In this document: positions 1-45,053 of the stretch, piece by piece
Position numbering within the stretch: the stretch's first letter is position 1
How the letters are laid out: the number at the start of each line of letters is the position of its first letter
Sequence record: PQ659294.1
DNA length: 45,053 nucleotides
Origin: Escherichia phage vB_ecoS_OzMSK
Reading direction: 5' to 3' (one strand)
The notes under the pieces: model-generated
What the model saw: the letters and a program-made list of their open reading frames with translations, nothing else
Told to the model about the DNA's origin: nothing
Database searches by the model: none
Program-made: the position numbers and the translations under genes

Positions 1-119
1 AGCAATATTGCTTCAGATGCAATGATGTTTTTGATTGTTGCGGATTGAGCAATTAAGTGGTGAGTGAGTGAATGAAAGATGGATGGACTACCATACAAGT
101 TGATTTTGATTCTTGCTAA

Positions 120-460
120 GCTACTTTCACGCATACACGTTATAAAAGTTATGCCGTGTAGATGCGCCAGCTCCCCGTTGGAATCATGTACGTCTATCAC
201 GCTAAATTACGCAATGGTTACATAATAATATCTATATATATCAACCATTTAGTACTATTATTATTATTATTATTATATACGCGTATATAATGTATATAGT
301 GGATATTGGATATTGCGATAGTTTTCTATGATTTTTTCCTACAAGTGTAGGAATTGGATGACACTGTAGGAATAAATAGGCATATATGGGCCAATGCTCC
401 ATGAAAGCCGATGTACAAGCTATACGCAGTGGTTACATTGAGCTATATCTGGGGTTTGGA
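120..460. repeat. AT-rich repeat region with palindrome ATATACGCGTATAT and (TTA)6; diverged copy of 25840..26150
   Basis: See the paired region; (TTA)6 at 258..275. Confidence 0.6.
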
Positions 461-571
461 ACTGAAAAGCGTAAATAAATTGAATTCAACCATAAATAAC
501 AATTGATAACATGTAACCTCAATGATACCATGCACCCATCTTAACGAGAGCAACCAATCAGGAGTATATCT

Positions 572-1093
572 ATGTCAAATCGCATTCAACCAGTAAGCCT
601 TGGTGATGTTATCCGCTACATGGCTAAGCAGGCACTTAAGGCCGACAACAGGACTTTTCATGCTCCAATCAATCTTATAGCTCGCCAGGTTTACGGGCTA
701 ACGTCTGATGATATGGGTCGAATCAGCGCTGAGGATCTAGATAGTGGTGGCAAATACAGCCTGGCAAAGCTGAAGGCTTCATATGTCTCTAACACGGTTG
801 CCAGGATGCCAGAAATTCAGGCGGCGAACGTTCGGGCTAAGCTGTCAATCAAGGACGGAGACTTCGGGGATGATGTTGATGTTCGATGCGCATACATCAC
901 CTTGGTTGATGGGGCAATACAAACGGGAAGGAGAGTTAAAGCCAACAATCAGATTGCACAGAATGCGGTGAACGACTTCAAGGATAGAATCCTTAAGCTG
1001 ATGCCATCTGTGACAGATTTTGAAGGAGATGAGATTACAGGAGCAATCAAAGCAATCAAGATGTACCAAGAAATGATTAAGGAGACAAAATAA
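572..1093 (+). CDS. hypothetical protein (173 aa)
   Basis: Long ORF with RBS-like AGGAG 7 nt upstream of ATG; no recognisable motif. Confidence 0.55.
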   Translation: MSNRIQPVSLGDVIRYMAKQALKADNRTFHAPINLIARQVYGLTSDDMGRISAEDLDSGGKYSLAKLKASYVSNTVARMPEIQAANVRAKLSIKDGDFGDDVDVRCAYITLVDGAIQTGRRVKANNQIAQNAVNDFKDRILKLMPSVTDFEGDEITGAIKAIKMYQEMIKETK

Positions 1094-1512
1094 TGGGGAT
1101 GTTTGATTTTAACGAAGATAAGCTGACTGATGATGAGATTATGAAGATTGCCATGCGGGACGGGCTTCCACCGCTGCGGGTTGCTATCAATGCCAATGGC
1201 TATCGGTAATCACAGAGATTCTGGTGCAGTGTTGAGGAGTTGCTAAGCACAAAACTCAGCAGTAAGTTAGGTGTGGTTGTGCGCAAGATTCACGGTCAGA
1301 GCAGGAATGGTAAAGGGGTTGTAGGTATTCGATCAACATACGAAGTGCTGAGAAAGGTCCAGCCATTTGCAGGACTCGGCGGGGTCATGTATGACATGAA
1401 AAACAACATCCTGCCATCGCTACAGGACGCGGGAATCATCTGCTTAATAGGGGATAAGATTTACGTTCATCCATACGTAGTGGGCATGCATGCGATAGAA
1501 GTTGAAGAGTAG
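1093..1512 (+). pseudogene. internally deleted, stop-interrupted remnant of a paralog of the 527-aa P-loop protein (41384..42967, minus)
   Basis: Single reading frame 1093..1512 with one in-frame TAA at 1207..1209; N-terminal 38 aa (MGMFDFNEDKL...LPPLRVAINANGYR) and C-terminal ~75 aa (NGKGVVGIRS...CLIGDKIYV) match the N- and C-termini of the 527-aa protein; the central ~400 codons are missing. Confidence 0.5.
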
Positions 1513-1640
1513 TGCAAAGACTGGGATGAAGGTGAGCGCGCTAGTAGACTACCATACCACTTGCGGTACAGTGAGGAAGAGGTGGAGAAGGCCATCGAGT
1601 TCTTCCGGAAAGCGAAAGCTCTCCTGAATGGTGAATATTA

Positions 1641-1856
1641 ATGCTTATAAAATGCGTTTACGTAAGGCAAGCCAATAGCCACAACCTTTCAGTTGTAAAT
1701 GGCGGGATATACGTAGCTAAGCCAATACCTTGTTTTAATGGCTCATACCACATCAAGATTGATGACAATGAGTACATAGTAAAGACGGTAGGTGAAGCCC
1801 TCATGATAAAGAGCCTAGGTATCATAATGGCTAAATTCGAAATCGTTAGCAAATAG
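1641..1856 (+). CDS. hypothetical protein (71 aa)
   Basis: ORF; stop TAG lies inside the first promoter-like motif copy. Confidence 0.4.
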   Translation: MLIKCVYVRQANSHNLSVVNGGIYVAKPIPCFNGSYHIKIDDNEYIVKTVGEALMIKSLGIIMAKFEIVSK

Positions 1857-1896
1857 CACGAATTGCTAAACAATGGATCGGGTAGTCAGCTATGAT
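1851..1896 (+). promoter_or_regulatory. class-A promoter-like cassette (AAATAGCACGAATTGCTAAA, ~22 nt, TATGAT)
   Basis: Inverted repeat TAGCA-N5-TGCTA followed at conserved spacing by a -10-like hexamer and a conserved leader; same architecture recurs about 15 times. Confidence 0.5.
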
Positions 1897-1926
1897 TACC
1901 CCATCGACAACAAAGAGGAAATTAAG

Positions 1927-2115
1927 GTGATTAACCTAACTGATGATGAGTGCATTGCTGTAATAAAGGTTTCTAAGTTGATGAGTCAAAGATTTGACAC
2001 GCTTTCACTAAAGCATGGTTTTGCCTGGGAGATTTTTGATGATCATGTCAACCTGGATGACTTCATGTCAGCATCTATTAAGATTAAAGAATATATAAAA
2101 GAGGTGAGTGAATAA
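1927..2115 (+). CDS. small protein, member 1 of a tandem paralog trio (GTG start; the track ORF 1873..2115 starts inside the promoter cassette)
   Basis: Leader aligns with other cassette leaders (..caaagaggaaattaagGTG); N-terminus INLTDDE resembles MITINLSEE and MITINLSDK of the next two genes. Confidence 0.4.
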   Translation: MINLTDDECIAVIKVSKLMSQRFDTLSLKHGFAWEIFDDHVNLDDFMSASIKIKEYIKEVSE

Positions 2116-2116
2116 G

Positions 2117-2308
2117 ATGATTACTATCAACCTGTCAGAGGAGATGGCTGCCGACCTTCTTGATTCGCTAAGCCTGGTCAAAATTCGCTACGGAACTTAC
2201 CACAGAAGCGAATCAGTAAAGGAGGTGGTAAAGCAAGTTAAGCAGCAGGTCGGAGTGGTCAAGATCGAATTGCAGAACACCCCATACGATTTTAAGAAAG
2301 GTGAATAA
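2117..2308 (+). CDS. small protein, tandem paralog 2 (63 aa)
   Basis: ATG 2117 preceded by gaggtgagtgaataag; N-terminus MITINLSEE. Confidence 0.5.
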   Translation: MITINLSEEMAADLLDSLSLVKIRYGTYHRSESVKEVVKQVKQQVGVVKIELQNTPYDFKKGE

Positions 2309-2309
2309 G

Positions 2310-2528
2310 ATGATTACAATTAACCTGTCAGATAAGCAAGCAGCAGAACTGAAGTCCATGCTGTCAATCTTTGAGAAGCCAAATGACCGAGCAATTTCAA
2401 AAGAGGTTATTACTCAAATCAACAACCAGCAATTCGACGTAAGTGACTTCGAGTCATCACGACAGTACGAGGCGCTTAGCGTCAATGCGGCATACCTGAC
2501 TAATTGGGATAAGGCGACTAATAAATGA
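2310..2528 (+). CDS. small protein, tandem paralog 3 (72 aa)
   Basis: ATG 2310 preceded by near-identical aaggtgaataag; N-terminus MITINLSDK. Confidence 0.5.
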   Translation: MITINLSDKQAAELKSMLSIFEKPNDRAISKEVITQINNQQFDVSDFESSRQYEALSVNAAYLTNWDKATNK

Positions 2529-2754
2529 TTCTAAATGTTGATTTTGCAAGCTCCAGAGCTTGTAATATTTTGGATTCCGACGCGGCATGAAGTTGATTGC
2601 TGTAGTAAACGAACGCGGAATCCTCACAGTTAAATAACCGAAGACTGGCGTGCATATGCACGTAAAAGAAAATGGCGGAAGAGTTTTTATCAGATCAATG
2701 TCTGGTGAAACAATGGTAGCATCCTCAAAAATATAAGTACAAGGCGAATAAGAA

Positions 2755-2898
2755 ATGATTTACATCCATACATACTACACTGGTAAGTTTAACAGCGTTA
2801 AGCACGTTCGAGTGTACGAGGGGTTTCATAAAGCATTTGAGCAGCAGAGGGTTCTTGGTGGAACTATTAAGTGGTGTGAAGTTGTCAAAGAATGCTAA
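2755..2898 (+). CDS. possible small protein (~47 aa)
   Basis: ORF below the track cutoff; start context gaataagaaATGATTTAC resembles the paralog trio starts; stop in motif copy 2. Confidence 0.25.
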   Translation: MIYIHTYYTGKFNSVKHVRVYEGFHKAFEQQRVLGGTIKWCEVVKEC

Positions 2899-2942
2899 AT
2901 AGCACGAATTGCTAAACGCAGTCGCCACGGATGGCATATAAT
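2897..2942 (+). promoter_or_regulatory. class-A promoter-like cassette (motif, then TATAAT at 2937..2942)
   Basis: Consensus motif and -10-like hexamer at the conserved spacing. Confidence 0.5.
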
Positions 2943-2972
2943 TACCCAGTCAACACAAAGAGAGATTGAGAA

Positions 2973-3143
2973 ATGTTAACGATAATGATGACTAACCTTG
3001 AGTTAAATGAATTCAGCATTCTAGCTTTTATTATGCCAATACTGCTAATTCTTCCATTCGCTGCGTACGTCGTAATGAAAGATAATGCAGAGTGGAAGCG
3101 GATTGATAAGAAAATCAAAGAAGCAACGCACAGGAATAAGTAA
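2973..3143 (+). CDS. small membrane protein (56 aa, one hydrophobic helix)
   Basis: ORF below the track cutoff; sits at the conserved distance after the cassette leader; hydrophobic segment FSILAFIMPILLILPFAAYVV. Confidence 0.35.
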   Translation: MLTIMMTNLELNEFSILAFIMPILLILPFAAYVVMKDNAEWKRIDKKIKEATHRNK

Positions 3144-3144
3144 A

Positions 3145-3384
3145 ATGTTCGGACTAAATGAAGCTATGTTTAATGCAGTAAAGCGCCAGGCTAAAAAGCT
3201 CAACGATAAGTATGAGTCATTAAGCAAGCTTGACCGCAAGAATGATAAGTTAGTTGCGGGTATAATCACTGAGATTTGGCAACCAGTTTCTACAGTTATT
3301 AGCAGGGATCGATTTGTGTGGGTAGCCGGGTATCTCAAAGGTCGAGTTGGTCATGACGAGAATGGGAATAGCCTTTATGAGTGA
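3145..3384 (+). CDS. hypothetical protein (79 aa; ATG at 3145 within track ORF 3085..3384)
   Basis: TAAAATG stop-start junction with the upstream small ORF; basic N-terminal region. Confidence 0.4.
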   Translation: MFGLNEAMFNAVKRQAKKLNDKYESLSKLDRKNDKLVAGIITEIWQPVSTVISRDRFVWVAGYLKGRVGHDENGNSLYE

Positions 3385-3707
3385 GTTAACAATCTGGTTT
3401 ATCGCGGGACTGATTGCTTGGGGTTACTTTTTAATCGTTTAGATGAGATTGTTAAAAAGAGCTTGCATCACTGACCGGAATTATCTAACATTAACAACGT
3501 AGACAAACGAGGCCACCAAGTGGCAACGGCGCACGGAGCGAACTACACGGTAAGCCCGCTGTTCATTAAGTAGCATATGCGGCACATTGGACCAAGAGGA
3601 TAAGGCGTAAACCTCAACCCTTATGGGACTTGGAAGACCTAGCGCAAATAGGCAGATTAACCGGCTGTATCAGGCAGCCCCGGAGCCGTAACCGGGACTC
3701 ATTCAAA

Positions 3708-3785
3708 GCTCCGCTAGCTCAATTGGATAGCAGCAACGACCTTCTAAGTCGTAGGTTACTGGTTCGAGGCCAGTGCGGAGCGCCA
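3708..3785 (+). tRNA. tRNA-Arg, anticodon UCU, with encoded CCA
   Basis: Hand-folded cloverleaf: acceptor GCTCCGC/GCGGAGC (7 bp), U8, A14, GG in D-loop, anticodon stem ACGAC/GTCGT with loop CTTCTAA, 5-nt variable loop, T-stem ACTGG/CCAGT with loop TTCGAGG, discriminator G, CCA. Confidence 0.7.
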
Positions 3786-3812
3786 AATTTAACCAATAAT
3801 CCTGGGGGATTC

Positions 3813-3998
3813 ATGAAAATTGTAACATTCATCGTGAAAGATTCAGAAACAGGTTCCGTTCAGAAGTTTAACGCAAAGATGGACTTCACGGAAACCCGAG
3901 TGGTCAAAGGATCACTTAATGGAGTTTCTGTATCCGCGCAGCTTCCGCATGGTTTTGATTACTTATTCGGAAAACAATCAGCAAATGACGATGAGTAG
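3813..3998 (+). CDS. hypothetical protein (61 aa)
   Basis: ATG at 3813 with upstream GGGGGA; this is the 3' part of track ORF 3630..3998, whose 5' part runs through the tRNA. Confidence 0.4.
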   Translation: MKIVTFIVKDSETGSVQKFNAKMDFTETRVVKGSLNGVSVSAQLPHGFDYLFGKQSANDDE

Positions 3999-4182
3999 CT
4001 TGTGGGATGTGAAGTTGTCCATTCGCTTAATGGGCCGCTCGTGCAAGAATTGCACTCAAGATTACATCGCGTCAGTTGCCGCAATCAGCGCTGAGGATGC
4101 GGTAGCGAAAGTAAAGAGTATGTCAGGAGCTGCCCCTGATACTCACAAATTCCTGGTAGCTTACGTTCGTGAGCGAAAGTAA
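3985..4182 (+). CDS. hypothetical protein (~65 aa)
   Basis: ORF followed by a strong intrinsic terminator; start 3985 or 3991 uncertain. Confidence 0.35.
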   Translation: MTMSSLWDVKLSIRLMGRSCKNCTQDYIASVAAISAEDAVAKVKSMSGAAPDTHKFLVAYVRERK

Positions 4183-4226
4183 AAAGCGTTATACCCTCGT
4201 TAAGTTTCGTTTCTCTCGTTGTTTTT

Positions 4227-4250
4227 AGCCCTCGCTTGAGGGCTTTTTTT
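4227..4250 (+). terminator. rho-independent terminator (AGCCCTCGCTTGAGGGCT + T7)
   Basis: GC hairpin followed by a T-run. Confidence 0.7.
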
Positions 4251-4270
4251 CGTCTGTAATATGGTATAAT
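4251..4270 (+). promoter_or_regulatory. sigma70-like promoter with extended -10 (TGGTATAAT) ahead of the packaging/head operon
   Basis: TGGTATAAT at 4262..4270 directly after the terminator; AAGGAGG RBS and ATG 4294 follow. Confidence 0.5.
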
Positions 4271-4293
4271 CTGACCTCAACAAAGGAGGATTT

Positions 4294-4800
4294 ATGAGCA
4301 AAGCAGCATTAAAGATTGGTGAGGGAAACTTCAAGGCGCTCTACAACAAGAAGTATGGCGATATTGCTATGGTCGCAATCAACCGTAAGTACACGCCCGA
4401 GGAGGTATTTGACTTTGCAGTGAGATACTTTTCATGGGCTGAGAATGAGGCAATCAAGGCCATTGAGACGGCTGCATTCCAGGGTGTGGTTAGCGAGAGC
4501 CTGGTTCACAAGCCTCGAGTGTTCACCTTAACTGGCCTGGCGCTATTTATGGGTGTCAATATCAATAGATTCGCTCGCTGGCGTACTGAGGCTGGTTACT
4601 CTGACGTGATGGAATTCATTGATAACGTAATTTATGAGCAGAAGTATCAGCTTGGCGTTGCAGGCATCATCAACTCCACAATCGTTGGTAAAGAGTTAGG
4701 GATTGATAAGCCGCAGGAGATTACCATTAGCAACAACTCCACAGCTAACGACGTTGATAGCATGAAGGAAGCGCTGGAGTCTGTGATTAGTAAGTTATAA
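4294..4800 (+). CDS. terminase small subunit (putative)
   Basis: 168-aa ORF immediately upstream of the large terminase; strong RBS AAGGAGG. Confidence 0.55.
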   Translation: MSKAALKIGEGNFKALYNKKYGDIAMVAINRKYTPEEVFDFAVRYFSWAENEAIKAIETAAFQGVVSESLVHKPRVFTLTGLALFMGVNINRFARWRTEAGYSDVMEFIDNVIYEQKYQLGVAGIINSTIVGKELGIDKPQEITISNNSTANDVDSMKEALESVISKL

Positions 4801-4818
4801 CAATAAGAGGGTATAACA

Positions 4819-6384
4819 ATGTCTTTAGTGTGGGAAGAAATGACCATTCAGGAGAAGATGGCGGTTAAGGCTATATCAGAACACAGCTTCGAGGGTTTCC
4901 TTCGGTGCTGGTTTTCAATAACCCAGGGAGAACGATACATCCCTAACTGGCATCACAAGTACTTGTGCAGAATCATTGACGAGATTATCGCAGGAGAGCG
5001 CAAGGATACCATCATTAACATAGCGCCGGGCAGCGGAAAGACGGAAATCGCTTCAATACACTTCCCGGCATACTCGATGGTTAAGCTGAAGAAGGTGAGG
5101 AATCTTAACATCTCATTTGCCGACTCCCTTGTAAAGCGCAACTCGAAACGCGTACGTGACCTTATCAAGTCTCAAGAATTTCAATCACTCTGGCCTTGCA
5201 AGTTTGGCACATGCAAGGATGATGAGCTTCAGGTTCTTGATGAGAGCGGAAAGGTTAGGTTTGAGTCAATATCAAAGGCGGCTGGAGGCCAGATTACTGG
5301 TGCTCGCGGTGGCTACATAACTGAAAATTACAGTGGTGCGGTGTTGTTAGATGATTTCGATAAGCCCGCAGATATGCTTTCTCCGGTTTATCGAGCTAAT
5401 AACCACGTAATGCTCAAGAACACAATTCGATCACGTCGCGCTAGCTCTGTAAAAGGAAAAGCGACACCAATCATTTCGATACAGCAGCGTCTGCACGTCA
5501 ATGACTCAACCTGGTTCATGATGGAAGGTGGGATGGGCATCGATTTTGACTTGATTAAGATACCAGCGCTAGTTACTGAGGATTACATCGACTCGCTCCC
5601 TGACTGGATTAAAGAGCAGTTTGCGGAAGACGTTTTAAGCAGTGAGTACATTGAGAGAGATGGCGTAAAGTACTATAGCTACTTCCCAAAAAAGGAGTCA
5701 GTAAACGACCTGGTTGCGATGTGGGATAGTGACCCGTACACTTTTCTCAGCCAGTATCAACAAGAACCAGTAGCACTTGGTGGCAATCTGATTAACGTAG
5801 ACTGGTTCCAGCGTCTTAGTGATACATTCAGGCATCCAGCCAAGTACGATTATAGATTTATAACTTGCGATACTGCGATGACCACAAAGAGTTATAGTGA
5901 CTTCTCTGTACTTCAGTTGTGGGGATATAAGGATGCTAAGATTTACCTGATAGACCAGCGCAGGGGTAAATGGGAGGCTCCAGAATTAGAGGCTGAATTA
6001 CTTGACTTCGAGAAGAAATCAAGGGCAACCAGTCAGTCAGATGGCATCCTACGAAAAATCATTATCGAGAAGAAAGCCTCTGGTATCGGCTTGATTCAAT
6101 CTGCAGGCAGGGTAATGCGAACTCCGATAGAGCCATACGTACCGGATAGCGACAAGCTGACTCGCGTGATGAGCGCGTTACCACAGATCAAGGCTGGTAA
6201 CGTCGTCCTTCCAGAGTCTGCGCCATGGCTAAATGGATTGCTTACGGAGGTTGCGGCTTTTACGGCAGATGACTCGCATAAGCACGACGACCAAATTGAC
6301 TGTCTAACAATGGCAGTAAACCTTGTTCTCAATATCGCGGATGATCCTAAGGCACGACTAATGCGCATAGCGGGAATTAAATAG
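4819..6384 (+). CDS. terminase large subunit
   Basis: 521 aa; Walker A-like NIAPGSGKT near the N-terminus; C-terminal nuclease-like acidic residues; position before portal. Confidence 0.85.
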   Translation: MSLVWEEMTIQEKMAVKAISEHSFEGFLRCWFSITQGERYIPNWHHKYLCRIIDEIIAGERKDTIINIAPGSGKTEIASIHFPAYSMVKLKKVRNLNISFADSLVKRNSKRVRDLIKSQEFQSLWPCKFGTCKDDELQVLDESGKVRFESISKAAGGQITGARGGYITENYSGAVLLDDFDKPADMLSPVYRANNHVMLKNTIRSRRASSVKGKATPIISIQQRLHVNDSTWFMMEGGMGIDFDLIKIPALVTEDYIDSLPDWIKEQFAEDVLSSEYIERDGVKYYSYFPKKESVNDLVAMWDSDPYTFLSQYQQEPVALGGNLINVDWFQRLSDTFRHPAKYDYRFITCDTAMTTKSYSDFSVLQLWGYKDAKIYLIDQRRGKWEAPELEAELLDFEKKSRATSQSDGILRKIIIEKKASGIGLIQSAGRVMRTPIEPYVPDSDKLTRVMSALPQIKAGNVVLPESAPWLNGLLTEVAAFTADDSHKHDDQIDCLTMAVNLVLNIADDPKARLMRIAGIK

Positions 6385-6432
6385 CCGTGATAAACTAAGC
6401 CCCTATATGGGGATTTTCTATTGGAGAAAAAC

Positions 6433-7701
6433 ATGGTTAAGACAGACAGCTACGCCAATATCTTTCTAGGCGGCAGTGATGGTAGTGAGATTTACGGGAG
6501 TTTGCAGAGCCAATCCCCTACAATTCTGGCTTCGCTTTATGCGGACAATGCGCTGGTGCGTCGAATCATCGACACAATCCCGGAAACAGCACTAGCGGCA
6601 GGATTCCACATTGATGGAATTGATGATGAGCCTGCATTCTGGTCGCGCTGGGACTATCTAGAACTAACAAAGCACATCAATGAAGCCTGGTCGTGGGCTA
6701 GATTGTTCGGTGGGGCAGCAATTGTTGCTATCGTTAAGGACAATAGAGCTCTAACAAGCCCGGTCAGAGAAGGGGCGGAACTTGAAACCGTTCGCGTTTA
6801 CGACCGTACTCAAGTAAAAGTACAAACTCGCGAAGAGAATCCCCGCAACGCACGTTTTGGCAAGCCACTAACCTATCGCGTCACCACTAATGAGAGCGAT
6901 ATGTTCTATGATGTGCACTACAGCCGAATTCACATCATTGACGGAGAGCGAATCCCTAACGTAATGCGTCGGCAGAATGATGGCTGGGGCCGCAGCGTTC
7001 TTTCCAGTGACATTCTTGACTCAATCAAGGATTACACCAACTGCGAAAGACTCGCCACCCAACTACTGAGACGAAAGCAGCAAGCAGTGTGGAAAGCCAA
7101 AGGTCTGGCTGAGTTGTGTGATGATAGCGAGGGATTTGGTGCCGCAAGGTTGCGCCTAGCACAGGTTGATAACAATAGCGGCGTTGGTCAGGCGATTGGC
7201 ATTGACGCGGAATCTGAAGAGTATAGCATCCTAAACTCTGATATTGGCGGGATTGATGCGTTCCTGGATAAGAAGTTTGACAGAATCGTTGCACTGAGCG
7301 GCATTCATGAGATTATCCTGAAGAATAAGAACGTTGGCGGCGTATCATCAAGTCAGAACACCGCATTGGAGACATTCCATAAACTAGTCGATCGCAAGCG
7401 TAACGCTGAACTACTGCCGATTCTCGGGTTCCTGATTCCGTTCATTTCAGACGAGCAAGAATGGTCAGTGGAGTTTAATCCCCTAGCGCAGGAATCAAGT
7501 AAGGATAAGGCCGAGATTCTTGAGAAGAACGTAAACAGCATTGCGACACTAATTGCAGCTGGCGCTATGGACATTGACGAAGCTAGGGATACATTGCGCA
7601 CAATCGCTCCAGAGGTTAAGATTAGTGACGGTTCAGTAGAAACAGAGGTGACAATTAGTGAAGCCAGTAATGACCCGCTGGAAGTACCCACAGACAATTG
7701 A
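6433..7701 (+). CDS. portal protein
   Basis: ~420 aa ORF directly after terminase; ATG 6433 with GGAG RBS (track start 6421 is TTG). Confidence 0.8.
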   Translation: MVKTDSYANIFLGGSDGSEIYGSLQSQSPTILASLYADNALVRRIIDTIPETALAAGFHIDGIDDEPAFWSRWDYLELTKHINEAWSWARLFGGAAIVAIVKDNRALTSPVREGAELETVRVYDRTQVKVQTREENPRNARFGKPLTYRVTTNESDMFYDVHYSRIHIIDGERIPNVMRRQNDGWGRSVLSSDILDSIKDYTNCERLATQLLRRKQQAVWKAKGLAELCDDSEGFGAARLRLAQVDNNSGVGQAIGIDAESEEYSILNSDIGGIDAFLDKKFDRIVALSGIHEIILKNKNVGGVSSSQNTALETFHKLVDRKRNAELLPILGFLIPFISDEQEWSVEFNPLAQESSKDKAEILEKNVNSIATLIAAGAMDIDEARDTLRTIAPEVKISDGSVETEVTISEASNDPLEVPTDN

Positions 7702-8386
7702 GAGCCAGGTAAACCGCAATCTTAGCATTGCGGTAACTGAGCTAATTTCAGCAATGAGGGAATCAGCAACAAGACTTAAAATTGATACTGCAGAGGAGCT
7801 GGAGGAAGAGGATGGATATCTTGACGGGATAATTGCGGCGCTGGTGGCTTCATTTATATCAACAATCCCAACCATAGGTGCAGCTATATACAGATACAAT
7901 AGCTCGCAATTTCTTGTGCTTGCAATCAAGACTGGCGGGAGGTCAAACCCTAGCGTTCTAGACCTTGAAGTTAATGGCATCAATGGCGATGAGCCGTGGT
8001 ATAATGATGACCTTAATCAGTGGGTTTACACCACAAACAAGTCAGTGATTAAATTGCTGAATAACATTAAAGATGACTTTTTGCAGACGGCGTCAACAAT
8101 CCAGAATGGGGACTACGTTAAGTTATCCGATAGGTACAAAACATACAGGAAGCGAACGGCAAACATTGCATCTGGAATTGTCTCAAGTCTGAACTCAACA
8201 CTTATGAGACGTAGGCTTGAGGATGCTGGTGTTAGCCGATACGTCTGGCATGGAATGCTAGATGAAAGAGAGCGCCAATCTCATATAGCGAGAGAAGGTC
8301 TTAGCTTTAAACTTGGTGGTGATGATATATTTCCAGGTCAAGAATACGGTTGTCGTTGCTGGTCAGTTCCTGATTGGGAATCATAA
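7658..8386 (+). CDS. head morphogenesis / minor head protein (SPP1 gp7 / Mu F-like, putative)
   Basis: 242-aa ORF overlapping the portal 3' end; GTG start with GAGGTG RBS. Confidence 0.55.
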   Translation: MKPVMTRWKYPQTIESQVNRNLSIAVTELISAMRESATRLKIDTAEELEEEDGYLDGIIAALVASFISTIPTIGAAIYRYNSSQFLVLAIKTGGRSNPSVLDLEVNGINGDEPWYNDDLNQWVYTTNKSVIKLLNNIKDDFLQTASTIQNGDYVKLSDRYKTYRKRTANIASGIVSSLNSTLMRRRLEDAGVSRYVWHGMLDERERQSHIAREGLSFKLGGDDIFPGQEYGCRCWSVPDWES

Positions 8387-8433
8387 TGTGAGGATAAACG
8401 ATGAATTTGATGGCTTTTAGTGAGGAGAATTAA

Positions 8434-9519
8434 ATGAGTAAAATCCGCTATGACAGCGCAAAGTTTAAGGCAACAATCGACGAGAATGGATTCTTAGTCG
8501 ATACACCAGTAGTCGCACGTCTAGGTGTGCAAGTCTACTACATGGAGGACGGTCGCACTGTTCGAGAGTTTCGCCCAGCAGAGGAGGTTTTCAAGGATGA
8601 ATCACTCTCCAGCTACCAGGGTAAGCCAATGACTCTGGATCATGTTTTCGTTAACTCAGAGAACGCTAAAGAGGTAGTGGTAGGTTCCGTTACTGGCAAA
8701 GCTGAGCCATTGGGTAGCTCAGTGGTTGCTCCGATTGTTGTTTACGATAACACAGCCATTCAGGAAGCTATGGCAGGTAACGCCAAGGAGTTATCCGTTG
8801 GTTACTCTGCAATTCTTGACGAAACCCCTGGCTGGGGTGACCCTATTACTGGTGAGTACGTACTTAAATCTGATGGTGATCAATTCGATGCGCCAGATGG
8901 TTGGCAGGAGTTCGACGCAATTCAGCGTGACATTAAAGTGAACCATCTCGCAATGGTGTATCGAGGTAGGGCAGGTATTGCCAAATTGAATATGGACGGT
9001 GAGCAGGAAAACCCGTATACTACTGACGTTGATATCAATAAAGAGGATAAACAGGAAATGATTAAGATTAAACTCGACGGCGCGCAGGAATTTGAGGTTG
9101 CCCCGGAAATCGCTTCTCACATCGAAGCACTGAACGCAAAGGCTGACACCGCAATCGCTGAGCGCGATGCACTGAAAGCTAAAGTTGATGCAATGCCTGC
9201 TGAAATTGAGGCCGCAGTTGCTAAAGCGAAAGCTGACGCTGATGCCCTGGCGGCTCTGGTAGCTGTTGCCGCTGAAGCTGGTGTCAAGGCTGACGGCCTG
9301 GATGCTAAAGGCATTAAAGTGGCTTACGTTAAAGAAATCTCCGGCCTTGATGTTGGCGAGAAGTCTGACGCGTACATCGACGCAGCGTTCGACATTGCCA
9401 AAGAATCTGATAAAATGGCTGAAGTACGTAGAGCGACTACCGCTTCCGACAAATCTGACAGCGCCGTAGAGCCTAAGAAATTAGACCCGCGTGCTCGTTT
9501 AGCTAAAATTAAGAAATAA
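8434..9519 (+). CDS. capsid scaffolding protein (putative)
   Basis: 361 aa; C-terminal half is Ala/Lys/Asp/Glu-rich predicted coiled coil; lies between head morphogenesis and capsid genes. Confidence 0.55.
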   Translation: MSKIRYDSAKFKATIDENGFLVDTPVVARLGVQVYYMEDGRTVREFRPAEEVFKDESLSSYQGKPMTLDHVFVNSENAKEVVVGSVTGKAEPLGSSVVAPIVVYDNTAIQEAMAGNAKELSVGYSAILDETPGWGDPITGEYVLKSDGDQFDAPDGWQEFDAIQRDIKVNHLAMVYRGRAGIAKLNMDGEQENPYTTDVDINKEDKQEMIKIKLDGAQEFEVAPEIASHIEALNAKADTAIAERDALKAKVDAMPAEIEAAVAKAKADADALAALVAVAAEAGVKADGLDAKGIKVAYVKEISGLDVGEKSDAYIDAAFDIAKESDKMAEVRRATTASDKSDSAVEPKKLDPRARLAKIKK

Positions 9520-9530
9520 GGAGTTATAAC

Positions 9531-10040
9531 ATGGCAATTCGTTCCGTAGCACTGGCTGGTATGGTTTCTGATACCTCTCTGTACAACATCGATGGCGCTT
9601 GTGTAGTTGGCGGCGCAGCAGCCATTCCGGTTGGCACTTTTGTTGGCGTTACATCCGCTCAGCCTGTAGATGGTCACAAGGTTGTTGGACTCCCAGTCGT
9701 AACTGGCTCGGCAGTTAAACCTTATGGTGTTGTTGTTAAATCTCATTACGAGACTCCAGATGGCACAGCTCGCGTAAATGAAGCGGTTAACGTAATGACA
9801 CATGGTCGAGTCTGGGTTCGTACAAATCTAGCGGCTGCGCCAGCTTTTGGTGGCAAGGTTTTTGTAAACGCGAGTGGCGTTGTTGTCGCAGAAGCGGCAG
9901 GTGCTACTTGGGAGACTGGTTTTACATTTGCTGGTGGTTACATTAAAAACACGAGCACAGACCCGCAAGACCTAAGCGTTGATGGCGCACTAGTTGAAGT
10001 TCAGCTTATTCAATCCGCAGGCTCAACTGTTGCAGCTTAA
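9531..10040 (+). CDS. putative head decoration / structural protein (169 aa)
   Basis: Gly/Val/Ala-rich ORF between scaffold and major capsid, followed by a strong terminator. Confidence 0.4.
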   Translation: MAIRSVALAGMVSDTSLYNIDGACVVGGAAAIPVGTFVGVTSAQPVDGHKVVGLPVVTGSAVKPYGVVVKSHYETPDGTARVNEAVNVMTHGRVWVRTNLAAAPAFGGKVFVNASGVVVAEAAGATWETGFTFAGGYIKNTSTDPQDLSVDGALVEVQLIQSAGSTVAA

Positions 10041-10055
10041 TAATTAAGATATATA

Positions 10056-10079
10056 AAGCCTCCTTCGGGAGGTTTTTTT
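10056..10079 (+). terminator. rho-independent terminator (AAAGCCTCCTTCGGGAGG + T-run)
   Basis: GC hairpin with TTCG loop and T7. Confidence 0.7.
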
Positions 10080-10085
10080 ATGTCA

Positions 10086-10113
10086 TTGCGTGGGCTAAAA
10101 ACTCGTGTATAAT
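10086..10113 (+). promoter_or_regulatory. sigma70-like promoter (TTGCGT, 16 nt, TATAAT) for the major capsid gene
   Basis: Near-consensus -35/-10 hexamers with 16-nt spacer. Confidence 0.55.
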
Positions 10114-10151
10114 GAATACGTAAACACATAACTGAAAAGGAACAATAAAGA

Positions 10152-11096
10152 ATGGCCATTAAATTTGATGCAGAACAAGCAAAAATCACCGCTCACCTCG
10201 AGCAAATGGGCGTAGAAAAAGCTGATGCCGCTGGTATCTGGACCGTTAGCCAGCTCACCGCTGCTCTGAACCGTGCTTACGAAAAAGAATACGCAGAAAA
10301 CTCAGTTGTTAATATCTTCCCTGTAACAAATGAAATTCCTGGTCACGCGAAGTATTTCGAATACCCAGAGTTTGATGGTGTTGGCATTGCTCAGATTATC
10401 GCTGACTACTCTGACGATCTGCCGCTGGTTGATGCGTTTATGACCGAGAAACAAGGCAAAGTGTTCCGTTTCGGTAACGCATTCCTGATTTCTACCGATG
10501 AAATTAAAGCGGGTGCTGCAACTGGTCAGTCTCTGTCAACTCGCAAGCAGGCATTGGCTTTCGAAGCGCACGATAACTTGCTGGATAAACTGGTGTGGTC
10601 TGGTTCCACTCCTCACGGTATCGTAAGTGTATTCGATCAACCGAACATCAACAACGTTGTTGCCACTCCAAACTGGAGCGTCGCGCAGAACGCGATTAAT
10701 GACGTCACTGCGATGATTGATGCGGTTGAGAGCTCAACCCAGGGCCTACATCATGTAACTGACATTCTGCTTCCAGCTTCCGCTCGTCGAGTGATGCAGG
10801 GACTGGTTCCGCAGACAAACCTGAGTTACGGCGAATTGTTCACTCGTAACAACCCGGGTCTGACCATTCGCTTTATGCAGTTCCTGGACAACTACGATGG
10901 CGCAGGTGGCAAGGCTGCTCTGGCGTTTGAAAAGAATCCACTCAATATGTCTATTGAGATTCCAGAAGCTACTAACGTACTTCCTGGGCAGCCCAAGGAC
11001 TTGCACTTTAAGTACCCTGTAACATCAAAGGCGACGGGTTTGATCGTTTATCGTCCACTGACGATGGCTGTAATGAAAGGTATCACCTTCGCGTAA
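10152..11096 (+). CDS. major capsid protein
   Basis: 314 aa; own promoter and flanking strong terminators (high-expression context); position in head module. Confidence 0.75.
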   Translation: MAIKFDAEQAKITAHLEQMGVEKADAAGIWTVSQLTAALNRAYEKEYAENSVVNIFPVTNEIPGHAKYFEYPEFDGVGIAQIIADYSDDLPLVDAFMTEKQGKVFRFGNAFLISTDEIKAGAATGQSLSTRKQALAFEAHDNLLDKLVWSGSTPHGIVSVFDQPNINNVVATPNWSVAQNAINDVTAMIDAVESSTQGLHHVTDILLPASARRVMQGLVPQTNLSYGELFTRNNPGLTIRFMQFLDNYDGAGGKAALAFEKNPLNMSIEIPEATNVLPGQPKDLHFKYPVTSKATGLIVYRPLTMAVMKGITFA

Positions 11097-11100
11097 TAAA

Positions 11101-11125
11101 CCGCCCTCTTCGGAGGGCTTTTTTT
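11101..11125 (+). terminator. rho-independent terminator (CCGCCCTCTTCGGAGGGC + T7)
   Basis: GC hairpin plus T-run; followed by ACGTCTGTA..GGTTATAATC promoter-like sequence. Confidence 0.7.
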
Positions 11126-11189
11126 ACGTCTGTACCAAATGGAATTGTTGGGTTATAATCACTCAATCAGATAAACAAAGGAGACAAAA

Positions 11190-11435
11190 ATGATTCGTTT
11201 AGAACACACTGGCGCTTGCCTTATCGTTTACAAGGGTGAGAAATATTTGCCTGGTGACACTTTCGAGGTTGATGTAATTTGCGACGGACTCAAGCGTTTA
11301 ATCGCAGAGGGTAAACTCACTATTGAAGGTGACGCTAAAGCAACCAAGCAAATCGCGCAAGAAATTGTTAGCAAGAAAAAGCGCAAAGAACCGAAAACCA
11401 TCTCCGAAGCTGAGACTGGTAACGAGTACAAATAA
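11190..11435 (+). CDS. hypothetical protein (81 aa)
   Basis: ORF with AAGGAG RBS, flanked by terminator-like hairpins. Confidence 0.5.
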   Translation: MIRLEHTGACLIVYKGEKYLPGDTFEVDVICDGLKRLIAEGKLTIEGDAKATKQIAQEIVSKKKRKEPKTISEAETGNEYK

Positions 11436-11476
11436 CAAACAGGGCGCTTCGGCGTCCTTTATTGTATGGAGCTAAT

Positions 11477-11878
11477 ATGAATGATGCAATTTTGGCGTTT
11501 ATGCGCTCTCTTGTTCCTGCGCTTAAAGCGGTGGATGACGAAGCAATTAATGTATGGATTGATTTGGCACGTCTATATGTATGCGAAAGCAAGTTTGGCG
11601 CAGACAAAGATAAGGCCGTAGGACTTTACGCGCTACACCTGATGCTTTCTGATGGCGCATTTAAGGGTGAGAGTGAAAGTCTGGAAACATACAGTCGAAG
11701 AATGGCAAGTTACGCACTGAGCGGTGAATTCTCTATCACCTATGATAACCAATCAGCAATCCAAGGTGATTTATCATCTTCCTCCTGGGGCCGCATGTAC
11801 AAAGCACTGCTCCGCAAGAAAGGTGGCGGCTTTGGATTTATTACTTCCGCTGGTGGCGGCGGGTGCGGTTGCCGATGA
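11477..11878 (+). CDS. head-tail connector / neck protein (putative)
   Basis: 133-aa ORF (ATG 11477 with GGAG RBS) in neck region; Gly-rich C-terminus. Confidence 0.4.
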   Translation: MNDAILAFMRSLVPALKAVDDEAINVWIDLARLYVCESKFGADKDKAVGLYALHLMLSDGAFKGESESLETYSRRMASYALSGEFSITYDNQSAIQGDLSSSSWGRMYKALLRKKGGGFGFITSAGGGGCGCR

Positions 11879-12246
11879 ACTACAGCGAAATCGAATCAAT
11901 CACTCGCTCTGGCATTGACTTCTTTAGTGATGCCAATGGCGTTTATGAAATGAGTACTGGTGATGGATATGTTGAAATCGTTAACGGCGTTGAAGTTGAA
12001 GTTCCTTCGCAAACACTTCAGCTAAAAGGCTTGGTGCGAGAAATCAAGACGCGAGATATCGATGGCGAGTTTATCCAGTTTGGCGATAAGCGCGGAATCT
12101 TCACGGCACAGGTAGAAATCAAGCAGGGTTATCAGATTAAAGTTGATGGCGAGACTTTTGTTGTTGTTGATCCTCGCCCAGTTAAACCAACTGGTACAGT
12201 TGTTGGTTATAGACCAATTCTTCGTAGGGTGACTACTTATGGCTAG
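11875..12246 (+). CDS. head-tail joining protein (putative)
   Basis: ATGA stop-start overlap at 11875; position in neck module. Confidence 0.4.
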   Translation: MNYSEIESITRSGIDFFSDANGVYEMSTGDGYVEIVNGVEVEVPSQTLQLKGLVREIKTRDIDGEFIQFGDKRGIFTAQVEIKQGYQIKVDGETFVVVDPRPVKPTGTVVGYRPILRRVTTYG

Positions 12247-12688
12247 TTTTATACCGAAGGCTAATGGCGGGGTTATTGAATTTAGCCGTTCCATTTCTGA
12301 ATGGATAGATAAGGTTGAATCTGGAGTTGATGAGGTTGTTGCAGGAACCATTATCAAGACAGCCAAGGGTCTGGTAGATCAGTCACCGGTTGACACTGGT
12401 AGATTTAAAGCCAACTGGCAAATAACAGCAAACTCCCCGGCTCAGCAGTCAGTAATTGACTATGATAAACTTGGAACAGAGACCAAAAGAGCACTCGCAA
12501 GACAGGCAAGGGCGGTAGCCAGAGCAAAGGGAACAAAGGTCATTTACATAACAAACAGGCTTGATTACTCAATTCACCTTGAGTATGGCGGCTCGGGTCA
12601 AGCACCAAACGGCATTATTAGGATTGTTCAGATGCGGCTTGGTCGATACTTCCAGGAAGCAGTAGAGGAGGCTAAACGTGCACTATGA
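12239..12688 (+). CDS. tail completion protein (HK97 gp10-like, putative)
   Basis: 149 aa; motif DTGRFKANW resembles the HK97 gp10 family signature; overlapping start. Confidence 0.45.
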   Translation: MASFIPKANGGVIEFSRSISEWIDKVESGVDEVVAGTIIKTAKGLVDQSPVDTGRFKANWQITANSPAQQSVIDYDKLGTETKRALARQARAVARAKGTKVIYITNRLDYSIHLEYGGSGQAPNGIIRIVQMRLGRYFQEAVEEAKRAL

Positions 12689-13079
12689 ATTGTCTATAGC
12701 TGCCAGGAAATATGTTAATGATTTGCTGGTGAGTAGCTTCCCAGTCAGATATCCAGTATCTTGGGAAAACGTTGCTTTCACTCCTCCAGCAGATGGCTCT
12801 ATCTGGCTAAAGTATGACTACATCGAGGTTGACACCGTAACATACGGGCTGAGCAGGAAGTGCAAATACTATGTAGGGATGGTGCAGGTTTCTGTCTTCT
12901 TCAGTCCAGGCACTGGCATTGATAAGCCTAGACAAATCGCTAATCGATTGGCAGAATCTATCGTTGATGGTACAATGCTTGACAGCGGGACCATTTATGA
13001 GTCTGGAGTTGTTAACCCGGTTATCAAATCCAAGTCTGGGTGGTTTATCCCGGTTCATTTTTATGTTCGTCTAGACTAA
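12678..13079 (+). CDS. tail terminator-like protein (putative)
   Basis: 133 aa; GTG start with GGAGGAGG RBS; position immediately before major tail gene. Confidence 0.4.
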   Translation: MHYELSIAARKYVNDLLVSSFPVRYPVSWENVAFTPPADGSIWLKYDYIEVDTVTYGLSRKCKYYVGMVQVSVFFSPGTGIDKPRQIANRLAESIVDGTMLDSGTIYESGVVNPVIKSKSGWFIPVHFYVRLD

Positions 13080-13094
13080 CAAAAGGAAAAATAC

Positions 13095-13751
13095 ATGGCT
13101 CATCTCAGCAATGGCACGCAGGTCTTCGTAGAAGGCTCTCGCGGTGACACAATTGATGTAACTGCAATTTCTAACGCAGCTACCCCTGTTTTAACTGTAT
13201 CTGACGCCTCTGGCTTGGTTGTTGGTGATTACCTGCTTTTCACCTCATCGGCCTCTACACTTCTGGCTGACAAGCAAGTACGAATTACTGCAATTTCTGG
13301 CACTTCGGTAACAGTTGAAGGTATTGATACCTCCAACACCACTAAGTTCCCTGCTGGCTTAACTGGTGAAGTTGTTAAGATTACTTCATGGTTCGAAGTC
13401 CCGTGTGTTCAGGACGTATCTACTGACGGCGGCGAACAGCAGTTTGTTAACTTCCAGTGCCTTTCTGATGACCGCGAACAGCAGATTCCGACTTATAAAT
13501 CTGCGGTAACAAACACCTTCACCTTTGCTCACGAGTACACCAACCAGGTCTATCCGGTTCTGCGTAACTACGATGAGTCTGGCCAGGTTGTCGCGATTCG
13601 TCTGTTCGTACCTCGCGCTCAGGAAATGCGTTTGCAGTCCGGCACTATCACTTTCAACGACACCCCTACCATTGGTGTTAACGAGATCGAAACGGTATCC
13701 ATCGCAGTATCAATTCGTGGTCGCCTGTCCTCTGTAGCAGCTGAAGTTTAA
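13095..13751 (+). CDS. major tail protein
   Basis: 218-aa Thr/Ser/Val-rich ORF followed by a strong terminator; precedes chaperone pair and tape measure. Confidence 0.65.
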   Translation: MAHLSNGTQVFVEGSRGDTIDVTAISNAATPVLTVSDASGLVVGDYLLFTSSASTLLADKQVRITAISGTSVTVEGIDTSNTTKFPAGLTGEVVKITSWFEVPCVQDVSTDGGEQQFVNFQCLSDDREQQIPTYKSAVTNTFTFAHEYTNQVYPVLRNYDESGQVVAIRLFVPRAQEMRLQSGTITFNDTPTIGVNEIETVSIAVSIRGRLSSVAAEV

Positions 13752-13757
13752 AACACA

Positions 13758-13779
13758 AACCCTCTTCGGAGGGTTTTTT
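13758..13779 (+). terminator. rho-independent terminator (AAACCCTCTTCGGAGGGTTTTTT)
   Basis: GC hairpin with TTCG loop and T-run. Confidence 0.7.
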
Positions 13780-13784
13780 ATTGC

Positions 13785-13827
13785 ATAGCACTTTTGCTAA
13801 AGCACTTATTCAGCTTTACTGTATAGT
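13785..13827 (+). promoter_or_regulatory. degenerate class-A cassette (ATAGCACTTTTGCTAAAG, then TATAGT) driving the moron
   Basis: Variant of the inverted-repeat motif plus -10-like TATAGT and a leader resembling other cassettes. Confidence 0.4.
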
Positions 13828-13860
13828 TATCTCATCTAAACGAAATGAGAGATTAAAGAA

Positions 13861-14109
13861 ATGAATAACGTTAAAAACATCATCAAACTTGCTGCAGTTC
13901 TTGTTGCTTTTTATGCAGTAGTTCAGATTGTTAACCCAACTGGCGAGGCTGATGCCAATAGCAAGGCAAACAAATATACCGTTGAGTTCGCTAAAGCTGA
14001 GCGAGCATGCCAGGAGCTTGTGGGTAGTAAAGTTGACCAAATCATGAAATATGGCAAAGAGGTCTGCAAGGACTCAGCTGCTAAGATTGCAAAAGAAAAC
14101 ACTAAGTAA
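13861..14109 (+). CDS. small secreted or membrane-anchored protein (82 aa); moron candidate inside the tail module
   Basis: N-terminal hydrophobic segment IIKLAAVLVAFYAVVQIV; own promoter-like cassette and upstream terminator; AT-rich flank. Confidence 0.5.
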   Translation: MNNVKNIIKLAAVLVAFYAVVQIVNPTGEADANSKANKYTVEFAKAERACQELVGSKVDQIMKYGKEVCKDSAAKIAKENTK

Positions 14110-14148
14110 TAGAATACATACTCACAAACAATAAGAGGATTAACTAAG

Positions 14149-14463
14149 ATGGCTAAGTTCAAACTTTCACTGGCAGCACTCCCTGACTTCAAGCTTCCGG
14201 TAAAATTCAAGCTGGCTAACGACCAGGATGTAGAGGTTATCTTTACAGTCAAGCATAAGAAAACATCTGAGCTTCAGGAGCTTTTGCAGAAAGAAGACTT
14301 GAGTACTAAAGAATTGATTATGGCAATCGCCTCTGATTGGGATTTGGAAGAAGAATACAACGAGGATAACGTTAATGAGTTCTCCGACCTGTTCCCAGCG
14401 TCAACAGTTGCACTGACTACCGCTTACATGCAGGCACTGGCAGGCCAGCGGGTAAAAAACTAA
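14149..14463 (+). CDS. tail assembly chaperone (lambda G-like)
   Basis: 104-aa acidic ORF immediately upstream of tape measure; ends with slippery heptamer A_AAA_AAC then TAA. Confidence 0.65.
   Translation: MAKFKLSLAALPDFKLPVKFKLANDQDVEVIFTVKHKKTSELQELLQKEDLSTKELIMAIASDWDLEEEYNEDNVNEFSDLFPASTVALTTAYMQALAGQRVKN
14454..14460 (+). promoter_or_regulatory. candidate -1 programmed frameshift site (A_AAA_AAC)
   Basis: X_XXY_YYZ heptamer in the zero frame two codons before the G stop; the -1 frame is open into ORF 14472..14783. Confidence 0.55.
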
Positions 14464-14471
14464 AGAGGGCG

Positions 14472-14783
14472 GTGTATCTACAGTACCAGTCAGATCCAAC
14501 AGATGCCGAACTGGAAGCTATTGGGATGCGCCGCTCTGATTACGAAGACGAAGAGCCTGAAGTTTTGCACTTCGACGATAACATGATGAAGGCGTGGGAC
14601 ATTTATTGTTCAATGGCGACACAGTGGAGAGTCGGAGCCAACGGACCAACGGGCCTAGATTACAACGTGCTAAATTTCCTCTTTAGAGTGTATAATGTTT
14701 CTGAAGAGGAATTGGTACTCAGCGATTTACGCATCCTTGAAGCTAAGGCTCTCGAGATGATGGATAACCTGATAAAAAAATAA
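14472..14783 (+). CDS. tail assembly chaperone T-like extension (probably made as a G-T fusion by -1 frameshift)
   Basis: ORF in the -1 frame relative to G, no convincing independent RBS, followed by terminator and tape measure. Confidence 0.5.
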   Translation: MYLQYQSDPTDAELEAIGMRRSDYEDEEPEVLHFDDNMMKAWDIYCSMATQWRVGANGPTGLDYNVLNFLFRVYNVSEEELVLSDLRILEAKALEMMDNLIKK

Positions 14784-14806
14784 CCCGCTTCGGCGGGTTT
14801 TCTATT
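14782..14806 (+). terminator. terminator-like hairpin (AACCCGCTTCGGCGGGTT + TTCTATT)
   Basis: GC hairpin with TTCG loop; weak T-run. Confidence 0.45.
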
Positions 14807-14818
14807 ATGGAGGCTTAG

Positions 14819-17797
14819 ATGGCAACAAATGAATTAGCTGGAATCACACTAGCCGTAGACGTCTCGCAGGTAGACAGAGGTACGCAGTCCCTGCAGAAGT
14901 TCAGGCAGGCAAACCAGCAAGCCGCTTCCGGCATTAGTGAGTTCGTCAATGCTGAGCAGGTTGCTAAAAACCAGGCTAGAGATACCGCTCGCGCACTTGC
15001 TGAGCAACAAGCATCTTTAGCTAAATTGCAAACGGCTATTGACCCAACTGCGGCAAAGTTCCGTAAGCTGCAAGAGGCAGCGGTGGGTCTTGATAAGGCG
15101 TTTGCTGCTGGCGTAGTTCCTGATGAGGAGTTTTTCCGCTTAGGTGAGGCACTTGAAACGCAGAACGCAAAACTTGCTCGATCACGTGCAGCGCTAACTG
15201 AAGAGGGTAGGGCAGCAGCTCAAGCCGCAAAGGATAAGGCAAAGGCAAAGGCTGAAGCTGATAGGTTCATTGCGTCACTTGAGCGTCAGGCTCAGGCGGC
15301 AACATTGACGCGTGAGGAGTACTTAAAATTACAGGCTGCTCAGCTTGGCGTAAGTTCTCAGGCAGCGCCTATTATTGACAGAATCGCCGATGCATCACAG
15401 AAGGCAAACACCCAGCTAATTGCTCAGAGCAAGGCATTTCAACGCTCTGGATTAAGCGCGGGTCAATACAAGGCTGCAATCTCTCAATTGCCAGCGCAGA
15501 TTACAGACATTGGGACATCACTTGCTGGCGGCATTCCGATTTGGCTTATTGCAATTCAGCAAGGCGGGCAAATTAAGGATGCATTTGGAGGTATTGGTAA
15601 CACCTTTAGATTCGCGCTAGCAGCCTTAAATCCATTCAATGTTGCTGTTGGGGTTTTGGGTGGCGCGCTTGTTGCTCTAGGTATCGGTGCTGCCCAGGCA
15701 GAGAGTGAATTCAGAGCATTAAATTCTGCCATTGCGTTCTCAAACAACTCCACAATCGCATCAATCTCGCAGGTTAGAGATTTGGTTAGCTCTGTTTCTG
15801 ATGCTACTGATGCAACCAGAGGACTTGTGACTAGCATCGCAACAAGCCTTATTGAGCAAGGGAACCTTACGCTGACGCAGATTGACAAGATTACTAAATC
15901 TACCGCCAGATGGGCGCAGTTGACAGGTAAGGATGCAAAGGAAATTACTGGTTACTATAACCAGATTGCGAGCGACCCAATTCAAGGACTTGCTGATTTA
16001 GACAAGAGGTTTAACTTCCTTACACAGGGGCAGTTAACAACAATTGAAAGATTGAGAGAGACTAGGGGTGAGGTTGAAGCCGTAACTGCTGCTATTGATA
16101 TATTTAGCAAATCACAGGAGGCAAACCTTAACGATATTGCAGCCCAGCTTACTCCTCTTGAATTGGCCTGGAATGACTTCAGGAAGTACATATCTGATGT
16201 ATGGGATGCAATTAGTCGCAGAACGGTTGGGGCGCTAAACCTGTTTGTTGACGTAATCGCCGGAACAATTGAGCAAATTAGGGTCTTCATCAACCAGGGT
16301 GATGTGCTGATTGGTGAATTCGTAATTAGCGCAACACAGGCACTGCAGAACATCCCCGGCCTTGATGGTGTTGGTGATGATGTTATCAAGGGGCAGCAGA
16401 AGATTATCGATGCAGCTAAGAAGCAAAACATTGAGCTAGAGAAGTCTATCAAGGAGCGCGATGCCAGAATCAGAGAAGGAGAACTTGGTTACGTTACTCG
16501 CAGAGAAAATCAGAATACCAATGAGCAGTCAGGCACTGATGAGGAGTTTGCAAAAAGGAAGAAAGCACTTCAGGATGAACTTGATGCGATCAAGAAGAAC
16601 AGGAAAGAAGAAAATGGTAGGGTTAAAGAGCAAAGAGACCTTACAATTGGTTACGAATCTGGCGTACTTGCACTACAGGCACAACTCAAGGTGCTTCAGG
16701 AAAACAGGGATATTGGCGCAGTAATAAGCAATGAGCGCAAGCAGTATCTTCAGGAGGAGGCTAAATTCAGGATTCTTGAGCAGAGGCAACTTGATGGCTC
16801 AATTACCAAAGAGCAAGCAAGGCTTCTAATTGAAAAGGATAAAGTTCTTGCACTCGCAAGGCAGAAAGCTGAGTTAGGCGATCAGATTGTTTTGCAGGAG
16901 CGCGCCAATAAGTTAGCTGAAGATAACCGCAAGAAGATTCTTCAGATTAACAACGAAGCAAGCAATATTAATTTGGGGGCTGGTTTGTCATCTCGCGAGC
17001 AGCAGAGGGCAAGAGAGATTCAGGCTCTCCAGTCCAATCAGGTTAATGCTGGTGGCTCTCTTGATGATTTTGATTTTCAGCAATTACTGGAAGCAAGAAA
17101 GGAATACTACAAGCAGGAGGATAATCTTAGGTCTGATTGGCAAGCTGGCGTAACATCAACGCTTGCAGACTTGGCTGAGAAATATACAGACTACAATCAG
17201 ATAGCTAAGGATTTAACTGTTGCGGCATTCGATGGAATTACAGACCAGATTACAAACCTTGTAACCACTGGTGAGACCAACTTCAGGGAGTTCACCGCAA
17301 ACATCCTCAAAATGATTGCGAAGATTGCAACTCAGTTACTTTTGGTTAAGGCCATCGAATCAACATTGACTAGTTTTGGTGGTGGAGGAGGTAACGCGTT
17401 TGGCTCAATTGCTTCCGGGTTAGGTTTCGCTGGTGGCGGCTACACTGGTGATGGTGGAAAATATCAGCCAGCAGGAACGGTACACCGAGGTGAGTTTGTA
17501 TTCACAAAAGAAGCGACAAGCAGAATTGGTGTGAAAAACCTTTACGCACTAATGAAAGGTTACGCGAATGGCGGTGTTGTTGGTGGCCCTTCTGGTTATG
17601 CGAATGGTGGATTGGTTTCTGGAGGCGCAGATGTTAATGTTAGCGGGATTACTGTTAGCGTTAATAGTGGGATTGGAAGCAACCCAGAGCAGGCCAAGGC
17701 GCTGCAAAATGGCGTTAAGGCAATCGTAGCTGAAGAGATTGCTCAGTCATTCCAGCAGGGGGGCAGAGCTTATCAGTACCTTCGCGGATTCAACTAA
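14819..17797 (+). CDS. tail tape measure protein
   Basis: 992 aa; long Ala/Gln/Glu-rich predicted coiled coil, hydrophobic central segment, Gly-rich C-terminus; precedes M-L-K-I-J. Confidence 0.9.
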   Translation: MATNELAGITLAVDVSQVDRGTQSLQKFRQANQQAASGISEFVNAEQVAKNQARDTARALAEQQASLAKLQTAIDPTAAKFRKLQEAAVGLDKAFAAGVVPDEEFFRLGEALETQNAKLARSRAALTEEGRAAAQAAKDKAKAKAEADRFIASLERQAQAATLTREEYLKLQAAQLGVSSQAAPIIDRIADASQKANTQLIAQSKAFQRSGLSAGQYKAAISQLPAQITDIGTSLAGGIPIWLIAIQQGGQIKDAFGGIGNTFRFALAALNPFNVAVGVLGGALVALGIGAAQAESEFRALNSAIAFSNNSTIASISQVRDLVSSVSDATDATRGLVTSIATSLIEQGNLTLTQIDKITKSTARWAQLTGKDAKEITGYYNQIASDPIQGLADLDKRFNFLTQGQLTTIERLRETRGEVEAVTAAIDIFSKSQEANLNDIAAQLTPLELAWNDFRKYISDVWDAISRRTVGALNLFVDVIAGTIEQIRVFINQGDVLIGEFVISATQALQNIPGLDGVGDDVIKGQQKIIDAAKKQNIELEKSIKERDARIREGELGYVTRRENQNTNEQSGTDEEFAKRKKALQDELDAIKKNRKEENGRVKEQRDLTIGYESGVLALQAQLKVLQENRDIGAVISNERKQYLQEEAKFRILEQRQLDGSITKEQARLLIEKDKVLALARQKAELGDQIVLQERANKLAEDNRKKILQINNEASNINLGAGLSSREQQRAREIQALQSNQVNAGGSLDDFDFQQLLEARKEYYKQEDNLRSDWQAGVTSTLADLAEKYTDYNQIAKDLTVAAFDGITDQITNLVTTGETNFREFTANILKMIAKIATQLLLVKAIESTLTSFGGGGGNAFGSIASGLGFAGGGYTGDGGKYQPAGTVHRGEFVFTKEATSRIGVKNLYALMKGYANGGVVGGPSGYANGGLVSGGADVNVSGITVSVNSGIGSNPEQAKALQNGVKAIVAEEIAQSFQQGGRAYQYLRGFN

Positions 17798-17827
17798 TTA
17801 ATGGGGCTTCGGCCCCTAAGGATTTTT

Positions 17828-18178
17828 ATGGCTATTGATACTTTTAACTGGTGCACGCAGATTCAGGGCGGGTCCGCATCTTTCAGTAACACAAACAACG
17901 TCCGCATTGTTAGCTTCGGTAATGGTTATGAGGCTAGAGGCACTGGCGGTTATCGCAGCAATAAGCGCAGCTACCAGATGACCTACACTAACAAGGACTG
18001 GAGAGATGTGATGGATTTCTGCCTCAACCACATCATTACCCCGTTCTTCTGGACTACGCCGCAGGGCGACACATCCATGTTCGTTATTCAGCAGGATAGT
18101 ATTAGCGTTACACCAGTCAGTAAGGAAGTTCAGACTGTAAGCATGCAATTCGTAGAAGTATTTAGTTCAATGCGTTAA
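17828..18178 (+). CDS. minor tail protein (lambda M-like)
   Basis: 116 aa from ATG 17828 (track start 17801 lies in a hairpin); first gene after tape measure. Confidence 0.65.
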   Translation: MAIDTFNWCTQIQGGSASFSNTNNVRIVSFGNGYEARGTGGYRSNKRSYQMTYTNKDWRDVMDFCLNHIITPFFWTTPQGDTSMFVIQQDSISVTPVSKEVQTVSMQFVEVFSSMR

Positions 18179-18181
18179 ACT

Positions 18182-18204
18182 AAGCCCCTATGCGGGGCTT
18201 TTTT
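18182..18204 (+). terminator. rho-independent terminator (AAGCCCCTATGCGGGGCTTTTTT)
   Basis: GC hairpin plus T6. Confidence 0.6.
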
Positions 18205-18217
18205 ATTGGAGAAATAT

Positions 18218-18973
18218 ATGCTAAGTTCAAAGTTTGAAAATCAGTTGCAAAGCCTTTTCCCTGGCGAGATTGTGACGCTAATCCAGGTTGACGGAACCTC
18301 CTTCGGAAGTCTCGTTTACAACTTCCACAATGAGAACATTTCATACACGCCAGAAGAGATTATGATGGCTCAAATGAATGGCGAGCCACTACCAGAGAAG
18401 ACTATTACATTTCGTGGTGAAGAGTATGGCCCCAGACCTTTTGGTATCTCGGGCATCAATATGACCTCTGACGGCAAGGCCAACAAAGTTACGCTAACAG
18501 TATCAAACGTAGACCAGCGAATTAGCGCATTGATTCGAACATACAACGGACTTGTTAAAGCTAAGGTTACCATCTGGATTACTACGCGAGACAACATCAA
18601 CGAAGATGGAAGCATTGCTGATGGGGACTATCGCAGATTTGTTTACTTCATTGAGCGACCGAAGCAGGTTGATTACAAAACCGCATCATTTGAGCTAAGT
18701 AGCCCAATGGATATGGATGGCATTTACATCCCAGCGAGACCTGTTCAGTCTGTTTGCTATTTCGCCTCTAGGGGCTGGTATCGAAGTGGTAATGGTTGCA
18801 CCTATGCTGGTAATAGATATTTCGACAAGGATGATAATCCAGTGGCGGACCCTTCATTAGACTTCTGTGCGGGGACTGTCAATAGCTGCAAAATCAGGTT
18901 TGGTGAGAATAATCAGTTAGATTTCGGCGGTTGCGCTGCCGCAAGCCTTCAGGCTAAAGCCAACCAGAGTTAA
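18218..18973 (+). CDS. minor tail protein (lambda L-like)
   Basis: ATG 18218 with GGAG RBS; Cys-containing C-terminal region; synteny M-L-K-I-J. Confidence 0.7.
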   Translation: MLSSKFENQLQSLFPGEIVTLIQVDGTSFGSLVYNFHNENISYTPEEIMMAQMNGEPLPEKTITFRGEEYGPRPFGISGINMTSDGKANKVTLTVSNVDQRISALIRTYNGLVKAKVTIWITTRDNINEDGSIADGDYRRFVYFIERPKQVDYKTASFELSSPMDMDGIYIPARPVQSVCYFASRGWYRSGNGCTYAGNRYFDKDDNPVADPSLDFCAGTVNSCKIRFGENNQLDFGGCAAASLQAKANQS

Positions 18974-18983
18974 GGGGGAGCAA

Positions 18984-19742
18984 ATGTTAACACCAAAAGT
19001 TAAGCTGCAAATATTCCAGCATGCAAAAGAAGTTTACCCGCACGAATGTTGCGGGGTTGTAACGCAGAAGGGCCGAGTCCAGAAATACCACAGAATCACC
19101 AATGCCAGTAAAGACCCAGAAAATGAGTTTATCCTTGATTCAAATGATTATTCTGATATCGCATTTGGCTTAGCTGACAATGAGTCAATTGTTTACGTAG
19201 TTCACTCCCACACGGGTGATGGAGTCACAACAAGACCTAGCCCAGCGGATATTTGCAGCTGCAACGAGTGTGAGATTCCTTATGTTATCGTCAGCATTCC
19301 GGAGGGAGATATGCGCATCCTTGAGCCATCATCTATGCCACTGATTGGTCGCCCGTGGGGGCTTGGTAGCTTTGATTGCTGGGGGCTTGTGATGGAATTC
19401 CACAAGAAATACGGAGTAAAACTGAATGACTACCGCGTCAATTACCCGTGGTGGGAGAAACGGTACAATGAAAATATCTATGACGACAACTGGATTAAGG
19501 AAGGATTTGAGCTGGTAAAAACTTCAGATATTCCTATTGGCTCGATGATTATGATGCAGGTGCAAAGCGAGGTGACAAACCACGCAGGAATCTACATTGG
19601 CAATAACAGATTCATTCATCACCTTTATGGCAAAATGAGCTCCGTTGATATCTACTCCGATTACTGGCGAGAGCGCACAGTGCGAATCGTTCGCCATAAG
19701 GATTTACCAGAGGATGTAATTTATGACCCAGAAACTGATTGA
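18984..19742 (+). CDS. tail assembly protein (lambda K-like; MPN/JAB plus NlpC/P60 domains)
   Basis: HSH-x-GD-x7-S-x2-D metalloprotease motif (HSHTGDGVTTRPSPAD) followed by a Cys/His-containing C-terminal half. Confidence 0.8.
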   Translation: MLTPKVKLQIFQHAKEVYPHECCGVVTQKGRVQKYHRITNASKDPENEFILDSNDYSDIAFGLADNESIVYVVHSHTGDGVTTRPSPADICSCNECEIPYVIVSIPEGDMRILEPSSMPLIGRPWGLGSFDCWGLVMEFHKKYGVKLNDYRVNYPWWEKRYNENIYDDNWIKEGFELVKTSDIPIGSMIMMQVQSEVTNHAGIYIGNNRFIHHLYGKMSSVDIYSDYWRERTVRIVRHKDLPEDVIYDPETD

Positions 19743-20295
19743 TATTAAGTTAGGCTTGTCTCTAGGCCGCAAGTTTGGAAAGATTCACCAGATGGCAGTG
19801 AATAGCGTGCCAGAGGCTATGCGAGCGCTTTGCTCTCAGATTCCTGCATTCAAGGAGTTCATGAGCAGCCACGTTGGGCAGAACACAAGATACGCAGTCT
19901 TTGTAGATGGTAAAAATGTGAACGAGCATCGAATCTCTGATTTTAGTGCCGTTCAGGAGATACGCATCTTGCCAATCCCGCAAGGCAGAAAGTCCGGCGG
20001 TTTGTTTCAGACAATTTTAGGTGCAGCGCTTATCACGGTTGGCATCTTCACTGGGCAGATTTATCTTGTTGGTGCTGGCGTATCTTTGGCAGCAGGTGGT
20101 ATTGCCCAGCTACTCTCACCGCAGGCAACTGGATTAAAGACCCAGAACAACCAAACAAGCAACAGAGCATCTTACGCATTTGGCTCCGCTGTAAACACGG
20201 TGGCTGCTGGTTATCCTGTTTGCCTTCCTTACGGCTATCGGACGGTTGGAGGATCTGTGTTTAGTGCCGGCAGCTACGCTGAAGATAATGCTTAA
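19723..20295 (+). CDS. tail assembly protein (lambda I-like)
   Basis: 190 aa, hydrophobic Gly-rich C-terminal half, between K-like and J-like genes. Confidence 0.65.
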   Translation: MTQKLIDIKLGLSLGRKFGKIHQMAVNSVPEAMRALCSQIPAFKEFMSSHVGQNTRYAVFVDGKNVNEHRISDFSAVQEIRILPIPQGRKSGGLFQTILGAALITVGIFTGQIYLVGAGVSLAAGGIAQLLSPQATGLKTQNNQTSNRASYAFGSAVNTVAAGYPVCLPYGYRTVGGSVFSAGSYAEDNA

Positions 20296-20301
20296 ATATC
20301 A

Positions 20302-20323
20302 TACCCGCCTAGTGCGGGTTTTT
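20302..20323 (+). terminator. terminator-like hairpin (ACCCGCCTAGTGCGGGT + T6)
   Basis: GC hairpin plus T-run. Confidence 0.55.
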
Positions 20324-20375
20324 TATTTAGTGTAGAATGGCACAAATGATCAAAACAAACATGAGGCTTTGTGAT

Positions 20376-23300
20376 ATGGCTGAAGATATTAAGATTTATG
20401 GTGCTAAAGGCGGCAGCCAGAAGCAGCATCAACCAGTGGAGCAGGAAGACAACCTGATTTCATTAAACAAGGTCAAGGTATTACTTGCGGTTGCTGACGG
20501 CGAGGTTGACCCTAACTTCTCAATGAAAGATTTATACCTTGCTGACGTTCCGGTGCAAAACCAGGATGGTAGCTACAATTATGAGGGTGTTCGCGCTGAG
20601 TTCCGTGCTGGCACGCAGTATCAGGACTATATCGCCGGGCTTGACGGTGCTAACTCAGAGATTCAGGCATCCAGAGAAATCAAGAACGATACCCCGTACA
20701 TCATTGCGGTTAACAATACTCAGCTTTCAGCAATTCGAGTTAAGCTATTCTGGCCTCGACTGGTCAAGCAAGAGAGCAACGGTGACCTGAACGGAACTAC
20801 ATGTGAGTATGCAATTGATCTTTCTGTTAATGGTGGCGCTTATCAGGAATATACTCGCGGAGTTGCTAACGGCAAGACCACTACAGGTTACGACCGCAGC
20901 ATTCGCGTGAACCTTCCGGCTGAATTTGATAGCGCACTGGTTCGCATCCGTAAGATCACACCAGACTCAACAAGTAGCACCCTGGTTAACGGAATGCAGA
21001 TAACAACCTATCAGGAGGTAATCGACGCTAAATTCCGCTATCCGCTTACAGCCCTGGTTTATGTTGAGTTCGGCTCTGACCTTTTCCCTAACGGGATTCC
21101 AACAATCTCAATCAAGAAGAGATGGAAGCTGATTCAGGTCCCAACTAACTACGACCCTGAAACCAGAACTTACAGCGGGACATGGAATGGCCTATTCAAA
21201 ATGGCATGGTCAAACAACCCAGCGTGGGTTCTGTATGACTTAGTGACAAACCGCCGCTACGGTCTTGATCAGCGAGAGTTGGGTGTAGAGATTGATAAGT
21301 GGGGCCTGTATGAAGCCGCGCAATTCTGTGACCAGATGGTTCCTGATGGTAAGGGTGGAATGGAGCCGCGCTACCTGTGCGACATGGTTGTACAGAATAA
21401 AGTTGAGGCTTACACGCTAATTCGTGACATCTGCTCAATCTTCCGTGGCCTGACTTTCTATGACGGCGAAAAGATTGGTATTGTGGTTGATAAGCCACGC
21501 AACCCATCATACATCTTCACGAATGATAACGTTGTTAATGGATTGTTCAGCCGCACATTTGCCAGTGATAAGAGCCTTTACACCACTGCAAACGTTCAGT
21601 TTGATGATGTTGAGAACAACTATCAGCAAGATGTTGAGCCTGTTTTTGAGCTCGAGGCCACTCGCCGATTCGGCTTCAATCCAGTCGACCTTACGGCAAT
21701 CGGCTGCACTCGAAGAAGTGAAGCAAACAGACGCGGCAGATGGCTCCTAAAAACCAATCTGAGAAGCGAAACTATCAGCTTCACCACTGGGTTGGAGGGC
21801 ATGATTCCGATGATTGGCGAGGTGATTGCGGTCAATGATGCTGCATGGTCTAGCAACTATCAGCTAAACCTTTCCGGTCGTATTGAATCAGTTCAGGGGT
21901 TGCAGGTTTTTACCCCGTTTAAAGTTGACGCAGCGCCAGGTGACAGAATTCTTCTGAACAAACCCGACGGAAGCCCTGAAGCAAGAACTATTGCCAGCAT
22001 TTCGGAAGACGGTAGAACCATCAACCTGAACACGGCGTTCAGCTTTGTAGCTCAGCCTGATACTGTGTTCGCAATTGATAAGGATAATCTGGCACTTCAG
22101 CAATATGTTGTGACCGGTATTCAAAAAGCAGATACTGATGGTAAGGACTCATTCCAGTATACGATTACTGCGGTAGAGTACGACCCTAACAAGTATGACG
22201 AGATCGACTACGGCGTTAACATTGCTGACCGCCCGACTTCAATTGTAGAGCCTGACAGATTATCGCCACCAGAAAACCTGACGGTATCAAGCTACAGTAA
22301 GGTTGTTCAGGGTTTATCAGTTGAGACGATGGTTATCGGATGGGATAAGGCTCCATACGCAAAAACCTACAATGTTCAGTGGAGGAAAGAGAATGGCAAC
22401 TGGATTAACGTACCAAGAACAGCTAGTACAGAGGTTGATATCGAAGGTATTTACGCAGGAATCTATGACGTTAGGGTTCGCAGCGTATCAGATACTGAAA
22501 ACGTGTCTGCCTGGTCTGATATTGTAACGGTATCGCTAACTGGCAAGATTGGTCGCCCATCTGCGCCTACGGTTATCACGGCGTCAACTGATGAGGTATT
22601 TGGCATCCGTGTTAAATGGGGATTCCCTGATGGCTCTGGTGATACTGCTTACACTGAGCTTCAGCAGGTTCCTGATAATGGCGATGGTACTTACAATCCT
22701 GATAACGCAAGCTTGCTGACGTTGCTGCCTTATCCAGCCTATGAATACTGGCATACTCCTATTCAGCCAGGTAAGGTTATCTGGTATCGCGCAAGATTGA
22801 TTGACAGAATAGGTAATACGTCTGATTGGTCTAGTTTCGCAAGAGGCATGAGTACTGACGACGAAAACATTATCAATGATTACATCAAAGTTGATATTGA
22901 AGGCTCAGAAGGATTCAAATACCTCGAGCAGAATGCGATTCAAAAGAATCAGGACATTCAGAACCAGGCAGAATCAATTCTTGAGAACGCATTAGCTAAT
23001 GACACTGATGTTCGTCGCATGACTAAGGAGAACGGCAAACGTAAGGCTGAATATGTTCAGGCTGTTAATCTCATAGCCGATGAGACTCAGGCGCGTGTAG
23101 AGGCTCTCACAGCTCTTAAAGCGCAGATAGATGATGAAGTTGTAGCATCGATTACAGAAGTTCAGACAGCGCTAGCCACCGAGACAGAAGCAAGGACTAC
23201 TGCAGACACGGCTCTATCAGCAAGATTGGGTGATAACGAGGCGGCACTAAACCAGAAACTGGATGCTTTCTCTAATGCCACATCCACTGGTGTGCAGTAC

Positions 23301-23762
23301 GGAATTAGTCTTGGCCTTAAATACAATGGACAGACTTATTCATCCGGCATGAGTATGGAGCTTGTTGGCACTGGTGGTAATGTTCGCAGTCAGTTCATCT
23401 TTGACGCAAACAGATTCGCAATCAGTAATGGTATTGGTTCTGGCTCCGGTCAATGGCAGCTCCCCTTCGTTGTCGAGAACGGAAACGTAATGATCCAAAG
23501 CGCAGTAATCGGAGATGGCTCAATTACTAACGCGAAGATTGGTAACAGGATTCAATCTAACAGCTACGTTCCTGGCTCTCAAGGATGGGCGATTGACAAG
23601 TCAGGAAGTGCGGAATTTAGTAACGCCACTGTAATGGGTAACCTGTATGCCAATAATGGTAACTTCGCATTTAACGGAACCAATAACACGGTTCAGATTA
23701 ACAATAACGGAATCACTGTAAACTTACCGAACGGAGGAAGAGTGGTAGTTGGAGTGTGGTAA
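20376..23762 (+). CDS. tail tip / central fibre protein (lambda J-like host specificity protein)
   Basis: ~1128 aa; N-terminal region aligns by eye with lambda J; ATG 20376 chosen over 20337 because of GAGG RBS and J-like N-terminus. Confidence 0.85.
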   Translation: MAEDIKIYGAKGGSQKQHQPVEQEDNLISLNKVKVLLAVADGEVDPNFSMKDLYLADVPVQNQDGSYNYEGVRAEFRAGTQYQDYIAGLDGANSEIQASREIKNDTPYIIAVNNTQLSAIRVKLFWPRLVKQESNGDLNGTTCEYAIDLSVNGGAYQEYTRGVANGKTTTGYDRSIRVNLPAEFDSALVRIRKITPDSTSSTLVNGMQITTYQEVIDAKFRYPLTALVYVEFGSDLFPNGIPTISIKKRWKLIQVPTNYDPETRTYSGTWNGLFKMAWSNNPAWVLYDLVTNRRYGLDQRELGVEIDKWGLYEAAQFCDQMVPDGKGGMEPRYLCDMVVQNKVEAYTLIRDICSIFRGLTFYDGEKIGIVVDKPRNPSYIFTNDNVVNGLFSRTFASDKSLYTTANVQFDDVENNYQQDVEPVFELEATRRFGFNPVDLTAIGCTRRSEANRRGRWLLKTNLRSETISFTTGLEGMIPMIGEVIAVNDAAWSSNYQLNLSGRIESVQGLQVFTPFKVDAAPGDRILLNKPDGSPEARTIASISEDGRTINLNTAFSFVAQPDTVFAIDKDNLALQQYVVTGIQKADTDGKDSFQYTITAVEYDPNKYDEIDYGVNIADRPTSIVEPDRLSPPENLTVSSYSKVVQGLSVETMVIGWDKAPYAKTYNVQWRKENGNWINVPRTASTEVDIEGIYAGIYDVRVRSVSDTENVSAWSDIVTVSLTGKIGRPSAPTVITASTDEVFGIRVKWGFPDGSGDTAYTELQQVPDNGDGTYNPDNASLLTLLPYPAYEYWHTPIQPGKVIWYRARLIDRIGNTSDWSSFARGMSTDDENIINDYIKVDIEGSEGFKYLEQNAIQKNQDIQNQAESILENALANDTDVRRMTKENGKRKAEYVQAVNLIADETQARVEALTALKAQIDDEVVASITEVQTALATETEARTTADTALSARLGDNEAALNQKLDAFSNATSTGVQYGISLGLKYNGQTYSSGMSMELVGTGGNVRSQFIFDANRFAISNGIGSGSGQWQLPFVVENGNVMIQSAVIGDGSITNAKIGNRIQSNSYVPGSQGWAIDKSGSAEFSNATVMGNLYANNGNFAFNGTNNTVQINNNGITVNLPNGGRVVVGVW

Positions 23763-23767
23763 TAAAT

Positions 23768-23795
23768 AAAGCCCCTTAATTGGGGCTTTTCTTTT
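23768..23795. terminator. bidirectional terminator between J (plus) and the RBP candidate (minus)
   Basis: AAAGCCCCTTAATTGGGGCTTTT flanked by A-run and T-run. Confidence 0.65.
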
Positions 23796-24765
23796 AGTAG
23801 AAGTTTGGAATGAATGGAAGTTCCATTGATATGTTCGTGTCGAAAGGAAACCGAGCGCCTGATTGCGTCGAGTAGTTACCAATTACAGAGCCAGGAACAG
23901 CCCTAACAGAGCCTCCAGACATGCAGACCCCCTTGTACCTTAAGTTGTTATAACCTCCAGTAACTCTAGTCGTAGCGCCGCATCTAAGCAGCGGGAAGAA
24001 TCCACCATTTATTGACTGGTATCCATTATTGATCTGAATGAATCCACCAAGAACAAATGGGCGGCGAACACTTGAAAAAACAATCTGACCAGAACTATTC
24101 GACATTGTTAGTCCTGGTCCGGCTGGTGGGGGTTCATTTCTGAATATCACCAACTGAACATAAGTACTTGCCGCAATATCATCTGTACCTCCGTAGGTTA
24201 TATCCCTACACCATATTGTTGATCCATCTGATTCAAGTGATACGTTTGGATTATCCCACTTGCCGAATGGTATGCCGCTAACTGGTAGCGATGCCGCCCT
24301 GTTAACCTGTATTCCTCCAACCCATGCTGCTGACATTAGTCTAGAGTTGCTTGATATAGCAAGGAAATCAGTTGAGTTTTCAACGAGTATCCCTGGGCTT
24401 GATGAAGATGATGCTGGTAGAATTTCAAAGCAATTCCCAGCAAAGTCAATTATTCGACCTTTAGCACCATTGAAGTTGCTGAGCGTTATCCTACCAGTGC
24501 CGTCATTTACCTTTTGAAACCCGTTCATGTAATAAACTTCGGGTATAACATCATAAGCGTCAACGTGGACTGCCTTCGTTGGTATGCAGAAAGCCGTAGA
24601 ACCGGGGGACATTGTCAATCCAAAATCCCACGAACTTGCTGGGGTTGAAAGTCCATTGGTATTTATTGATCCAGTCACAGCAGGCGCCCTTAATCCTGCC
24701 GTTATTTCCATCGCTGGTCTTCCGTCATTGAGGTCAATCAATATACCCTGCGGCATTATTTCCAC
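23794..24765 (-). CDS. putative receptor-binding protein (323 aa)
   Basis: Gly/Ser/Asn/Thr-rich beta-type composition; convergent with J and co-transcribed downstream of a lipoprotein gene. Confidence 0.4.
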
Positions 24766-25001
24766 TCCTTACTGCCATGATCTGCAACAGATCCGCCGTA
24801 ACCTCCGCCAGCTTTGCTTTCAATGCCAGCGTATCGAATATCAACCTCACCAGCCGGAACAACCAAACCGCCTTTCCACTTAGCTACGCACACGCCGTTT
24901 GCTTGCGTTGCACACCAACCATCAGGACGGGGACCTGATGAACAACCAACTGCCATGATTACTGCTGCTGCGATGATTGCTGATTTGATGAAGTTATTCA
25001 T
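24756..25001 (-). CDS. small lipoprotein, superinfection-exclusion candidate (Cor/Llp-like)
   Basis: Signal peptide with lipobox AVGC ([23 protein letters not shown]); ATG at 25001 with AAGGA RBS; own class-A cassette upstream. Confidence 0.55.
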
Positions 25002-25036
25002 TTTGTATTCCTTAGTAATTTCGTTTCGATGGAGTA

Positions 25037-25082
25037 ATAGTATCGCATCCTTGCGATCAGTGTTTAGCAATTCGTGCTATTT
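25037..25082 (-). promoter_or_regulatory. class-A promoter-like cassette inside the 3' end of the methylase gene, ahead of the lipoprotein gene
   Basis: Minus-strand AAATAGCACGAATTGCTAAA then TACTAT at the conserved spacing; the motif encodes the methylase C-terminus INSTNC and its stop. Confidence 0.5.
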
Positions 25083-25756
25083 ATTCTTTCTTTCGCAATT
25101 TTAAAGTAATCCGAATCAAGCTCTATACCTATAAAGCTCCTTCTTGTATTGACGCATGCCACGCCAGTGGTTCCGCTACCCATGCAGTTATCAAGAACTG
25201 TATCCCCTTCGTTTGTATATGTATTAATCAGGTATTCCATTAACGCTACGGGCTTTTGGGTAGGGTGTGCGCCTGTTTCTGTTGCGAATTCAAGAATTGT
25301 GGTTGGGTATCCAGTAACTGTTTGTCTTGTTGTCTTACTGCACTCATTGTAATTTCCGCGATTGGTTCTTGAAACCATCACATCCGTTTGCCTTGTCCCT
25401 TGCGGGTTGTATGTTGGCTGATTTGCATAAAACACCGCTATATCTTCAGTGTTTATAAGTGGTTGCTTTTTCGCATTTAGATGTCCAGTAGGTTTTGATT
25501 TTTTCCAAATCCAGCAATATTTAAATTCCTTTAGATTGCTTGTTATCAGCGCGGACGTGAAAGGCTGTGCGCAAGTAAGAACAACCGCCCCACGGCTTAT
25601 GCGGCGGTATTGACGCCAAAGTAACCGCAAATCGATGATGACATCCCATCTGTTTCTCGTTGTTCCATACGGCAAATCACATAAAATAAGGTCTATACTC
25701 TTGTCTGGGATATCATTCATCATCTCTAAGCAGTCGCCATTCATTAATTTAATCAT
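25064..25756 (-). CDS. dam: DNA N6-adenine methyltransferase (Dam-like)
   Basis: Motif IV DLPYG (ILCDLPYGT) precedes motif I-like [10 protein letters not shown], as in N6-adenine methyltransferases; 230 aa. Confidence 0.8.
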
Positions 25757-25790
25757 TTTCTATCTCTCTCTTCGTGTTTTTGATGTGGTA

Positions 25791-25835
25791 ATAATACAGC
25801 CGCCGCTGCGGAATGTCTTTAGCTATTCGTGCTAT
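25791..25835 (-). promoter_or_regulatory. class-A promoter-like cassette upstream of the methylase operon
   Basis: Minus-strand AATAGCACGAATAGCTAAA then TATTATTACC and a conserved leader. Confidence 0.5.
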
Positions 25836-25839
25836 TGTA

Positions 25840-26150
25840 TACGCGTAATCGATGTAACTCGATGTATACAATTTCATCCGCGGAAAATGGTATACGCGCT
25901 GTTACGCCAATTTACGCATTAGTTACATTGAAATATCTATATATATCAACCTTTTACTCTTATTATTATTATTATACATATTACTGTGTATATCATGTAA
26001 CTACTTCTATAGAGCGTTCCGGTTATAATTTTAATATCATGTGGATTTATACAGTATTGCGTGGCAGCTATACTAATGCACCCCCTGCAAGAAACGGTAT
26101 ACACGATATACACGATGGTTACATTTAGCTATAGCTGGGATGAGATGCCA
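25840..26150. repeat. AT-rich repeat region with palindromes (TACGCGTA, GTATAC) and (TTA)n; diverged copy of window region ~120..460
   Basis: Shared blocks ACGCA(A/T)TGGTTACAT...ATATCTATATATATCAACC...TTATTATTATTAT and GGTTACATT(G/T)AGCTATA(T/G)CTGGG in both regions. Confidence 0.6.
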
Positions 26151-26297
26151 TTTTACGTAACAAGTGGCAATGCCTACACGGAATTACAATGATTCGCACG
26201 TAAACTTAAATCAACGATTGGCAAAACCAATTGGACTGGTTACCGTGCTGAATATATAGTTAACCCATCTAAAGCAAACAACCAGAGAGATACAGAA

Positions 26298-26492
26298 ATG
26301 ACCCACTACATTATCAAAGAGAAAAACAACGCACTGTTCGGTGATTGCTACTTTGGTGGCCCTGCTGGATACACCACAGATAAGAGTGAAGCTGACAGAT
26401 TCGAGACTAAAGAAGAAGCCCGAGATGTGCTGACTGGCTACTTCACCGAGGAAGACCTCAAGTCTGTTAAAGTAGTTAAGGTTAAGGAATAG
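26298..26492 (+). CDS. hypothetical protein (64 aa)
   Basis: ORF with AGAGAGA RBS-like sequence. Confidence 0.45.
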   Translation: MTHYIIKEKNNALFGDCYFGGPAGYTTDKSEADRFETKEEARDVLTGYFTEEDLKSVKVVKVKE

Positions 26493-26495
26493 GAT

Positions 26496-27461
26496 ATGAG
26501 CTTTAAAGTTTTTACGAGAAATGAGCTAAGCAACGAGGCTTACCACTCTGAGACTGATCACATCTCAGGATCCTCACTTGTCGAGATTATTCAGGGTTCA
26601 CCAGCCAAGTGGAAATTCAAGCAGCGCAATAGCGATAGCAAGGCTCTTAAGTTTGGCACCCTAAGCCACACGATGATTTTAGAGCAAGATGTATTTGATA
26701 AAGAATACCTTCGAGCTACAGACCTTGACGCGATTGAAGGATTAATTACAAGCCAGGCTGGACTGTCGGCAGCACTTAAAAAAAATGGCGTGGCTGGCAC
26801 GTCCGGGAAGGGCTGTAGCGAGCTCGTGGAGATGATGTACAGCTCTGGCGAGGATTGGCCTGTTAAATGGCTAATTGAGCAGCAGGAGAGCGCTCAAGCG
26901 CTTGTGGAGGGTAAGGAGCTAGTTAGTGCCGCTGACTACGATAAAGTTGTGGCTATGCGTGAGGTTCTTTGCAATATACCGGCATATAATGCAATCGTGA
27001 ATAGTGAGACAGCACAAAAAGAGCTATCAATATTCGGTGAGATTCTTGGTGTCGGCGTGAAGATTCGAATTGACCACGTTGACGTTGTTGATGGGGTGGT
27101 AATGATCAACGATTATAAAACTACCGCAGACGCAAGCCCGGAAGGGTTTGGTAAATCGGCATTCTCGCACGGATATCTTGCAAAAATGGCATTGCAGCGA
27201 GATCTGTTTGTGAAGGCATTTAACGAGAAGCGCAAGGTTGTTGTGGGATTACTGGCACAGGAGAAGGTAGAGCCATACTTGCCAATGCGATACACGCTAA
27301 CAGATGAACAGCTACGAATCGGTAGATTGCAGTATCTTGAGGCGCTTGCCACTTACAAGAAGTGCAAGGAGCTTGATATCTGGCCTGGCTACTCAAATGG
27401 CATTACAGAGCAAGAGCTATTGGTTCCTGAGTGGGCATTAAAACAATACAAAGAAATCTAA
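26496..27461 (+). CDS. PD-(D/E)XK-type exonuclease (putative recombination exonuclease)
   Basis: 321 aa; candidate nuclease motif D..INDYK (RIDHVDVVDGVVMINDYKT); immediately upstream of Erf-like and SSB genes. Confidence 0.5.
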   Translation: MSFKVFTRNELSNEAYHSETDHISGSSLVEIIQGSPAKWKFKQRNSDSKALKFGTLSHTMILEQDVFDKEYLRATDLDAIEGLITSQAGLSAALKKNGVAGTSGKGCSELVEMMYSSGEDWPVKWLIEQQESAQALVEGKELVSAADYDKVVAMREVLCNIPAYNAIVNSETAQKELSIFGEILGVGVKIRIDHVDVVDGVVMINDYKTTADASPEGFGKSAFSHGYLAKMALQRDLFVKAFNEKRKVVVGLLAQEKVEPYLPMRYTLTDEQLRIGRLQYLEALATYKKCKELDIWPGYSNGITEQELLVPEWALKQYKEI

Positions 27462-27505
27462 ATAGCACTAATTGCTAAAAACAAAATTGAAAGATTGGGT
27501 ATGAT
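27460..27505 (+). promoter_or_regulatory. class-A promoter-like cassette (AAATAGCACTAATTGCTAAA, then TATGAT)
   Basis: Motif overlaps the upstream stop codon; -10-like hexamer at the conserved spacing. Confidence 0.5.
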
Positions 27506-27536
27506 TACCACATCAACAACGAACGAGGTTAATCTA

Positions 27537-27686
27537 ATGAAAGTCTACATTGTAACGTCACACGATCAATATGATTACGATACAGAAATTGTGTCCGCAT
27601 TCCTTAGTGAAGAACTAGCAAGTGCATTTATTGACAAGTCAATCTTGCCATGCCTAATGATTGAAGAAGTGGAGGTATCTGAGTAA
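27537..27686 (+). CDS. hypothetical protein (49 aa; the track 27495 start lies in the -10 element)
   Basis: ATG 27537 with GAGG RBS at the conserved leader position. Confidence 0.4.
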   Translation: MKVYIVTSHDQYDYDTEIVSAFLSEELASAFIDKSILPCLMIEEVEVSE

Positions 27687-28336
27687 TGCAAATTTCAGAG
27701 TCATGCAAATCAATTTTAAACGCGCTGCACACTGCTAAATCGCTATTCGCAAAGGCTGAAAAGTCTAAGCAGAACTCACACCTTAAGAATAAATACGCTA
27801 CCCTAGAAGACGTTTTGGCGGCCGTTGAGCCTGGACTTGATGAGTGCGGATTGGTGATGTTCCAGAGTGTGCTTGATGATGAACAAACTAATCGCATGAA
27901 GGTTGAGACAAAGCTATTTCACGCAGAGTCAGGAGAATGGGTTAGCTTCTTGATGATTGTACCAATCAGTAAGAATGATGCGCAAGGTTACGGCTCAGCT
28001 TTAACATACGCTCGACGCTACGGAATCACGGCAGCTTTAGGTCTTAGCCAGGCGGATGATGATGGTAATCTAGCAGCTAAAGGTGTTAAAGACTTTAAGA
28101 GAGAACTCGAGAAATGCAATAATCTAGATGAGCTTCGTAATGTATGGAAAGAAGCCAAGCAATCACTTGATGCGGCAGGATGGAAGGTTTTTGAGCCTCA
28201 CATTATCGAGAGAAAAGCAGAAATCGAAGCAAATGCGATGACTGGCTTTAACCCAGCAACACCAAAGAAAGTTGCAGAAAAAAGTAGTCCTGAAGAAAAG
28301 ATTAAAGTAGAATCACAACAAATCGACACGTTCTAA
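27686..28336 (+). CDS. Erf-like single-strand annealing protein (putative)
   Basis: 216 aa; sequence GYGSALTYARRYG resembles ERF-family annealing proteins; sits between exonuclease and SSB. Confidence 0.5.
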   Translation: MQISESCKSILNALHTAKSLFAKAEKSKQNSHLKNKYATLEDVLAAVEPGLDECGLVMFQSVLDDEQTNRMKVETKLFHAESGEWVSFLMIVPISKNDAQGYGSALTYARRYGITAALGLSQADDDGNLAAKGVKDFKRELEKCNNLDELRNVWKEAKQSLDAAGWKVFEPHIIERKAEIEANAMTGFNPATPKKVAEKSSPEEKIKVESQQIDTF

Positions 28337-28377
28337 ATTTAACGGGGCTTCGGCCCCAACAATAGAGAGATAAAAAC

Positions 28378-28812
28378 ATGCACGTAATTACCGGTCAGAT
28401 TCGCCGCGCTCCGTTCACCAAAGAAGGTCAAAACGCCAATGGTAACTGGAAGATGTTTGCGGTTGATTTGAGTGAGAGATACAAGGATAAAGATGGTCAA
28501 ACTCAGTACACAAACTACCGCGCAGTACTTTTCGCCAAAGAGTCGATGCTGGATTGGTATAACGAAGCATTTCAGGAAGGTAAAGTTGTCAGCCTAAGCG
28601 CCGAGAGTTTGTCGGTTGATGTTCGCGATAAAGATGGCAAGACTTACGTTACAGTTAATATGAATAATCCTCGACTGGAATTTAGTCAGCGAGGTGATTC
28701 AGCGACACAACAGCAGATGCAAAACCAACAGCGTCAGCAACAGAAGCAGCAGCAACAACAGCGACAACAGCCACAACAGCAAAGTCAATTTGACGACGAC
28801 ATTCCTTTTTGA
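28378..28812 (+). CDS. ssb: single-stranded DNA-binding protein
   Basis: OB-fold-like N-terminal region, Gln-rich linker and acidic C-terminal tip DDDIPF typical of bacterial-type SSBs. Confidence 0.8.
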   Translation: MHVITGQIRRAPFTKEGQNANGNWKMFAVDLSERYKDKDGQTQYTNYRAVLFAKESMLDWYNEAFQEGKVVSLSAESLSVDVRDKDGKTYVTVNMNNPRLEFSQRGDSATQQQMQNQQRQQQKQQQQQRQQPQQQSQFDDDIPF

Positions 28813-28823
28813 TGTAAAATATA

Positions 28824-28846
28824 AAGCCCCTTTCGGGGCTTTTTTA
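28824..28846. terminator. bidirectional terminator (AAAGCCCCTTTCGGGGCTTTTTT)
   Basis: GC hairpin flanked by A-run and T-run, between convergent ssb and tail fibre genes. Confidence 0.7.
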
Positions 28847-28847
28847 T

Positions 28848-31298
28848 TTAATAAATATTTACATCTGGAGAAATTCCAACGCAAGTCCAGCGCGAGAACT
28901 TGGCATCATAAACGAATGACATTCCAATTTGTCTCCCCTCAGATGGAGTTGTGAATGAGCCAACTCTAAACTTATTGCTAAATGAAACGGATGGACGCCG
29001 GCCGCCTGAAAGGTTGTAAATTATGAAGTCTATCCTCTGTGCATCTCTTGCGTTATCCTGAACATCAATAACTACAGGACTTGAATCAATTACAACGGTT
29101 GCAAGACTTGTTCTTAGTGGGTTAAATAGAATACTACCACCAGATAGCTGAACCCTTTTTTGAACGGGGTTAGAAGAATCCGTGTACAACCCTGTGTTTA
29201 TATTATACAAAGCCTCCCATGAATTCAGTTTTGAGTCATCAATCACTGTTGCATGCTGCCCAAATAGTATAGTCCCTTCTACATGGTTTCCTGAAGCTCC
29301 ATTATAAAAATCAAAACCAGAAGCTGATCCACCAACAAACCTATTAGCTCTAGCTCCGTTAACTTGAATTGATGGAGACTGAAAACCTGACTTCAGGCCA
29401 TTGAACAAGTTTCCTGTCGCCGTCTTCCTAAGAACGACGTCACCACCAGAGTTGACCTCAAGGTCGCAACCAATAACAGTGTTAGTTACTGCTGTTATGC
29501 CTAGGTCTGACTCATGACCGAAAGAAAACCCATACTTATTTCCCTCGCTGGTTCCACCAATAAATGTCGTATTACTGCAGAATGTAGCCTCAATTCCTGA
29601 TTCTGTTACATGCTCGCAAGTTGGGTTAATAAAAAGATCTGCAGATGTGCCGCGGAAGTTCACAGCGCCAGCCTCTGCGTCAATTAATATGCCGTACGTA
29701 GGCGTCGTTGTGAAGGTCTCAACGTTACCAGAGCACACAAAGTTATTATGCACGCATAGCTGAGTCCACCAGCAGTGTAAACCAGCCCTTCTAATGTTCG
29801 TAGCCATTAGGTTGTCAAAGCATGATGATATGACACCCCTTAATGAAAAGCCATCACTAGCATACCCATTCCCATCGACAATGATGTTGCTCATATATGA
29901 GTTGTATGCCCAATAATCTAGGTTTACATCCCTATGATCCATTTGGATGACGTAATCATGAGGTCCGCTAGTTAGTGAGATTCTTGCGCCTTTCTCACCG
30001 ATAATTGTTGCTGGCCTCAGAAAGTTTAATGGCTGAGATGTAAGATAATTACCTTTAGGAATATGTATAGCAATAGCGTTGTTTCTAGATGCCTCAACAG
30101 CGGCAAGCAATGCCTGAGTATCATCTGTTACACCATCACCAACAGCGCCAAAGTCCTTCTTAATATCGACATGAGTAAGTAAAGCGTTTACCTCTGGCTT
30201 TGAGTAAACATCAAGATTTGTTCTTGCTGCTGACTTATTTGCAACATCAGAGAAATTCAATGATTTTTGAAAAGTCTCATTTTTTGAATAAACATCAAGA
30301 TTTGTTCTTGCTTCTGACTTATTTGCAACATCAGAGAAATTCAATGATTTTTGAAAAGTCTCATTTTTTGAATAAACATCAAGTAAGTTTCTAGCCCTCG
30401 ATGCCGTAGCTCCACCTCCGGACTTGCCAGCCTCAACCATCACCATTTCCCTACCTGGTGCATAAACCCTGCTTCCGGGCGCTCCCACAAACTGAATGTA
30501 AATCTCCCTGCTATACTGGTTGCTTGTTGAAGATTGGCCTACAACTCGCAAGGAGTGCGTGGTTGTATTGCTTGACTTTGATATTACCTGAATGCATAAA
30601 GCAGCAATTGATGTTCCAAATGTTGAGATTATGTCATTTGGAGCATTTATCATTGATGAAACGTTAACCATATAAAGGCCACCGGATTTAAAAACAAATT
30701 CCTGCCAATCAAAATTGCTTATCAATGGCGTAGTGTCTGTCGCCAATCCATATCCGGCAAGAGTTACCAACGTTCCGGCATCCCCGGCGTTATTAATTGC
30801 TTTAATCGTCTGATCTCTTGCTGCAGTGGTCGTGTCTCTTGCACTAATAGCAGTAGCGGCGCTCTCTTCGGCAGCAATCTGGCTAGCAAGAGCCTCAGCA
30901 GCTCCAGTGGTGGATTGTTTTGCAAGCTGCTCGAAGAGAGGCCAGTCGAAAGTGTCTTGACCAATAAATTGCAACAATCCTTCGATTGATGTCTCCTTTG
31001 ACTGGTAGTAACGCAAAGTCTCTGCTACATCCTGAGCCAACCCCTGAACGGTAATTCCATCGTGCGCAAGAATTGCATAACCAGTTCCGGAAGGAACAGT
31101 TTCAGAGTTAGGGTTGTAAACATTAATCTGAGTATCGCTGATGATTTCAGAGATGGTATAAATCTTCAGGGGGCTGGTTTTAAAAATAATGGTTGCACCT
31201 ACGCGAATAAGTGTAAGCGGTGCTTTCCATGTTGTACCCACGCCAGTTACCTCGCCATTTGCGGCCAGCGACGCTGTTCCTAAGTCATAAATTGCCAT
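28848..31298 (-). CDS. lateral tail fibre / tailspike with right-handed beta-helix (pectate-lyase-like) domain
   Basis: 816 aa from ATG 31298 (GGAG RBS); motif DIKKDFGAVGDGVTDDTQAL typical of pectate-lyase-type tailspikes; internal 28-aa tandem repeats. Confidence 0.75.
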   Translation of the reverse strand: MAIYDLGTASLAANGEVTGVGTTWKAPLTLIRVGATIIFKTSPLKIYTISEIISDTQINVYNPNSETVPSGTGYAILAHDGITVQGLAQDVAETLRYYQSKETSIEGLLQFIGQDTFDWPLFEQLAKQSTTGAAEALASQIAAEESAATAISARDTTTAARDQTIKAINNAGDAGTLVTLAGYGLATDTTPLISNFDWQEFVFKSGGLYMVNVSSMINAPNDIISTFGTSIAALCIQVISKSSNTTTHSLRVVGQSSTSNQYSREIYIQFVGAPGSRVYAPGREMVMVEAGKSGGGATASRARNLLDVYSKNETFQKSLNFSDVANKSEARTNLDVYSKNETFQKSLNFSDVANKSAARTNLDVYSKPEVNALLTHVDIKKDFGAVGDGVTDDTQALLAAVEASRNNAIAIHIPKGNYLTSQPLNFLRPATIIGEKGARISLTSGPHDYVIQMDHRDVNLDYWAYNSYMSNIIVDGNGYASDGFSLRGVISSCFDNLMATNIRRAGLHCWWTQLCVHNNFVCSGNVETFTTTPTYGILIDAEAGAVNFRGTSADLFINPTCEHVTESGIEATFCSNTTFIGGTSEGNKYGFSFGHESDLGITAVTNTVIGCDLEVNSGGDVVLRKTATGNLFNGLKSGFQSPSIQVNGARANRFVGGSASGFDFYNGASGNHVEGTILFGQHATVIDDSKLNSWEALYNINTGLYTDSSNPVQKRVQLSGGSILFNPLRTSLATVVIDSSPVVIDVQDNARDAQRIDFIIYNLSGGRRPSVSFSNKFRVGSFTTPSEGRQIGMSFVYDAKFSRWTCVGISPDVNIY
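30199..30385. repeat. 84-bp direct tandem repeat (two copies plus a partial third) inside the tail fibre gene
   Basis: AAACATCAAG recurs at 30206, 30290 and 30374; copies differ at about one position; encodes ARTNLDVYSKNETFQKSLNFSDVANKSE twice. Confidence 0.85.
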
Positions 31299-31318
31299 TG
31301 TGTAAATTCTCCATTTGT

Positions 31319-31338
31319 AAAATAGCACGAATTGCTAA
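31319..31338 (+). promoter_or_regulatory. class-A motif copy in plus orientation, 21 nt upstream of the minus-strand tail fibre start
   Basis: AAATAGCACGAATTGCTAAG; the only copy oriented against the adjacent downstream gene. Confidence 0.4.
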
Positions 31339-31363
31339 GTTGGATTGTAGCATCTTTCAGGCA

Positions 31364-31386
31364 TAAAAAAACCTCCCAAAGGAGGT
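31364..31386 (-). terminator. rho-independent terminator for the primase transcript
   Basis: Minus strand reads AACCTCCTTTGGGAGGTTTTTTT. Confidence 0.65.
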
Positions 31387-32312
31387 TAGTCTATTAATTC
31401 GCTTGCTTTGTATATTCGCTTTCTTATGCCAGACTTGAAAAAATTATCATCATTTGGCATTACAACATCAAGATTGCGATCATCAGCAACGGCAAGTAAA
31501 TCAAAAGAGTGGCGAGTACAAGCGACGCGTAACTTGTAGTTTCTAAGCGCATAAGCAACCATTTCCATGTTGTAGCTGGAGTGGCAAACAAGCACGCAGC
31601 GGTTGCCACTAGCAAGATGAACGCGAACACCATCAATCCAATTATCGACCAGATAAGCGTACTCACTATCCTTAAAGGCACCAATAACAGCCACAGATTG
31701 GCGAGTATAATCTTTTGCAGCATAACTAACATCTCCCTCTTCATTTATAAAAATTACATTGCACATCTCATCTGACACGCCGTCACTATAAGCCATAAAG
31801 CACGGCACTGCGTGTATTAGTTCACCAGATTTAGCCCTACCAACATCAAAGCCGAACTCGCTATAGATACCCTCGTATATACTGAGTGGAGTTGATTCTA
31901 CTCTTTCCGTCCTTCCCATTATCTCTAAGCATCTTTCGTGGTCAATCTGAGCGCCCATTTTGTATGGTGATGTTCTTGAAGCTCTTTTGTTTGCTTTTGA
32001 TATAACCTCTACTGGAACTAGATTCAGCCAATCACCAAGCGTATCTATTGTTTCACTATAACTCATTCCGGAACACTTCATTACCCAACCAACACCAGAA
32101 TCATTTCCGCACTGGTTGCATATTGCTGCGCCATTTCCCTTTTCCTGACCTAACTCATCAGTGAAGCGAAACCTATCCCTTCCAAAGCAGTAAGGGCACG
32201 GACCATGTTTCTTGCTGAGATTCTCCTTTGTCCATCCAAGGTGCGATGAGTAGAAATCACTCCACATTCCCTTCATTTTTGCTATCACTTCGTTCTTATC
32301 ATGGTGACTCAT
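31386..32312 (-). CDS. DNA primase (zinc-binding)
   Basis: Cys-rich N-terminal segment CPYC...CNQC (GPCPYCFGRDRF...AICNQCGN); ATG 32312 with GGAGG RBS. Confidence 0.65.
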   Translation of the reverse strand: MSHHDKNEVIAKMKGMWSDFYSSHLGWTKENLSKKHGPCPYCFGRDRFRFTDELGQEKGNGAAICNQCGNDSGVGWVMKCSGMSYSETIDTLGDWLNLVPVEVISKANKRASRTSPYKMGAQIDHERCLEIMGRTERVESTPLSIYEGIYSEFGFDVGRAKSGELIHAVPCFMAYSDGVSDEMCNVIFINEEGDVSYAAKDYTRQSVAVIGAFKDSEYAYLVDNWIDGVRVHLASGNRCVLVCHSSYNMEMVAYALRNYKLRVACTRHSFDLLAVADDRNLDVVMPNDDNFFKSGIRKRIYKASELID

Positions 32313-32337
32313 AGTTACCTCCATAAACAATAAATGC

Positions 32338-32383
32338 ACTATACACAATGTATAGCGCCACTGTTTATCAATTCGTGCTATTT
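32338..32383 (-). promoter_or_regulatory. class-A promoter-like cassette upstream of primase
   Basis: Minus-strand AAATAGCACGAATTGATAAA then TATAGT; motif overlaps the stop of the upstream gene. Confidence 0.5.
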
Positions 32384-32860
32384 CCCTTGCTCTTTAGCTT
32401 TTCGCGCTGCCTCGTTAGCGGCCTTAATCTTGCGCCATGATCGACACTCTGTCTTGGTGGCTAATTCAGCCTCAGTAACAACACGCAGCATGTGACGCTT
32501 TTTGCAACGAAGAGTTAGCGGCTTCCCGTTACCGTCGAATTGCAAATCTGGTCGGCAGAATGTGGCGCGAAAACCTTCTCCATTTCGCTTGTAGTAGTTG
32601 TGCGACAGCTGGGCGCCACGTGCCGATATCATGCCGCGCTTAAACCATTGTTCTACAGCCTGTGGTGTTACCTTTAACTGCTTTGCGATATTCGCCTTTG
32701 TGCCGAAGAAATCAAGAACTATCTCCAGGCGTGCCCGTAACCCTGCTCTTACTTCATCCTTTAAAACGTAGTAACCTGAAGGTCGTTTACGTTGCTTTTT
32801 GTCTTCAGTGCGGATAGTTCCGTTGTTGCCGTTAATGGTTCTCTTGTCGACTGTATTCAT
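32378..32860 (-). CDS. putative DNA-binding protein (160 aa, basic, HTH-like segment)
   Basis: Highly basic; segment IAKQLKVTPQAVEQWFKRG resembles a helix-turn-helix. Confidence 0.4.
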   Translation of the reverse strand: MNTVDKRTINGNNGTIRTEDKKQRKRPSGYYVLKDEVRAGLRARLEIVLDFFGTKANIAKQLKVTPQAVEQWFKRGMISARGAQLSHNYYKRNGEGFRATFCRPDLQFDGNGKPLTLRCKKRHMLRVVTEAELATKTECRSWRKIKAANEAARKAKEQGK

Positions 32861-32961
32861 CTTATTACCTCAATAGCATTTTTTGTTAAAAGTAATTCTG
32901 ATTTGATGTTAGTATTGTACTTAATTGAACGCTACAAGACAATTTTTATAGGAGTTTAGAT

Positions 32962-34956
32962 ATGTTGCCTATCGAGAAGCTGGTTGCAAACTTCGATAAA
33001 GAAAGAATCAAGCAGATTCAGAAAGATTACCAGTTTGGCGAGATAACCCCTTACGAATTCCAGTGCGTTACATTTGACGTAATTGGGAAGGCTATTGGCA
33101 AGTACGAAGCGCCATTTATCGCAGACCTTTCCGTATCGGCTGGTAAGACAATCATTCTTGCTATGATTGGAAAGCGAATGGAGCAGCTTGGTCTTCCTTA
33201 TATGGTTCTCTCTCGCCAGTCAGAGATAATCAGCCAGAACTCAGAAGAGCTTCGTAATTTCGGGATCCGTAACAGCGTATATTGCGCTGGCCTTAACGTT
33301 AAATCAGTTTACTACCCAACCATAGTTGCTAGCGAAGGAACTGCGGCTAATGGCTTATTTAAGGGGCTTGGTGACTATGTTCCTGCCGTTATAGCTATAG
33401 ATGAATGTCACATGCTTGATACCATAGATATTGTGGAAGCCGAAGAGAATGAAGAAACATTTGAGCAAATGAGCACAAAGAAGGGCGAGATGGTTTTTAA
33501 GGATGGCGTTAATACTGGATTGCTTGGTACTGGTCGTGCGCAGTACACGCTAATAATCACTGAGATGAAGCGTCGCTGCCGTGAAAAATACGGGCGGGAG
33601 CTTCGTATATTCGGCCTTACTGGTAGCCCTTATCGAAACAATGACCATATCGTCGTCAGCAATCCAAACATCCGTGGGTTCTGGCGAAAAGCTGTGATTC
33701 ATGTTCCAACAAATTACCTTGTTGATTTGGGATTCGTGGTTCCTACTGTTTATGGCGAGGTTGGCGATTTAGGTTATGACCTTAGCGAGTTTGTTCCAGA
33801 CGGTAGTGATGGCGTGAAAGACTTTAGCAGAAAAGAAATGGATGCAATGGTCGCAAAGATTCACGACAACCAAACCATGACACAAAAGATAATGCAGTTT
33901 GTCGTCAAAATACTGGAGACTCGCAACGCCGCATTGGTCACCTGCGCCGGAAAACTCCATTGCAGCGAAGCGGCTTCCGCACTGCCTGACGGATACCCTT
34001 ACGCTATTATCACCGATTCTACCGGAGAGAGGAAGCGCAGAGAGATTCTTGCAGATTGCCAGACTGGAAAGTACAAGATTATCTTTCAGATTGGATGTCT
34101 AACCACGGGTGTAAACCAACCGCTGTGGGATACTAGCGTCATACTACGCAAGATTGGCAGTCTAACCTTAATGATTCAGCTTCTTGGTCGTGGCATGCGA
34201 AAACTAAAAAAGGCGCACATAGATGCTGGGTTCAAGAAGGAGGACCACTTGGTATTAGACTTTGCCGGAGCGCTTGATGACATGGCAGAGCTTTACTTTG
34301 ACCCGATAATTGAAGAGATTCAGGCTGAAAAGTTTAAAACATCAAGGAGGAGTGGTGATGAGGTTCGCCAGTGTCCGCAGTGTGGATATGATAACTCGCC
34401 ATTTGCTCGACGCTGTAGCAATAAGATTAATGGCGTTAGATGCGATCACTTTTTCCAGTTCACAACATGTGAGGATATTACCGACCAACAAACAAAGGCG
34501 GTAATCAAGAAAGGTTGTGGAACTAAAAATGACATAGCAGCAAAAGTTTGTCGTGAATGCGGAGAAATGCTTAAAGACCCAAACGCTAACCTGACTGGAA
34601 AGATGTATCGTCGCGGAGACTATTTGCGTGTTTATGACTTCCAGGTTGGATTAAGCAAAAATAAAACTGGTATAGTAGTTAAGTATAATATCATGGCGCA
34701 CAACGGAGAGAGGTTTAACGCGTGGGAGTTCTTTAACCCAGAATCAGACCATAGGGTTTGTAGTGTGCTTTGGAAAAACTTTTGCCTTGCTCACATTGAA
34801 AATCGCGCTGAAGCAGCACGGATTGGTAAAATTCGTAACGCAAAAATGATTATGATGAATGTAGATAAATTCCGTGCTCCAGTGCAAGTTACACACAGGA
34901 AGAACGGAAAGGGGAAGGATGTGATCGCATACAAGAATTTTGGAGAATTGAAATGA
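32962..34956 (+). CDS. SF2 helicase (DEAD/DEAH-like) with C-terminal Cys-rich zinc-ribbon region
   Basis: Walker A SVSAGKT, Walker B-like IDECHML, paired CxxC motifs (CPQCG, CRECG). Confidence 0.75.
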   Translation: MLPIEKLVANFDKERIKQIQKDYQFGEITPYEFQCVTFDVIGKAIGKYEAPFIADLSVSAGKTIILAMIGKRMEQLGLPYMVLSRQSEIISQNSEELRNFGIRNSVYCAGLNVKSVYYPTIVASEGTAANGLFKGLGDYVPAVIAIDECHMLDTIDIVEAEENEETFEQMSTKKGEMVFKDGVNTGLLGTGRAQYTLIITEMKRRCREKYGRELRIFGLTGSPYRNNDHIVVSNPNIRGFWRKAVIHVPTNYLVDLGFVVPTVYGEVGDLGYDLSEFVPDGSDGVKDFSRKEMDAMVAKIHDNQTMTQKIMQFVVKILETRNAALVTCAGKLHCSEAASALPDGYPYAIITDSTGERKRREILADCQTGKYKIIFQIGCLTTGVNQPLWDTSVILRKIGSLTLMIQLLGRGMRKLKKAHIDAGFKKEDHLVLDFAGALDDMAELYFDPIIEEIQAEKFKTSRRSGDEVRQCPQCGYDNSPFARRCSNKINGVRCDHFFQFTTCEDITDQQTKAVIKKGCGTKNDIAAKVCRECGEMLKDPNANLTGKMYRRGDYLRVYDFQVGLSKNKTGIVVKYNIMAHNGERFNAWEFFNPESDHRVCSVLWKNFCLAHIENRAEAARIGKIRNAKMIMMNVDKFRAPVQVTHRKNGKGKDVIAYKNFGELK

Positions 34957-35372
34957 ATATTACAGACAAAGTTGATTACATTGAGTTTTACCCGGGCCCG
35001 GTTAAGTCATGTCCTAAAGAGGATGACGAACAAATCTTTTGTTCTGATTGGGTTAAGTATAACTACCCGGATATGGTATTTTTCCACTGCGTGAATGAGG
35101 GTAAGAAAACCATTGGTCAAGCAAGAAAGGACCAGGCTAAAGGATTGCTTAAAGGGGTTTCGGACTGCTTATTCCTTATACCTGAATCACTGCGAGGCAA
35201 ATACCCATTTGGCGCTATAGAGCTAAAGAGAGCAGGTAAAACGCAAGCTAGCCCAGTTAGCGATGAGCAGAAGTCATTCCTAAAAAGCGTAAGAGAATCA
35301 GGTGGCTTCTCCGCAGTAGCCTATGGCAGAGGTGGCTTTCTTGCAGCATTCGCAGAGATGATTCGAAAATAG
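34953..35372 (+). CDS. VRR-NUC domain nuclease (PD-(D/E)XK fold)
   Basis: 139 aa; motif DCLFLIPE...GAIELKRAGK matches the D..E.K signature; ATGA overlap with helicase. Confidence 0.55.
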   Translation: MNITDKVDYIEFYPGPVKSCPKEDDEQIFCSDWVKYNYPDMVFFHCVNEGKKTIGQARKDQAKGLLKGVSDCLFLIPESLRGKYPFGAIELKRAGKTQASPVSDEQKSFLKSVRESGGFSAVAYGRGGFLAAFAEMIRK

Positions 35373-35412
35373 CACGAATTGCTAAAGACGAATCGGTGAG
35401 GTGGTGTATTAT
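35367..35412 (+). promoter_or_regulatory. class-A promoter-like cassette (first of a tandem pair)
   Basis: AAATAGCACGAATTGCTAAA then TATTAT; downstream ~165 nt has no plausible ORF. Confidence 0.5.
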
Positions 35413-35576
35413 CAACTCATCGAAACGAAACACTCACAAAAAAGGTGAGAAGTTGCAAACGTAGGCCGGAGCAACGAAAGACGTTTCAAAATATGATGTG
35501 ACAAACCCATGAGAAAGGAAGTTGCAAACGTAGGCCGGAGCAACGAAAATCACATCATAATAAATTATAACTTAGT
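35413..35576 (+). ncRNA. candidate small non-coding RNA or iteron region with two copies of a 29-bp element
   Basis: AGTTGCAAACGTAGGCCGGAGCAACGAAA at 35451..35479 and 35520..35548; each is an inverted repeat GTTGC..GCAAC around GGCCGG; no ORF longer than 8 codons. Confidence 0.3.
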
Positions 35577-35622
35577 AAATAGCACGAATTGCTAAAGAGG
35601 AATCGGTGAGGTGGTGTATTAT
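35577..35622 (+). promoter_or_regulatory. class-A promoter-like cassette (second of the tandem pair)
   Basis: Near-identical to 35367..35412 including GAATCGGTGAGGTGGTGTATTATCA. Confidence 0.5.
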
Positions 35623-35658
35623 CACTTCATCGAAACGAGACGCAGAGAGAGAAATAAA

Positions 35659-35853
35659 ATGTCTACTATCTTTACTGGTAAAATCTACGAATCACGCAAA
35701 ACTGGTTACGAGTATGAATTAGTAATCACCGCTGATGGTTATGTTCTTGACGATGGTGAAGGTTATTCTTTCGAAGTCAGCCCAACCTACAAAGATGATT
35801 TAGAAACTGTTAAAAACGAATTTGGCGAAAAATTTGATGAGATATCTGAATAA
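35659..35853 (+). CDS. hypothetical protein (64 aa)
   Basis: ATG 35659 after conserved leader; the track start 35611 lies inside the promoter element. Confidence 0.45.
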   Translation: MSTIFTGKIYESRKTGYEYELVITADGYVLDDGEGYSFEVSPTYKDDLETVKNEFGEKFDEISE

Positions 35854-36071
35854 TGCAAATCTTAACCTTTGACAAACAATGGGAGCTATTTCAGGCAATG
35901 GCGGTTCAGGAGCTACACAATGCTGGTTATAAAGGTGACTCATGGTTTTTAGCAGGATGCCTTGATTACAGCTTTGAAGAAGATTACTTGCGAACGGACA
36001 TCGAAACATGGCGCGAACGCATGGTTGCAGACATTGCAGAAATGAAGAAAGATATCCCGGAGGATTTTTAA
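35853..36071 (+). CDS. hypothetical protein (72 aa)
   Basis: TAATG stop-start overlap; acidic. Confidence 0.45.
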   Translation: MQILTFDKQWELFQAMAVQELHNAGYKGDSWFLAGCLDYSFEEDYLRTDIETWRERMVADIAEMKKDIPEDF

Positions 36072-36073
36072 CA

Positions 36074-36199
36074 ATGAAAATCGTAGATAAAGAGATTTTC
36101 CAGATTGCTCAAATTTATGCGAAGCAAGCAGTTAGAGATAATGACAATTATTGCTGGATGCTAGCAAAAGAGTATATAAAAATGGCTTATGGCTTATGA
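36074..36199 (+). CDS. hypothetical small protein (41 aa)
   Basis: ATG 36074 with GGAGGA RBS. Confidence 0.3.
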   Translation: MKIVDKEIFQIAQIYAKQAVRDNDNYCWMLAKEYIKMAYGL

Positions 36200-36444
36200 T
36201 AGTTGAAACCGGACGAGACGCAGTATGGGCGCACTGTGGAGAGGCGGGGTTGCAGGATGACATTAAGCAGATATCCCGCTTCTTTGACATAAAAGATATC
36301 AGCGTTGTGTTTAATGGTAAATTCTCTTACATGGATGAGCGACCAAGAAAATACGTAAGAGTTAAGCCAGGTGTGAGAATTGATGTTAATGAGTTCCTTA
36401 AATCAAAGGGACTCAAGTTTAAGATAACGAATCCTAAGGATTGA
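36196..36444 (+). CDS. hypothetical protein (82 aa)
   Basis: ATGA overlap with the upstream ORF. Confidence 0.4.
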   Translation: MIVETGRDAVWAHCGEAGLQDDIKQISRFFDIKDISVVFNGKFSYMDERPRKYVRVKPGVRIDVNEFLKSKGLKFKITNPKD

Positions 36445-36446
36445 TT

Positions 36447-36593
36447 ATGAAGCCACAAGAATATTCAGCATTGGTTAACGGGTTGCTTGATATTTCTATA
36501 AAATTCAAGGACACGCAGCAGTTAAGAGAGCAGCTATCGCGAGAACTATCAAGGCATGGTATTAGGCCGAGACATAAGATGAAAAAGGATTAA
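36447..36593 (+). CDS. possible small protein (48 aa)
   Basis: ORF below the track cutoff, tightly packed between neighbours. Confidence 0.25.
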   Translation: MKPQEYSALVNGLLDISIKFKDTQQLREQLSRELSRHGIRPRHKMKKD

Positions 36594-36595
36594 AC

Positions 36596-36847
36596 ATGTT
36601 GGGTTTAGATTTTCAGCCAGATCATTATGATTTAGTTCATGGCAGTAGCGGTGCTAAGTTTAGGGCGATACCTATTGCTGATTGGTTCCCACCTGATTAT
36701 GTGGATGTTAATGCTAAGACGAAGGATGGTAAGTGGGTACATATTTACTACTCGCCAGCTTGCGGTAATCTATGCATGACAGACCTGGACCAGAAATTAG
36801 CAATTAGTGCGGATTTAATTGATTATTGGTTGAAAGAGGTTGTATGA
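36596..36847 (+). CDS. hypothetical protein (83 aa)
   Basis: ORF with AAGGA RBS. Confidence 0.45.
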   Translation: MLGLDFQPDHYDLVHGSSGAKFRAIPIADWFPPDYVDVNAKTKDGKWVHIYYSPACGNLCMTDLDQKLAISADLIDYWLKEVV

Positions 36848-36928
36848 AGTACGCCGCCCTAGTAGCATTAGTACCACTGTTTAGCTTTACTATCTTATAT
36901 TTTATCGTGATGAACTAAGGACTTAAAA

Positions 36929-38059
36929 ATGGCAGTAGCAAAGATTACCAACGAGCAGCTTATCGAAGAGTTGAAAAATGGCATGACTAACAAGGCGATT
37001 GCAGAGAAGTATGGCATGAACATTCGCAACGTCGAGCTTCGTCGCAGCAAGTTGGCTAAGAGTGGAGTTGGGCATGGTAATGAGGGTATCAATAAGCTAG
37101 TACCGGATGGATATTTAGTCAAGGGCACTTCAACCATGATTGATGCGGAAGGGAATGAGAAGCTGCGCTGGGTTAAGACGAGCGTTGATAATGAGCGCCT
37201 TGAGGTTTTAATGGAGCAAGCTCGAGAAGCGTTTTGCTCTGAGTTGCCAAAGGCAGATTCGGTCAACCACTCAGGTAATGAGGTCAATTCTGAATTAATG
37301 ACTCTTTACCCGATTTTCGATATCCATATCGGCATGATGGCTCATCGACATGAGTCTGGTGAAAATTATGACACGAACACAGCAGAGAAATTGATGGGGT
37401 CATATTTTGACCATGCAATTTCTGTATCACCAGCCTCGGAGAAAGCCGTGATTTTAGTTGGCGGCGACTTCCTTCACTCTGATGGACTGGAGGCTGTAAC
37501 CCCAGCAAGCGGACACTGCCTTGATCAAGATAGTCGATATGCCAAGTTAGTTTATGTAGCAATTCGATCAATTCGCGGTGCGGTAGAGAAGATGCTTAAG
37601 AAACACAAGGAGGTCGAGATTCAAATCATAGAGGGCAATCATGATCAAAGTGGTATGATTTGGCTTCGCGCTGCAATGGCTGCATTTTATGAAAGAGAGA
37701 GTCGAGTGTTTGTTGATACCAGTCCGGCAATCATGCACAAGACGCGATTTGGCTCAACATTACTTGGTTACACGCACGGTCACACGATGAAGAAAGCCGA
37801 GGGTCGACTAGCAGCAATGGCGACCGACTACCGCAAAGACTTTGGTGAATGTGAGTTTGTTTACTGCCACTCCGGCCATTTCCATCATGCAACTGTTACA
37901 GAGTGCACTCTTGGGATTGATGAAGTCCACCCTGCACTTGCTAGCAAGGATGCATATGCGGCACGGGGAGGGTGGAGATCATATCGACAAGCGGCTGCAA
38001 TTATTTACCACAAGAATTTTGGCGAGGTTGGTCGACACATTTATCGCCCAGGTATGTAA
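36929..38059 (+). CDS. metallophosphoesterase (calcineurin/Mre11-SbcD-like motifs) with N-terminal HTH-like domain
   Basis: Motifs FDIHIG (D-x-H), GGDFLHSDG (GD), EGNHDQ (GNHD), YTHGHT (GH); N-terminal MTNKAIAEKYGMNIRNVELRR resembles a sigma70-region-4/LuxR-type HTH. Confidence 0.55.
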   Translation: MAVAKITNEQLIEELKNGMTNKAIAEKYGMNIRNVELRRSKLAKSGVGHGNEGINKLVPDGYLVKGTSTMIDAEGNEKLRWVKTSVDNERLEVLMEQAREAFCSELPKADSVNHSGNEVNSELMTLYPIFDIHIGMMAHRHESGENYDTNTAEKLMGSYFDHAISVSPASEKAVILVGGDFLHSDGLEAVTPASGHCLDQDSRYAKLVYVAIRSIRGAVEKMLKKHKEVEIQIIEGNHDQSGMIWLRAAMAAFYERESRVFVDTSPAIMHKTRFGSTLLGYTHGHTMKKAEGRLAAMATDYRKDFGECEFVYCHSGHFHHATVTECTLGIDEVHPALASKDAYAARGGWRSYRQAAAIIYHKNFGEVGRHIYRPGM

Positions 38060-38133
38060 ATAGTACTTTTTGTTAATAAAGCCTCAAAGGATTGAGGCAA
38101 AATGAATAAACGATAAAGAGATGAGGAATTGTA

Positions 38134-38607
38134 ATGATTTACGTATTTGATATCGATGGAACTATAGCTAATAATGAGCATAGAAGTAACCTCTTGCCAT
38201 TCAGCGACCTTCACTTGACTTCAAGTTGGAAGGATTACAATAAAGCCTGTTCTGGAGACTCACCAATAATTCCAATGATAAACATGATGAATACGTTATC
38301 CGACTCATCGCCAGTTTACATCATGACCTCAAGAAGTGATGAAGTTGAATGGAGGACTCTTGAGTGGCTTAAGGATAATGAGGTTGAGTATGATTCGATA
38401 TACATGAGAAGTCGATATGACAACCGAAAAGATTACAAAATAAAAGAGGAATGGCTTAATGAAATCAGTGGTGGCGATAAAAGCAATGTGATTATTTTTG
38501 AAGATAACCCACAAGTAATTAAGCACCTAAGAAGTTGCGGATACACCGTTATGGCTGTATGTGAATATGAAGACCTACCTAAAGACTGCGAATCTCACGG
38601 AGAATGA
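38134..38607 (+). CDS. HAD-family phosphatase (putative nucleotidase)
   Basis: N-terminal HAD motif I VFDIDGTIA; 157 aa; adjacent to the dNMP kinase gene. Confidence 0.5.
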   Translation: MIYVFDIDGTIANNEHRSNLLPFSDLHLTSSWKDYNKACSGDSPIIPMINMMNTLSDSSPVYIMTSRSDEVEWRTLEWLKDNEVEYDSIYMRSRYDNRKDYKIKEEWLNEISGGDKSNVIIFEDNPQVIKHLRSCGYTVMAVCEYEDLPKDCESHGE

Positions 38608-39161
38608 AAATGACTAAATTATTTATCCTTAATGGCCCAGCTGGAGTTGGCAAGGACACTATAGCGGATATGATGGTTGAGACTGGTGTCGCAAAAGAAA
38701 AGGTATCATTCAAGTCACCAATATTTAGAGTTGCAAAAGGAATGCTATCAAGCGATGAATTTGATGAATTCATCAAGAATTACGACAATAGAGACTATAA
38801 GGAATCACCTCATAGATTTCTTGTCGGTATGACAGTTCGTGAATTTATGATTTGGATTAGCGAGTCTGTAATGAAGCCAGCCTTTGGTGATGATGTTTTC
38901 GGTAAAAGGCTAGCGCAGTCACTTGGTGATGGCTGCTACATTTGCGCTGACGGTGGATTTGCTAGCGAGATTAAGCCACTGATCGACGCTGGTGTTGAGG
39001 TCACGTTAATCAGATTGCATAGGGCAGGGTACACATTTGATGGCGATAGTCGCTCATACATTCACGGGGTGTGCGCAAGAGAAATTGATGTTCGTGTTGT
39101 TGATTGTGATATTAATGGAACATCAGCATTGGTAAGGCACGTAATAAATAGCACAAATTGA
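38604..39161 (+). CDS. deoxynucleoside monophosphate kinase (P-loop kinase, putative)
   Basis: N-terminal P-loop ILNGPAGVGKDT; size and motif typical of phage dNMP kinases; C-terminus INSTN is encoded by a class-A motif copy. Confidence 0.55.
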   Translation: MKMTKLFILNGPAGVGKDTIADMMVETGVAKEKVSFKSPIFRVAKGMLSSDEFDEFIKNYDNRDYKESPHRFLVGMTVREFMIWISESVMKPAFGDDVFGKRLAQSLGDGCYICADGGFASEIKPLIDAGVEVTLIRLHRAGYTFDGDSRSYIHGVCAREIDVRVVDCDINGTSALVRHVINSTN

Positions 39162-39166
39162 TAAAG
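39147..39166 (+). promoter_or_regulatory. class-A motif copy (AAATAGCACAAATTGATAAA) overlapping the kinase stop
   Basis: Motif variant followed by the conserved leader ..ACATCGAAACGAG.. Confidence 0.4.
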
Positions 39167-39232
39167 ATAATAATAAAAACTTAGTTATCATTAACACATC
39201 GAAACGAGATTAACTAAACGAGGAAACACAAA

Positions 39233-39409
39233 ATGACTAAAATGATTTATTGCACCAAAAACAACTCCAAGACTCTGCCATTTACAGTTAACCAGCCGTA
39301 CAACGCAGAGTACCAGGGCGATGGATATTACAAGATTTATGGAGACGATATGACGCACATCTTAGCGCCGATTGATGGTTCGTTGGTTGAATTTATTATC
39401 GCTGACTAG
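39233..39409 (+). CDS. hypothetical small protein (58 aa)
   Basis: ATG with GAGG RBS after a class-A cassette, followed by a strong terminator. Confidence 0.4.
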   Translation: MTKMIYCTKNNSKTLPFTVNQPYNAEYQGDGYYKIYGDDMTHILAPIDGSLVEFIIAD

Positions 39410-39435
39410 CGCAGCAAAAACATAATGTTACGAAC

Positions 39436-39463
39436 GGGGAGCCTTTTGGCTCCCTTTTTTTAT
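39436..39463 (+). terminator. rho-independent terminator (GGGGAGCCTTTTGGCTCCC + T7)
   Basis: GC hairpin plus T-run. Confidence 0.7.
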
Positions 39464-39539
39464 GCTTCTTTTCCGAGCGGTGCTAATGTATCATTCTTTT
39501 ATTAACTTAAGAATTGACAAATACATAAAGGTGGATCAC

Positions 39540-39755
39540 ATGAGGGAAGTAATCAACGCCGCTACAGCATCAACTGGCGGTGCTGCGTTTACTGGAGCGG
39601 CAACTGGTCAAATGACTATAGCAATAATCAGCCTTATCGCTCTAATCATTTTTGGAGCTTGGGGTGCTTACTGGAAGTATAAGGATAGTCAAGCTATCAG
39701 GCGGGCGCTTGAATCTGGAGACTTGAAAATAGCAATCAATATAAGGAGCAAATAA
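39540..39755 (+). CDS. holin (71 aa)
   Basis: Hydrophobic core TIAIISLIALIIFGAWGAYW with charged C-terminus; immediately upstream of endolysin; AGGTGG RBS. Confidence 0.55.
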   Translation: MREVINAATASTGGAAFTGAATGQMTIAIISLIALIIFGAWGAYWKYKDSQAIRRALESGDLKIAINIRSK

Positions 39756-40241
39756 ATGAAGCAGAAGCTGCTAATTGGCGCGGCTACGGCTGCGGCGATA
39801 TACATCGCAGCGCCGCTTGTTGAGCTCGTTGAGGGTGTGGAGAATAATCCTTACATGGACATTGCCGGAATCCCTACGGTATGTTCCGGTATTACTGGAC
39901 CTGATGTTGTTTGGGGTAAGACTTACAGCAATAGGGAGTGCCGGAACCTACTGGAGAAGCACATCCAGATTCATGCTAAGTATGTTCAGGATGCGGTTAC
40001 TTACCCAATTGCACAGCAGACAAGGGCAGCGTTAATTAGCTTTAGCTACAACGTTGGTGGTCATGCCATGAAGAACTCAACGGCAGTTCGACTTATCAAC
40101 CAGGGTAAAGTGGAGCAGGGTTGCAAGGCTCTCGGAATGTGGAATAAGGCTACCGTTAATGGAAAAAAGGTTGTCGTTAAGGGTTTGGTGAATCGCAGGA
40201 ATGAGGAGATTAAGTTATGCTTAAGCGGATTGCAGCGTTAG
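39756..40241 (+). CDS. endolysin, T4-lysozyme-like (GH24) with probable N-terminal SAR signal-anchor
   Basis: Catalytic-triad spacing E-x8-D-x5-T (ELVEGVENNPYMDIAGIPTVCSGIT); Ala/Gly-rich weakly hydrophobic N-terminus LLIGAATAAAIYIAAPLV. Confidence 0.75.
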   Translation: MKQKLLIGAATAAAIYIAAPLVELVEGVENNPYMDIAGIPTVCSGITGPDVVWGKTYSNRECRNLLEKHIQIHAKYVQDAVTYPIAQQTRAALISFSYNVGGHAMKNSTAVRLINQGKVEQGCKALGMWNKATVNGKKVVVKGLVNRRNEEIKLCLSGLQR

Positions 40242-40606
40242 TAATGTGCGTAGCTTTATCTGGATGTTCAGCAACATCTGCTCTGACCGGCTTGATTGGC
40301 AGTAAGCCAGAGATTAGCGCTCAAGCTGGTGCAGAGAACAATAAGATTGGGGTTGGGTTAACTAATAAGGTTGACTCCAGTAACTCAAGTGATGCTTCCG
40401 TTAAGGATTCTAGTGTTGGCTCTCTGGATAGCTCTAGCGGCAAAAAGACCTCTGACAACTCGATTAAGGCATCCACAATAACTGCTGAAAAGATTGAGAT
40501 CACCAATAACGACTCTTCCGCTCTTCCGTGGATTGGAACAGGGGCTATGGGGTTGCTGGTTTTTATTCTCCTGGCAGTAATCTTAAGACGTAAAAAAGCC
40601 CCTTGA
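40217..40606 (+). CDS. unimolecular spanin (T1 gp11-type)
   Basis: N-terminal lipoprotein signal with lipobox LSGC, Ser/Asn-rich periplasmic region, C-terminal transmembrane helix AMGLLVFILLAVIL plus RRKK; overlaps the endolysin 3' end. Confidence 0.75.
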   Translation: MLKRIAALVMCVALSGCSATSALTGLIGSKPEISAQAGAENNKIGVGLTNKVDSSNSSDASVKDSSVGSLDSSSGKKTSDNSIKASTITAEKIEITNNDSSALPWIGTGAMGLLVFILLAVILRRKKAP

Positions 40607-40626
40607 TAGGGGCTGTATATTTTTAT
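40592..40626. terminator. terminator hairpin (GCCCCTTGATAGGGGC) between the convergent lysis and right-arm transcripts
   Basis: GC hairpin with A-run upstream and T-rich downstream. Confidence 0.5.
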
Positions 40627-40638
40627 CTACAACTAACT

Positions 40639-40848
40639 TTAAAGTGGGATTAACTGCATTGATTCCACTCTAATTTCAATCCCGCGCACAAGTCCTTCCA
40701 GGCTTGTGGTGATGAATGACTCCGATACGTATCCACCATCAGAGATGGTAGCGATAATGTCACCATCACCCTGCTCTTTAATATCCACGGTCAGGAGGTT
40801 GGCTTTTGCTTTTGCAAGTACTGCCATCAGTTTTTCTACTGTGCTCAT
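40639..40848 (-). CDS. hypothetical protein (69 aa)
   Basis: ATG 40848 with AGGAG RBS (track ORF extends to 40896). Confidence 0.4.
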   Translation of the reverse strand: MSTVEKLMAVLAKAKANLLTVDIKEQGDGDIIATISDGGYVSESFITTSLEGLVRGIEIRVESMQLIPL

Positions 40849-40931
40849 TTTATATACTCCTGTCTTAATATTATTTTCGGGTTGGCTTTTAAGCACCCGC
40901 GCTTCGATGGATTAATAATAGCAAAAGCCCT

Positions 40932-40955
40932 CTAGGGGCTTTTAACAAAAAGGGC
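40932..40955 (-). terminator. terminator-like hairpin (AAAAGCCCCTAGAGGGCTTTT)
   Basis: GC hairpin with flanking T-run on the minus strand. Confidence 0.5.
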
Positions 40956-40958
40956 TAT

Positions 40959-41294
40959 TTAATAGAATAATTCGTCGTCAGTCATTTTTCCTATGTTCAT
41001 CATCTCTTTTATGTACTTGCTCTCATACCCGCTAAGTGACTCAAAGTTGAAGCTAAATGGCCTATTTAAACTCCCCTTGCTAACAAACTCCCCACACTTA
41101 CCATCAATGTATCCAGCAGTTAACATCTTTGCGCAAAACTCCTTTGAAGCAGCGCTGCAAAACTCTCTATGCGATAACCCTGCCGCCTTGCTAAATCTCT
41201 TAGAATCCTTATGTTGGTAGATGAATCGCGCCAAATGCTGGCGCGTGAAATAGGAATACGACTCGCAGAACTTAAATATATCGAGCAGGAACAT
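40959..41294 (-). CDS. hypothetical protein (111 aa)
   Basis: ORF with several Cys and basic residues. Confidence 0.45.
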   Translation of the reverse strand: MFLLDIFKFCESYSYFTRQHLARFIYQHKDSKRFSKAAGLSHREFCSAASKEFCAKMLTAGYIDGKCGEFVSKGSLNRPFSFNFESLSGYESKYIKEMMNIGKMTDDELFY

Positions 41295-41296
41295 AA

Positions 41297-41380
41297 TTAA
41301 CTCCAGGATATGCTTAAAACAACTACGATACCAAAAATCAATACAAAGAAATCAAGCAATATAAGTAGAATTTCAATCAT
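41297..41380 (-). CDS. possible 27-aa hydrophobic peptide
   Basis: MIEILLILLDFFVLIFGIVVVLSISWS; stop overlaps the next start (TAATTATG); GGGGTGA upstream. Confidence 0.25.
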   Translation of the reverse strand: MIEILLILLDFFVLIFGIVVVLSISWS

Positions 41381-41383
41381 CTA

Positions 41384-42967
41384 TCACCCCAGCAGTCGTG
41401 GATTAATGTAAACTTTATCACCAATCAGGCACGTATAGTTTTTCTCATCAAGCATTGGTAGTAAGTGGTCTTTAATCTTCGTCATTACTCCCGCTTGACC
41501 CTCGAACGGCTTAACCTTGCGAGCAGCTTCATATAGAGACCGGATGCCTACTACGCCTTTCCCATTTTTTACTTGCTTAATCAGAATATCAATCAGCTTA
41601 TTCATCTCTGCATTGTCGCCAGCGTGACCCGCAGCGTTGGCAGATGACAAATAAGTCTTGCTAAGTTCCTGGAACATAATTACAGCTTCCTGCATTGTAT
41701 CAAGCTCAATTTCTCTCGACTTCTGAGGGCTACCGCCATTTGGGTTGAACCAGTTACGCACAGTGTGAAGAACCGCCGCAATCCTGATTGCCTGCTTATC
41801 GAACTTACCCAACGCGCCTCGCAACATTGTGTGTGAATACTTCCCGCCGTCAGCAAGGTGCGGTTCCATTTCCTGACGAGCGCGGTTGAGATATTTCATT
41901 GCTGAATTACTAACTGTCAACTTAACTTCTTGCTCATTCATTATCTCGTGAACTAAACGGAAGTAATCAGCCTTCAACCCGGCATCAATTGGCTCATAAG
42001 TCGATTCGCCATTTTCATCAACGAATACACGCTCGCCCAGGAGTGACTTTTCACGTACAAGCAGGAAACGCTCAGATACACCGATACCACGCGCGCCAGC
42101 GTTCATGATAGCGTTGATTGTCTCATCCTGCGCAATTACAGAGATGCAACCCATAGCTACGAAGCTCATGTTGTTTTCAGCGTTAGCACGAGCGATAGAT
42201 ACGTTGCCAGCATCCCATGCCTTCAGTACAAGCTCGCTGTTCGTTTTCTTTGATCCGTCACCATAGGTCATGCCAAGTAGTGAGTTTACACTCGTTGCCT
42301 CATCCGAGATTACTGCAAAGTTACCCTGACGATTGTTTATTCGCGCAAGACCTTCCGGTGTGGTATCTGAAACCGGGAAAACGATATCGCATAGTTTCTC
42401 GAGCTTTTCCTCAAGATCTTCTTTCTCCTCAAAAAGCGATTTCATCTCAGATGGTGACTTTTCCTGCTTCATCTCTTTGGATAACGCAGATAGTTTAGCC
42501 ATAATCTTTTTGCGCTCGCGCTTTCGAACTTCATTCAGTCGCTGAGTCTCGGCAATCATTGGCGCAATAGAAAGTGAGTTAATTGCTGATTTACCAGTCG
42601 ATGGTGGCTGACTCGTTACGACGTAAAGCGAGGTTGGCTGCTGAGTTCCGTGATACTCTACGGTAAAACGTCCAAGCATGGCAGCGGAAATACACCCCAG
42701 GAAGTGCATGTATGCGGACGACTCCGGGAATTGCACGCTCCGAGCAATGTTAGCTGACAGCTTACCAACAACATCAATATCATTTCCGAGTGATATTACA
42801 GGGTACTTATCATTTGCCGCATCAATCTCGACAGGAGCCTTCCAGAATGATTGAGACTGGCGATAGCCATTTGCATTAATAGCGACGCGCAAAGGTGGAA
42901 GGTTGTCTGCGGCAGCAATTGCCATAACCTGTTCAACAGATAGTTTATCTTCGTTGAAATCAAACAT
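41384..42967 (-). CDS. P-loop NTPase of unknown function (527 aa; possible replication-associated ATPase)
   Basis: Walker A-like PPSTGKS and Walker B-like AVISDE; GGAGAG RBS; N- and C-termini are paralogous to the remnant at 1093..1512. Confidence 0.55.
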   Translation of the reverse strand: MFDFNEDKLSVEQVMAIAAADNLPPLRVAINANGYRQSQSFWKAPVEIDAANDKYPVISLGNDIDVVGKLSANIARSVQFPESSAYMHFLGCISAAMLGRFTVEYHGTQQPTSLYVVTSQPPSTGKSAINSLSIAPMIAETQRLNEVRKRERKKIMAKLSALSKEMKQEKSPSEMKSLFEEKEDLEEKLEKLCDIVFPVSDTTPEGLARINNRQGNFAVISDEATSVNSLLGMTYGDGSKKTNSELVLKAWDAGNVSIARANAENNMSFVAMGCISVIAQDETINAIMNAGARGIGVSERFLLVREKSLLGERVFVDENGESTYEPIDAGLKADYFRLVHEIMNEQEVKLTVSNSAMKYLNRARQEMEPHLADGGKYSHTMLRGALGKFDKQAIRIAAVLHTVRNWFNPNGGSPQKSREIELDTMQEAVIMFQELSKTYLSSANAAGHAGDNAEMNKLIDILIKQVKNGKGVVGIRSLYEAARKVKPFEGQAGVMTKIKDHLLPMLDEKNYTCLIGDKVYINPRLLG

Positions 42968-43153
42968 TACTTCTCTCCGTGTTGTTTCTGAGAGGCCATT
43001 ATATCAACGACCTCTTACAATTCATTATCAATTTGTGATATTGGTTGTTCTTAATCCACTTTAGGCACATCCACAATCCAGCCCCATAAAATGCAATCTT
43101 AAGAATTTCAACCAACAAAAGGATAATAAAGTAACCACCACCAAGTAAATCAA

Positions 43154-43393
43154 TCATTTTTTAATCTCCATTTCCACAATTTCATAACTTATGTAATTAT
43201 TTATCATTCCAATAAGTGATTTTTGGTATGTTTTCATATGCTCCCTAGCGGAATCTTCATCAAGATGCGCTGATATGTTGTGAAAATTGTATTCATAATC
43301 CATGCCCATTAGTATGTATATCTTATCGTGCGCCTTAATGAGGTTATTTGATTTTATTTCCCCAAGCGACCATCCTTTTCCTTTTCTAATCAT
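43154..43393 (-). CDS. hypothetical protein (79 aa)
   Basis: ORF; overlapping stop-start with its neighbour. Confidence 0.45.
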   Translation of the reverse strand: MIRKGKGWSLGEIKSNNLIKAHDKIYILMGMDYEYNFHNISAHLDEDSAREHMKTYQKSLIGMINNYISYEIVEMEIKK

Positions 43394-43743
43394 TTGTATT
43401 GAGCCTCAAATCGATAGTCGCCGCAAACTGTAACAAAGCCAACATCTTCGTCACGATATAGCTGCCAGGCGCTGCCCTCTTTATCGTAAATGTATCCAGC
43501 ACGCTGCCCAAGTCCAGCATGGAGATCTACTTGATATCTCTTCCCTTCAGTGAAGTACTTACGAATGGATGAGCGATGATTAACATTTGTGCAGTAAATG
43601 GTCTTTGTCTTGATGTACTTGCCCCGCTCTTCAAGGTTAATCCATTTTCCATCTTTCTTGATTTGCTCTACTCCATTTTTAACGCGAGCTTTATAGAGTA
43701 CATTTTCGTTGCTGATCCAGTTTTTAGTTAGTGTAGTAGTCAT
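43390..43743 (-). CDS. hypothetical protein (117 aa)
   Basis: ORF; overlapping stop-start with its neighbours. Confidence 0.45.
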   Translation of the reverse strand: MTTTLTKNWISNENVLYKARVKNGVEQIKKDGKWINLEERGKYIKTKTIYCTNVNHRSSIRKYFTEGKRYQVDLHAGLGQRAGYIYDKEGSAWQLYRDEDVGFVTVCGDYRFEAQYK

Positions 43744-43904
43744 TTTGTTACTCTCTTAGTTGTCCACATGAATTTGTTAGGTACTGATTTGCGCACGATT
43801 CGCACAACAATCTTGTCAACCTTCTGAACTAAACCGTAAATCTTTCCATCAGGTGAGGCTCGGTAAAAAGCCTCATCAATTGCGTCATTAAAGTTGTCGA
43901 ACAT
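43740..43904 (-). CDS. possible small protein (54 aa)
   Basis: ORF below the track cutoff; ATGA overlap with the downstream gene and TAATG overlap with the upstream ORF. Confidence 0.3.
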   Translation of the reverse strand: MFDNFNDAIDEAFYRASPDGKIYGLVQKVDKIVVRIVRKSVPNKFMWTTKRVTK

Positions 43905-44083
43905 TAAATCTCTACCTTAACGTCAAACTCTTCAATAAGATAATAATCAGGACCAATTTCAAGATCTTTATCGATACCTGATAGTCTATTTTTTTCCAAT
44001 TCAGCCAGTTCATATGTATCAAAAACACCAAAAATTTCAAAACCGTCATAGTTAGTGTAACCATTAAGTATGTAAACTTTCAT
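43904..44083 (-). CDS. possible small protein (59 aa)
   Basis: ATG 44083 with GGGAG RBS directly after a class-A cassette. Confidence 0.35.
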   Translation of the reverse strand: MKVYILNGYTNYDGFEIFGVFDTYELAELEKNRLSGIDKDLEIGPDYYLIEEFDVKVEI

Positions 44084-44109
44084 TTTTTATCTCCCGTTTA
44101 GATGAGATG

Positions 44110-44155
44110 AATATACAGGAAAAGCCCCTGAAGGGTTTTAGCAATTCGTGCTATT
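44110..44155 (-). promoter_or_regulatory. class-A promoter-like cassette with an embedded hairpin
   Basis: Minus-strand AATAGCACGAATTGCTAAA, then CCCTTCAGGGG hairpin, then TATATT. Confidence 0.45.
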
Positions 44156-44299
44156 GCGTGCCTTTTCTATCGCCTTAAGCATAATTTCGTGACTTTCCAG
44201 TAAGTCCTCTCGGAACCAGTCCCCGCAAGGCCAACCCTTTCCGCTGTATGCGCTAATAACTTCCAGATCGAAGTAGTTTATCTCAGATGGTAATAGCAT
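44138..44299 (-). CDS. possible small protein (53 aa) ending ..NSTNC inside the motif
   Basis: ORF below the track cutoff; C-terminal NSTNC plus stop encoded by the class-A motif. Confidence 0.3.
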   Translation of the reverse strand: MLLPSEINYFDLEVISAYSGKGWPCGDWFREDLLESHEIMLKAIEKARNSTNC

Positions 44300-44310
44300 C
44301 AGTAATCATC

Positions 44311-44496
44311 CTATTCTTCTGGTTCGAAATCCCATACGATATATTCGCCTAATCTCTGAATTTCCGCACCAGACAGAAAATCGCCTAAAGCGAAAGATCT
44401 GTCTTCATCAGTTTTAAACGACTCCAAAGGGTACCGCTCGTAAAACTTATTAATTAAGTGTGCAATGTCAAATTTATCTGATTGATTAGTCATCAC
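44311..44496 (-). CDS. hypothetical protein (61 aa, acidic)
   Basis: ORF in a compact minus-strand block. Confidence 0.4.
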   Translation of the reverse strand: MMTNQSDKFDIAHLINKFYERYPLESFKTDEDRSFALGDFLSGAEIQRLGEYIVWDFEPEE

Positions 44497-44732
44497 TTCA
44501 CCTCGTCAAAAGTTGCAATACCAGGAATAAACATTTTAACCTTCCAGCCTTCGATAGCAATCCAGCCAGAATCGTTCTTGTGCGGTCTCTCAGCGCCATT
44601 AATCAACCACTCGTTCGGGATTACCTTGCCGTTAATGATTAGTGGCTCAGCGTCGTATACAGAGCCTTTAACGAACGGTGTTAACACTTTTTTGTCGGTA
44701 CTTGTAATGCAATTGGTGCAGCGAATTTTCAT
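44493..44732 (-). CDS. hypothetical protein (79 aa)
   Basis: ATG 44732 with GAGGA RBS; N-terminal CTNC pair. Confidence 0.45.
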   Translation of the reverse strand: MKIRCTNCITSTDKKVLTPFVKGSVYDAEPLIINGKVIPNEWLINGAERPHKNDSGWIAIEGWKVKMFIPGIATFDEVK

Positions 44733-44742
44733 ATCTCAATCC

Positions 44743-44922
44743 TCAAATAAATGGTAGGCATTCGGCGCATCCAAGTCCATCACAGCACAGGAATTCATCC
44801 TCTGACTGGAATTGCTTAGCCAAATCTATGTCTAACTTTCCGCGCAACACAAGGTCGGTGTAATCTTCGTTAAGCTCAATCAGTGCGCAATCGTGGCGCA
44901 ATTCATCTTTATCAATCTTCAT
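44743..44922 (-). CDS. possible small Cys-rich protein (59 aa)
   Basis: Hand-translated, no internal stops; GAGGG RBS; C-terminal CCDGLGCAEC; preceded by a degenerate class-A cassette. Confidence 0.35.
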   Translation of the reverse strand: MKIDKDELRHDCALIELNEDYTDLVLRGKLDIDLAKQFQSEDEFLCCDGLGCAECLPFI

Positions 44923-44949
44923 ATCTATACCCTCGTTGTTGGTGAGTTA

Positions 44950-44995
44950 ACTATAGCCTCGCCACCAGCACATGTCTTTAGCAAAAAGTGCTATT
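44950..44995 (-). promoter_or_regulatory. degenerate class-A cassette (AATAGCACTTTTTGCTAAA, then TATAGT)
   Basis: Motif variant with -10-like hexamer at the conserved spacing. Confidence 0.4.
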
Positions 44996-45053
44996 CGTTA
45001 GATTTATGTATTGTTGCATATATTGCAATGATTCACATGATTATTGCACATAC

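Follow-up and report, generated by a model that had tools for sequence, protein, structure and literature searches.

A covarying two-domain RNA inserted between promoter cassettes of the T1-like Escherichia phage Msk

Positions 35418 to 35562 of the window, the complete 45,053-nucleotide genome of Escherichia phage Msk (a T1-like coliphage of the Drexlerviridae), are the template of a structured plus-strand RNA of about 145 nt that consists of two tandem three-way-junction domains of about 70 nt each. That this is a structured RNA with a function we consider highly probable. It is an accessory element and represents a new family of structured RNAs outside Rfam 15; a duplicated 29-mer in the region makes up the P2 hairpins of its two domains. 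A leader region that is simple in Sd1-like relatives has here received an accessory insertion, the 210-bp block made up of the RNA and a second copy of the promoter. As for mechanism, the RNA would most likely bind a conserved host factor independently of the genes that follow it, a reading to which we give a probability of roughly 45%.

Results

Features of the locus

Features are listed by position in the window, with the strand where one applies.

31386 to 32348, minus strand: Zn-ribbon primase gene
32378 to 32860, minus strand: gene for a Cro-like HTH protein of 160 aa
32962 to 34956: helicase gene
34953 to 35372, plus strand: VRR-NUC nuclease gene (Pfam PF08774, E = 4.5e-8), upstream context outside the element
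35362 to 35431, plus strand: cassette 1, with DR box ATAGCACGAATTGCTAAA at 35369 to 35386, -10-like TATTAT at 35407 to 35412, inferred start near 35419 and generic leader start CATCGAAACGAAAC
35418 to 35490, plus strand: u1 domain, from the MFE fold; full-length match to CM R1 at 40.3 bits, E = 8.6e-9
35422 to 35427 with 35482 to 35487: P1 of u1, GAAACG paired with CGUUUC
35433 to 35437 with 35445 to 35449: P0 of u1, CUCAC paired with GUGAG
35451 to 35479, plus strand: 29-mer copy 1, the P2 hairpin of u1 plus flanks
35452 to 35456 with 35471 to 35475: P2 of u1, GUUGC paired with GCAAC
35457 to 35470: P2 loop of u1, AAACGUAGGCCGGA
35491 to 35562, plus strand: u2 domain, from the MFE fold; match to CM R1 at 86.9 bits
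35492 to 35501 with 35550 to 35559: P1 of u2, UAUGAUGUGA paired with UCACAUCAUA
35502 to 35506: J strand of u2, CAAAC
35507 to 35508 with 35517 to 35518: minimal P0 of u2, CC paired with GG
35520 to 35548, plus strand: 29-mer copy 2, the P2 hairpin of u2 plus flanks
35521 to 35525 with 35540 to 35544: P2 of u2, GUUGC paired with GCAAC, loop at 35526 to 35539
35545 to 35549: GAAAA of u2
35563 to 35578, plus strand: A/U-rich unstructured linker between the RNA and cassette 2, without an intrinsic terminator
35572 to 35641, plus strand: cassette 2, with DR box at 35579 to 35596 and -10-like hexamer at 35617 to 35622
35659 to 35853, plus strand: first ORF of the downstream operon, 64 aa, without a Pfam match

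The neighboring genes (VRR-NUC, helicase, primase and the 160-aa protein) are as the original prediction had them. In Sd1 a single promoter cassette lies directly 3' of the VRR-NUC homolog, and the ORF after that cassette is a homolog of the 64-aa ORF. ARAGORN found no tRNA or tmRNA at the locus.

Promoter cassettes on either side of the RNA

The two cassettes, 70 nt each, are 91% identical and spaced 210 bp apart, in agreement with the original description. Both are copies of the T1-type DR box, matching the DR consensus with 0 mismatches, and both carry a -10-like hexamer. They are not canonical sigma-70 promoters, since TTGCTA lies 22 nt from TATTAT and both are missing from the list returned by a consensus promoter scan of Msk. 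The DR box has 18 matches in the Msk genome, against 0.46 expected. All other DR cassettes of Msk lead through a leader of about 25 to 30 nt to an RBS and ATG, and cassette 1 is atypical among them in that an RNA follows rather than an ORF. The -10-like hexamer of the predicted DR cassette is 7 to 10 nt upstream of u1, and cassette 1 would be a promoter with its transcription start near 35419. By alignment with Sd1, the only cassette of Sd1-like relatives has cassette 2 as its counterpart in Msk.

The 21-nt direct repeat aaATAGCACnnnTTGnTAAAA of T1-like phages (TLS, T1 and Rtp) was described for TLS with its function reported as unknown, and the function of T1-like intergenic repeats is explicitly called an open question (PMC11447400). 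Both cassettes, termed class A in the original prediction, are copies of this repeat with a -10-like element and short leader. The repeat is the vehicle only; the RNA that lies between its copies in Msk is unmentioned in PMC11447400 and absent from T1.

Two tandem three-way junctions

The 29-mer AGTTGCAAACGTAGGCCGGAGCAACGAAA occurs exactly twice, at a spacing of 69 bp, as had been reported, where shuffled sequences give an expectation of 0 matches. Exact identity of the copies reaches 31 nt (GAAGTTGC...GAAA), and similarity runs on to 45 nt at 87%. The inverted repeat described earlier, GTTGC...GCAAC around GGCCGG, is present in both copies, with GGCCGG contained in a 14-nt loop. The palindrome GGCCGG itself is not kept; relatives have GACCGG, GGACGG, GAACGG or GAACGU in its place.

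Folding of the Msk sequence gives two matching three-way junctions with an MFE of -34.1 kcal/mol (z = -4.05), and the K64-1 sequence independently folds alike (z = -4.05). Each domain comprises a closing helix P1, a variable P0, and P2 with the near-invariant 14-nt loop AARCGUAGRMCGKA. The consensus is 5'-P1-(C)AAAC-P0-AA-[G NNNN]-AARCGUAGRMCGKA-[NNNN C]-G(A/C)AAA-P1'-3'. The architecture of u1 is found also in u1 of TH27 and u1 of K64-1, and both P1 and P2 of u2 covary across homologs.

On the plus strand no terminator-like site is found from 35563 until 39436, u2 being followed by AUAAAUUAUAAC. Short of processing, the RNA as drawn, with no terminator after it, forms the 5' leader of a longer transcript. 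The small structured RNA of the original prediction thus survives as a conserved, covarying two-domain RNA of the plus strand, from which a discrete sRNA may arise by processing. A 5' leader so placed could be a stabilizer or processing signal, whose folds mark a processing site or keep RppH, RNase E or exonucleases away from a polycistronic mRNA. The distance of P1 from the inferred start, about 1 to 5 nt in Msk, K64-1 and TS33, the stability of the folds, and the A/U-rich single strand after u2 would all suit such a role. Protection of this kind does not, however, require that three phage groups share an invariant 14-nt loop or a conserved junction, and F20 and Shfl1 have 9 to 11 unpaired nt before P1. 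We judge it improbable.

Covariation and strand

Structure prediction and covariance analysis across related phages, the check proposed for the region originally, returned the two matching junctions with covarying stems. In an alignment of nine units made by MAFFT only and analyzed with RNAalifold, 16 pairs were found, 9 of them with compensatory changes. In a CM-based alignment of 20 units, which is biased toward the modeled structure because it is fitted by the CM, 97.4% of cells are paired, against 29 to 46% when the partners are slid; double (compensatory) changes occur in 12 of 16 pairs, and the observed score was reached by 0 of 500 shuffles. Eight different P2 stems, every one of them paired, surround the nearly invariant loop. 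Wobble pairs are strand-specific, with 10 G·U to 1 C·A, and in all units the motif is on the sense strand, just 3' of a predicted promoter. The independent lineages are few, at about 8 to 10 distinct units, and the P2 hairpins of TS33 and SP-126 are identical at 33 of 35 positions, so some of the loop conservation could reflect recent horizontal transfer.

These observations bear on the reading of the region as a DNA-level element, whether iterons of an origin or a protein-binding palindrome beside replication genes. Its appeal is in the direct repeats 69 bp apart, each with an inverted repeat, and in a setting that adjoins the helicase and VRR-NUC genes, 3 kb from the primase gene, with tandem promoters on either side. 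Stem sequences change while pairing is kept, the opposite of what a sequence-specific DNA site would show, and the wobble bias of 10 to 1 points to one strand. The repeat is present in just two copies in Msk and one in Webervirus phages and TS33, where iteron arrays usually have at least three, and TRF reports no tandem-repeat array. Nor is the locus marked by composition: it has no AT-rich tract, its GC content of 0.37 to 0.45 is similar to that of its flanks, and cumulative GC skew climbs monotonically, without an inflection. The GGCCGG palindrome is not conserved, the position of the element varies among genomes, the element is missing from T1 and most relatives, and closeness to helicase and primase genes is peculiar to Msk. 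On these grounds the iteron-type origin offered as one option in the original prediction is rejected, and any DNA-level role is very improbable.

Small ORFs over the motif

The original prediction held that the region has no ORF longer than 8 codons. This is incorrect: the plus strand has a 22-codon ORF (GTG at 35396; 35396 to 35464) and a 28-codon ORF (ATG at 35509, running to 35595), and the minus strand has ORFs of 39 and 43 codons. None of these is kept in TH27, the closest homolog, where the ATG is missing. The designation as non-coding still holds, because the two 29-mer copies are read in different frames and the ORFs are not conserved. A small protein-coding gene of 22 or 28 codons, with the repeats incidental, would account for the plus-strand ORFs and for the ORFs that several GenBank records annotate over the homologous region. 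The annotated ORFs differ in strand and frame, neither start codon is preceded by an SD, and the substitutions compensate pairing rather than being synonymous, which together with the missing ATG of TH27 makes this explanation hardly credible.

Distribution and insertion history

Other Drexlerviridae carry homologous units (TH27, SP-126, F20, Solomon, VAC2, Shfl1, ULIM2 and ECO104), and so do Hafnia phage TS33 (Guernseyvirinae), the jumbo phages K64-1, RCIP0023 and Muenster, and two metagenome contigs. IMG/VR and metagenomes were searched with sequence patterns, of which the bare 14-mer pattern gave mostly chance matches. Refined patterns found only SP-126, F20 and Shfl1 in IMG/VR; further contigs found with them were a gut T1-like contig (L140), a K64-like contig (L141) and one doubtful groundwater contig (L144). 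Copy number is two in Msk and one in the Webervirus phages and TS33 (F20, Solomon, VAC2, TS33). Among 251 matching phage records, only Msk itself covers at least 80% of the locus.

A CM search with filters off finds no copy in T1, and the element is likewise missing from Sd1 and from about 180 relatives. Its genome position varies among T1-like phages, and it lies 3' of the VRR-NUC gene in Msk only. Comparison of Shfl1 and ULIM2 with T1 reveals a clean insertion of about 140 nt. The corresponding comparison of Msk with Sd1 reveals the 210-bp insertion, bounded by the two copies of the promoter cassette.

Against Rfam 15 (4,227 models), the Msk sequence at E <= 10 yields only three matches, all at chance level, the best scoring 18 bits where the gathering score is 43; five other members of the family yield 0 matches at E <= 1. 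BLAST against 5,426 E. coli genomes came back empty. Candidate bacterial copies, 7 pattern matches in 185,579 species genomes, were dismissed as chance, with stems of 0 to 2 bp. On these results an origin from host DNA, or a copy in a prophage, was rejected. IncX1 plasmids have stretches of 23 nt and 11 nt with similarity to the motif beside dqlB; the similarity is partial, lacks the hairpin and is unscored by the CM.

Promoters and genes around the motif

The predicted promoter before the motif is of DR type in Drexlerviridae and of canonical sigma-70 type in K64-1 (TTGACA-16-TATAAT) and TS33 (TTGCAA-17-TATAGT). The gene after it is T1p05-like in TH27 and F20, ST75-like in Shfl1, gp50 in SP-126, and a gene for an acidic 160-aa protein in TS33, while in Msk and K64-1 another promoter follows and there is no adjacent ORF. 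The T1p05-like gene was considered as a conserved downstream partner and set aside, as TH27 and F20 are the only phages in which it follows the motif, and T1 carries the gene but lacks the motif.

An ORF begins 10 to 85 nt 3' of the motif in 5 of 7 contexts, so that cis regulation of the next ORF has to be weighed. The RNA might then be a riboswitch or protein-responsive attenuator, with the junctions as aptamers for a metabolite, nucleotide signal or protein that alter elongation, Rho access, RNase E decay or translation, and with tandem domains giving a sharper response. Tandem riboswitch aptamers, such as those for glycine and the two-domain NAD+-I motif, likewise lie in a 5' leader as a single domain or as two homologous domains side by side, their stems covarying and their junction or loop nucleotides invariant. 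The family described here has that aptamer-like pattern of conservation, invariant in unpaired junction and loop nucleotides and freely covarying in its stems, as well as both single and tandem arrangements. It is always in a 5'-UTR position, and an ORF with RBS comes 10 to 45 nt later in TH27, F20, SP-126, Shfl1 and the gut contig L140. In TS33 a terminator-like hairpin and CUUUU are directly 3' of the motif, and in K64-1 a downstream CAAGG offers an alternative pairing partner for the 3' arm of P1. Such possible downstream hairpins are limited to TS33 and K64-1, however. The members compared share no expression platform of the anti-SD or terminator kind, and folding leaves the SD unpaired. 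Gene association is inconsistent, with no consistent gene class among the downstream genes, and Msk and K64-1 have a new promoter where an adjacent ORF would be needed. Unlike the known tandem aptamers, the Msk RNA has no match among the Rfam models, and no Rfam riboswitch is hit even at E <= 10. A cis-acting leader is therefore rather unlikely in our estimate.

Comparison with put RNA

Processive antitermination of the kind known from put of phage HK022 would be independent of the downstream gene and would naturally act on a whole operon. Here the host RNA polymerase, bound during elongation by the nascent folded RNA, would come to resist pausing and the terminators of the downstream operon. 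The putL and putR elements of HK022 are structured RNAs of about 70 nt just 3' of early promoters, work with any downstream genes and occur in two copies per genome (PMC9378689), and the Msk RNA is promoter-proximal with about 70 nt per unit. T1-like genomes are split by many intrinsic terminators, to judge from the T1 annotation and the Msk plus-strand site at 39436, and a conserved partner such as the RNA polymerase of Enterobacterales would account for the invariant loop. The folds differ: put forms a V of two stem-loops with a minor-groove triplex and lacks a closing helix (PMC9378689), against a three-way junction with closing P1 and a conserved 14-nt hairpin loop in Msk, and the sequences are not similar. 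CM R1 gives chance scores of at most 8.7 bits in the PL/PR region of HK022 (27.5 to 31 kb), the motif is dispensable within a genus and lacking in T1, and in Msk the 3.9 kb after the RNA contain no terminator. We take put-like antitermination to be distinctly unlikely.

Discussion

The invariant 14-nt loop is kept across phages as distant as the Guernseyvirinae and 346-kb jumbo phages, and the RNA would have to recognize something that their hosts have in common. Because the module precedes unrelated genes or none, and is sporadic within genera, its action is taken as independent of the adjacent ORF. Under the preferred reading, a gene-independent binder of a host factor, a promoter-proximal transcript synthesized early would carry the RNA at its 5' end, in one or two copies. 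The invariant P2 loop and A-rich junction of the folded domains would provide the binding surface, and there would be one partner, the same in all hosts (Enterobacterales). The RNA might then bind this conserved host macromolecule in trans as a decoy or sponge, serving host take-over or counter-defense, or it might bind while still attached to the transcribing polymerase. Within this reading the trans-acting decoy is, taken by itself, less likely than not, though more likely than a put-like action on RNA polymerase.

Several specific targets were considered and set aside. Mimicry of rRNA is not suggested by matches to the rRNA operon, which are at chance level. Binding of CsrA at GGA sites does not fit, as GGA is missing in u1 of Msk, in TS33 and in the loop of K64-1 u2. 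Mimicry of CRISPR repeats or ToxI was likewise rejected, as the stems covary and no bacterial counterpart was found.

Known phage RNA decoys include pseudo-ToxI repeats that act against ToxIN and RNA anti-CRISPRs that mimic repeats. These too are accessory, tandemly repeated non-coding RNAs with a promoter of their own in lytic phages. They copy a bacterial RNA, however, whereas the Msk motif has no bacterial counterpart that could be found and has freely covarying stems; a mimic of sequence would not be allowed such covariation. Repeats of type III antitoxins are about 34 to 45 nt, which the Msk period of 69 nt does not fit.

For the insertion itself, a parallel is seen in the PeSL mobile promoter cassettes of T4-type phages, in which repeated promoters flank small accessory modules that are apparently shuffled by recombination. 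The Msk insertion is similarly bounded by two copies of a promoter cassette. The cargo of PeSL is small ORFs, where that of Msk is an RNA fold, and the cassette sequences are unrelated.

Promoter cassettes of T1-like phages can thus carry a non-coding RNA supported by covariation, and several GenBank annotations of hypothetical proteins that overlie the motif are corrected by this result. It is possible, and we put it forward tentatively, that the motif represents a new class of ligand-binding phage RNA. It could sense a host metabolite or an immune second messenger in the manner of a riboswitch, or act as a decoy that neutralizes a conserved Enterobacterales factor, for example a protein of defense or RNA decay. 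Either way it would be an "RNA moron", free of genes, that moves among unrelated virulent phages by way of their promoter cassettes.

The module is directly testable, because it is small (70 to 145 nt), dispensable, and naturally found in only one member of near-isogenic phage pairs (Msk and Sd1-like phages, Shfl1 and T1). T1-like phages are common laboratory and therapeutic coliphages whose regulation is almost unexplored, and the identity of the partner of this RNA could reveal a new route of host take-over, counter-defense or transcription control.

Tandem three-way junctions in the Msk RNA

Spanning 45,053 bp, the window is the full genome, in permuted form, of Escherichia phage Msk, matching record MW057918.1 at 100%. 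Msk is related to other T1-like siphoviruses in the Drexlerviridae. It encodes a conserved, accessory plus-strand RNA of two tandem three-way junctions. Genes for a Zn-ribbon primase, a Cro-like HTH protein, a helicase and a VRR-NUC nuclease lie to the left of the RNA locus.

Features of the Msk locus (L numbers in the text denote sequence pieces from other genomes)
32378-32860, minus strand: 160-aa Cro-like HTH protein
35362-35431: first promoter cassette, 70 nt
35418-35490, plus strand: RNA unit u1; stems P1 GAAACG/CGUUUC, P0 CUCAC/GUGAG, P2 GUUGC/GCAAC
35491-35562, plus strand: RNA unit u2; stems P1 UAUGAUGUGA/UCACAUCAUA, P0 minimal CC/GG, P2 GUUGC/GCAAC
35572-35641: second promoter cassette, 70 nt

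The original prediction, an exactly duplicated 29-bp palindromic element between two near-identical cassettes 210 bp apart, is largely correct as an observation: the 29-mer has two exact copies, 35451-35479 and 35520-35548, where chance predicts none, the exact repeat reaches 31 nt, and the cassettes share 91% identity. Its statement that the interval has no ORF longer than 8 codons fails, as ORFs of 22 and 28 codons occur on the plus strand and of 39 and 43 codons on the minus strand; none of these small ORFs is kept in the nearest homologue. Structure prediction and covariance analysis across related phages, which it had proposed, returned two three-way junctions with covarying stems. The plus-strand RNA 35418-35580 folds into two matching junctions (-34.1 kcal/mol, z = -4.05), in which the 29-mers are the P2 hairpins of the two units. 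RNA from the jumbo phage K64-1, folded independently, takes the same two-domain shape, with z = -4.05.

RNAalifold, run on a MAFFT-only alignment of nine units, found 16 pairs, with compensatory double changes in nine of them. The covariance model R1, built from that nine-unit alignment, finds exactly two units in Msk, where the next-best match is no better than E = 1.7, and 20 units from 13 sources across homologues. In the 20-unit alignment, which was fitted to R1 and represents few independent lineages, standard pairs make up 97.4% of cells (29-46% with partners slid 1-3 columns), double changes occur at 12 of the 16 pairs, and the observed covariation score was reached in none of 500 shuffles. 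Stem cells include ten G·U and one C·A, so the pairing operates in the plus-strand transcript and not in its complement.

The eight kinds of P2 stem, all of them paired
Stems 1-4: GUUGC/GCAAC, GCGGU/ACCGC, GCGGC/GCCGC, GCGGC/GUCGC
Stems 5-8: GCGGC/GCCGU, GGGGC/GCCUC, GUGAU/AUCAC, GCGUU/AACGC

The 14-nt P2 loop, AARCGUAGRMCGKA, is constant across members, and the A-rich junction strands (C)AAAC, AA and G(A/C)AAA are conserved. Loop positions 3 and 13 change jointly from A..G to G..U in K64-1 u2 and in u1 of metagenome contig L140, which is consistent with a short inner helix within the loop (R3·K13, C4-G12, G5-C11).

TS33 (L128 1501-1535) and SP-126 u1 (L003 1524-1558) agree at 33 of 35 positions across the P2 hairpin and its flanks (GAAGCGGUAAACGUAGRCCGGAACCGCGAAAA), the rest of the units being unrelated. 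This suggests recent transfer or very strong selection, and recent transfer may account for part of the similarity among units. Msk (35451-35481 and 35518-35548) and TH27 (L001 1583-1613 and 1650-1680) each carry a pair of P2 hairpins that agree at all of 31 nt; the pair differs within SP-126, Shfl1, ECO104, L140 and K64-1, a pattern that suggests gene conversion between units in the Msk/TH27 lineage rather than required identity.

Transcript or DNA element

A promoter precedes the motif by a few nucleotides in all of the genomes, and the motif is sense to the genes. The promoter is a direct-repeat (DR) cassette in Drexlerviridae, TTGACA-16-TATAAT in K64-1, and TTGCAA-17-TATAGT in TS33. The original prediction allowed for either repeated protein-binding sites of an iteron-type origin or a small structured RNA. 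Relatives have GACCGG, GGACGG, GAACGG or GAACGU in place of the GGCCGG palindrome; Webervirus phages and TS33 carry a single unit each; the motif's genome position varies between phages; and the Msk locus shows no AT-rich tract, no skew change and, by TRF, no repeat array. Combined with the strand-biased wobble, these data lead us to reject both the iteron origin and a double-stranded DNA site for a protein. The structured RNA stands in modified form: no plus-strand terminator follows it before 39436, and as drawn it makes up the 5' end of a long transcript, barring processing within the A/U-rich linker.

Distribution and insertion

The 306-nt locus matches 251 phage records, only Msk covering at least 80% of it. 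In most relatives (Sd1, IME542, DTL, the vB_EcoS series) VRR-NUC is followed by one cassette and the next ORF, and alignment of Msk with Sd1 shows a 210-bp insertion consisting of the non-coding stretch plus a second cassette copy. Homologues of the central 150 nt occur in the following sources.

Homologues of the central 150 nt
Nouzillyvirus: TH27 (coverage 90%)
Tlsvirus, also Drexlerviridae: Salmonella phage FSL SP-126
Webervirus: F20, Solomon, VAC2
Tunavirus: Shfl1, ULIM2; also ECO104 4-5-2
Guernseyvirinae: Hafnia phage TS33
Alcyoneusvirus (jumbo): K64-1, RCIP0023, Muenster
Metagenome contigs: gut T1-like phage (L140), K64-like phage (L141) and a doubtful third (L144)

Phage T1 has no copy by covariance model search with filters off, and relative to T1, Shfl1 and ULIM2 show a clean insertion of ~140 nt in the ST75 gene's 5' leader. 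None of 5,426 complete E. coli genomes contains the motif, and 185,579 bacterial and archaeal species, one genome each, gave seven pattern matches, none with flanking stems, which equals chance expectation. The motif is thus rare, accessory and, as far as seen, confined to phages.

In Muenster the motif falls inside the PhageTerm-predicted terminal repeat (L155 1-3165, Muenster 3937-7101), and in Shfl1 its site is equivalent to the 2.8-kb terminally redundant region of T1 (L145 1-2800); virion DNA of these two phages may therefore carry it in two copies, one in the terminal repeat at each end. The Msk motif is not so placed. The 5' half of the Webervirus unit recurs in the same order (GGCAAACCCAA, ~55 nt, AAAGGGCAGGAAGCGGTAAACGT) on the E. 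coli IncX1 plasmid NZ_CP032994.1 (23036-23127; L153 1432-1523) and ~136 related enterobacterial plasmids, sampled as IncX1, next to the DinQ-like type I toxin gene dqlB. Loop and 3' arm are missing there and the covariance model gives no score; the similarity could be chance or a recombination relic.

GenBank "hypothetical" or "membrane protein" ORFs overlie the motif on strands and in frames that differ between phages, and probably reflect mis-annotation of a locus for a non-coding RNA.

ORFs annotated across the motif
Shfl1p06, L127 1413-1643, minus strand
VAC2 QZE50433.1, L004 1448-1606
ULIM2 WPJ69992.1, L130 1378-1587
K64-1 gp429, L129 1458-1613
Muenster_010, L155 1398-1574, minus strand

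DR promoter cassettes

T1-like phages have a 21-nt direct repeat, aaATAGCACnnnTTGnTAAAA, of which the cassettes are copies; its function is still given as unknown (PMC11447400). This repeat has 18 matches in Msk against 0.46 expected, and the T1-type DR box ATAGCACnnnTTGnTAAA about 16-18 copies.

DR boxes in Msk
Plus strand: 1853, 2899, 27462, 31322, 32873, 35369, 35579, 38060, 39148
Minus strand: 25080, 25835, 32381, 40958, 43041, 44154, 44994

Each box is followed after 19-23 nt by a -10-like hexamer and a conserved start, CATCGAAAC, then by a 25-30 nt leader, RBS and ATG; only at 35369 is the "leader" instead ~145 nt of non-coding sequence. The 21-23 nt from TTGnTA to the -10 element is over-long for the sigma-70 consensus scan, which did not list these sites in Msk, and promoter activity of the cassettes is therefore putative. 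The spacing suggests an activator- or UP-type promoter class, for which the Cro-like HTH protein is a candidate regulator. In several cassettes the spacer from DR box to -10 is itself a GC-rich terminator-like hairpin, such as AAAAGCCCCTAGAGGGCTTTT or GCCTCAaaggaTTGAGGC (40944-40922, minus strand; 38081-38098; cassette 44154, minus strand; TH27 L001 1523-1539), so that termination of upstream transcription and re-initiation appear fused. Both cassettes flanking the RNA lack this hairpin.

Relation to known RNAs and possible function

Searches of Rfam 15 matched no family, at E <= 10 for Msk and E <= 1 for five other members. A tRNA or tmRNA identity was ruled out, as was rRNA mimicry, there being no likeness to the E. 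coli rRNA operon. The loop sequence had no match in a literature text search, and the text of one bulk catalogue of candidate phage RNAs mentions neither Drexlerviridae nor a tandem three-way-junction motif (PMC10690425). The Msk RNA is one of a general kind, structured promoter-proximal phage RNAs, and the cassettes had been described before, as repeats without an explanation; the RNA that lies between the two seems to form an undescribed family.

Conservation does not extend to the gene after the motif: TH27 and F20 have a T1p05-like protein there, Shfl1 an ST75-like one, SP-126 gp50 and TS33 an acidic protein of 160 aa, and in Msk and K64-1 the motif leads into a further promoter, with no ORF adjacent. 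The T1p05 and ST75 genes are present in T1, which lacks the motif, and Msk has the motif but no homologue of T1p05. A polynucleotide kinase/phosphatase gene lies 0.9-3.4 kb downstream in the same direction in Msk (38134-38607) and SP-126 (L003 2543-3091), and likewise in the T1 region matching the Shfl1 site (L145 4948-5478); the contexts in TH27 and F20 lack the association, so it is probably plain synteny of the early region.

A riboswitch-like leader acting in cis is a serious rival, which we hold to be unlikely. Hints of an expression platform occur only in TS33 (hairpin plus CUUUU) and K64-1 (alternative CCUUG/CAAGG pairing); no anti-SD sequence or terminator platform is visibly shared among members, and the SD is unpaired in the folded motif. 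Sporadic occurrence within genera, insertion via promoter cassettes and gene-free cassettes argue for a function independent of the adjacent ORF. A simple 5' stabiliser, for which the conserved loop would be needless, is less likely, indeed improbable.

Invariance of loop and junction in T1-like, Jersey-like and jumbo phages implies one putative common partner, and the trait common to these distant phages is Enterobacterales hosts. Taken with ORF independence, this leads us to favour a folded RNA that would bind a conserved host macromolecule whatever gene lies beside it. Established here are the RNA's existence, strand, architecture, conservation and accessory character; its modes of action are proposals. 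It might act in trans as a decoy or sponge, to which we give a probability of about 0.3, or, with a clearly lower probability, on the transcribing polymerase in the fashion of the HK022 put RNAs. The motif has no similarity to the HK022 put region. There is a real chance that the Msk RNA represents a new class of ligand- or protein-binding RNA.

Follow-up and report, generated by a model that had tools for sequence, protein, structure and literature searches.

An HTH-metallophosphoesterase gene adjoining PseT-type HAD phosphatase and dNMP kinase-like genes in Escherichia phage Msk: a candidate deoxynucleotide salvage cassette

Escherichia phage Msk is a T1/Rtp-like phage, and the window analyzed here, 45,053 nt in length, is its whole genome. 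Three open reading frames (ORF1, ORF2, and ORF3), all on the plus strand, are the subject of this study ( Table 1 ). Comparison with the ORF list of the window places them exactly at the coordinates first given in an earlier note made from the sequence alone, and the motifs quoted in that note (D-x-H, GD, GNHD, GH, and DIDGT) are all present. The three have hundreds to thousands of homologues, and the ORFs are therefore real, far beyond what chance would produce. ORF1 lies downstream of a helicase gene and a VRR-NUC gene on the same strand, and the start of ORF3 overlaps the stop of ORF2 by 4 bp. The rightward block that runs from the helicase to the kinase ends at an intrinsic-terminator-like hairpin, after which the lysis genes begin. 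In addition to the VRR-NUC nuclease, Msk carries an exonuclease VIII/Erf/SSB module. The annotated relative used for comparison, PCEc3, is 90% identical to Msk over the query region.

Table 1. Coding and non-coding features of the Msk locus, numbered from the first nucleotide of the window.
Feature	Coordinates	Strand	Basis or remark
Shine-Dalgarno AAGGA, ORF1 (MPE gene)	36917..36921	+	7 nt 5′ of ATG; read from sequence
ORF1, HTH-metallophosphoesterase, 376 aa	36929..38059	+	phrog_704 member ('DNA repair exonuclease')
ORF1 N-terminal three-helix HTH, aa 1-45	36929..37063	+	AF2 secondary structure; weak profile matches; Pfam matches of relatives
ORF1 beta-hairpin + helix subdomain, aa 62-103	37112..37237	+	AF2 model; conservation
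ORF1 metallophosphoesterase core, aa 120-376	37286..38056	+	invariant motif columns; Mre11 alignment; fold matches
Perfect 7-bp inverted repeat (GCCTCAAAGGATTGAGGC), ORF1-ORF2 spacer	38081..38098	.	sequence; terminator scan
Shine-Dalgarno GAGGA, ORF2	38123..38127	+	read from sequence
ORF2, stand-alone PseT-type HAD phosphatase (predicted), 157 aa	38134..38607	+	PF25109; phrog_415
ORF3, gp1-type dNMP kinase-like P-loop protein, 185 aa	38604..39161	+	phrog_139
58-aa ORF, final gene of transcription unit	39233..39409	+	ORF list; small CDS counterpart annotated in PCEc3
Intrinsic-terminator-like hairpin, 8 bp, 6 GC, then T run	39436..39455	+	terminator scan

ORF1 encodes an HTH joined to a metallophosphoesterase (MPE), a fusion that the earlier note regarded as unusual. 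In fact, this is the standard architecture of an already annotated family that comprises 4,648 clusters at 50% identity and is found in 2,017 of 50,697 phage records. GenBank entries name its members 'DNA repair exonuclease', 'phosphoesterase', or 'similar to PolD small subunit by HHpred', and the homologue from phage TLS has been published as a DP1-like 'proof-reading exonuclease' (PMC11447400). The sequence observation by itself adds little, given that hundreds of GenBank entries already annotate these genes, with the same domains and in the same order. Roughly 4% of the phage genomes sequenced so far carry a member of the family, and the literature searched contained no experimental work on it, nor a measured activity for any member.

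All five MPE motifs are present in ORF1: I (D131xH133), II (G179D180xxH183), III (G236NHD239), IV (H283, in the context H283-G-H285), and V (G316HxH319). Conservation was assessed in an alignment of 118 diverse relatives with 30–57% identity, in which D131, H133, G179, D180, N237, H238, H283, G316, and H319 are invariant (118/118) and H317 is conserved in at least 90%; the metal ligands of the binuclear site are all invariant. The full length of ORF1 matches phrog_704 (E=4e-151). A Pfam search with the single protein returned no match, while 32 of the 118 relatives match Metallophos (PF00149) and 25 match PF12850 (E≤0.01). A single-sequence search of the PDB found nothing and profile searches of the PDB gave marginal matches; in a profile alignment, motifs I and II of ORF1 fall on the 'DWHLG' and 'GDLLHS' segments of Thermotoga maritima Mre11. 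The AlphaFold (AF2) model built from the 118-sequence alignment has a pLDDT of 92.9. An earlier model, based on 27 close relatives (64–97% identity), reached a pLDDT of only 62.5, with the C-terminal half below 50, and was discarded; the improvement is due to the replacement of the close relatives by the broader alignment. The model adopts a four-layer alpha/beta sandwich to which, among solved structures, the PolD DP1 exonuclease, Mre11, and SbcD come closest, with fold scores for the small-molecule MPEs GpdQ, Rv0805, MJ0936, LpxH, and YfcE so close behind that fold similarity, as judged from the model, does not distinguish nucleases from small-molecule phosphodiesterases.

The model, together with the Pfam matches of the relatives, bears out the initial description of ORF1 as an HTH followed by a calcineurin/Mre11-type MPE. 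Both the motifs and the fold place ORF1 in the calcineurin-like metallophosphoesterase superfamily, and it is best read as a putative phosphodiesterase with a binuclear metal site that belongs to the superfamily's nuclease branch. The role in DNA-end processing, or as a nuclease, that was originally suggested for ORF1 would be the best fit to the modeled fold. Motif II speaks against a lambda-PP-type protein Ser/Thr phosphatase, since it takes the form GDxxDRG in such enzymes and GDxxH in ORF1, and this candidate was set aside.

The N-terminal HTH consists of helices at residues 8–16, 21–28, and 32–44 of the model, within a region (residues 1–60) that is basic, with a pI of 9.5. Profile matches for this segment of ORF1 are weak (SsrB, E=0.06; GerE, E=0.04; FixJ, E=0.01; phrog_3855, E=0.006). 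Among the 118 relatives, matches were obtained to HTH_1 (27), HTH_8 (24), Sigma70_r4_2 (13; best E=1.5e-9), and GerE (6; E=2.4e-8), and HTH_23 was also matched. The N-terminus of ORF1 is therefore an HTH of LuxR/sigma-r4-like character, a description that leaves its subtype unfixed. The beta-hairpin subdomain that follows is conserved along with the MPE core, with G75 and W81 nearly invariant, and alignments of ORF1 to relatives with a divergent HTH, or with none, begin at about residue 58–66. The basic HTH and the beta-hairpin subdomain may serve to keep ORF1 on DNA, or the HTH may be regulatory, in line with the regulator-enzyme fusion that the earlier note offered as an alternative.

Mre11/SbcD proteins, including T4 gp47, share with ORF1 the calcineurin-like fold, the five motifs, and the 'GDxxH' form of motif II. 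In contrast, identity is only about 15%, and the N-terminal HTH and beta-hairpin subdomain are features of ORF1. The C-terminal capping domain of the Mre11/SbcD type is absent from the ORF1 model, in which the last core strands occupy residues 365–372 of 376, and no Rad50/SbcC ATPase gene is found in annotated PCEc3 or beside the MPE gene in any locus examined.

The label attached to the TLS homologue (gp66) would make ORF1 a DP1-like proofreading 3′-5′ exonuclease that aids the host replicase on phage DNA. DP1, the archaeal 3′-5′ proofreading exonuclease of PolD (5ihe, 6knb), differs from ORF1 in its N-terminal region, and the two resemble each other in the generic MPE core alone, with 13% identity. 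DP1 functions only within PolD, together with DP2, and neither DP2 nor a polymerase gene is annotated in PCEc3; for T1 and TLS, too, no evident gene for a DNA polymerase is reported (PMC11447400). Given that a polymerase partner is missing, the 'proofreading' label was rejected, and we consider such a role extremely unlikely.

ORF2 was proposed in the earlier note to be a HAD phosphatase, and this call is confirmed by a match to the Pfam family HAD_PNKP (PF25109) that scores 61.1 bits (cut-off 27.6). The nucleophile motif DIDGT occupies residues 6–10. ORF2 also matches phrog_415 (E=3.6e-51) and the phosphatase domain of Pnkp1 (4xrp), and in an alignment with the C-terminal domain of T4-like PseT, a homologous HAD domain, it retains D6, D8, T10, K99/K104, and D124, which cover the catalytic DxDGT motif and the K and D positions further on. 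PseT of T4 is a protein of about 300 aa that also has a kinase domain. ORF2, on the other hand, is without one: comparison with phrog_505 (T4 PseT), a model of 295 positions, shows that ORF2 covers just positions 163–290 and that the N-terminal P-loop polynucleotide kinase domain is absent. The common annotation 'polynucleotide kinase' is consequently a misnomer for ORF2, which by its sequence is a stand-alone PseT-type HAD phosphatase that may act on 3′-phosphate substrates.

The neighboring ORF3 has the P-loop GPAGVGKDT at residues 11–19. It matches phrog_139 (E=1.6e-41) over model positions 80–239, the same region that is matched by T4 gp1 (E=1.8e-65, positions 83–261), and it matches neither phrog_505 nor phrog_2071, the families of the PseT kinases. 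Compared with T4 gp1 (1dek), which has 241 aa, ORF3 is a shorter member of the same PHROG. ORF3 itself has no match to Pfam DNMK (PF21448), a family that is matched by 2 of 40 ORF3 relatives (8e-5). In an hhalign comparison, ORF3 aligned to T4 gp1 with a probability of 89.9% over the N-terminal 73 columns, and to a T4-like PseT, the control, with 92.5% over 40 columns; the P-loop dominates both alignments, with the 'GKDT' P-loop and the segment after it aligning between ORF3 and gp1. Since hhalign could not separate gp1 from PseT, the assignment was settled by the PHROG held in common with T4 gp1, in agreement with the original dNMP kinase call. The depositor of a Kagunavirus homologue of ORF3 likewise recorded an HHpred match to T4 dNMP kinase (99.5%), and a prophage neighbor of the MPE gene recovered with the ORF3-family profile matches DNMK with 49 bits (cut-off 27.1). 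ORF3 is accordingly placed in the gp1-type dNMP kinase family, with predicted kinase activity.

These assignments bear on the possibility that the trio is a nucleic-acid end-healing cassette directed against host nucleases such as anticodon nucleases. In such a cassette the MPE would open 2′,3′-cyclic phosphates, as does the MPE domain of bacterial Pnkp, the HAD protein would remove 3′-phosphates, the kinase would phosphorylate 5′-OH ends, and a ligase would close the break. As a homologue of the T4 PseT and Pnkp1 phosphatase domains, ORF2 is consistent with this scheme, as is the autographivirus Era103, where the trio (gp26-28) directly precedes a DNA ligase gene, and the order phosphatase then kinase bears a superficial resemblance to a split PNKP. 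However, the kinase belongs with T4 gp1 and not with the PseT kinases. Neither a DNA ligase nor an RNA ligase of the kind that seals in bacterial Pnkp/Hen1 or T4-type RNA repair is annotated in the Msk-type genome; an adjacent ligase is confined to Era103. In addition, the same type of HAD gene adjoins nrdB in Krischvirus. With a gp1-type kinase and no ligase, the split-PNKP or RNA-repair reading is largely rejected, and such an end-healing function is highly improbable.

In 458 phage records, which represent at least four unrelated lineages, the MPE, HAD, and kinase genes are direct neighbors: the Rtp-like and Webervirus Drexlerviridae, Kagunavirus fTaEco01, Autographiviridae Era103, and Yersinia phage vB_YenM_22. 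In Kagunavirus fTaEco01 the trio forms an accessory island on the opposite strand within the tail module, away from the replication genes. The linkage is facultative: of the phage records that contain the MPE gene, about three quarters are without adjacent HAD and kinase genes, and in T1 some 12 kb separate the HAD-kinase pair from the MPE gene (MN153797, positions 40808–41941). Another podovirus contig carries the MPE and HAD genes followed by a dGTP/dATP diphosphohydrolase-like gene. In 45 loci from bacterial genomes (prophages), tblastn recovered no homologues of ORF2 or ORF3. A subsequent profile search of these loci recovered 14 divergent dNMP kinases, so that, as a raw tally, a gp1-type dNMP kinase lies within 3.5 kb of the MPE gene in 14 of 45, while a PseT-type HAD was found in none by either method. 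Further recurrent neighbors of the prophage MPE genes are a YfbR-like 5′-deoxynucleotidase, a nucleoside-2-deoxyribosyltransferase-like protein, and Endo VII. The proposal that the Msk genes form a nucleotide-metabolism cluster is therefore supported, both by the adjacency of the trio across phages and by the dNMP kinases and 5′-deoxynucleotidases that adjoin prophage MPEs.

It is conceivable that ORF1 is a repair and recombination exonuclease that resembles Mre11 but acts without Rad50. It would trim or open the ends of phage DNA, as well as branched intermediates, in support of recombination-dependent replication and the processing of concatemers, and the adjacent phosphatase would clean 3′-phosphate ends. 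This would agree with the database name 'DNA repair exonuclease', with the proximity of the fold and of motif II to Mre11, SbcD, and DP1, with the position of ORF1 after the helicase and VRR-NUC genes, and with the endonuclease VII, 5′-3′ exonuclease, DNA ligase, and Holliday-junction resolvase genes that are among its neighbors elsewhere. Yet a Rad50/SbcC-like partner and the capping domain are both missing, Msk already has exonuclease VIII, Erf, and SSB, the commonest recurrent neighbors are nucleotide-pool enzymes and not recombinases, and the Kagunavirus cassette lies among tail genes. On balance, a role of this kind seems rather unlikely.

Our tentative preference is for a different role, one that we regard as a serious possibility falling somewhat short of probable, in which ORF1 is an HTH-tethered DNA phosphodiesterase that feeds deoxynucleotide salvage together with ORF2 and ORF3. 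ORF1 would be expressed as part of the rightward block, along with helicase and VRR-NUC, and, with the putatively translationally coupled ORF2 and ORF3, would constitute a mobile three-gene cassette. The MPE would cut or resect DNA, most plausibly the host chromosome; the HAD phosphatase would then strip 3′-phosphates from the fragments or from 3′-dNMPs; and the kinase would convert 5′-dNMPs to dNDPs, from which host nucleoside diphosphate kinase could make dNTPs for phage replication. A parallel exists in T4, where gp46/47 take part in the host-DNA breakdown that feeds the gp1 dNMP kinase, much like the pairing of an MPE with a dNMP kinase in Msk. As a T1-type phenotype, degradation of the host chromosome is reported in Roberts & Drexler and in Christensen et al., 1981. 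T1 and TLS both break down host chromosomal DNA and recycle its nucleotides, through enzymes that the 2024 TLS paper lists as unassigned (PMC11447400). A precedent for the destruction of host DNA by a phage MPE exists in the case of mycobacteriophage A10ZJ24 Gp48, an early protein with all five motifs and phosphodiesterase activity that damages host genomic DNA (PMC12287305). Gp48 belongs to another phage lineage with another host, its motif I lies at about residue 10 and leaves no room for an N-terminal HTH such as that of ORF1, and linkage to HAD or kinase genes has not been reported for it (PMC12287305). Counting against a salvage role are the near-equal fold scores of nucleases and small-molecule phosphodiesterases, the facultative linkage of the three genes, the lack of a PseT-type HAD in the prophage loci, and the exonuclease VIII/Erf/SSB module and VRR-NUC nuclease of Msk, which could do the DNA work.

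A more specific form of the salvage proposal, which must be called unlikely on present evidence, would identify ORF1 as the nuclease of T1-type host-chromosome degradation and the trio, through its 3′-phosphatase and dNMP kinase, as a horizontally mobile 'DNA-to-dNDP' cassette acquired in several phage families. If true, a gene would be found for a classical trait of T1, the breakdown of the host chromosome with reuse of its nucleotides, which also governs the frequency of T1 transduction. The fusion of an Mre11-like core to an HTH would then represent a Rad50-independent design for a DNA nuclease, and the trio a portable deoxynucleotide-supply cassette of relevance to the arms race with dNTP-depleting defenses; the cassette might buffer phages against such host systems.

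One such defense system, PUA-Calcineurin-CE-HAD, pairs, as the Msk locus does, a HAD phosphatase with a phosphoesterase of the calcineurin-like type, and both of its enzymes act in deoxynucleotide metabolism (bioRxiv 10.64898/2026.01.15.699771). It is a host system that depletes dNTPs and has a PUA sensor (bioRxiv 10.64898/2026.01.15.699771), whereas the Msk trio consists of phage genes with an HTH in place of PUA, has a dNMP kinase alongside, and shows no PADLOC similarity: searches of PADLOC-DB v2 gave no matches for ORF1 or ORF2, and weak P-loop matches for ORF3 with E above 0.06. The existence of this system raises the question of whether ORF1 could instead be a small-molecule phosphodiesterase or phosphatase that acts on dNTPs or dNDPs, cyclic nucleotides, or other nucleotide signals, working with the HAD protein to remodel pools or destroy immune second messengers while the HTH plays a regulatory or docking role. 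The near-equal fold scores of the small-molecule MPEs and the nucleotide enzymes encoded nearby would be in keeping with this, and for an MPE and HAD pair that acts on dNTPs the precedent is experimental (bioRxiv 10.64898/2026.01.15.699771). Nevertheless, an enzyme of soluble nucleotides would hardly be expected to conserve a basic HTH, motif II is of the Mre11 type, similarity to the PADLOC defense models is lacking, and a phage that degraded dNTPs while encoding a dNMP kinase alongside would run a futile cycle. A small-molecule substrate for ORF1 is consequently improbable.

Separately, the inverted repeat in the spacer between ORF1 and ORF2 was scored in the terminator scan as a terminator-like site on the minus strand.

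The window is the entire genome of Escherichia phage Msk in rotated form: it matches MW057918.1 at 100% identity over the query, and window position 36929 corresponds to position 28647 of that record. Msk is a T1/Rtp-like siphovirus, and the related records are T1-like phages of E. coli, Klebsiella, and Salmonella. An earlier note, made from the sequence alone, had read one interval as a helix-turn-helix (HTH)-metallophosphoesterase (MPE) fusion, a HAD phosphatase, and a dNMP kinase, and three plus-strand ORFs match its coordinates exactly. Good ribosome-binding sites precede ORF1 and ORF2, and ORF2 and ORF3 overlap by 4 bp. The trio lies in a plus-strand block with the order helicase, VRR-NUC, several small ORFs, the trio, and a 58-aa ORF. 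A hairpin ends the helicase-to-kinase block, and the lysis genes (holin, endolysin, spanin) come directly after it. Among metabolism genes, the Msk paper names only a 'polynucleotide kinase/phosphatase' (PMC8421802).

Features of the Msk gene block and other sites in the window
Feature	Position	Strand	Description
ORF1 (MPE)	36929-38059	+	376 aa
ORF2 (HAD)	38134-38607	+	157 aa
ORF3 (kinase)	38604-39161	+	185 aa
Hairpin	39436-39455	+	strong, intrinsic-terminator-like; GGGGAGCC-TTTT-GGCTCCCT, then T run (terminator scan)
Helicase	32962-35372 (helicase and VRR-NUC genes together)	+	664 aa
Inverted repeat	38081-38098		perfect, 7 bp (GCCTCAAAGGATTGAGGC), within the 74-bp MPE-HAD spacer
tRNA-Arg(TCT)	3708-3785		one in Msk

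The helicase contains zinc-ribbon motifs, its C-terminus is weakly ParB_C-like, and its gene overlaps by 4 bp that of the 139-aa VRR-NUC nuclease, which is another candidate DNA-degrading enzyme in Msk. A plus-strand T tract is absent at the inverted repeat. In the annotated E. coli phage relative PCEc3 (~90% identical in the compared region), an extra 102-nt annotated 'tRNA-Ile' directly follows the tRNA-Arg (L021:2937-3038); this sequence has no counterpart in Msk.

By itself, ORF1 matched no Pfam model and no PDB sequence; its full-length match is to phrog_704, 'DNA repair exonuclease' (E=4e-151). The family is very large, with 817 matches at 90% clustering and 4,648 representatives at 50% clustering (E<=1e-3), the latter nearly all 370-420 aa long and aligned from near the N-terminus. 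Aligning 118 representatives of 30-57% identity showed no variation at D131, H133, G179, D180, N237, H238, H283, G316, or H319 and almost none at H183 and H317; these residues form the full metal-ligand set of the calcineurin-like phosphoesterases. Metallophos is matched by 32/118 of these relatives and Metallophos_2 by 25/118, and many match HTH_1, HTH_8, Sigma70_r4_2 (down to 1.5e-9), or GerE (2.4e-8). The HTH of Msk ORF1 itself gave weak matches to SsrB, GerE, FixJ, and phrog_3855; residues 1-60 are basic (pI 9.5).

AlphaFold2 modeling gave a pLDDT of 62.5 with a shallow alignment and of 92.9 (pTM 0.78) with a deep one. In the deep model, residues 8-44 form a three-helix HTH, which a linker of low confidence joins to a beta-hairpin and helix at 62-103, and the MPE sandwich takes up 120-376. 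Viral structural neighbors are family members and phage proteins labeled 'DNA polymerase II small subunit'. Sequence, profile, and structure prediction thus agree with both domain calls of the earlier note: what it described is real, and its reading of the domains is right. That note had also called the fusion unusual, but a homolog is present in 2,017/50,697 phage records (tblastn), and the same assignment has already been made by other annotators. The depositors of Kagunavirus fTaEco01 describe a 'metallophosphoesterase, similar to PolD small subunit, HHpred 99.56', and gp66 of phage TLS (371 aa, encoded just before the pinholin gene) is labeled a 'proof-reading exonuclease, HHpred 6KNB' (PMC11447400). 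The novelty of the architecture and of the cluster is low, since each is widespread and has been annotated before.

ORF2 is a PseT-type HAD phosphatase (PF25109, 61 bits; phrog_415) in which the DIDGT nucleophile motif is present and the catalytic residues farther downstream are conserved. It contains no kinase domain, and the frequent label 'polynucleotide kinase' is therefore a misnomer; phrog_415 proteins so annotated are phosphatase-only HADs of about 157 aa. Its closest relative outside the T1-like phages is a 158-aa protein of the RB49-like Krischvirus MIZ3 (46% identity), whose gene (L010:1501-1977) overlaps the end of nrdB, a nucleotide-metabolism context. ORF2 is also similar to the Pnkp1 phosphatase domain. 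ORF3 matches phrog_139, 'dNMP kinase' (E=1.6e-41), over the same model region as the characterized enzyme T4 gp1, while a T4-like PseT is assigned to phrog_505 and phrog_2071. Direct hhalign comparisons, dominated by the P-loop, gave ORF3 similar probabilities with T4 gp1 (89.9% over 73 columns) and with PseT (92.5% over 40 columns). A depositor's HHpred note for the Kagunavirus homolog names T4 dNMP kinase (99.5%), and the ORF3-family profile recovers a prophage protein that matches Pfam DNMK above threshold.

A query of the three ORFs joined end to end located the genes together in 458 phage records, including Rtp-like and Webervirus Drexlerviridae. Yersinia phage vB_YenM_22 also carries the trio, as does the SP6-like podovirus Era103 (gp26-28; 41%, 36%, and 45% identity), where endonuclease and ligase genes flank it. 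Two Guernseyvirinae phages have a small opposite-strand island within the tail module in which a superinfection-immunity (Imm) gene is followed by the MPE gene. The HAD and kinase genes come next in fTaEco01 (L009:3772-6167); in Jerseyvirus dunkel (L006:4759-7626), genes for hypothetical proteins and a DNA-binding protein take their place. In T1 the HAD and kinase genes are adjacent at 4.9-6.5 kb, with a homing endonuclease gene between them, and the MPE gene is at 40.8 kb. A metagenomic podovirus contig has the order Endo VII, MPE, HAD, dGTP/dATP diphosphohydrolase-like gene, and other family members adjoin ribonucleotide reductase, or ligase and a Holliday-junction resolvase.

A bacterial-genome scan returned 45 MPE loci, several of which are probably prophages, to judge from their integrase, terminase, and endolysin neighbors. 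Homologs of ORF2 or ORF3 were found by tblastn in 0/45. When neighbors were clustered, the most frequent was a divergent phrog_139 dNMP kinase, at most 3.5 kb away in 14/45 loci and on the MPE strand in 13 of these; it immediately adjoins the MPE gene in two (L026 and L050). YfbR-like 5'-deoxynucleotidases (phrog_318), a DUF7768/nucleoside-2-deoxyribosyltransferase-like protein, and Endo VII also recur. A Rhizobium esperanzae prophage (L056:5653-10241) encodes, in this order, the MPE, an unknown 256-aa protein, Endonuclease VII, a YfbR-like 5'-deoxynucleotidase, and a DNMK-type dNMP kinase. Taken together, the phage and bacterial neighborhoods indicate, on raw neighbor counts, an association with deoxynucleotide enzymes that is recurrent and evolutionarily independent but facultative.

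For the MPE, several rival functions are less likely than the salvage role favored below. In the profile comparison with Thermotoga maritima Mre11, 'DaHlG' aligns to 'DWHLG' and 'GDFLH' to 'GDLLH', and, like the phrog_704 label, this would fit a recombination/repair exonuclease, which the MPE may be. Much less likely are DP1-like proofreading, the function that the PolD-type annotations imply, and end healing by the cassette. The annotated genes of PCEc3 include neither a Rad50 nor a polymerase partner. By analogy with Calcineurin-CE plus HAD pairs, the MPE may also be a small-molecule nucleotide phosphodiesterase, a role to be weighed against the conserved basic HTH. Several features together suggest that the MPE is a self-tethered DNA phosphodiesterase and that its products would enter dNMP-to-dNDP salvage: the fold and motif II are of the nuclease type, the HTH is basic and conserved, neither Rad50 nor a polymerase accompanies the enzyme, and a 3'-phosphatase and a dNMP kinase are encoded beside it. 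An analogous route in T4 comprises gp46/47, PseT, and gp1. T1 and TLS are known to break down the host chromosome and recycle its nucleotides by means of genes still unassigned (PMC11447400); experimental precedent comes from a mycobacteriophage whose MPE destroys host DNA (PMC12287305).

Homing/HNH endonuclease genes are inserted at cassette junctions in T1 and in the ACG-M12, ECH1, and SCS31 records, and such elements seem to insert preferentially at the gene borders of the cassette. In ACG-M12-type phages the insertion lies inside the stretch matching the MPE-to-kinase cluster; of two T1 endonuclease genes (L005:6207-6689 and L011:5465-5959), one follows the MPE gene and the other separates HAD from kinase. 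The MPE encoded on a 3.8-kb contig of a 'Bacillota bacterium' MAG (L022, JAEZXR010000019.1) shares 96% identity with that of Msk, and the contig is almost certainly a mis-binned coliphage fragment. The E. coli T1-like region is also matched by 'Campylobacter phage' A110b, A131, A139, A138, and D1 (MG065688, MG065665, MG065681, MG065684, and MG065646) and by 'Pseudomonas phage PsgS01F' (PP134917). Nucleotide identity is 88% for A110b and 90% for PsgS01F, and the remaining Campylobacter records match at the protein level only. PsgS01F and PCEc3 have equal length (44,679 bp) and equal match statistics, and the Campylobacter and Pseudomonas host labels look like contamination or mislabeling.

Follow-up and report, generated by a model that had tools for sequence, protein, structure and literature searches.

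The repeated 20-bp box whose translation closes several unrelated proteins of Escherichia phage Msk is probably the upstream half of the promoter that is standard in T1-like phages, where it would serve as a marbox for a host activator, and the shared protein tails are by-products of this DNA element. The window, i.e., the whole stretch of 45,053 bp that was analyzed, is identical in sequence to the Msk genome (MW057918.1), in a permuted register. Msk belongs to the T1-like siphoviruses (family Drexlerviridae), and its genome is collinear with those of ACG-M12, PCEc3, and A110b and with a Veterinaerplatzvirus genome (compared as L001-L004).

The consensus 20-mer, AAATAGCACGAATTGCTAAA, is present in six perfect copies in the window and in 11 copies when up to three mismatches are allowed, as against 0.02 expected, and none of 100 shuffled sequences equaled that count. 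Ten of these 11 boxes are oriented toward the downstream gene. The sequence-only reading had allowed that correction of the gene ends could abolish the overlap with the box, but all eight class-A boxes with a same-strand gene immediately upstream contain or overlap its stop codon, and the curated annotations of relatives agree, with gene ends on the same motif positions. Thus, the T1 deoxynucleotide kinase gene (5962-6534) runs into a box at 6529, T1 Orf66 (4142-4360) ends in NSTNC, the T1 resolvase gene also ends at a box, and the annotated ends of ACG-M12 gp15 (40241-40795) and PCEc3 CDS0054 (37027-37581) lie at a box as well. The remaining three Msk boxes (at 25837 on the minus strand and at 35577 and 31320 on the plus strand) have no same-strand gene directly upstream.

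How a gene ends in the box depends on its reading phase. In one phase the box reads AAA TAG, in the second AAT AGC ACG AAT TGC TAA, i.e., NSTNC followed by a stop codon, and in the third ATA GCA CGA ATT GCT AAA, which is open. An incoming ORF would be closed with a terminal K or with NSTNC in the first two phases, and in the third it would have to stop on a TAA that borrows the first two A's of the box. The focal copy, AAATAGCACAAATTGATAAA, is a marbox-type box with two changes, located on the plus strand at 39146..39165; the element reported in the sequence-only reading is real, with its position of 39147-39166 one base off. The final five codons and the stop codon of the dNMP kinase gene (38604..39161, plus strand; 185 aa; phrog_139, E 1.6e-41, residues 1-167) lie inside it. 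The ORF ends gta ata aat agc aca aat TGA, giving the tail VINSTN, and the TGA (39159-39161) occupies motif positions 14-16 because the focal copy has TTGATA, not TTGCTA.

Two further proteins carry the full tail. A perfect box on the minus strand (25063..25082) provides, with its TAA (25066-25064), the stop codon of an N6/N4 DNA methylase of 230 aa ending in RINSTNC (25064..25756, minus strand). This gene forms a cassette between two boxes, the other being CAATAGCACGAATAGCTAAA (25818..25837, minus strand), the first promoter of the leftward unit, without an upstream gene. Similarly, the TAA of a box at 44137..44156 (minus strand) is the stop codon of a 53-aa ORF ending in ARNSTNC (44138-44299, minus strand; phrog_4548). 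In both cases, the TAA lies at motif positions 17-19. The re-read gene ends thus confirm that proteins that are mutually unrelated (Pfam N6_N4_Mtase, phrog_139, and phrog_4548, respectively) end in the translation of the box.

The claim that the TAG or TAA of the motif also stops other genes held as well. The TAG at motif positions 4-6 closes three: ORF 1641-1856 on the plus strand, by the TAG at 1854-1856 in a perfect box at 1851..1870; the VRR-NUC gene 34953-35372 on the plus strand, in a perfect box at 35367..35386; and, on the minus strand, the gene for a Cro-like HTH regulator (32378-32860), in a box at 32364..32383 that is a TTGATA variant. A TAA that takes the first two A's of the box closes two more, i.e., a 47-codon ORF (TAA 2896-2898) at the perfect box 2897..2916 and the RecE-like gene 26496-27461 (TAA 27459-27461) at the box 27460..27479, both on the plus strand. 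A perfect box at 35577..35596 (plus strand) constitutes a tandem second promoter, separated from the 35367 box by a 145-bp non-coding insert. The box at 31320..31339 (plus strand) is opposite to both its neighbors, the primase and tail-fiber genes on the minus strand; it has no -10 hexamer at the canonical distance, yet it is kept in all relatives including T1. Two variants lie on the minus strand: a variant-class copy, GAATAGCACTTTTTGCTAAA (44977..44996), still fits the marbox consensus, and in a degenerate one, AAATAGCCCTTTTTGTTAAA (40941..40960), the first bases are overlapped by the TAA of gene 40959-41294.

The box is widespread among T1-like phages. When IMG/VR was scanned for the exact pattern, more than 120 stretches matched, nearly all of them on contigs of 41-55 kb, and BLAST of phage records found the promoter in more than 800 phages of Escherichia, Klebsiella, Shigella, Salmonella, Citrobacter, and Enterobacter. 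Aeromonas phage LAh2, considered as a T1-like phage of a non-enteric host, proved T7-like on inspection and was uninformative. In bacterial genomes, the exact 18-mer was found 13 times, where ~17 matches are expected by chance (596 billion bases, both strands, 4^18); therefore, the exact box is not a host element.

Counts across these related phages are phylogenetically non-independent, and with that proviso upstream-gene stops lie inside or overlap the box in ~62% of 292 distinct contexts, the stop beginning at position 4 in 106 contexts, at position 17 in 26, and at position 14 in 5, whereas in another 32 it begins at 0 or 1. The upstream proteins that run into 325 distinct copies cluster into 91 families, among which 49 end at the TAG with a terminal K, 25 have an NSTNC-type tail, and 25 stop at positions 0-1, always on TAA except for one TGA case in T1. 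By phase, 62 families enter in phase 0, 25 in phase 1, and ~20 in phase 2. Read-through of the box is almost absent in this clustering, and at least 11 families hold members of both the K and the NSTNC type. Thus, the TAG stop is the commonest outcome and NSTNC the minority. The roughly 2.5-fold excess of phase 0, which gives the shortest tail, over phase 1 suggests weak selection against extra residues.

Alignment of the 325 copies revealed what follows the box. Positions 2-20 are nearly invariant, except for position 10 (G, T, or A), and after a 20-nt spacer comes, at a fixed offset, a hexamer that resembles TATAGT or TATAAT: TANNNT begins at position 41 in 68% of the copies and at any other offset in at most 7%. 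A G at -14 is found in 71%, a conserved leader, CCATCGAAAC, follows the -10 hexamer, and the downstream genes, with Shine-Dalgarno sequences, lie 25-35 nt beyond. In the focal promoter, the -10 hexamer TATCAT (39186..39191, plus strand) lies 20 nt past the box at motif positions 41-46, the leader ATCGAAACGA (39198..39207) spans the predicted transcription start, and the ATG of the downstream gene is at 39233. For the box at 1851, the -10 hexamer is TATGAT (1891-1896, plus strand) and the following gene probably starts with the GTG at 1927, and the box at 32364..32383 on the minus strand has TATAGT at the canonical distance, before the primase gene. The full T1-like promoter would consist of the box, a 20-nt spacer that often contains a stem-loop, a TATAGT-like -10 hexamer, and the ATCGAAAC leader, with transcription predicted to start ~7 nt past the TATAGT hexamer, near the A of CATCGAAAC, i.e., at ~39198 in the focal copy. 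A -35 hexamer was not found at 17 bp from the -10 hexamer, where positions 18-23 read AAA(A/C)(C/A)N.

In place of a -35 hexamer, the promoter has what looks like the element of a class II promoter dependent on MarA, SoxS, or Rob. At positions 3-20, ATAGCACGAATTGCTAAA, 284 of the 325 copies agree with the marbox consensus AYnGCACnnWnnRYYAAAY (PMC3709825), with the final Y kept in only ~30%; micF likewise has an A at this position. An independent core derived from ChIP data, GCAnnWWnTGnnAAA (PMC12052159), is matched without mismatch by 291 of the 325. A strict marbox pattern has 10 matches in the window, as against 0.10 expected; looser marbox-like sequences are common, with 17,730 matches in E. 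coli (PMC12052159). A second class of box, ATAGCACTTTTTGCTAAA, which has TTTTT in place of GAATT, differs only at degenerate positions of the marbox and is identical to the marbox of the mar operon at 15 of 19 positions.

The geometry points in the same direction. At class II promoters, a forward marbox overlaps the -35 element with its center between -36 and -55 (PMC12052159), as at micF, where the marbox has the forward layout CACN-7N-AAA (PMC8811837) and RamA sits near -41 (PMC12052159, PMC8811837). The phage box is also in the forward orientation, with the same layout, its GCAC distal and its AAA proximal to the -10 hexamer; it overlaps the -35 region, lies 18-19 bp from the -10 hexamer and, counted from the predicted start, is centered near -41. 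In E. coli MG1655, the micF marbox ACAGCACTGAATGTCAAAA begins 38 nt before the -10 hexamer, TAGAAT. Counted from first base to first base, marbox and -10 hexamer are 38 nt apart in the phage, micF, and nfo promoters and ~39 in that of fumC, where the gap between the two elements is ~19 nt (E. coli MG1655). Consensus match, forward orientation, the 38-nt distance, and the lack of a -35 hexamer together argue for the class II reading. The phage promoters thus share with micF, nfo, and fumC an asymmetric forward marbox of 19-20 bp that overlaps or replaces the -35 element, and the nfo marbox, too, overlaps the stop codon of an upstream gene, yeiH. In contrast to the host marboxes, which are degenerate single sites of a stress regulon, the phage boxes come in 10-14 near-consensus copies per 45-50 kb; they appear to act as general promoters, presumably activated in the same way, and a stem-loop and a conserved leader accompany them.

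The activator would come from the host. A tblastn search with MarA and SoxS against the window and ~1.2 Mb of related loci gave no match below E = 0.5, and no AraC or HTH_18 domain was found by Pfam among 30 non-structural phage proteins. As no phage-encoded AraC-family protein is detectable, the most economical explanation is that Rob, MarA, or SoxS of the host activates these promoters in the class II manner, and such activation in vivo is the outcome that we somewhat favor. Binding of the box by these proteins in vitro is likely, since the match to the consensus is perfect. Host MarA, SoxS, or Rob would bind the box, replacing the -35 element, and recruit the sigma-70 RNA polymerase. Since Rob is abundant constitutively, it is the likeliest activator when infection begins.

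The conservation of the box goes beyond what the specificity of MarA, SoxS, or Rob needs. Position 5, the middle base of the TAG and an n in the marbox consensus, is A in 321 of the 325 copies, positions 11-14 are ~95% conserved, and the box contains a 5-bp inverted repeat, TAGCA-N5-TGCTA. Given this excess conservation and the repeat, a second reader, e.g., a Cro-like HTH protein, or concerted evolution may be involved. If taken further, the box would be the operator of a dimeric phage HTH protein, acting as activator or repressor, and its resemblance to a marbox would be secondary. A candidate is the Cro-like regulator encoded at 32378-32860 (P22_Cro-like, phrog_2856), which is conserved throughout the family and has its own stop codon in a box, and the n positions that complete the repeat (5 and 14) are nearly invariant. 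However, conservation is asymmetric across 19 positions and not limited to the arms, and mismatches in the arms are uncompensated: position 16 varies in 27 of the 325 copies, whereas its partner, position 6, does not. Moreover, the box agrees with every specified base of two independent marbox definitions at the exact spacing of micF and nfo, and boxes precede what are presumably the earliest genes, at both genome ends, which would have to be transcribed before any phage protein is made. A phage operator is thus an unlikely primary identity for the box.

Less likely still is that host RNA polymerase reads the box directly, without an activator, as a displaced -35 element or as an UP-like element. 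The TTGCTA in the box resembles TTGACA, and the good -10 hexamer with a frequent G at -14 makes some basal activity likely. However, canonical -35 and -10 elements are 17 +/- 1 bp apart, whereas TTGCTA lies 22 bp from the -10 hexamer, so it was rejected as an ordinary -35 element. The box is not an A/T tract of the UP-element kind either, and direct reading leaves unexplained why GCAC is invariant at 30 bp or more upstream of the -10 hexamer. Two phage systems were also considered as models. The T4 MotA box, TGCTTtA, is centered near -30, ~12 bp from the -10 element, and needs MotA and AsiA. A T4-type middle promoter was rejected, as TTGCTAAA ends 20 bp from the -10 hexamer and MotA gave no Pfam match among the 30 non-structural proteins. 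The analogy with Mor and C of phage Mu was discarded as well, since the spacing does not fit and the proteins are absent.

An element acting in RNA, i.e., a hairpin of UAGCA, loop, and UGCUA at the stop codons that would process or terminate read-through transcripts, is very improbable. The box does fold, at -3.7 kcal/mol, and strong stem-loops follow in the region of the spacer and the -10 hexamer: the mean folding energy of positions 19-52 is -9.2 kcal/mol, as compared with -3.9 for shuffled sequences, 76% of the copies fold at -5 kcal/mol or below, and a stem of at least 6 bp around the -10, enclosing part of the hexamer, is found in 22% of the copies and in <1% of the shuffles. RNAalifold found no single consensus stem-loop among the promoters, because the register of the hairpin varies. 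The fold of the box itself is weak, however, and its arms show no compensatory change, and a -10 hexamer at a fixed distance, together with boxes that face the downstream gene, indicates a promoter acting at the DNA level.

Alignment of orthologous proteins, proposed in the sequence-only reading, showed that the tails co-vary with the presence of the box in all three proteins that it had named. Orthologues of the dNMP kinase in two relatives (L056 and L124) end in EIIRDHLK, encoded by CTT AAA and stopped by the TAG of the box; in a third (L031), in which the A-run of the box is one A shorter, the same region is read as CTC AAT AGC and the protein ends in EIIRDHLNSTNC; and orthologues without a box have unrelated ends. 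The orthologues of the 53-aa ORF end in KARNSTNC, in KAAKK at the TAG of the box, or, without a box (L004), in KAKNINGEHK. The same switching of tails was found for the VRR-NUC nuclease and the HTH regulator. The Msk methylase is without a close orthologue, and relatives of 58% identity that carry a box are found in two other Drexlerviridae, ending in DRINSTNC (Phc) and NRINSTNS (IMM-001). Methylase homologues without a box, in a Xanthomonas phage, a Felixounavirus, and a Jerseyvirus, end in RIHTALEDWLMTA, RIL, and RISEAYKTKAP, and part ways immediately past the conserved RI. In addition, the tails lie beyond the conserved domains: N6_N4_Mtase extends to residue 223 of 230 in the methylase, and phrog_139 covers residues 1-167 of 185 in the kinase.

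Since the tail comes and goes with the box and the phase, the DNA element dictates it, and as a peptide it is dispensable. Thus, the tails are by-products of a DNA-level constraint and not functional peptides. The proposal that a regulatory element constrains coding sequence is supported, with the addition that the constraint is one-way: the DNA is conserved and the peptide is a passenger. That one pentapeptide closes ~25 unrelated protein families might suggest a degradation or targeting tag under selection at the protein level, but this is highly improbable, as orthologues swap K, NSTNC, and other ends freely, even through a single-base shift, the third codon position varies no more than the first two, the same bases are equally conserved in boxes that no ORF enters, the tails lie outside conserved domains, and the orthologue comparison revealed no tail conservation at the protein level independent of the DNA element. 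As to why genes abut the box at all, the simplest cause is genome compaction together with the built-in stops of the box. In such a compact genome, the gene before each promoter would extend right up to the box.

The genes bracketed by boxes are variable. In the leftward operon, L004 has a single promoter directly before the lipoprotein gene, where Msk has two boxes flanking the methylase gene. At the same site, ACG-M12 and PCEc3 have two boxes flanking an unrelated gene, the product of which ends in RWLNSTNS or RWLNSTNC, and A110b has a different gene again, with a product ending in FLANSTNC. A comparable arrangement in Msk is that of the tandem promoters 35367 and 35577 around their non-coding insert. 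The repeated boxes would bracket exchangeable cassettes of a promoter plus a gene, and exchange would fuse new genes to a box. Homology breakpoints with respect to the four relatives fall at 7 of 14 boxes, where 0.8 would be expected at random positions, and at 15 of 42 gene ends without a box. As breakpoints are thus enriched relative to random positions and are no more frequent at boxes than at ordinary gene ends, recombination mediated by the box is not specifically supported, and the idea of the box as a specific hot spot was dropped.

A precedent for overlaps of this kind is found in the PeSL cassettes (promoter-early stem-loops) of T4-type phages (Arbiol et al., 2010, PMC2839356; PMC4122927). 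In both systems, repeated intergenic promoter motifs begin at the stop codons of upstream genes, a stem-loop is located between the upstream element (the -35 in PeSLs, the marbox here) and the -10 or over the latter, and variable genes are bracketed. However, the -35 element of PeSLs is a canonical sigma-70 one and the region upstream is rich in A/T, whereas the box of T1-like phages is a marbox. Furthermore, recombination and mini-circles have been demonstrated experimentally for PeSLs, whereas breakpoints are not enriched over gene ends here, and a peptide tail in fixed phase is specific to the T1-like box.

The sequence of the box was not found in the literature searched, nor was a paper on a marbox in T1-like phages; that search did not cover the papers on the Rtp (PMC1367250) and T1 genomes. 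Phage-specific promoters have been noted for IMM-001, ACG-M12, and CEB_EC3a, with the consensus given as an image only (PMC6301781, Fig. S2). These phages belong to the same group, and their promoters are probably the same repeated promoter; that account was not found to mention a marbox, any overlap with stop codons, or protein tails in common. The published description of phage Msk (2021) does not discuss promoters, and current annotations of T1, ACG-M12, and Msk leave these promoters unmarked. What appears to be new here is the use of a consensus class II marbox as a general promoter element in T1-like phages.

Taken together, the results allow a broader reading, which is held only tentatively. 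Essentially all promoters of the T1 family, 10-14 per genome, would be wired to the Mar/Sox/Rob system through near-perfect class II marboxes, and phage gene expression would hinge on, or be modulated by, Rob (bile, fatty acids), MarA (antibiotics, salicylate), and SoxS (oxidative stress). The box would have been shaped to give stops in two phases and to act as a cassette seam, and one cassette would have reached an unrelated rV5-like myovirus.

The box provides a clean, family-wide example of a regulatory signal in DNA that sets the last residues of many unrelated proteins. It is also of use in annotation: the box predicts the ends of genes in T1-like phages, and a shared NSTNC tail is no sign of homology. 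How T1-like phages steer the host RNA polymerase has been poorly described so far. If the boxes are indeed sites for Rob, MarA, or SoxS, a common group of coliphages and Klebsiella phages couples its gene expression to the host regulon that is also in control of antibiotic tolerance, and this would bear on the combined use of phages and antibiotics in therapy and on the contamination of fermentations by T1-like phages.

At the yeiH-nfo junction of E. coli MG1655 (locus L129), a putative marbox of the host gene nfo, at 259-277, deviates from the consensus at two positions and shares bases with the TAA that ends the upstream gene, yeiH (...GTC ATC GCA TAA). In this respect the E. coli junction resembles the phage boxes, i.e., a putative marbox lies over the stop codon of the preceding gene.

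Within the phage promoter, the -10 hexamer is flanked by G-rich and C-rich arms (motif positions 29-52) in ~300 copies, as exemplified by GGGTAgtcagctatgatTACCC at window 1881-1902. These arms form stem-loops of variable register, and part of the -10 hexamer falls in the loop or in the stem. Such structures would be present only in single-stranded DNA or in read-through transcripts; possible roles include promoter melting, attenuation, and RNA processing. Further downstream, CATCGAAACGA at motif positions 53-63 (e.g., window 39197-39207) is conserved at and after the predicted transcription start in most copies and would, therefore, constitute a common 5' end for many phage mRNAs.

One box copy, at window 31320-31339 on the plus strand, is flanked by the primase gene (at its end) and the tail-fibre gene (at its start) and is oriented opposite to both genes. 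No -10 hexamer is found at the canonical distance from this box. The reversed copy is kept at this locus in all relatives examined, including T1, where its counterpart is located at 34900-34919 of locus L126. Its reverse complement, TGCTATTTT, is similar to an extended -10 element and lies ~25 nt upstream of the tail-fibre start codon. The reversed box could serve as a promoter of late genes or as a marbox with a repressing role. The strict marbox pattern is also matched exactly by ATGGCACAAATGATCAAA at 20337-20354 (plus strand), which coincides with the start codon of the gene for the 1141-aa tail protein; a -10 is likewise missing at the canonical distance, and this match probably arose by chance.

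Between the promoters of the tandem pair (35367 and 35577) lies a non-coding insert of 145 bp (35432-35576), for which no match was found among the other fetched loci. Within the insert, a 31-bp sequence with a GTTGC...GCAAC hairpin occurs twice as an exact direct repeat, at 35449-35479 and at 35518-35548.

Three exact box copies were found in NZ_VSMK01000220.1 (loci L135 and L136), a 46,669-bp contig from an assembly of Nitratidesulfovibrio liaohensis. In size it corresponds to the genome of a T1-like phage, and it is probably a coliphage contaminating the assembly. The match of "Pseudomonas phage PsgS01F" equals that of E. coli phage PCEc3 in record length, identity, and bit score, and "Campylobacter phage A110b" is closely related to Msk. 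The host labels of these two phage records (PP134917.1 and MG065688.1, respectively) look doubtful.

A complete copy of the Drexlerviridae promoter, comprising box, spacer, -10, and leader, is present in Escherichia phage rV5, a myovirus unrelated to the Drexlerviridae, with 84% identity over 67 nt (L125 1501-1567, corresponding to DQ832317.1 107464-107530); the same promoter is also found in the rV5-like phage Mangalyan. The TAG within the rV5 box provides the stop codon of ORF166. T1-like phages encode homologues of this ORF, the one in L021 being 51% identical. The combination of promoter and ORF166 in rV5 looks like the transfer of a cassette between phage families.

What the first reader, a model, noticed from the sequence alone, without database searches (positions are those of the whole stretch)
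39540..40606. Lysis cassette with probable SAR endolysin and unimolecular spanin
The endolysin has the T4-lysozyme catalytic spacing preceded by an Ala/Gly-rich weakly hydrophobic N-terminus typical of signal-anchor-release endolysins, which would make the 71-aa holin a pinholin candidate. The third gene has both a lipobox (LSGC) and a C-terminal transmembrane helix in one polypeptide, the unimolecular-spanin architecture described for phage T1 gp11.
Basis: partly seen in the sequence, partly recalled or inferred. Interest (0 to 1): 0.4.

Follow-up and report, generated by a model that had tools for sequence, protein, structure and literature searches.

The report
T1-type phage lysis cassette, ordinary
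This is the standard three-gene host-bursting module of T1-like coliphages: a small holin, a membrane-tethered "SAR" lysozyme and a one-piece spanin. It is correctly read but already described for this phage family, so it is ordinary.

Summary
Window 39540-40606 holds three co-oriented genes: a 71-aa holin, a 161-aa GH24 lysozyme and a 129-aa lipoprotein with a C-terminal membrane helix.

- **Origin:** the window is Escherichia phage Msk (MW057918.1, an unannotated record), a T1-like phage of the Drexlerviridae.
- **Orthology:** the three genes are syntenic orthologues of T1 gp13, gp12 and gp11 (58%, 46% and 40% identity). T1 gp11 is the experimentally defined prototype u-spanin.
- **Endolysin:** it has the E26-x8-D35-x5-T41 triad. 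Its Cys-free, Ala-rich N-terminal segment is as hydrophobic as the SAR domain of RrrD, the K-12 DLP12 prophage lysozyme that is nearly identical to the proven SAR endolysin R21.
- **Close relatives of the endolysin:** it is 93% identical to a protein deposited as "SAR endolysin". Its first 20 residues match 19 of 20 in 57_3Lys, which a 2026 preprint reports as lysing cells without a holin in an azide-sensitive (Sec-dependent) way.
- **Literature:** T1-like cassettes are already described as pinholin + SAR endolysin + u-spanin.
- **Open point:** "pinholin" remains a prediction. The holin has no detectable similarity to the S21-type pinholin EssD, no dual start, and almost no loop between its weak N-terminal segment and its single strong membrane helix.

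Verdict: real, correctly interpreted, already known, low interest.

The parts
39436..39455 (+). Intrinsic terminator (GGGGAGCC-TTTT-GGCTCCCT followed by a T-run) closing the upstream unit, just before the lysis cassette.
   Evidence: Terminator scan. A terminator at the same position is conserved in 7 aligned Drexlerviridae intergenic regions and is annotated in EC3a, T1 and Sushi.
39489..39494 (+). Possible -10 hexamer TATCAT of the cassette promoter. Low confidence, inferred only.
   Evidence: A TA..AT hexamer sits at the same alignment column in Msk, EC3a, T1 (TAAAAT), Rogue1 and Sushi. No consensus sigma-70 promoter passed the scan between the terminator and the holin start.
39540..39755 (+). 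Holin, 71 aa, of the T1 gp13 family. It has a weakly hydrophobic Gly/Ala/Ser/Thr-rich N-terminal segment (residues 4-23, nt 39549-39608), one strong membrane helix (residues 25-45, nt 39612-39674) and a basic cytoplasmic tail (net +4).
   Evidence: PHROG 2877 'holin' at 2.1e-36. 58% identity to T1 gp13 over 71/71 residues. Hydropathy. Family alignment. RBS GGTGG at 39530-39534.
39756..40241 (+). Endolysin, 161 aa, a GH24/T4-lysozyme-type muramidase with an N-terminal signal-anchor (SAR-type) segment at residues 5-22 (nt 39768-39821). The catalytic residues are E26 (39831-39833), D35 (39858-39860) and T41 (39876-39878).
   Evidence: PF00959 at 2.5e-36. RrrD 4ZPU at 4e-28 and R21 3HDE at 2e-27. 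46% identity to T1 gp12. 93% identity to the 'SAR endolysin' of vB_EcoS-12210I. Hydrophobicity benchmark. 57_3Lys experiments.
40217..40606 (+). Unimolecular spanin, 129 aa. It has a lipoprotein signal with lipobox LSGC (nt 40256-40267, Cys17), an 88-aa Ser-rich, Cys-free periplasmic domain, and a C-terminal membrane helix at residues 105-123 (nt 40529-40585) followed by RRKK.
   Evidence: PHROG 1804 'Rz-like spanin' at 4e-49. 40% identity to T1 gp11, E = 2e-24. Feature table for 12 homologues. tblastn found 1124 phage records, many annotated as u-spanin.
40597..40614 (.). Bidirectional intrinsic terminator (AGCCCCT-TGAT-AGGGGCT) overlapping the end of the spanin gene. It ends the cassette and the convergent minus-strand unit.
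   Evidence: Terminator scan on both strands. Equivalent bidirectional terminators are annotated in EC3a, T1, Rogue1 and Sushi.

Best explanation
This is a self-contained late lysis operon of a T1-like siphophage, Escherichia phage Msk. It attacks the three envelope layers in order.

1. **Holin.** The 71-aa holin accumulates in the inner membrane with its C-terminus in the cytoplasm. At a set time it triggers and depolarises the membrane. Whether it makes small holes ('pinholin') is inferred, not shown.
2. **Endolysin export.** The endolysin is exported by the Sec system ahead of time. It is held inactive at the periplasmic face of the inner membrane by its uncleaved, weakly hydrophobic N-terminal segment. 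This segment is an R21-type, Cys-free SAR domain that ends three residues before the catalytic Glu26.
3. **Endolysin activation.** Depolarisation lets the segment slip out of the bilayer. The enzyme refolds and cuts the glycan strands of the peptidoglycan.
4. **Spanin.** The u-spanin is lipid-anchored in the outer membrane through Cys17 and embedded in the inner membrane through its C-terminal helix. It is held in check by the intact peptidoglycan meshwork. Once the wall is gone it disrupts the outer membrane, most likely by fusing it with the inner membrane.

**Shown here:** gene structure, homology, synteny and topology signals.
**Shown elsewhere:** T1 gp11 complements the lambda Rz/Rz1 defect. 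R21 behaves as a SAR endolysin. 57_3Lys causes Sec-dependent lysis.
**Inferred:** non-cleavage of the anchor, hole size, and the fusion mechanism.
For: **Identity and orthology.**
- The window is 100% identical to phage Msk, and its relatives are Drexlerviridae/Braunvirinae.
- The three genes are orthologous and syntenic with T1 gp13, gp12 and gp11.
- The same order appears in 12 genomes from 7 or more genera.

**Family assignments.**
- R21 and RrrD are the best solved structures, and the catalytic triad aligns with theirs.

**Topology signals.**
- All three proteins obey the positive-inside rule. The endolysin has MKQK before its anchor and E23/E26/E29 after it. The holin tail is net +4. The spanin has RRKK after its helix.
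- For the endolysin anchor, KD = 2.09 and summed dG is about 1.2, with 50% Gly/Ala/Ser/Thr. For RrrD the values are 2.27, 0.3 and 61%.
- The anchor contains no Cys.
- The only -3/-1 site at the periplasmic end (I17-A18-A19) is followed by Pro20.

**Spanin features.**
- The spanin has the LSGC lipobox, Ser at +2 and no periplasmic Cys.
- Its periplasmic domain is 85-90 aa in all 12 homologues.

**Transcription.** The cassette is bracketed by conserved terminators.

**Literature.**
- T1-family u-spanins sit in pinholin/SAR-endolysin cassettes, and gp11 complements lambda RzRz1 (PMC6139136).
- T1, Sushi and TLS cassettes are described the same way (PMC4559738, PMC11447400, PMC13164509).
- 57_3Lys has the N-terminus MKQKLLISAATAAAIYIAAP and catalytic residues E26/D35/T41. 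Lysis on its induction is abolished by 10 mM azide (bioRxiv 10.64898/2026.09.09.750462).
Against: - No TMHMM, SignalP or LipoP run was possible. Hydrophobicity was judged with crude window sums, using a Hessa-type scale recalled from memory.
- The preprint says SignalP 6.0 flags the near-identical 57_3Lys N-terminus as a signal. Non-cleavage was not shown there.
- BLASTP similarity to RrrD begins only at residue 25. The anchor is therefore similar in character rather than in sequence, and it lacks R21's roughly 9-residue linker before the catalytic Glu.
- One curated record (Citrobacter phage Sazh) calls the orthologue a 'putative soluble endolysin'.
- T1's own anchor is much weaker, with KD 1.39.
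- The holin has no detectable similarity to the S21-type pinholin EssD (E = 1.2). The T1 RefSeq note says 'single transmembrane domain'. Only 2-3 residues separate the weak N-terminal segment from the strong helix.
- The predicted beta-rich spanin periplasmic domain could not be confirmed, because the single-sequence AF2 model was low-confidence coil.
Confidence: 0.85

Rival explanations
1. The endolysin N-terminus is a conventional cleavable Sec signal peptide. The enzyme would be secreted as a soluble periplasmic protein and controlled in some other way.
For: The Ala-rich centre (A12-A13-A14) satisfies the -3/-1 rule. Cleavage there would leave about 11 residues before the catalytic Glu, as in T4 lysozyme (sequence). 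Several orthologues have A-L-A or A-I-A just before the conserved Pro. SignalP 6.0 reportedly recognises the near-identical 57_3Lys N-terminus as a signal. Azide sensitivity fits any Sec substrate.
Against: The uninterrupted hydrophobic stretch is 18 residues (L5-V22), which is membrane-spanning length. The AAA motif would therefore lie mid-bilayer and out of reach of signal peptidase. The site at the periplasmic end is blocked by Pro at +1. R21/RrrD and P1 Lyz also contain internal AxA motifs and are established as uncleaved (established knowledge; Xu 2004 and Park 2007, as cited). A freely active secreted muramidase would lyse the cell prematurely. The hydrophobicity is equal to that of the RrrD SAR domain.
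Confidence: 0.08
2. This is a canonical system. The endolysin is a soluble cytoplasmic enzyme whose hydrophobic N-terminal helix is simply part of the fold, and the holin forms large holes to release it.
For: The Sazh orthologue is annotated 'putative soluble endolysin' by a curating group. T1's own N-terminal segment is only weakly hydrophobic (KD 1.39, summed dG about 4.8). In R21 the released SAR helix is indeed part of the active fold.
Against: Msk's segment is at the strongly hydrophobic end of the family (KD 2.09) and has a basic n-region. 57_3Lys lyses cells without any holin, and azide blocks this. Four papers and many records call this family SAR.
Confidence: 0.04
3. The holin is not an S21-like two-helix pinholin. 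It would be a single-pass N-out/C-in protein, or a large-hole holin, whose conserved Gly/Ala-rich N-tail is periplasmic from the start. The SAR endolysin and u-spanin readings stay as stated.
For: The T1 RefSeq note says 'single transmembrane domain'. The N-terminal segment has KD 0.86 and summed dG about +6, far from a stable helix. Only G-Q separates it from the strong helix. There is no similarity to EssD and no dual-start motif in Msk. SAR endolysins are known to work with non-pinholin partners, namely P1 LydA and the Mu releasin (PMC9025707 and PMC9239132, listed).
Against: EssD (S21-type) TMD1 scores just as weakly on the same crude scale (dG about +6.5, KD 0.48), yet it is an established transient TMD. 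The overall layout resembles S21 68: a short charged N-terminus, a G/A/S/T-rich segment, a strong helix with a small-residue face and a basic tail. The Young-lab survey and genome notes class T1-like holins as class II pinholins.
Confidence: 0.3

Closest known systems
Phage T1 lysis cassette: gp13 holin, gp12 endolysin, gp11 u-spanin (Drexlerviridae)
   Same: It has the same three genes in the same order, flanked by the same terminators, with the DUF7244 gene upstream and the gp10-like and DUF3987 helicase genes convergent downstream. Identities are 58%, 46% and 40%. The LSGC lipobox is identical.
   Different: The Msk endolysin and spanin genes overlap by 25 nt, against 1 nt in T1. Msk's endolysin anchor is markedly more hydrophobic (KD 2.09 against 1.39). 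Msk's spanin periplasmic domain is more Ser-rich (20 Ser in the 87 residues after Cys17). Msk carries PNK-phosphatase and kinase genes upstream and an extra 69-aa gene downstream.
Phage 21 R21 / DLP12 RrrD SAR endolysin (PDB 3HDE, 3HDF, 4ZPU)
   Same: It has the GH24 fold family, the E-x8-D-x5-T triad, four conserved Cys positions in the body and a Cys-free Ala/Gly-rich N-terminal anchor of equal hydrophobicity. Identity is 43% over the catalytic domain.
   Different: The anchor is not alignable by BLASTP. In Msk the hydrophobic stretch ends 3 residues before the catalytic Glu, whereas R21 has a GPSGNDGL linker of about 9 residues. The refolding step may therefore differ in detail.
57_3Lys of phage vB-EcoS_57-3 (Veterinaerplatzvirus); 'SAR endolysin' of vB_EcoS-12210I
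   Same: The first 20 residues match 19 of 20, and the E26/D35/T41 numbering is the same. Msk is 93% identical to the 12210I protein. 57_3Lys shows azide-sensitive lysis without a holin.
   Different: There are a few substitutions (G8 against S/T8, and others).
Phage 21 pinholin S21 68 / DLP12 EssD
   Same: Both are 71 aa and are the first gene of a cassette that has a SAR endolysin. Both have a weakly hydrophobic G/A/S/T-rich N-terminal segment, a strong second helix and a basic tail.
   Different: There is no detectable sequence similarity (E = 1.2). There is no 8-10-residue periplasmic loop and no dual-start antiholin in Msk. The partner spanin is unimolecular rather than Rz/Rz1-type.

Membership tests
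T1 gp11-type unimolecular spanin | N-terminal lipoprotein signal with a lipobox and an acylatable Cys | tested here: met
   The signal is MLKRIAALVMCVA-LSGC, with Cys17. It is the same LSGC lipobox as T1 gp11.
T1 gp11-type unimolecular spanin | Outer-membrane sorting (no Asp at +2) | tested here: met
   The +2 residue is Ser. It is Ser or Ala in all 12 homologues.
T1 gp11-type unimolecular spanin | C-terminal transmembrane helix with a cytoplasmic basic tail | tested here: met
   Residues 105-123 have KD 2.4-2.6 and summed dG -2.6, and are followed by RRKK. The AF2 single-sequence model gives a helix at 105-126, with block-mean pLDDT 81 for residues 111-120.
T1 gp11-type unimolecular spanin | Sequence homology to T1 gp11 | tested here: met
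   BLASTP gives 40% identity at E = 2e-24. PHROG 1804 matches at 4e-49.
T1 gp11-type unimolecular spanin | No periplasmic Cys, and last gene of the lysis cassette | tested here: met
   There are 0 Cys in the 88-aa periplasmic domain. The gene follows the endolysin and ends at a terminator.
T1 gp11-type unimolecular spanin | Beta-strand-rich periplasmic domain | tested here: inconclusive
   The single-sequence AF2 model shows low-confidence coil there (pLDDT about 50). Alternating hydrophobic/polar runs such as IKASTITAEKIEIT are only suggestive.
T1 gp11-type unimolecular spanin | Complements the lambda Rz/Rz1 lysis defect | not testable with these tools
   This has been shown for T1 gp11 only (PMC6139136).
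SAR endolysin, R21 type (Cys-free SAR, class II) | GH24 / T4-lysozyme catalytic domain with the E-x8-D-x5-T triad | tested here: met
   PF00959 matches at 2.5e-36. E26/D35/T41 align to R21 E35/D44/T50.
SAR endolysin, R21 type (Cys-free SAR, class II) | N-terminal membrane-spanning-length segment, weakly hydrophobic and rich in Gly/Ala/Ser/Thr, after a basic n-region | tested here: met
   The segment is MKQK + L5-V22 (18 aa), with 50% G/A/S/T and KD 2.09. RrrD scores 61% and 2.27. The maximum KD over a 19-residue window is 1.82, above the classical 1.6 threshold. This rests on crude scales, not TMHMM.
SAR endolysin, R21 type (Cys-free SAR, class II) | No Cys in the SAR segment (this distinguishes it from the P1 Lyz type) | tested here: met
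   Residues 1-42 contain no Cys.
SAR endolysin, R21 type (Cys-free SAR, class II) | Anchor not cleaved by signal peptidase | not testable with these tools
   This is inference only. The periplasmic-end site I17-A18-A19 is followed by Pro20, and the central AAA would be buried in the bilayer. It was not shown for 57_3Lys either.
SAR endolysin, R21 type (Cys-free SAR, class II) | Sec-dependent export, holin-independent lysis, and release on depolarisation | not testable with these tools
   It is reported for 57_3Lys, whose N-terminus is 19/20 identical: 10 mM azide almost completely abolishes lysis. Release on depolarisation has not been tested for this clade.
Pinholin (S21 68 type, class II holin) | Sequence homology to S21/EssD | tested here: not met
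   BLASTP against EssD gives E = 1.2. There is no Pfam or NCBIfam holin family hit.
Pinholin (S21 68 type, class II holin) | Two TMDs, the first being SAR-like | tested here: inconclusive
   The N-terminal segment (residues 4-20) has KD 0.86 and dG about +6.1, similar to EssD TMD1 (0.48, +6.5). However, only G23-Q24 separate it from the strong helix at 25-45. The T1 record says single TMD, while the Sushi and TLS papers say two.
Pinholin (S21 68 type, class II holin) | Dual-start holin/antiholin | tested here: not met
   There is a single Met at the N-terminus (MREV...), and the next Met is M25 without an RBS. Some relatives (Sazh, TLS, AAS23) do have two Met.
Pinholin (S21 68 type, class II holin) | Forms small (nm-scale) holes that depolarise the membrane but do not pass an endolysin | not testable with these tools
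   No experimental study of a T1-family holin was found in the library.
T1 gp13 holin family (PHROG 2877) | Sequence homology and position as first gene of the cassette | tested here: met
   PHROG 2877 matches at 2.1e-36 over 71/71 positions. Identity to T1 gp13 is 58%. tblastn finds 790 phage records; those listed are overwhelmingly T1-like siphophages.

The most novel reading that the evidence does not exclude
The T1-family holin, Msk's included, may be a holin class of its own rather than an S21-like pinholin. In this reading it is a single-pass N-out/C-in protein. Its highly conserved Gly-Gly-containing N-tail, joined to the only real helix by two residues, would act from the periplasmic side. 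It would work with a SAR endolysin whose anchor abuts the catalytic Glu directly, so the anchor itself would mask the active site. That would be a distinct solution to lysis timing, shared by several hundred Drexlerviridae.
Probability: 0.25. Interest if true: 0.3.

Novelty: already known. Interest (0 to 1): 0.08.

Why it matters
It matters little beyond annotation. The deposited Msk record carries no annotation, so these three genes can now be labelled holin (T1 gp13 family), SAR endolysin (R21 type) and u-spanin (T1 gp11 family).

The only open scientific point is the T1-family holin. It is found in about 790 phage records, and its topology and hole size have never been tested experimentally, as far as the searched library shows.

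The comparative table also explains why databases disagree on whether this endolysin clade is "SAR" or "soluble". Anchor hydrophobicity varies widely across the family (KD 1.39-2.30), and Msk lies at the clearly membrane-competent end.

Tried and rejected
- **AlphaFold2, single sequence.** The endolysin model had mean pLDDT 43.6 and was unusable, so no fold search was run. The spanin model had mean pLDDT 57.9, and only the two terminal helices were credible. I judged the 13-CPU-hour homologue search unjustified for an ordinary finding.
- **Promoter scan.** No consensus sigma-70 promoter was found between the upstream terminator and the holin. The TTGACA at 39514-39519 has no usable -10 because it would overlap the start codon, so I rejected it. 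Only a conserved TATCAT-like hexamer emerged from the intergenic alignment.
- **Family searches.** Pfam and NCBIfam gave nothing meaningful for the holin or the spanin.
- **Holin against EssD.** BLASTP found no homology.
- **Literature.** The J Virol 2018 paper on T1 gp11 localisation (PMC6206483) is not held. Two searches found no experimental work on a T1-type holin.
- **Hidden two-component spanin.** I considered and rejected this. The only embedded alternative-frame ORF in the spanin gene (40371-40481, 36 aa, TTG start) has no Cys and therefore no lipobox.
- **Longer holin ORF.** I rejected the 97-aa ORF from 39462 as the holin. Its extension is not conserved and covers the RBS region.
- **Initial taxonomic guess.** My first guess from memory, that the relatives were Dhillonvirus, was wrong. 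The records place them in Drexlerviridae/Braunvirinae.
Full report
**Origin of the window.** The region 39400-40700 is 100% identical to Escherichia phage Msk (MW057918.1). That record is 45,053 bp, the same length as the window, and has no annotation. It is 88-91% identical to about 80 coliphages whose records place them in Drexlerviridae, subfamily Braunvirinae (Guelphvirus EC3a, Veterinaerplatzvirus 12210I). The finding is therefore in a T1-like siphophage.

**Check of the observation.** ORF listing and direct reading give three co-oriented genes exactly at the stated limits.

- **Holin, 39540-39755 (71 aa).** It has an ATG start with GGTGG five bases upstream.
- **Endolysin, 39756-40241 (161 aa).** Its ATG directly follows the holin stop codon, and AAGGAG lies upstream.
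- **Third gene, 40217-40606 (129 aa).** It overlaps the end of the endolysin gene by 25 nt, and GAGGAG lies upstream.
- **Rejected alternative start.** The 97-aa ORF starting at 39462 is not the holin. T1 gp13 aligns 71/71 without gaps from the 39540 start, and the extension is not conserved.

Profile searches show these are real genes.

| Protein | Match | E-value |
|---|---|---|
| Holin | PHROG 2877 'holin' | 2.1e-36 |
| Endolysin | Pfam Phage_lysozyme | 2.5e-36 |
| Endolysin | PHROG 7 'endolysin' | 4.9e-48 |
| Third gene | PHROG 1804 'Rz-like spanin' | 4e-49 |

- The endolysin has E26-x8-D35-x5-T41.
- It has an Ala-rich N-terminus, MKQK-LLIGAATAAAIYIAAPLV.
- The third protein has the lipobox LSGC with Cys17.
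- It has a C-terminal hydrophobic helix at residues 105-123, followed by RRKK.

**Orthology with phage T1.** I fetched the T1 RefSeq record. Its genes 13 (holin, 71 aa), 12 (endolysin, 162 aa) and 11 (Rz-like spanin, 133 aa) lie in the same order. They sit between a small gp14 gene and a convergent gp10/helicase pair, just as in the window.

| Msk protein | T1 protein | Identity | E-value |
|---|---|---|---|
| Holin | gp13 | 58% | 5e-31 |
| Endolysin | gp12 | 46% | 5e-46 |
| Spanin | gp11 | 40% | 2e-24 |

I fetched the same cassette from ten further phages: EC3a, IME542, Supreme284, CS01, AAS23, tiwna, Rogue1, Shfl1, Sushi and Sazh. I aligned all three proteins. The order holin-endolysin-spanin is invariant. 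An upstream intrinsic terminator and a downstream bidirectional terminator are conserved too.

**The spanin.** In all 12 homologues the architecture is the same.

- Each has a basic n-region and a lipobox ([LV][SATY]GC).
- Each has Ser or Ala at +2, never Asp, so the protein is sorted to the outer membrane.
- The periplasmic domain is 85-90 residues and contains no cysteine.
- An 18-20-residue hydrophobic helix is followed by a basic tail.

This is the definition of the T1 gp11 u-spanin family given by Kongari et al. (PMC6139136). That paper also records that gp11 complements the lambda Rz/Rz1 defect, that the wild-type gp11 lipobox is LSGC, and that no u-spanin has a periplasmic Cys. tblastn finds 1,124 phage records with a homologue, many annotated as u-spanin. 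Membership in the gp11 family is therefore established by sequence. The predicted beta-rich character of the periplasmic domain could not be confirmed, because the single-sequence AF2 model gave only the two terminal helices with any confidence.

**The endolysin.** The best solved relatives are RrrD (4ZPU, 4e-28) and R21 (3HDE, 2e-27), the paradigm Cys-free SAR endolysin. The catalytic triad aligns with theirs. BLASTP against RrrD taken from the K-12 genome gives 43% identity over residues 25-160.

I benchmarked the N-terminal segment against RrrD. I used Kyte-Doolittle hydropathy and a Hessa-type scale recalled from memory, so these are rough numbers.

| Protein | Segment | Mean KD | Summed dG | Gly/Ala/Ser/Thr |
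|---|---|---|---|---|
| Msk | L5-V22 | 2.09 | about +1.2 | 50% |
| RrrD | A8-I25 | 2.27 | +0.3 | 61% |
| T1 gp12 | N6-L23 | 1.39 | +4.8 | 50% |

- Across the family KD ranges from 1.39 to 2.30. This probably explains why the same clade is annotated 'SAR endolysin' in some records and 'putative soluble endolysin' in Sazh. Msk is at the clearly membrane-competent end.
- The charge distribution fits a type II signal anchor, with K2 and K4 before the segment and E23, E26 and E29 after it.
- There is no Cys in the anchor, so this is the R21 type and not the P1 Lyz disulfide-caged type.

**Cleavable signal peptide or anchor.** This cannot be decided computationally here.

- The only -3/-1-compatible site at the periplasmic end (I17-A18-A19) is followed by Pro20, which blocks signal peptidase I. 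This is established knowledge.
- The central AAA motif would lie mid-bilayer in an 18-residue helix.
- R21 and P1 Lyz also contain internal AxA motifs and are not cleaved.

**Experimental support from a near-identical protein.** The Msk endolysin is 93% identical to the vB_EcoS-12210I protein deposited as 'SAR endolysin'. A September 2026 preprint (10.64898/2026.09.09.750462) characterises 57_3Lys from a Veterinaerplatzvirus.

- Its first 20 residues, MKQKLLISAATAAAIYIAAP, differ from Msk's at one position.
- The catalytic residues are numbered E26, D35 and T41, as here.
- Induction of the endolysin alone lyses cells.
- Sodium azide suppresses this progressively, almost completely at 10 mM.

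The authors themselves caution that azide is not specific. They did not demonstrate non-cleavage, and SignalP 6.0 flags the segment as a signal. The SAR reading is therefore well supported but not proven for this clade.

**A real difference from R21.** In Msk and all T1-like orthologues the hydrophobic stretch ends three residues before the catalytic Glu. R21 has a linker of about nine residues. While the anchor is embedded, the catalytic Glu would sit at the membrane surface. That alone could keep the enzyme inactive. This is inference.

**The holin.** The protein has four parts.

- A short charged N-terminus, M-R-E.
- A conserved, very weakly hydrophobic segment rich in Gly/Ala/Ser/Thr (residues 4-23). 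It has KD 0.86, a near-invariant GG at positions 13-14 (Rogue1 reads SG) and a conserved T/S-G-Q/E (S-D-N in Rogue1) at positions 22-24.
- One strong helix at residues 25-45, with KD 2.3 and a conserved FGxWGA motif.
- A basic amphipathic tail of net charge +4.

Published genome notes and the Young-lab spanin survey call T1-like holins class II pinholins with two TMDs. The T1 RefSeq note says 'single transmembrane domain'.

- **For the pinholin reading:** on my crude scale the N-terminal segment is about as weak as TMD1 of EssD, the S21-type pinholin (KD 0.48, dG +6.5), and that segment is an accepted transient TMD.
- **Against it:** there is no detectable sequence similarity to EssD (E = 1.2), no dual-start motif in Msk, and only two residues between the two segments.
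- **State of the literature:** I found no experimental study of any T1-family holin.
- **Logic:** a SAR endolysin does not require a pinholin. P1 and Mu pair SAR endolysins with other partners (papers listed).

'Pinholin candidate' is a fair label, and I put it at roughly 0.55-0.6. The N-out single-pass alternative is the main open rival.

**Mechanism.**
1. The cassette is transcribed as its own unit between two terminators. The promoter was not identified by consensus, although a conserved TATCAT-like -10 lies at 39489-39494.
2. The holin accumulates harmlessly and then triggers, collapsing the membrane potential.
3. The Sec-exported, membrane-tethered endolysin leaves the bilayer, refolds and degrades the murein.
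4. The u-spanin already bridges both membranes through the murein meshwork. It is released from that constraint and destroys the outer membrane, probably by membrane fusion, which is the model of PMC6139136.

Steps 2-4 are inferred by homology to experimentally studied relatives: R21, 57_3Lys and T1 gp11.

**Comparison and novelty.** Every element, and the combination, is already described for T1-like phages. Near-identical proteins are already annotated and partly characterised. What is new is only that this particular, unannotated record can now be labelled. Interest is low.

**Negative and failed attempts.** These are listed under 'tried and rejected'. The main ones were the low-confidence single-sequence AF2 models, the absence of a consensus promoter, the lack of Pfam or NCBIfam families for the holin and spanin, and one key paper that is not held.

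Noticed in passing
window 39233-39409 (+): A 58-aa gene immediately upstream of the cassette matches DUF7244 (PF23896) at 3.4e-29 and is the T1 gp14 equivalent. A 2026 paper (PMC13164509) describes this as a standalone SH3-like protein and proposes it as an auxiliary part of the Drexlerviridae lysis module. In Msk a strong terminator (39436-39455) separates it from the holin, so it is not co-transcribed in any simple way. The protein has no signal sequence.
   Followed up: partly
window 40639-40848 (-): A 69-aa gene (PHROG 14244, function unknown) sits between the bidirectional terminator after the spanin and another minus-strand terminator at 40944-40922. Similarity of related phages to Msk stops at about 40638, and EC3a has no gene here. 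Its only homologues in the phage collection (37 records, at most 64% identity) are those listed, 137-155 kb phages of Escherichia, Pectobacterium and Klebsiella, none of them T1-like. It looks like a horizontally acquired, moron-like insert.
   Followed up: partly
window 38134-39161 (+): A PNKP-type HAD phosphatase (PF25109, 1.7e-16) and a P-loop kinase-like protein (GPAGVGKDT motif, no Pfam hit) lie upstream of the DUF7244 gene. PMC13164509 says the polynucleotide-kinase/dNMP-kinase pair and the SH3 protein co-occur in only seven Drexlerviridae. Msk appears to be one of these uncommon combinations.
   Followed up: no
L014 (Citrobacter phage Sazh) 1614-2105, compared with L016 (vB_EcoS-12210I) 756-1241 and L003 (T1) 5094-5582: Database annotation of this single endolysin clade is inconsistent: 'putative soluble endolysin', 'SAR endolysin', 'endolysin' and 'lysin' all appear. 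Hydrophobicity of the N-terminal segment varies from KD 1.39 (T1, Shfl1) to 2.30 (CS01) across orthologues. Some members may therefore behave differently from others.
   Followed up: partly
window 39405-39435 and the equivalent positions in L002, L004, L003, L009, L011, L008: A conserved motif (AACAT..nTT[AG]C[AG]A) lies immediately upstream of the pre-holin terminator in seven divergent Drexlerviridae. It is better conserved than the surrounding intergenic DNA. Its function is unknown. It overlaps or follows the stop codon of the upstream gene.
   Followed up: no
L012 (Klebsiella phage P6a) 1501-1905; L013 (Pantoea phage LIMEzero) 1474-2040: Homologues of the T1-type u-spanin also occur in 43-44 kb phages. 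One of these, LIMEzero, is filed under Autographiviridae. In these phages the gene sits next to the large terminase gene and apart from the endolysin. The spanin gene therefore moves between phage families independently of the holin; all the listed holin hits are T1-like siphophages.
   Followed up: no
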